20,000 nt of DNA from Stramenopiles sp. TOSAG23-2 (GCA_900128395.1 LT649241.1:57262-77261); one strand, 5' to 3'. Positions 1 through 20,000 are shown, numbered from the stretch's first letter. Numbers and translations: made by a program. The notes: a model not told the origin generated them from the sequence alone.

Positions 1-1221
1 TGCATAACAAAATGGTTTTGGTAAATTTTCCTCATTGTACATTTTTTGATTATGAAATCTCATGTATTCATTAAATGAAGTTGTTGAAATTTCTTTGCCA
101 ACAGCATCCCTTAATTGTTTGTAAAGCATATTTTCAATATCTTGCATTGTATCCATCCATCGCTTTGCAATTACAGTTAAATGCAATGCAATGAACATCG
201 TTTTCGCCTCATACGATGTCATCAATTTATTATAAATATATTTTTCTTCATCTTGTGTTATCGATTCTATTTTACTTATAACATTTGTTAGATCTTTTGT
301 ATGTTGCATTAAAATAGAATGCACATCTTCCATTTTCATCATAATTCCTAAACGATTCTCGCCATCACGTTCCATTATTGGTCCCGTAGGCAAAGCTTTT
401 TTCACGCTTTCATTTTGTATAATTGAATATAAATCTTTCATATTGTCATGTACTTTGTCACTTTCGATTCTGGTAGTACTTTGTAGATTTGTGTAAACAT
501 ATTGAAAGAATTGTCTAAATTCATTCATAAATACAAATGCAGTTTTAACATCCTCGTTACGACGTGGTGTTCTACAACTATCTTTGCTACGATCAATTTT
601 AAATTCCAATTGACCTTTCTCTCCATTTAATAAGTTCAATAAAAAATTCATTTTTAATTTTTTTTCCCCTTCTCGAAAATGTTTAATTGGATTGTTTTCA
701 CTCCCAACAACTTTTAACTCGTATGTACCTTCAGCCCGGCTAAATATAGTGGTCTCTTCATTTGTACTGTCAGAACCAACAAATAATGTAATTTTCCATT
801 CATCGACTACTTTCCAATAATATTCTGTGATCGTGTGTACAATTTTTTTCGTTTTTGTTGACTTGTTACCTAAAAAGTTCGTTGTTTCTTCAACTTTTGT
901 TGTACCACTATCAACTTGTTTCTCTTCTTTTCGTAGAAATGTTGCACTTGGTTTGTTATAAAATTGCATATTTACAACTTTACCATTTACATGATGTTGA
1001 CGATATTTTTCTAAAATATCAGGTGTTACACCGATCATCTCCAATGTATTTAACAATCCAATACATGATAAGCTTGTACTCCATGCTGCTATTGAATATT
1101 TATCATCATAGGTATGTTCAATATCAGCTGCTGATATTGGATTACGCGTATTACCTAAAATCTCTTTGATTTTGATAATAGCATCCTTGATTTCTTTTCG
1201 TATTGGATTATTGCCAAACAT
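1..1221 (-). CDS. Hypothetical protein, 407 aa visible, 3' end runs off the window
   Basis: Hand translation from ATG at 1221: MFGNNPIRKEIKDAIIKIKEILGNTRNP...FKIDRSKDSCRTPRRNEDV...IENMLYKQLRDAVGKEISTTSFNEYMRFHNQKMYNEENLPKPFCYA, with no stop in 1221 nt of AT-rich DNA. Absent from the ORF track, presumably because there is no in-window stop. Confidence 0.9.
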   Translation of the reverse strand, partial: MFGNNPIRKEIKDAIIKIKEILGNTRNPISAADIEHTYDDKYSIAAWSTSLSCIGLLNTLEMIGVTPDILEKYRQHHVNGKVVNMQFYNKPSATFLRKEEKQVDSGTTKVEETTNFLGNKSTKTKKIVHTITEYYWKVVDEWKITLFVGSDSTNEETTIFSRAEGTYELKVVGSENNPIKHFREGEKKLKMNFLLNLLNGEKGQLEFKIDRSKDSCRTPRRNEDVKTAFVFMNEFRQFFQYVYTNLQSTTRIESDKVHDNMKDLYSIIQNESVKKALPTGPIMERDGENRLGIMMKMEDVHSILMQHTKDLTNVISKIESITQDEEKYIYNKLMTSYEAKTMFIALHLTVIAKRWMDTMQDIENMLYKQLRDAVGKEISTTSFNEYMRFHNQKMYNEENLPKPFCYA

Positions 1222-2116
1222 GTTGGGTTCGTTCTGAATTTAATATATATATATGTTACTTTTGGCAGTTACAATAGTTATAATATATATATAGATAGAT
1301 AGATAGGTTGTATATGTTTTTTAATCTCTATCTATCACTTTATCTATATAATCTATTTATCTATGATGTGCATATCTTTATTTTGCACCTTTTGGATGAT
1401 ACGTACAGTACAGTATTGCCGATCAGAGGAAGATCTGCCATCAAACCCCCCTCCGATTAAACGCCTCCTTTCCTACATTTTTAGATTTAAGTACAATATT
1501 AGTATACTATAATTTAACTACTTGATAGGAAATCGACGAAAAATCGCAAAAAATGCACAAATTGTGTACTTTTTTGGTTCGAAATTTTATAGTATCAAAT
1601 TTGTTACATGTATCTATTATATCTATCCCCCGCGGATTTGCAACTGAAATAAAAAGTGCACTTCTCGATTATATGCTTAGTAGAATACAGAAATTACATA
1701 GGGTGTCCGCTGATATTATGGTGATAGGAGTCGAAAACAGTAGTGTTAGTAATTTAATAGTACAAAATATACACACATTATCACACATATCACCCTCTAA
1801 ACATATTTATAGGATACAAATTTAAAACATAATTAATCGCCGGCGTTATTTATTTATTATTATACATGTTCTCCAACCTTTTGGTTTTTACATTTTTAGT
1901 TGATTATTTTCTTGTGTTTTTTTTTTGCTGTTTATGACTTACAATCTAAATATATATAATTTTAAAATTATTTTCCAGAAAAAAAAGAATAATTTTTGTT
2001 TGGAATAATATTATCGCGATTATATACAAGTCACCATGAAGTTTCTCCGGTAATATTTATATTTACCTAAACTGAGAGCGGGAAGGACGCAAAGATATGC
2101 AGCACACCCGCCTCGC

Positions 2117-2318
2117 TGTTCAAATCGTAAATATGTTATATTAAAGAATGCGAAGACTTTCGTAATATTTTGGACAATTTTCAATGTGCAAGAATTGTTG
2201 CATCAGTCTTAAGGACATGTTCAAATCGTAAATATGTTATATTAAAGAATGCGAAGACTTTCGTAATATTTTGGACAATTTTCAATGTGCAAGAATTGTT
2301 GCATCAGTCTTAAGGACA
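2117..2318. repeat. Exact tandem duplication, 101-bp unit
   Basis: 2117-2217 = 2218-2318 (tgttcaaatcgtaaa...aaggaca). Confidence 0.95.
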
Positions 2319-2732
2319 ATCGCTTTGTTAACAACTTTCGTTGTGGAGACATTCTATTTCTCCCAGAGTGGACTATACATACCCGGAAATCATTAATGTA
2401 GTAAAAAATATTTACATGTTCGTCTTTTACAACTTTTTTGTAAACTTTTCCATCTATCGACTATATTAATAATGGCCATTTAATTTATAGAACGTTCGAA
2501 GGAATACTTAGTTTTCTTATCTAACATTCATATATATGTATATATGGAAGAAGAGAACAAAAACTAAATAAACATTTAACATGCGACAAGCAGTTTATGG
2601 CAACATACTTAGGTCAAATTTTTAGATTTTACCATAATTCTTCATTGAAGAATCTTGCTGTATGTGACAAATCATCAATGCATCCATCCCATCGTTTGTA
2701 CAATCGATGAAATTGATTACATTGGTGATTTT

Positions 2733-2984
2733 ACTAGTCACCTGCCATGAAAACATTGCTCTCATGACAATTTGGCCTTGTATCTTCTTTTTTTATTCTA
2801 TCTGCTCTCTGTTCTATATGTATATATATATTTTTTTATATGTGTTGATCACGATTTGACTAGTCACCTGCCATGAAAACATTGCTCTCATGACAATTTG
2901 GCCTTGTATCTTCTTTTTTTATTCTATCTGCTCTCTGTTCTATATGTATATATATATTTTTTTATATGTGTTGATCACGATTTG
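2733..2984. repeat. Exact tandem duplication, 126-bp unit
   Basis: 2733-2858 = 2859-2984 (actagtcacctgcc...cacgatttg). Confidence 0.95.
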
Positions 2985-3125
2985 TGTTATAACGAGTGCA
3001 AAAAAGCAGGTAAATACCATTATGTACCAAGAACTAAAAAAAAGAAAAAATGACCTCCTCCAAAGAACTAATGCTATGTCCATCCTAATCCAGAACATAT
3101 TCTAGATCCTCTCTCTATAAAAGAA

Positions 3126-3409
3126 GCCCGCAGAAAAATAATTTCATTCTTCCTTGAAAAGAACAAACAATTCATATAAATACTAAAAATGTTCAAGATT
3201 AAATAGATAACAAACAGCAAAAACAAAAAAACAAAAATACGAATTTTAAAAAATGTTATCAGTAAAGGCCCGCAGAAAAATAATTTCATTCTTCCTTGAA
3301 AAGAACAAACAATTCATATAAATACTAAAAATGTTCAAGATTAAATAGATAACAAACAGCAAAAACAAAAAAACAAAAATACGAATTTTAAAAAATGTTA
3401 TCAGTAAAG
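3126..3409. repeat. Exact tandem duplication, 142-bp unit
   Basis: 3126-3267 = 3268-3409 (gcccgcagaaaa...cagtaaag). Confidence 0.95.
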
Positions 3410-3610
3410 CGGTTAACAGCGAACAAAACAAGATAAATTGTAAATTTCAAATCTAGACAGATTCAAATAATTACCAAATTAAAAAAATCACGCCGCTTGT
3501 TTTTTTGTATTTTGTTTAAAAGAAATTATTTATAATTTAGCATCATAGTCCACCACCCACTCTGCAGGATTTCACGGTTTTAAATAACACAAACCGATAC
3601 CTGTGATAAC

Positions 3611-4207
3611 ATGTGGAAAGAAATATTTTATGTTTTCGATATTATATTTAATATTTCTTGGGTAGTTACATTTTTTGTTGTTTTCATTTGTACTTATCAT
3701 ATTTGTTCCGATTTTATTCGGCGTTCGAAACAAGATAGGGAAAAAAGCTGTTGTGATAGTTTAATTTTAGATATAATAGAATGTGTACTTATCATGTGTG
3801 GGGCAAGTATGCTTGCTGGAATGTTTTTTATAATGCTTTTAAGATATTTATTTTTTTGGGAAGGAATGCGAACAAGTGTAAGTAAAATATGGGTATTATT
3901 GGACTTCAGAAATGTATGCATATTATTAATTGTTTCATTTATTACATTAATATTATATCGATATTTAAAAGTTCAAGAGGTAATTGTAAAGTTTAAAAAG
4001 CGTTACCCAAATGGAGATCCTTTAATATTGTCAATTGAATTTAACAATTTTGTAAATATTCGAGATATTGTTAGATTAGGTTCTTATGATCTTAATAAAA
4101 ATACTGGGAAAGATAGTAAAGGAAATATGTATACACCGCTTCAAATGGCTCGGCGTGTTGATAATAAAAAAGTTATTTCGTATTTGAAAAAGCATGGTGC
4201 GAAGTGA
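3611..4207 (+). CDS. Small membrane protein (about 3 TM helices) with C-terminal ankyrin-repeat-like motif
   Basis: 198-aa ORF with three hydrophobic stretches. The C-terminus DSKGNMYTPLQMARRVDNKKVISYLKKHGAK matches the ankyrin consensus (TPLhxA....n.evv.yLl.hGA). Confidence 0.7.
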   Translation: MWKEIFYVFDIIFNISWVVTFFVVFICTYHICSDFIRRSKQDREKSCCDSLILDIIECVLIMCGASMLAGMFFIMLLRYLFFWEGMRTSVSKIWVLLDFRNVCILLIVSFITLILYRYLKVQEVIVKFKKRYPNGDPLILSIEFNNFVNIRDIVRLGSYDLNKNTGKDSKGNMYTPLQMARRVDNKKVISYLKKHGAK

Positions 4208-4212
4208 GAACA

Positions 4213-4528
4213 TTTTTTGAAAAAAGAGTCTCATAACAAGTTAAAATAATTTATTTTTTATTATTCGTATCATATATATATATATATGTATATATAAAAA
4301 AGATATTATCAATTATTTATAAATGTTCTATAAAAAAAAATATTTTTTTCAATTTTACCAAAACTAATATTTTTTTGAAAAAAGAGTCTCATAACAAGTT
4401 AAAATAATTTATTTTTTATTATTCGTATCATATATATATATATATGTATATATAAAAAAGATATTATCAATTATTTATAAATGTTCTATAAAAAAAAATA
4501 TTTTTTTCAATTTTACCAAAACTAATAT
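4213..4528. repeat. Exact tandem duplication, 158-bp unit
   Basis: 4213-4370 = 4371-4528, including an identical (TA)n tract length. Confidence 0.95.
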
Positions 4529-4843
4529 TTTTATACGAAGTATATTTTACAACTTCCCATTCTTATCTTCATAATGACGAAAATGCCTTGCATTTAATGG
4601 CATCGTAAAAAATACACGTACATTTTTAAATTATACTCTTTCGAAACATTATCTCCTTGTTAAATCATTATGACTTTGGTAAAACTAATATTTTTATACG
4701 AAGTATATTTTACAACTTCCCATTCTTATCTTCATAATGACGAAAATGCCTTGCATTTAATGGCATCGTAAAAAATACACGTACATTTTTAAATTATACT
4801 CTTTCGAAACATTATCTCCTTGTTAAATCATTATGACTTTGGT
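4518..4843. repeat. Exact tandem duplication, 163-bp unit, spanning the stop codon of the large membrane gene
   Basis: 4518-4680 = 4681-4843. Confidence 0.95.
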
Positions 4844-7800
4844 ATTCTTGTCTAATATTTTGCGATTGAACGGAGTAAAAATGTTCTTGTGCTTTAATGG
4901 CATCTTTACGTTGTAAGAAAACTGTCCATGTTCTTTTTGCTCGATCTGTAAAAACTATTCTAGCCAAATGAATTACTTTTGGTTCAATGTATCTAAATCG
5001 TCCTCGATGAAATTCATGGTGTTCATATTCTAAAGCTTTAAACTTGCCTGCTGTATATTTCCCCTTTTCATAAACTGCGGGGGTTTTTTTCCTCGAGATG
5101 TATCTCCCCATAGTGACTCTACCCAGTCGCTTTCTTTCGCTTGTTAATATTGCAATGCAAATCATAACTATGACTTCAATGACTAATGCTATCATAACAG
5201 AAACCCATGGGCCCATGTACCGAGCATGACAATGACCACATTTGTTTTTTGCCCGATGCAAATGATCATATGGATCATCTGGGTCATCTTCTTCAATTTT
5301 TGGACACCACCACTCTGGATTCACTGGTGGTTTTGGAGTAGTTACTTTTGGTGGTAAAGGCGCCGAGGTTGGTCCAGGCGTGGTCGTTGGCCCCGCCGTT
5401 GTCGTTGGTGGAGTACATCCTATAACCGCATAAGGACCAGGAGATGTACATAATGTCACTGACGGAGTTCCATAATACCCTTCATCACATGAAAGACTAT
5501 TTGCACACTCATTTGCATTGCCATCTTTTCTTAGACATTTAGCTGCGCTTTCATTAGTAAAGTTATACCCAATCATATTTGTTGGCCGAGTACATACCAC
5601 TACATTACAACCAACCAAATTATACTTCTGGGACGTGCCAGTACATACTTTTTTCTTAGACATTTAGCTGCGCTTTCATTAGTAAAGTTATACCCAATCA
5701 TATTTGTTGGCCGAGTACATACCACTACATTACAACCAACCAAATTATACTTCTGGGACGTGCCAGTACATACTTTTGCTGAGGGTGCTGACGGGGTTCC
5801 AGTCCAGCCATTGGCACATTTTAAACCCTCAACTTTAAATCCACTTACATCTAAAATTTCGTCACTCACTCCAACTCCAGAGAAATCAAAATTTTTAATC
5901 AAATTTTGATCGGTCGGTCGCAAACATGTATTAAAGCACCCTGTAACAGTATAAGGGCCCGGAGATGTGCATAATGTTACAGCTGGCGATCCAACAAATC
6001 CAGTAGCACATGATACAACTCCAGAGAAATCAAAATTTTTAATCAAATTTTGATCGGTCGGTCGCAAACATGTATTAAAGCACCCTGTAACAGTATAAGG
6101 GCCCGGAGATGTGCATAATGTTACAGCTGGCGATCCAACAAATCCAGTAGCACATGATAGACTTTCCTTACAAGTATTTGAATTGCCACCTGTGCTTAAA
6201 CACTCAGAACTTTCACTATTATAATTATATCCAGTGGTAGTTGGTCTAGTACAATCCGCTGTACAGCCAGTTAAGCCATAATATCTATCATTATCAGTTC
6301 CAGTAGTACCACTGCATTTTAATACTGTATCTACAGTACCAGACCACCCACTCGCACATTTTAAACCCGTTACGGAAAAGTTACTGAGTGTCAATGTTTC
6401 AGTCACATTGGTGTAGTTATAACCCTCAGTATTAGTGCGACGAAGACATGAATTATAACACCCTGATACGGAATATTTTCCACCCGCGGAAGTACATAAT
6501 GTTACATCTGGTAATCCAACATACCCGGTAGCACATGATAGACTTTCCTTACAAGTATTTGAATTGCCACCTGTGCTTAAACACTCAGAACTTTCACTAT
6601 TATAATTATATCCAGTGGTAGTTGGTCTAGTACAATCCGCTGTACAGCCAGTTAAGCCATAATATCTATCATTATCAGTTCCAGTAGTACCACTGCATTT
6701 TAATACTGTATCTACAGTACCAGACCACCCACTCGCACATTTTAAACCCGTTACGGAAAAGTTACTGAGTGTCAATGTTTCAGTCACATTGGTGTAGTTA
6801 TAACCCTCAGTATTAGTGCGACGAAGACATGAATTATAACACCCTGATACGGAATATTTTCCACCCGCGGAAGTACATAATGTTACATCTGGTAATCCAA
6901 CATACCCGGTAGCACATGATAGACTTTCCTTACAAGTATTTGAATTGCCATTCTTAAATAAACAATTATTCGAGTCTTCGTTGGTATAATCGTATCCAAT
7001 AGTTGATGGTCGTTTACATATTGGGTCACATCCGGTTACTGTGTAAGCAGCACCAGCATCTGTACACAAGGTAACGTCAATATTAGACTTAGTATCGTAA
7101 TTGGCAGCACATGCAAGACTCTGTGCACAATCGAGTTTATCACCAGAATTTGCTCTAAGACATGTACTACTATTTTCATTAGTAAAGTTATACCCATTTA
7201 CATTTGTTGTTGGCCTTTTACATTTTGGTTCACACCCAGAAACTGAATACGTTAACGTAGCACCACTACATACTGTCGCTGTTCGTACTTGTCCGGGAAG
7301 CGTATCCCAATTATTTGCGCACTGCAAGGTAACTTGAAATGCATCTACTTTTAAATTTTCATTAGGAAAAGTATAACCGTCAACTACTGGTCGCACACAT
7401 TTGTCCTGACATCCTCCTACTGTATAATGTTGACCTGGAGTTGTACATAAAGTTACGCTCGGTGTCCCAACATAATTCGTATCACAGCTCAGACTACTGG
7501 AACAAGTATCTTTATTGCCATCCGTAAATAGGCAATTGATTTTATCTTCCTCAGTATAATTATAACCGTTCAGATCCGTTTGAGCGTTGTTGTTTTTTGG
7601 TCGTGTACATTCTGCTTTACAGCCTGTTAGAGAATATTCCACTTTACCAGTTTGACAAACAGTTGCTTGTGGGTTACCTCTATAACCAGCTGCACACTCC
7701 AAACCGGTGACAGAAAACGTAGCAACAGTCTTGTTTTTTGGTCGTGTACATTCTGCTTTACAGCCTGTTAGAGAATATTCCACTTTACCAGTTTGACAAA

Positions 7801-8923
7801 CAGTTGCTTGTGGGTTACCTCTATAACCAGCTGCACACTCCAAACCGGTGACAGAAAACGTAGCAACAGTCAAATTTTCATCTAAGTTTTTACCACCAAA
7901 ATAATAACCAACAATAGTTGATGGACGTTTACATTTATCAACACAACCAGAAACAGAATATGGTCCATCAGATGTACACAATGCTACTGATGGACTTCCT
8001 CGGTAATCTGTATCGCACGCAAGACTTGCAGCACACTTATTAGCATTGCCGTCACTTGAGAGACAATAACTTTTAGCTTCCCCCCTGTAATCATACCCTT
8101 TTGTTTTAGGCCGTGTACAATTTCCAATTTCATTCAACACAACCAGAAACAGAATATGGTCCATCAGATGTACACAATGCTACTGATGGACTTCCTCGGT
8201 AATCTGTATCGCACGCAAGACTTGCAGCACACTTATTAGCATTGCCGTCACTTGAGAGACAATAACTTTTAGCTTCCCCCCTGTAATCATACCCTTTTGT
8301 TTTAGGCCGTGTACAATTTCCAATTTCAGGTACACAATTGGAAAAATATGGTTCTCCTTTTTGTTCCTTCCCGTATTCCATGTTCCAATATTTCTCATCA
8401 CACCAAAGTTTTCCTTGGTGTTGAGCTGGAAGATTAGGTATGCACGTACCACTTTGTTCTAATCTTCTCTCTTCCATCATCAACCGTCGTTTCCCATCCC
8501 ATCTATATGGCTTTCCAAGTGTTGCAATGTTCCTTCCCGTATTCCATGTTCCAATATTTCTCATCACACCAAAGTTTTCCTTGGTGTTGAGCTGGAAGAT
8601 TAGGTATGCACGTACCACTTTGTTCTAATCTTCTCTCTTCCATCATCAACCGTCGTTTCCCATCCCATCTATATGGCTTTCCAAGTGTTGCAATTGCAAT
8701 TACGAAGACAAATATTAAATGCCAACAAAATGCACATGACGTTAAAATACATGCTCGATGATGATTTTCAACATTTTCATGAATCGCTTTTATAGAGAGT
8801 AGATTCCGTGCAGTTCCTATATTAGAGAAGTGGCAATATAATACATGTTAGGATATTTAGGTTTACTTTACACTAAGAATATTTTAGTAGAAGAAGAGCA
8901 CAGATGAAATTCTCGTTCTAGTA

Positions 8924-8954
<31 letters not shown>

Positions 8955-10740
8955 TACATACTTGTCATTTCTATGCCACCTGGTTCAATGCCATTATCTT
9001 TTTTTTTTGGCACTTTTTCTAATATTTCTTCTTCTTCTTCTTCTTCTTCTTTCTTCCTTTGTGATTTTCTTGGAGATAAGAAATCAACTGGGCGTTCGAC
9101 CACGGTCTCATTTGTATTTGGATTAAAGTAAACGTCTTTTCCTGTAATAGGATCCTGTCGTTTGATCCAATAATTTCTTTTCGTTCCATCTGTTGCTTCA
9201 TGATCATCTGGTAGTGCCCATGAAGAAATCAACTGGGCGTTCGACCACGGTCTCATTTGTATTTGGATTAAAGTAAACGTCTTTTCCTGTAATAGGATCC
9301 TGTCGTTTGATCCAATAATTTCTTTTCGTTCCATCTGTTGCTTCATGATCATCTGGTAGTGCCCATGACGTCTTACGACTCTCTCGGTGAAAATAATAAT
9401 CTTTCCCAGTTTTTGGATCATGATGCTGTTCATAAATATGATTTTCTTCGTCTGCCAACTCTTCATTTTCCCTTTCTGCATCTTCTACGGTGTTTTTTTC
9501 CACTTGCCTTAGATTTCTAAGGGTAATAAATAATAATCTTTCCCAGTTTTTGGATCATGATGCTGTTCATAAATATGATTTTCTTCGTCTGCCAACTCTT
9601 CATTTTCCCTTTCTGCATCTTCTACGGTGTTTTTTTCCACTTGCCTTAGATTTCTAAGGGTAATAGCCTCGCAAATCAACAGGAACGCCAATGCTGCAAT
9701 TGCATATATCATGTATTGTATCGCTGGCATAAATGCAAATTTACCGGTGATCACACCGGTATTCATTGCCATAAACCATAGAAAGAAAATATAGCATAGA
9801 AGAGCAATATAGATCGTCGCAGTCACAGGATTCAAGCCAGAGCATAAGCTGCATCGTGGAGCTTCACATCGGCACGGTTCAATTTTAGCAGGCGTCACCA
9901 ACTTCCTTCTTTGATATTTTGGGCATGTAATACGACAACATTTCATTCTAGGGCAGCGACAGGTAGGAAGTTCAATATCCCATTGGCCTTTTAACTTCTT
10001 ATCAAATTGAAAATAATCAACCTCTGTAATATGTTCTGGAAATAAATTTTTTGTATGTGCTGGCGACCATACTTTTTTCCCAGAAAGTACTTTGGTATTC
10101 ATACGATAAGAAGAAGTCATTCTGGAAATAAATTTTTTGTATGTGCTGGCGACCATACTTTTTTCCCAGAAAGTACTTTGGTATTCATACGATAAGAAGA
10201 AGTCATTCGAATCCTATCGTCGCAAATGATTAAATCATATGCTTTTTCACCATGTCGCAGGGATCCACGAAATGCATCAGTTGGTTTTTTACCACCATTA
10301 AGTCGAACATGTTGTACACCAGAATCATTTAAATCTACGGTGTCTTGTACAATTTCATACTATTTTGTAGACAAGTGTTAGTAAATTGTGTGAGAAAAAG
10401 AAATGGTTAAAATATACTGTATATAGGTACGCATATACGGATTTATACAAAGAAAAAAAAAACTTACCTCATCTTCCATAAGTATTTCCTCTGAGACAAC
10501 GTCGTTAGATTGTACTTTTATTCCTACTTTAGTATTAAGTTTAAGTGGATTAAGTGTTGTATTTAGTGAATTATGTCTAATTTTATTTAGTTTATTTAGT
10601 GGATTCATTGTTGTATTTAGTGTTGTTAACTCTTGCTCTTTCATTTTTTGCTTCGTCATGTTTTGTCTCATTATGTTTGTGCTTTTATTGCCTCTCCCAC
10701 CTTTACCACCACTACCACTCTTGAGAGAGGATCTCTTCAT
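4812..10740 (-). CDS. Large 4-TM surface protein with tandem WW domains and Cys-rich repeat ectodomain (3 exons, ~1511 aa reconstructed)
   Basis: Exon 1 10740-10468, exon 2 10359-8962, exon 3 8816-4812. Removing one copy each of the 86, 137, 145, 166, 196, 141, 144 and 125-bp duplications gives 273+1030+3233 = 4536 nt = 1512 codons in one frame. Features in order: TM1 (TATIYIALLCYIFFLWFMAM), TM2 (MPAIQYMIYAIAALAFLLICEAITL), two WW, poly-E, TM3 (ACILTSCAFCWHLIFVFVIAIATL), Cys modules, PT-rich stalk, TM4 (WVSVMIALVIEVIVMICIAILT). Confidence 0.85.
5526..5775. repeat. Exact tandem duplication, 125-bp unit (frameshifts the CDS)
   Basis: 5526-5650 = 5651-5775; explains the break between track ORFs 5600..8164 and 4812..5663. 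Confidence 0.95.
5872..6159. repeat. Exact tandem duplication, 144-bp unit (in frame, 48 aa)
   Basis: 5872-6015 = 6016-6159; creates a partial Cys module. Confidence 0.95.
6147..6950. repeat. Tandem duplication, 381-bp period (127 aa = one A plus one B Cys module)
   Basis: The 42-bp segment gtagcacatgatagactttcc...gaattgcca occurs at 6147, 6528 and 6909; the intervening sequences look identical. Confidence 0.93.
7590..7871. repeat. Exact tandem duplication, 141-bp unit (in frame, 47 aa)
   Basis: 7590-7730 = 7731-7871. Confidence 0.95.
7938..8328. repeat. Tandem duplication, 195-bp unit plus 1 extra base at the junction (frameshifts the CDS)
   Basis: 7938-8132 = 8134-8328, extra t at 8133. 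Confidence 0.95.
8362..8693. repeat. Exact tandem duplication, 166-bp unit (frameshifts the CDS)
   Basis: 8362-8527 = 8528-8693. Confidence 0.95.
8817..8961 (-). other. Spliceosomal intron 2 (145 bp, phase 1) of the large membrane gene
   Basis: Donor ACA A|GTATGT at 8961, (TA)n tract, CCTAAC branch-like motif, acceptor CTAATATAG|GA at 8817. Splicing gives ...GGIEMT-R-TARNLLSIKAIHENVENHHRACIL... in frame. Confidence 0.85.
9078..9367. repeat. Exact tandem duplication, 145-bp unit (frameshifts the CDS)
   Basis: 9078-9222 = 9223-9367. Confidence 0.95.
9391..9664. repeat. Exact tandem duplication, 137-bp unit (frameshifts the CDS)
   Basis: 9391-9527 = 9528-9664. Confidence 0.95.
10034..10205. 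repeat. Exact tandem duplication, 86-bp unit (frameshifts the CDS)
   Basis: 10034-10119 = 10120-10205, with ttc microhomology. Confidence 0.95.
10360..10467 (-). other. Spliceosomal intron 1 (108 bp, phase 0) of the large membrane gene
   Basis: Donor GAG|GTAAGT at 10467, canonical TACTAAC branch point at 10383-10377, acceptor AATAG|TAT at 10360. Splicing gives ...ILMEDE-YEIVQDTVDLNDSG... in frame. Confidence 0.9.
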
Positions 10741-10952
10741 GATTTGAATTGTTTGTTTGAAAGCTCTCCTAAACCTAAATAATCTATTATCTTATCTAAT
10801 GGATAATAATCAACCTGCAGATTTTTGCAGAGTGTAAGTTATATACTGTATGTATATATATTTTAATATATCTAAAATCTAAAAAAAGCATTTTTTTGAT
10901 GAAGGGCACAAGGCACGAGAAAATAAAAAAAGCTAACAACTGGCTAATAAAG

Positions 10953-10981
10953 AAGCTGGAAAGCTGGAAAGCTGGAAAGCT
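10953..10981. repeat. Short tandem repeat (aagctgga) x3.6
   Basis: aagctgga aagctgga aagctgga aagct. Confidence 0.9.
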
Positions 10982-10986
10982 TATTC

Positions 10987-11150
10987 CTCAGCTGGTCACA
11001 GCAGCAGAATTTCTAATGCGCAAGTGCGTAAGTTGATTTTTAGGTGAGAAGTGACGACTGGACTATAATACCTATTAGGTATTATTAGACTATTTATATT
11101 ATATGTACTATTAATCCCTCCTCTTCTCTGCTGATGTGACAATAGCTGAG
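10987..11150. mobile_element. Possible degenerate MITE or foldback element
   Basis: Left ctcagctggtcacagcagcaga vs reverse complement of right end ctcagctattgtcacatcagcaga; near-central palindrome ataataccta-t-taggtattat (11065-11085). No clear TSD. Confidence 0.35.
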
Positions 11151-11334
11151 CTCTATAGTTTAAGTTGTGGCGTTGTGGATAGATTTAAGATTGGATGCTA
11201 TTCGAATACAGATTGTTATCCCAAATTGTCTAATTTCGTCATTTTTATTGGATTGTCAAATTCCTTAAAACTGGTGTCAAAAAACAAAGTAGCTCCAGTG
11301 CTATGTCGTTACTAGATAGATAGATCTACCTGAT

Positions 11335-11584
11335 AAACGAATGGCACTTTGCTTGACCTTTTTTTTTTTTTACGAGATGCATATTTTCGGATATTATCAG
11401 ATTAAATAATTTAATTTTTCAAGTTATTTGTCGTTTTCGTCATTTAAATAGTAATATCATCAGTTTTGCAATGATATTTTTCACTCTAAATTTTACTAAA
11501 ATCAGTGATGACATTTTTGGAATTTAGATGTCGATATTTTTTCGATCTGAAAAAAAAAATGGTCAAGCATAGTGCCATTCATTT
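11335..11584. mobile_element. MITE-like non-autonomous element (~250 bp) with ~35-bp terminal inverted repeats
   Basis: Left aaacgaatggcactttgcttgacc-t(n); reverse complement of right aaatgaatggcactatgcttgacc-a-t(n). The 20-bp core matches 19/20. AT-rich non-coding interior; cctga on both flanks (11329-11333, 11585-11589). Confidence 0.65.
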
Positions 11585-11591
11585 CCTGAGT

Positions 11592-11629
11592 ATATACAGT
11601 ATGGCAGCTGTCGCTGCCATACTGTATAT
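11592..11629. repeat. Perfect 17-bp stem with 4-nt loop
   Basis: atatacagtatggcagc-tgtc-gctgccatactgtatat. Confidence 0.95.
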
Positions 11630-11920
11630 GCGAATAGCATAGCGGGGTTTCCTGAGTAAGATAGATCTATTCCCATACTATACACATAGTGCTATTGCCA
11701 TACTAGATACAGATGTCTTCTTCGACGACGAATTTTTAAAATAGCTTTTCCTTATTAAATATTAACTTTTTATCACCACCATATGTTCACCACTGTCCTC
11801 ATTTTTATTGCGATTTTTGTCTTGTTCACCAGAACTTATCATTTCACTTACAATACTTTTTATTAATTTAGTAAGATCCTGCATTATGTTTACACAAGGC
11901 TTAGAGATACATATATTCTT

Positions 11921-14407
11921 TTATTTGGTTTTCTGCAAGAGTTCCAGTATTAAATCCATTTTTTCGGTCATTTTCTTCATTTCTTCTTGACGGGACTGTT
12001 TTATTTCTTTCATGTCATTTTGTAACTTTTCTATTTTTTTATTCAATCTTGTTTCCATTGGTTGAATAACTTTTCTGACATGGTTTCCACCTTCCCTTGA
12101 CGCTTCTTTCTCTTTTCGTAATGTATCTGTATGTTTATAAAGCTCCCATATTTTATGACTAATTTGATACTTTTCGAGTTCCGAAATAAGTGACTCCTTA
12201 CAGAGTGAACGTTTTTTCTTCTTACCTTCCAAAATTACAGCAATAATTTGCTGTAATAATAACTTCTCGCGAATATGAGAAAAAAAAGCATATGTAGTTT
12301 CGTATGGTATCTTCACAGAGTTATTTTCACTTGTCGATATTTCTTCCGCATTTTTAAGTTTTAGTACAGTTCCAACAATTATATTTACATCATCTGCCTT
12401 CAGATGTGCCATTTTTTCTTCAATTTTTGTTACATTGTCTGTCATATAATGTTTCAACACTTTTATCAAAATGTCACTTTGTAATTCTTTATCAAACACA
12501 AGTCCATCCGATACCGCATCGCATGCATCTAACAGAATTTTAGAGCCCATTGTGGAGGTAAAACGCATTTTTGCTACCCATGCTGGCCCATAGTCTGCGG
12601 CGTCAGCCTCTTTTACTGCTGGCTCAGAACATTTACATTGCATAGGTATGCATTTCTTCAATATCATTAATGGTTGAAAAATGGCTACATATGCTAACCG
12701 GTGAAGTGTATATTGAATAATGGTTTCATTTGCTCTTGTCCTCAAGCGTTGCTTGTCTTTGTGAATTTCAAAACCATCACTAATAACAGCAATCAAAATA
12801 TTGACAATGACTGTGCTCATAACAAGAAATATTAACCAAACGGTGATATACTTATACATATAAGCACCTCCCATACCAATTCCGTTGTAATTTGACCCAA
12901 GTCCATCAGACATGTAGTTATCATAATCATATAAACCAAAAGAGAAGCGAGCAATGGTATTCATAGCAGTGAAGAATGTTGCAAAATCGCGATAACCACC
13001 CCATCCTCCAGAACGAATGTAACCAAATGATGCACAACCAACTAGAAGGACTAACACAATAAATAATGTGTTGCTTATATCACTAAATGCATACCATAGT
13101 GTACTAGTTAAGACGTTTGCACCACTATGCCAAGATAATTCTTTTACCACAAGCAACATTATCCAAAGACTTCCAAATGCTAATACAAATGCGGTTTGCG
13201 CATTTCTCTGATAAATAGAGTTATATTTATCATAACCATAATTAAATCTAGTTGTCTTTTCAATTGAATTTACTTCTCCGAAATCGTGTTTTATTAATGC
13301 ATCTTTTGGGAATTCAGCAAGAAACCAGTACATTAGTTGACCAGTAAAATAAAAAAATATATATAAACTAACCAAATCAATTTTGTATGGAACTGTTCTG
13401 ATAATACTAAAAATATGAGAACATTGTAAATTTGACTTGTTATTATTCCAATTATACTGGCATAAAGTGATACTTGAAATAGTCCGCCACAAGTAGATAA
13501 GTTGCCATATGGAGGAAATGGCAAACCATGCAATGAAGCTATAATTTGTAGAAAATGGGATGGTGTTTATTGATTTGGTTTGCAGTTGGAAAATATTTTC
13601 TCCATCATTTTCAAGCCATATATCTGTCCAATACCATAAATGATAATACGGGTTAAGTGTTTCAATTACAATCTCTCTTACTCGTATTGCTTTTTCTTCA
13701 TGACTTAACGCTTTTTCTAAATTTCTCAATTGTTTAGATACAATTTTACTTCTGTTGCTTTGGTTAAGTTCTGCAGAATAAATCGGCACGGAAATTGAGC
13801 CCCAGTGCTTAAAAACTTCACTATATACATCATATTTATCTTTCAATAATAAAACAATATCATTTAAACCTTCATCATGTTCCATTGAAGAGACACCCGA
13901 ACAAGCTTTATCATACTCTTTTACGCGTGACTCGTCATGAATTTTACTTTTGTATCCAAGTGGGTGGTGTTTTGTGTGGTTGCATAATGTTGGTTCTATA
14001 TAAATGGTTGCTCTCATCAGTACCATATTCATTTCTTCAACCTGTTTGCTATTTACAACTAAATCTTCCACTACATTTAAAGTCCATAAATTAAATTTTG
14101 CACGGCCTAGTGAGTCATCTGGCACTATTAAGTTTCTTCTCAAGTTTTGCTTGTCTACTTGCAAATCGACGTTATAAGTTATTGAACAATTAAGCTGAAA
14201 GATAATGACTATATATATAAGCAGAAACGTACACCGATTCCAACCTTCATATGCATAACGATCCTCCAATACTTCAAAGAAATTTATAGAATATTCCGTT
14301 TCTTTTTCCATGGAGTCCTTGTCCACTTCCACATGTTTTTTGTCCTCTTGCCAGCGATTAGCTCGGTCGGATGATGGCACTATCTGTCCAAGTCGTGCAT
14401 TTTCCAT
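11921..14407 (-). CDS. Polycystin-2 (PKD2/TRPP)-like cation channel, 828 aa, apparently intronless
   Basis: S1 followed by a large extracellular loop, then S2-S6. S4-S5 linker LVVKELSWHSGANVLTSTLWYAFSDI; pore helix RDFATFFTAMNTIARFSFGLYDY; S6 VIVNILIAVISDGFEIHK (cf. PKD2 LLNMFLAIINDTYSEVK); C-terminal coiled coil. Confidence 0.85.
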   Translation of the reverse strand: MENARLGQIVPSSDRANRWQEDKKHVEVDKDSMEKETEYSINFFEVLEDRYAYEGWNRCTFLLIYIVIIFQLNCSITYNVDLQVDKQNLRRNLIVPDDSLGRAKFNLWTLNVVEDLVVNSKQVEEMNMVLMRATIYIEPTLCNHTKHHPLGYKSKIHDESRVKEYDKACSGVSSMEHDEGLNDIVLLLKDKYDVYSEVFKHWGSISVPIYSAELNQSNRSKIVSKQLRNLEKALSHEEKAIRVREIVIETLNPYYHLWYWTDIWLENDGENIFQLQTKSINTIPFSTNYSFIAWFAISSIWQLIYLWRTISSITLCQYNWNNNKSNLQCSHIFSIIRTVPYKIDLVSLYIFFYFTGQLMYWFLAEFPKDALIKHDFGEVNSIEKTTRFNYGYDKYNSIYQRNAQTAFVLAFGSLWIMLLVVKELSWHSGANVLTSTLWYAFSDISNTLFIVLVLLVGCASFGYIRSGGWGGYRDFATFFTAMNTIARFSFGLYDYDNYMSDGLGSNYNGIGMGGAYMYKYITVWLIFLVMSTVIVNILIAVISDGFEIHKDKQRLRTRANETIIQYTLHRLAYVAIFQPLMILKKCIPMQCKCSEPAVKEADAADYGPAWVAKMRFTSTMGSKILLDACDAVSDGLVFDKELQSDILIKVLKHYMTDNVTKIEEKMAHLKADDVNIIVGTVLKLKNAEEISTSENNSVKIPYETTYAFFSHIREKLLLQQIIAVILEGKKKKRSLCKESLISELEKYQISHKIWELYKHTDTLRKEKEASREGGNHVRKVIQPMETRLNKKIEKLQNDMKEIKQSRQEEMKKMTEKMDLILELLQKTK

Positions 14408-14914
14408 GACAATTTATCGATAAACTACAATACTAATCATAAACTGCGTGGGGTGCGAGGGGCTTTTGTTTTGTTGTTGTTGAAATAATATTTAATTTAC
14501 TAGTGACTAGTGTTTTATATTATAAATATATAAATATAATATAACTGCCAGAACTATCTGTGCTCCTAGTATTAAAATACATTGCAGAAAAGGCTGTAAA
14601 AAATATACAAGCGTATTATAAGCATACCAGTAATATAATAAATATTAATAGGCATCCTATAAGACCTAAGAGCTATAAGAGTATAAGAGCCTAAGTGCGT
14701 AAAAAATTAGAAGAAGTACGAGAAGTAGTAGCTACTGTATACTTAGAATACTACACTACCTAATAAAAAAAAAAAATAATAAAAATAATTTCAATTATTA
14801 GAAGAATAATAATACTATTATTATTATGTGCTTATTGAAATTATTACCAGGACTTCTTTCTACATACATGTATACATAATAAATAAAAAATCAAAATTCA
14901 AAAAGGTGCAAAAT

Positions 14915-15124
14915 TATCACACAATGGGAAGAAAAACATATGTACAAAACGATTGATTTACACATATATTATTACAGCTTTTACGTGTGTATGTATTTTG
15001 AAAGATAACGTTTATCATATATCACACAATGGGAAGAAAAACATATGTACAAAACGATTGATTTACACATATATTATTACAGCTTTTACGTGTGTATGTA
15101 TTTTGAAAGATAACGTTTATCATA
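14915..15124. repeat. Exact tandem duplication, 105-bp unit
   Basis: 14915-15019 = 15020-15124. Confidence 0.95.
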
Positions 15125-15194
15125 TTGTACCATATTGATACCTACATCCATTTTTTTTGTTTGTTATATACATATATATATATATACACATAAC

Positions 15195-16265
15195 ATGTCC
15201 AATTTAACCACGTTAAACAACATTAACTATGCACAACGTGTCATTGAAAGTCATGCTGAAACAAGTAGTTTAAACCACCATGTTGAAACAATACAAACGA
15301 GTCGTCCTGTTATAAAAAAGACAACGAAAAAAACATTGAATAAAAAGAAACGTAATGCATTATCAAATGTTGAGCCAAATTTATTAGGTATGAAAAAAGC
15401 GAGATCAAATAATGATGATAATACAACAAATACTGACGAAGATAATTTTACTAATATTGTAACAAACTGTCCAGATATTGATGAGTTGTTTCATGAAGGA
15501 AAAGGTTTACGAGAGAATGATATTGTTTCGATATATGGTAAAGCCGGTCTTGGTAAAACACAAATATGTCACATTTTTGCAGCCAATTGCTTGTTTAATG
15601 ATTCAAAAAGTAAAGTTATTTGGATATCATGTAATAATAATAGTTTTCGACCATCTCGTATCAAAGAAATTTTACAATCAAAAAATTTACCAAATACAGA
15701 AATTTCAAAATTATTAGATCAAATCTTATTTATTGACATTCAAGGAAAATATAAAAATGGAAATACATTGGATGGAGTTGAGACGTTTGTCAAAATAGCA
15801 AAAAATCAAGCTAATGTTAAATTGTTAATTGTTGATTCTATTGGAAATGCATATAAAATACATCGCAATAGTAAAAAAAATGGTGCACTACCATCAACCG
15901 TCTCACCAAAATTAGCAATGAATCGTGTTATAAATACTATTAAAGAATATGTTCAATTTAAAAAAACACCAGTTATTTTGACAAATGATGTTGTAGCAAA
16001 TATGAGTGGTGGTAGTAGCAGCAATTATAATAACAATAAAGATGACGATGGCAATGGTAGCGGTAGTAGTGGAATAAGTATTTACTCGGCGTCAAAATTT
16101 ACTAGTAAGCCTGTTATCAATATTGAGAGGCATTGCAGTTTAATTTTGAGATTAACACGTAGGGATGGAACATCAAGACGAAAAATGACATTATTATCAC
16201 AAAATAATGATGCTATGAATGAAGCAATGTTTGATATTGTTACAACTGGTTTAGCTGGGAATTAA
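15195..16265 (+). CDS. RecA/RAD51-family ATPase, RAD51-paralogue-like (resembles RAD51D), 356 aa
   Basis: Likely ATG at 15195 (MSNLTT). TNCPDIDELF..GL, Walker A GKAGLGKTQIC, FRPSRI, Walker B LLIVDS, VILTNDV, C-terminal FDIVTTGL. No recognisable N-terminal HhH domain as in RAD51/DMC1. Confidence 0.85.
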   Translation: MSNLTTLNNINYAQRVIESHAETSSLNHHVETIQTSRPVIKKTTKKTLNKKKRNALSNVEPNLLGMKKARSNNDDNTTNTDEDNFTNIVTNCPDIDELFHEGKGLRENDIVSIYGKAGLGKTQICHIFAANCLFNDSKSKVIWISCNNNSFRPSRIKEILQSKNLPNTEISKLLDQILFIDIQGKYKNGNTLDGVETFVKIAKNQANVKLLIVDSIGNAYKIHRNSKKNGALPSTVSPKLAMNRVINTIKEYVQFKKTPVILTNDVVANMSGGSSSNYNNNKDDDGNGSGSSGISIYSASKFTSKPVINIERHCSLILRLTRRDGTSRRKMTLLSQNNDAMNEAMFDIVTTGLAGN

Positions 16266-19200
16266 TACAACGTACGACTTCGTAACTTTTTGGTCTTCGT
16301 TTTTTTCTACTACTATTACTTGATGATGACGATGTGGAGGAAGATACACTGGCAATACTTATCCGTGGTAAACTTTCAATTCCATCATCACCATTATTAC
16401 TATTACTACTACTACCACCACCAGTTGCAGTTGAATTGGTATACATATTTTTCAAAAATTTACTCATGTTTTGTTCAATAGTACGTGCATTGTCTGTATC
16501 TCTTTGTAAATGTGAAAATTTACGTTGTAAATTTTGAAATTCATTACGTTTTTCCTCCAATTCAGCTTTAACATTTCTATTTTCTTTTTCTAAACTGCTT
16601 AATTTTCTTTCGCAACGTTTTAATTCTTGCCTTAATCCGTTCTCACGATCTTCTGCTTGTGTAGCAGCTCTAATAGCTTCTTCCCTTGCAAGATTCATTG
16701 ACTCAACTTGTTTCTGCATTTGTACAAATGCTTTGTCATTATCTGCATCACCTGATTGCAATTCATCTTGTAAATCTTCAATTGTTTTCACTGCATTTGC
16801 TAATAATGATTGCGTCGATTGTAGTTTTTCTTCTAAATCAGCTTTTTCATCTTCTACTCTGTGAATTTCTTCTGTCAATTCTTTCGTACGACCTTGAAAT
16901 GCAAATACTTGTTGTGCTGCTTCATCTGTCATTTCTTTTAATTCTTTTTTAATTGTATTATTTGTATTGGTAAGTTTTTTCATTTCAGTTTTTTTCATAT
17001 CCATTTTTTTGCAACAATTCATCACAACGCATTTGTGTTTTTTCTTCCTGTTTAGTCGATTTCTCTACTAAATTTTCTAAATTTTTAATATCTTCTTTAT
17101 GTGTTTTATTTGCTTCTAATATTTTCATTTTTAACACTTGTTCTGAATCCATTCTAGATTTTAATTCAACAGTTACTTCCTCCAATTTTGATAGTGTCGC
17201 TTCTAGCGAACGTTGGGATTTACCTTTTTGATCATTTGCTTCAATTAATTCCTCATTAATACGTTTCAATTCTTGCTCTGAATCAATTTTCATACGTTCT
17301 AATTTACCTACATGTTTGGTCATTTTTACTAATTTTTCCTCAGCATCTAATTTAGCTTTTTGTATTAAACCGTGTTCTTGCTTCATTTCATTTTTTATAC
17401 GTTCCGACTCTTCTTTAAATGAAACTTCCATTTCTTTGCGATCTTTTGCAGCATTTTGCAATGAAACTTCAACGTCGTTGCAAGTTCTCCTTGCATTTTC
17501 AGCTGCCATGCGTAAAGTACGATTTTCCTCTTCTGTTGCACGTGCATTCTCTTCCAATTGTATAATTTCATCCGCTTGTCGTTTCAATTGATTTGTAGCA
17601 TTTACAAATTTTTCTTGTAATCTCTGTGTTTCCTCTTTTAATGCTTCAACCGTTTTTTTCGTAACACGGCCACTTTTCTTCGCCTCTGCAAATTTAGTAC
17701 GTTCCCGTTCCGTTTCTTCCTGTGCTTCTTTCATGCGCATTTGTAACATTTCCATTTCATCTTTTAAATTTTTTACAATACGATCTTTTGCTTTTAATTC
17801 TGTTTGCAACGTACGTGTTTGATTACTTTGATCTTCCATTTCTTTACTAATCATGATCGAACTTTTTTCTAAATGTGTAATTTTAGTTTTGTAACGATCG
17901 ATAGAATCTTCCGCTTTTTCCGCGCGTTCAATTGCCTTTTCCGTGCATTTTTCTGCATGGCGACAATCCTCAATTGCTTGCAAACATCTATTTTTTTCTT
18001 TCGTATATTTTTCAACTTCATTCTGTAATTCACCACGGACTTCAGCAACTTCTTGCACGTGATCATTTGTTATCGATTTCATTTTACTTTCTAAACGTAT
18101 ACGTTTCGCCTCTTCATTTTCTAGTGTTTCCTTCAAAATATCCATTTCTTTTAACAAATTTCCTCGTTCTTTTGATATTTTAGATCCACGTTCTCTTAAT
18201 TCGCTTAACTCGGCTTCATACCCGTTAATTTGTTTTTGTAACTTATTGCGTGATCCATCGCAATCTTTCAATTCCTTCACGAGACGTTTTAAATGTCCTT
18301 CCATTTCTGATTCATTAATCGACATATTGTTCATTTTATTAATTGCATTTTCTTTCTCTTTTTTTAAATCTGCAATATTAATTTTCATTTGATCCATTTC
18401 ACGATGTTTTCCTTGTAAAAATGCCGCTTCACGTTTACTTTGCTCTTGAGATTCTTCCAATCTACTCGTCAAGTTCATGATGGTTTGATGTTGTGTTTCA
18501 ATTTGTTGTTGAAATTTTTCACGTTCTGCACGAGAACGTTCTTGAACTTGTTGTGCGCGACCACGTACGTTGTTCAATGCGTTGCGCATTGATGCAATTT
18601 CATTTGTAATAGCTTCATTCGATTTCTTCAAATTGATTAATTGTGAACGTGCTATTTTACATTCTTGCCTTGCTTTTTCCGCATCTGCTTTTGCATTGTT
18701 CATTTCTGTTTTATACATATTAACATCATTTTTCATCGTTTCCGTTTCTGATTGCATTGATTGATGTAAATCCCATGTTTGTTGCAAATGTTTTAAAAAC
18801 ACTTCGCTAGTAGCACCATGCGTTGTTAATATACGATGTGAAATAGTGTTTCCACCAGTACCACCAGATGGACTTGCTAATAGTTTAATGCCATTTGTTG
18901 CAACAGCTGCGCCAGCATTAGCATGTGGTTGTTGCACCCTAGCAGTATTATTATCATATTGAGGTGGTTGCTGAGGAGCATATTGGTTATTATTGTTTTC
19001 CATTAATCTAGATGATGGTGGTGGGCCAGTACCTGGAGTTGAAGCATAATTTTGAGGATATGCTGGAGGTTGTGGTGGATACATCATATTTTGTTGGTTT
19101 GCATTACGATTATTATTGTTACTATTACTCCTATTGTTGCCGTTGTTATTTGTACTTTGTAATAAATTAGTTGGTACAAACGGTGGTGAACGATGTCTGA

Positions 19201-19480
19201 CAGGTGCTTGTACAGGTGGTGTTATATCCCGTTTTGATTTACGAGATTTACTTCCACGTGCACTGGGAGGTTGTTTGTTTCGTTTGCTTTTCTTTTTCAT
19301 AGTGGTAGTAGAAGACATAATGTTTCTGTTATTTTCTTTGTTGTTACTACTATTATGGTGACGACTACCATTAATTTGGTCCAACTGGTTTACGGTTTGT
19401 GCTAATTGAGCTTCCAATTGTTGTTTTCGTCTTAATATTTCTTCCGTTGCATAATTATTTTGTTGTTGTTGTCTCGACAT
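16240..19480 (-). CDS. Long coiled-coil protein with N-terminal Q/N/P low-complexity region (~1079 aa if one frameshift near 16989-17010 is corrected)
   Basis: The 831-aa and 261-aa track ORFs overlap in different frames. Deleting one A from either A7 run (17004-17010 or 16989-16995) fuses them, and E/K/Q-rich heptad composition continues across the join. Confidence 0.8.
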
Positions 19481-20000
19481 ATTGCTATACTATTTTTTTC
19501 CACAATTTTTTCGTGGTTCTTATTAACAATGTAATGATGATGATATATTAAACAATAATATATACATATATATATATTCAAACTTTATATATATGAAATA
19601 ATGTATACATCTAGGAGGTAAGAACTTTTCAATAAATATATATGGAGGAAAAAAGACTATTTAGCACTGAATAGAATTGATTGAATACTTTTCACAAATT
19701 TTAACGGCCTTACCTGGTGATGCTGGTAACGATCATCAAAGTGGTGAACACTTTTAAAATACTAAAATTCCAAATAATTATCACATAATACATATACACA
19801 GCTCCTTATTTTATATTATAATATAAATATCCGTAATGTAGAAATAAAATATTATTATACAACGATACTAAAATTATTTTTTTGTGAATATAAAATTCAT
19901 GTTTAAACATCTGAGGTTTTTGAATAATAAGTTCCAGCTGCCGCACTTCGAGATAAAAATTAAGTGTTCTCAGGAAGTTATTTTGCCTATATAAAATTGT

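Follow-up and report, generated by a model that had tools for sequence, protein, structure and literature searches.

Tetraspanins cross the membrane four times and keep both termini inside; their first outer loop is small and their second large, and they have juxtamembrane cysteines and a polar residue in TM4. Polycystin-1-like receptors and adhesion GPCRs carry a GAIN/GPS domain and 7 or 11 TM segments. Proteins of the Sushi/CCP/SCR type (PF00084) bear repeats of ~60-aa units on single-pass chains, each unit with four core cysteines at conserved spacing and a β-sandwich fold tied by 1-3 and 2-4 disulphides. According to the accessible text of PMC3216653, six split PH proteins are known (PLC-gamma, syntrophins, ROCK, Vps36, PIKE and myosin X), in which the PH fold is broken in an inter-strand loop, in PIKE at β5/β6, by soluble insertions: SH2-SH2-SH3, zinc fingers, C1, a nuclear localisation sequence or a second PH. 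The MTA and MTB proteins of Tetrahymena, as described in the accessible part of PMC7786109, are multipass protist proteins of ~1500 aa with a conserved membrane part, a variable outer part, furin-like repeats and five C-terminal TM helices; no WW or PH is described there. In the main text of a comparative study of 15 MAST species (PMC8163842), core phagocytosis genes are termed difficult to define, and the words 'receptor', 'WW domain' and 'sushi' are absent.

The gene reported here lies in a 20,000-nucleotide stretch of the Stramenopiles sp. TOSAG23-2 assembly (the window; GCA_900128395.1 LT649241.1:57262-77261), and its positions are counted from the first letter of that stretch. It is a real, spliced and expressed gene of a marine stramenopile-type protist, and its product resembles tetraspanins in the features listed above but differs in an inner loop of about 155 aa that holds two WW domains and in long tails (about 240 and 110 aa) that form a predicted PH-like domain. 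The insertion separating the halves of that domain, 700-1300 aa with four membrane crossings and an extracellular cassette, is unlike the soluble ones of the split PH proteins, and the Sushi-like repeats sit between two TM helices. With MTA/MTB the family has general layout in common and no sequence link. As far as the searches reach, the layout appears to fit no named receptor family and to define an unnamed four-pass family.

The gene is on the minus strand, as are all features below for which a strand applies, with its start ATG at 10740 and its stop at 4814-4812. The first-pass annotation had proposed a hidden single gene with two canonical introns, and a single frame of 1511 aa plus stop was indeed obtained once introns 10360-10467 (108 nt, GTAAGT..AG) and 8817-8961 (145 nt, GTATGT..AG) and eight duplication copies were taken out; retention of either intron truncates the frame. 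Both introns are spliced out in RNA contigs: a 2039-nt contig from RNA run X5 covers 7768-10792, with 10359 linked to 10468 and intron 2 crossed as well; the intron 1 joint is also present in run X6; and a contig from run X8 has a loose end at 8816 followed by the letters of 8962 onward. DNA run X1 retains intron 1 and enters intron 2, and P0002 and P0207 are single-frame through the intron 2 junction. Separate genes on either side of 8817-8961 are excluded by the RNA contigs that cross this interval and by the single-frame homologues. Exon 1 (10468..10740, aa 1-91) encodes a variable, low-complexity N-tail identical in the independent assembly L029, and the X5 contig extends beyond it to 10792. 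Exon 2 (8962..10359) contains three artefactual duplications and was established from DNA and RNA contigs, L029 and frame reconstruction; exon 3 (4812..8816), from contigs and frame reconstruction, contains five more and a 381-nt repeat. The gene is not covered end to end by any one RNA contig; across its 3′ half, continuity comes from the single-frame proteins P0003, P0210 and P0207. Transcripts occur in 10 RNA runs from metatranscriptomes of at least four studies.

The eight exact tandem duplications (86-196 nt; 5526..10205, starting at 5526, 5872, 7590, 7938, 8362, 9078, 9391 and 10034 within the coding region) are assembly artefacts, because DNA and RNA contigs lack them: each is skipped by contigs of at least one of four runs, which bears out their removal in the first-pass annotation. 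DNA run X1 covers five of the joints and has a loose end at a sixth duplication, and L029 lacks all six that fall within its coverage. Six of the eight shift the frame, so that keeping any one truncates the protein; those of 141 and 144 nt preserve the frame and would merely lengthen it. Real pseudogenising duplications were ruled out by the contigs that skip the extra copies. The 381-nt (127-aa) exact repeat (6147..6950, two copies, with an exact run of 423 nt) is single-copy in all three close records (P0003, P0210 and P0209), so that the protein probably has 1384 rather than 1511 aa. Its contig depth relative to the flank is 118.5 vs 99 in X1 and 8.06 vs 7.74 in X6; it is probably an assembly loop and possibly a copy-number allele. 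The ectodomain, first described as disulphide-rich and ~850 aa long, is large and disulphide-rich but probably about 720 aa in length, given the single repeat in relatives.

Full-length, uninterrupted single-frame homologues with the same order (N-tail, TM1, TM2, WW-WW loop, TM3, ectodomain, TM4, C-tail) were found (P0153-P0157, P0192 and P0207), 35-50% identical outside the cassette. The range is narrow, comprising about six marine sequence clusters, one of them labelled MAST-4. In agreement with the view that the architecture lies outside described families, no match to it was obtained in Pfam, NCBIfam (nothing significant in four of four proteins) or PDB sequences, where the family profile retrieved WW matches alone save one row at E 6.7. 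None of 50 viral contig candidates was confirmed; for prokaryotic genomes the outcome was 1 of 41, a match of 27 residues within an unrelated spirochaete ORF that was judged to be chance. No description of the family was found in the openly accessible literature searched.

Four hydrophobic segments, at aa 243, 279, 458 and 1382 (Kyte-Doolittle 2.15-3.02), together with four long helices in an AlphaFold model of P0154, uphold the proposed set of four TM segments, with one small outer loop and one large. These are TM1 (about aa 241-264; 9755..9826), which falls below the hydropathy threshold in P0154 and P0156; TM2 (about aa 273-298; 9653..9730), where C292, E293, T296 and N299 are invariant in the alignment; TM3 (about aa 455-478; 8686..8757), with invariant W466 and H467; and TM4 (about aa 1380-1402; 5142..5210), with invariant E1391 and, after the segment, an RLGR motif. 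A cytosolic linker before TM1 (9827..9979; model pLDDT under 50) has seven cysteines invariant among homologues and is a putative palmitoylation or metal site. After TM3, an RRL motif (8626..8655) common to all eight long members is a possible candidate convertase site, and six K/R residues stand on the presumed outer side, contrary to the positive-inside rule.

The tetraspanin-like topology and the juxtamembrane cysteines, with a Glu in TM4, might instead mark an organiser or auxiliary subunit that scaffolds, for example, the adjoining PKD2-type channel, with the ectodomain as a tether or mechanical antenna; a polycystin-type channel gene (PF08016 and PF00520 above cut-off) does lie 1.2 kb upstream on the same strand. 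That channel, however, has no PPxY or LPxY motif. Tetraspanin identity itself was rejected: the CCG motif is absent from all eight members; the gene, searched in split pieces with lowered sensitivity, has no PF00335 match, whereas eight other loci of the genome match, none on this contig; and profile comparison with those tetraspanins gave a probability of 0.3%. An organiser role is accordingly considered improbable. The structural matches listed include no chain named as a tetraspanin, claudin or MS4A, and the features of polycystin-1-like receptors and adhesion GPCRs were sought with no GAIN/GPS match in Pfam and four TM segments.

The inner loop contains the cytosolic WW pair of the first-pass annotation, which stands above the Pfam cut-off (PF00397, 37.8 bits vs 26.9): WW1 (aa 325-351; 9357..9574, broken in the window by a 137-nt duplication) and WW2 (aa 365-392; 9234..9317). 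Beyond it, no Pfam match above cut-off was obtained in the gene pieces. Both domains are atypical, the signature Trp pair being incomplete through replacement of the first Trp by Tyr in WW1 and of the second by Val in WW2. The pair is present but optional in the family: PF00397 is matched by five of the seven members of one family alignment, and a branch with TSP1-type ectodomains (P0157 and P0192) has a Lys-rich loop in its place. The same genome also encodes ordinary single-pass proteins that carry WW tails.

Between TM3 and TM4, a conserved N-side flank (8334..8610; invariant C504, C518 and C540) is followed by the cassette (5415..8315), a Pro/Thr-rich stalk (aa 1312-1343; 5319..5414) and a C-side flank (5214..5315; W.CP ... 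HL.RA...CG.C) with invariant C1348, C1370 and C1373; 13 of 19 sequons fall within the ectodomain. The cassette consists of 12 units, or of 10 should the 381-nt repeat be single; each is 59-70 aa long and has either 4 or 6 Cys, in a mostly alternating order, and the cysteines at unit positions C1, C33, C46 and C58 are invariant in all 15 units compared. Several observations liken it to Sushi/CCP repeats. ESM Atlas features reach 0.94 to Sushi clusters, a score of low recognition value; Pfam Sushi is above cut-off on L016 and L018, relatives from the same genome, and on P0016; and a weak profile match, at E 0.9, was to the poxvirus chain OPG190, an SCR-containing protein. In contrast to Sushi proteins, about half of the units have an extra Cys pair, and none of eight single window units matches PF00084, with weak matches in two of seven paralogous units. 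The Cys-repeat ectodomain of the first-pass annotation is large and disulphide-rich as proposed, but its repeat is Sushi/CCP-like and not wholly new. A single-sequence fold of the ectodomain protein P0003 was unusable (pLDDT 32.6).

EGF, TSP1 and Sushi all belong to the usual repertoire of extracellular binding modules. The homologue alignments show the ectodomain to be an exchangeable cassette of at least four types set between the six invariant cysteines: Sushi-like in this protein, and EGF (Pfam matches below cut-off), TSP1 (above cut-off) or an unnamed Cys repeat in relatives. BLASTP finds no alignment between cassettes of unlike type (E > 0.2). In a scaffold tree of 10 rows, members grouped by cassette type, a pattern inflated because the rows include near-copies; the EGF grouping is unsupported (52/35). 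Among the 150 of 192 ectodomain relatives listed, P0003 alone matched the scaffold profiles, which indicates promiscuous use of the Cys repeat as a module.

Among close records, the cassette is more divergent than the scaffold in L029 (28/385 vs 10/541 residues; P = 7e-5), P0210 (62/638 vs 4/199; P = 1e-4) and P0209 (P = 1e-3), the difference being insignificant in P0003 (P = 0.64), and all cysteines are retained. Positive selection on the cassette is unsupported because pN/pS in the repeats (0.82 and 1.01) is not clearly above 1 and silent divergence is raised as well (pS about 0.05 vs 0.004 in the N-core). This excess, at silent sites too, would fit old balanced alleles, and hence self/non-self or mating-type recognition in which a polymorphic cassette denotes identity and binds a counterpart on a conspecific cell; a second, 89%-identical cassette version occurs in the same assembly (C3790), and in MTA/MTB, likewise, type-specific parts are attached to a conserved end that is Cys-rich and multi-TM (accessible text of PMC7786109). 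Gene conversion among repeats, however, accounts equally well for the variation, and differences of 5-10% are far smaller than mating-type divergence (under 60% nucleotide identity in the same text). The gene also has no sequence link to furin-like repeats, which were sought with five terminal TM helices of the MTA/MTB type and were absent, and transcripts in 10 runs do not suggest a rare sexual stage. We regard an identity function as doubtful.

A feature absent from the first-pass annotation is a predicted split PH-like domain. The model of P0154, which represents one homologue and not the window protein, was built from 30 alignment rows of about six distinct clusters and has low global scores (mean pLDDT 45.7, pTM 0.31), with the four long helices and both β halves at block pLDDT of about 70-86. 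It places five strands before TM1 and two strands and a helix after TM4, with the break between β5 and β6. The N-half (β1-β5; about aa 105-183, 9998..10320) corresponds to strands 87-147 of P0154 (block pLDDT 71-86) and includes the invariant residues R122, S124, L125, R126, K166 and FPEH 169-172, and the C-half (β6-β7-α; about aa 1449-1500, 4848..5003) corresponds to residues 855-888 (68-83). In a structural search of the model against 48,161 chains, of which the best 50 rows per list were considered, the PH domain of Rtt106 (Z 9.5, rmsd 2.6, 87 residues aligned across model residues 83-890) and the PH-GRAM domain of MTMR6 (Z 9.2, rmsd 2.5, 84 aligned) were matched. Both halves are included in 48 of the 50 best rows of a second search (model residues 66-87 to 886-901; best Z 9.8 among the matches listed), rows that are redundant, with many NF1, GRK2, BTK and Rtt106 entries. 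PH-GRAM and PH-like domains (MTMR6, Lam6, Rtt106, BBS5 and bacterial DUF1696) are the best structural matches (Z 7.9-9.8), but they are contiguous and only 5-14% identical to the model, and a common fold is no proof of a common ligand. Foldseek against the PDB and viral models returned no match at E <= 0.001, the top PDB rows being WW with weak PH rows, and the ESM Atlas gave no usable match for the N-part of P0154.

These matches suggest a single PH-like domain, formed jointly by the N- and C-tails and interrupted by a four-helix bundle. The shallow alignment, the low global pTM and the failure of either half to match Pfam PH or GRAM could instead mean that the split domain arose in modelling and that each tail is a module of its own in a real four-pass protein. 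This is unlikely: the halves are complementary with good local pLDDT, 82-116 aligned residues were matched in many unrelated PH-fold proteins, and conservation of both halves extends to every full-length member, WW-less ones included. A two-chain prediction of the halves (score 0.00; alignments unused, partner fold uncertain) is evidence neither way. Unlike the optional WW pair, the predicted split PH-like domain would be the constant cytosolic module of the family. Since the linkers between its halves and TM1 and TM4 (~45-55 aa) are poorly modelled, the model gives no direct mechanical coupling.

The TM helices are predicted to pack as a single bundle (about residues 190-810 of P0154). The polar or charged residues that are invariant in TM2-TM4 (E293, T296, N299, H467 and E1391) and the RLGR motif could befit a ligand- or force-gated oligomeric channel or transporter with a four-helix pore and lipid gating by the split PH domain, yet helix packing also uses polar residues, the matches listed for the bundle are only generic helical bundles, and no channel family was matched in Pfam, NCBIfam or PDB sequences; of the alternatives, this seems the least probable.

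We favour, with a probability of roughly 0.55, a receptor at the cell surface that serves recognition or adhesion and signals through its split PH domain and optional WW pair; a prey-sensing or adhesion role may be envisaged. The cassette, lifted by its disulphide-tied base and the Pro/Thr stalk, would bind prey, substrate or another cell; the bundle, through conserved polar residues (E293, N299, H467 and E1391), would transmit to the inside that binding or clustering has occurred; the split PH domain, joining both ends, would dock at the inner leaflet on an acidic lipid or a protein partner; and the WW pair, where present, would recruit partners rich in Pro, for instance proteins of the cytoskeleton or the ubiquitin system. 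What is new is the architecture, as far as the searches reach, and the mechanism remains a proposal.

The narrow range of the family limits its general importance. Within that range, natural domain swaps separate binding from signalling, and split PH domains would gain an insertion that spans the membrane. A bolder and speculative extension is that marine bacterivorous stramenopiles have a new class of receptor, with a four-helix chassis, interchangeable adhesion modules and a two-ended PH domain as a prey-capture switch, in which ligand binding, clustering or RRL cleavage would toggle PH assembly or presentation; if true, prey capture would be switched directly from the outside inward, through lipid or protein, without a kinase or G protein. 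For prey or mutual recognition by uncultured marine flagellates, the family is an expressed and testable candidate.

The minus-strand gene at 4812–10740 had been read in the first-pass annotation as a single fused frame of 1512 codons. After deletion of two GT-AG introns, located at 10360–10467 (intron 1) and 8817–8961 (intron 2) on the minus strand, and of one copy of each of the eight in-gene duplications, a frame of 1511 codons extends from the ATG at 10740 to the stop codon at 4814–4812. The frame is also opened by other GT-AG pairs; therefore, reads were required to fix the introns. The stretch is present in 20 of the 24 sequencing runs listed (10 being RNA), and the contigs of four runs were compared against the window. 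A 2039-nt poly(A) contig covering 7768–10792 is spliced precisely at intron 1 and extends across intron 2, the intron-1 joint was also seen in a second study, and a contig from a third study has a loose end at 8816 and continues at 8962; both proposed splice junctions are thus confirmed. No RNA contig spanning the whole gene was found in the four runs. The single-frame proteins P0003 and P0210 bridge the region from residue 492 to TM4, and the homologue P0207 reads in one frame from the N-tail core to the end, which, together with the crossing of intron 2, supports a single gene across 8817–8961.

The window contains 14 tandem duplications, exact or with one mismatch, of 86–196 nt in both genic and intergenic sequence, plus one of 381 nt. 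A DNA run that retains intron 1 and reads into intron 2 lacks the duplications within its coverage; this run may be the source sample of the assembly, and hence checks the assembly well without counting as independent support. An independent assembly (L029) likewise lacks them. The 381-nt unit is single in all three close records covering it and has a contig depth of 1.0–1.2× that of its flank, so that 1384 aa is the likelier protein length; the fused frame is confirmed, with this probable correction to its length. Duplications of the same type lie outside the coding region at 2117–2318, 2727–2984, 3126–3409, 4213–4532, 4518–4844 and 14915–15125, and the one at 4518 overlaps the stop of the receptor-like gene and is skipped by RNA contigs. 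Gene models elsewhere in the assembly will suffer the same breaks.

A search with a profile of the N-terminal part (4164 candidates) identified five full-length single-frame homologues; a second search (7998 candidates scored) added fragments only, giving 10 matches in total, and a cluster look-up added near-copies, one of which is labelled Stramenopile-MAST_4 by its source, the lineage of the window itself being presumptive. These protein searches rely on shared words, and may miss wider relatives. Outside the ectodomain, the gene model is 35–50% identical to the homologues, all of which contain the N-tail core, a Cys-rich linker, TM1–TM2, a DxGxExG motif, TM3, an RRL motif, the exchangeable ectodomain cassette flanked by three Cys on either side, TM4 and the C-tail. 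The scaffold of the anticipated domain order is thus kept throughout, whereas the WW domains are absent from the TSP1 branch (P0157, P0192); in the window protein, each of the two WW domains lacks one signature Trp. Contig C8880 of the same genome encodes the N-terminal portion of another family member (56% identity).

The cassette varies in kind and in length (246–847 aa): it is Sushi-like in the window protein and P0207, and EGF-like in P0153 and P0154; P0157 and P0192 carry TSP1, and P0155 and P0156 have a Cys repeat without a name. The different types show no mutual alignment. The giant Cys-repeat ectodomain described initially is accordingly one of several interchangeable types. Its units, of 59–70 aa, contain four invariant Cys, with an extra Cys pair in about half. 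ESM Atlas features pointed to Sushi (0.94), the ten best named matches all belonging to one clan, with a low recognition value; Pfam Sushi scored above cut-off on own-genome relatives but not on the window's own units, and 192 database representatives carry something resembling the unit. The cassette is more variable than the scaffold in three of four close-record comparisons, with every Cys retained. Its pN/pS among close records is 0.8–1.0, which gene conversion or balanced alleles fit equally well as positive selection. A second ectodomain version, 89% identical, occurs on contig C3790 of the same genome and is either an allele or a recent paralogue. A rival reading makes the product a self-recognition protein.

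The Sushi-like unit also occurs in other proteins. Two of those encoded by this genome are single-pass (L015, 1906–6102, plus strand; L016, 1219–3657, minus strand), combining the repeat with a second Cys module, a Thr-rich stalk and a C-terminal WW, and they share a segment, presumably SEA-like, with an RRxL-type basic motif. Elsewhere in the genome (L017, 2–3892, minus strand; L015, 1–1812, plus strand), copies of the unit take turns with Kelch propellers, an SRCR domain or RCC1-like repeats, which makes for a surface-protein repertoire formed by domain shuffling. The multi-pass proteins P0124 and P0075 carry it on unrelated membrane scaffolds.

An AlphaFold2 model of the homologue P0154 (alignment of 30 rows) has a mean pLDDT of 45.7; the values are mostly 70–86 in the four helices, the N-tail strands (87–147) and the C-tail β-β-α element (855–888). 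In a structural search of 48,161 chains, the helices matched four-helix bundles of a generic kind at Z values up to 13.7, which is not diagnostic. Two chains with a PH fold aligned to both tails, Rtt106 over 87 residues (Z 9.5, rmsd 2.6) and MTMR6 over 84 (Z 9.2, rmsd 2.5). Among 993 chains in a second comparison, 48 of the best 50 rows begin at residue 66–87 of the model and finish at 886–901; these rows, many of them redundant, include PH, GRAM, PTB, FERM-F3 and bacterial PH entries. The N-half alone has approximately 60 residues in strands; therefore, the 82–116 aligned residues require both halves. The two tails are thus predicted, from this homologue, to form one PH-like domain. Alternatively, the PH domain may be mis-modelled; Pfam gave no match on either half. 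In the six split PH proteins listed in PMC3216653, the insertions are described as soluble.

The window protein shares its topology with tetraspanins but failed the CCG, loop-length and profile tests alike. A tetraspanin-like or channel-accessory role is a rival, favored by the adjoining PKD2-type gene, and a further rival makes the product itself a channel. This neighbor, an 830-aa polycystin/TRP-type frame (11921–14413, minus strand; PF00520 and PF08016 above cut-off), lies 1.2 kb upstream on the same strand and contains no PPxY or LPxY motif. Eight tetraspanin-like matches occur in the genome, three of them on contig C755, including one to PF00335 above cut-off (14786–15361) inside a 4795-aa open frame. 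The window also encodes a Rad51-paralogue-like ATPase (15114–16265, plus strand; PF08423, E 3e-14); a long coiled-coil-like protein (16240–19489, minus strand) in two overlapping frames of 834 and 274 aa, with a frameshift or intron near 17000 and nothing above the Pfam cut-off in the 834-aa frame; and two frames without a Pfam match, one of 207 codons (3584–4207, plus strand) with hydrophobic stretches and an end that we take to be ankyrin-like, and one of 413 aa (1–1239, minus strand).

Tetrahymena MTA/MTB are described as having a furin-like repeat and an end of five helices (PMC7786109), both of which are absent from the window protein, and no account of the four-TM family was found in the mostly open-access literature searched. 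The topology follows from the modules: WW and PH lie inside, and the EGF, TSP1 or Sushi units lie outside together with most sequons. The initial interpretation, in which a putative adhesion or prey-sensing receptor may signal through its own WW domains, is partly supported, and is extended here by the predicted split PH domain and the interchangeable ectodomains: the PH-like domain would act as the effector that every member keeps on the cytosolic side, and WW as an adaptor that some members lack. These proteins make up a receptor-like family, as yet unnamed, whose split PH domain is predicted to span the membrane. The simplest reading, to which we give slightly better than even odds (approximately 0.55), is a recognition or adhesion receptor in which a fixed chassis would present a plug-in binding cassette, with ligand, location and coupling all presumptive.
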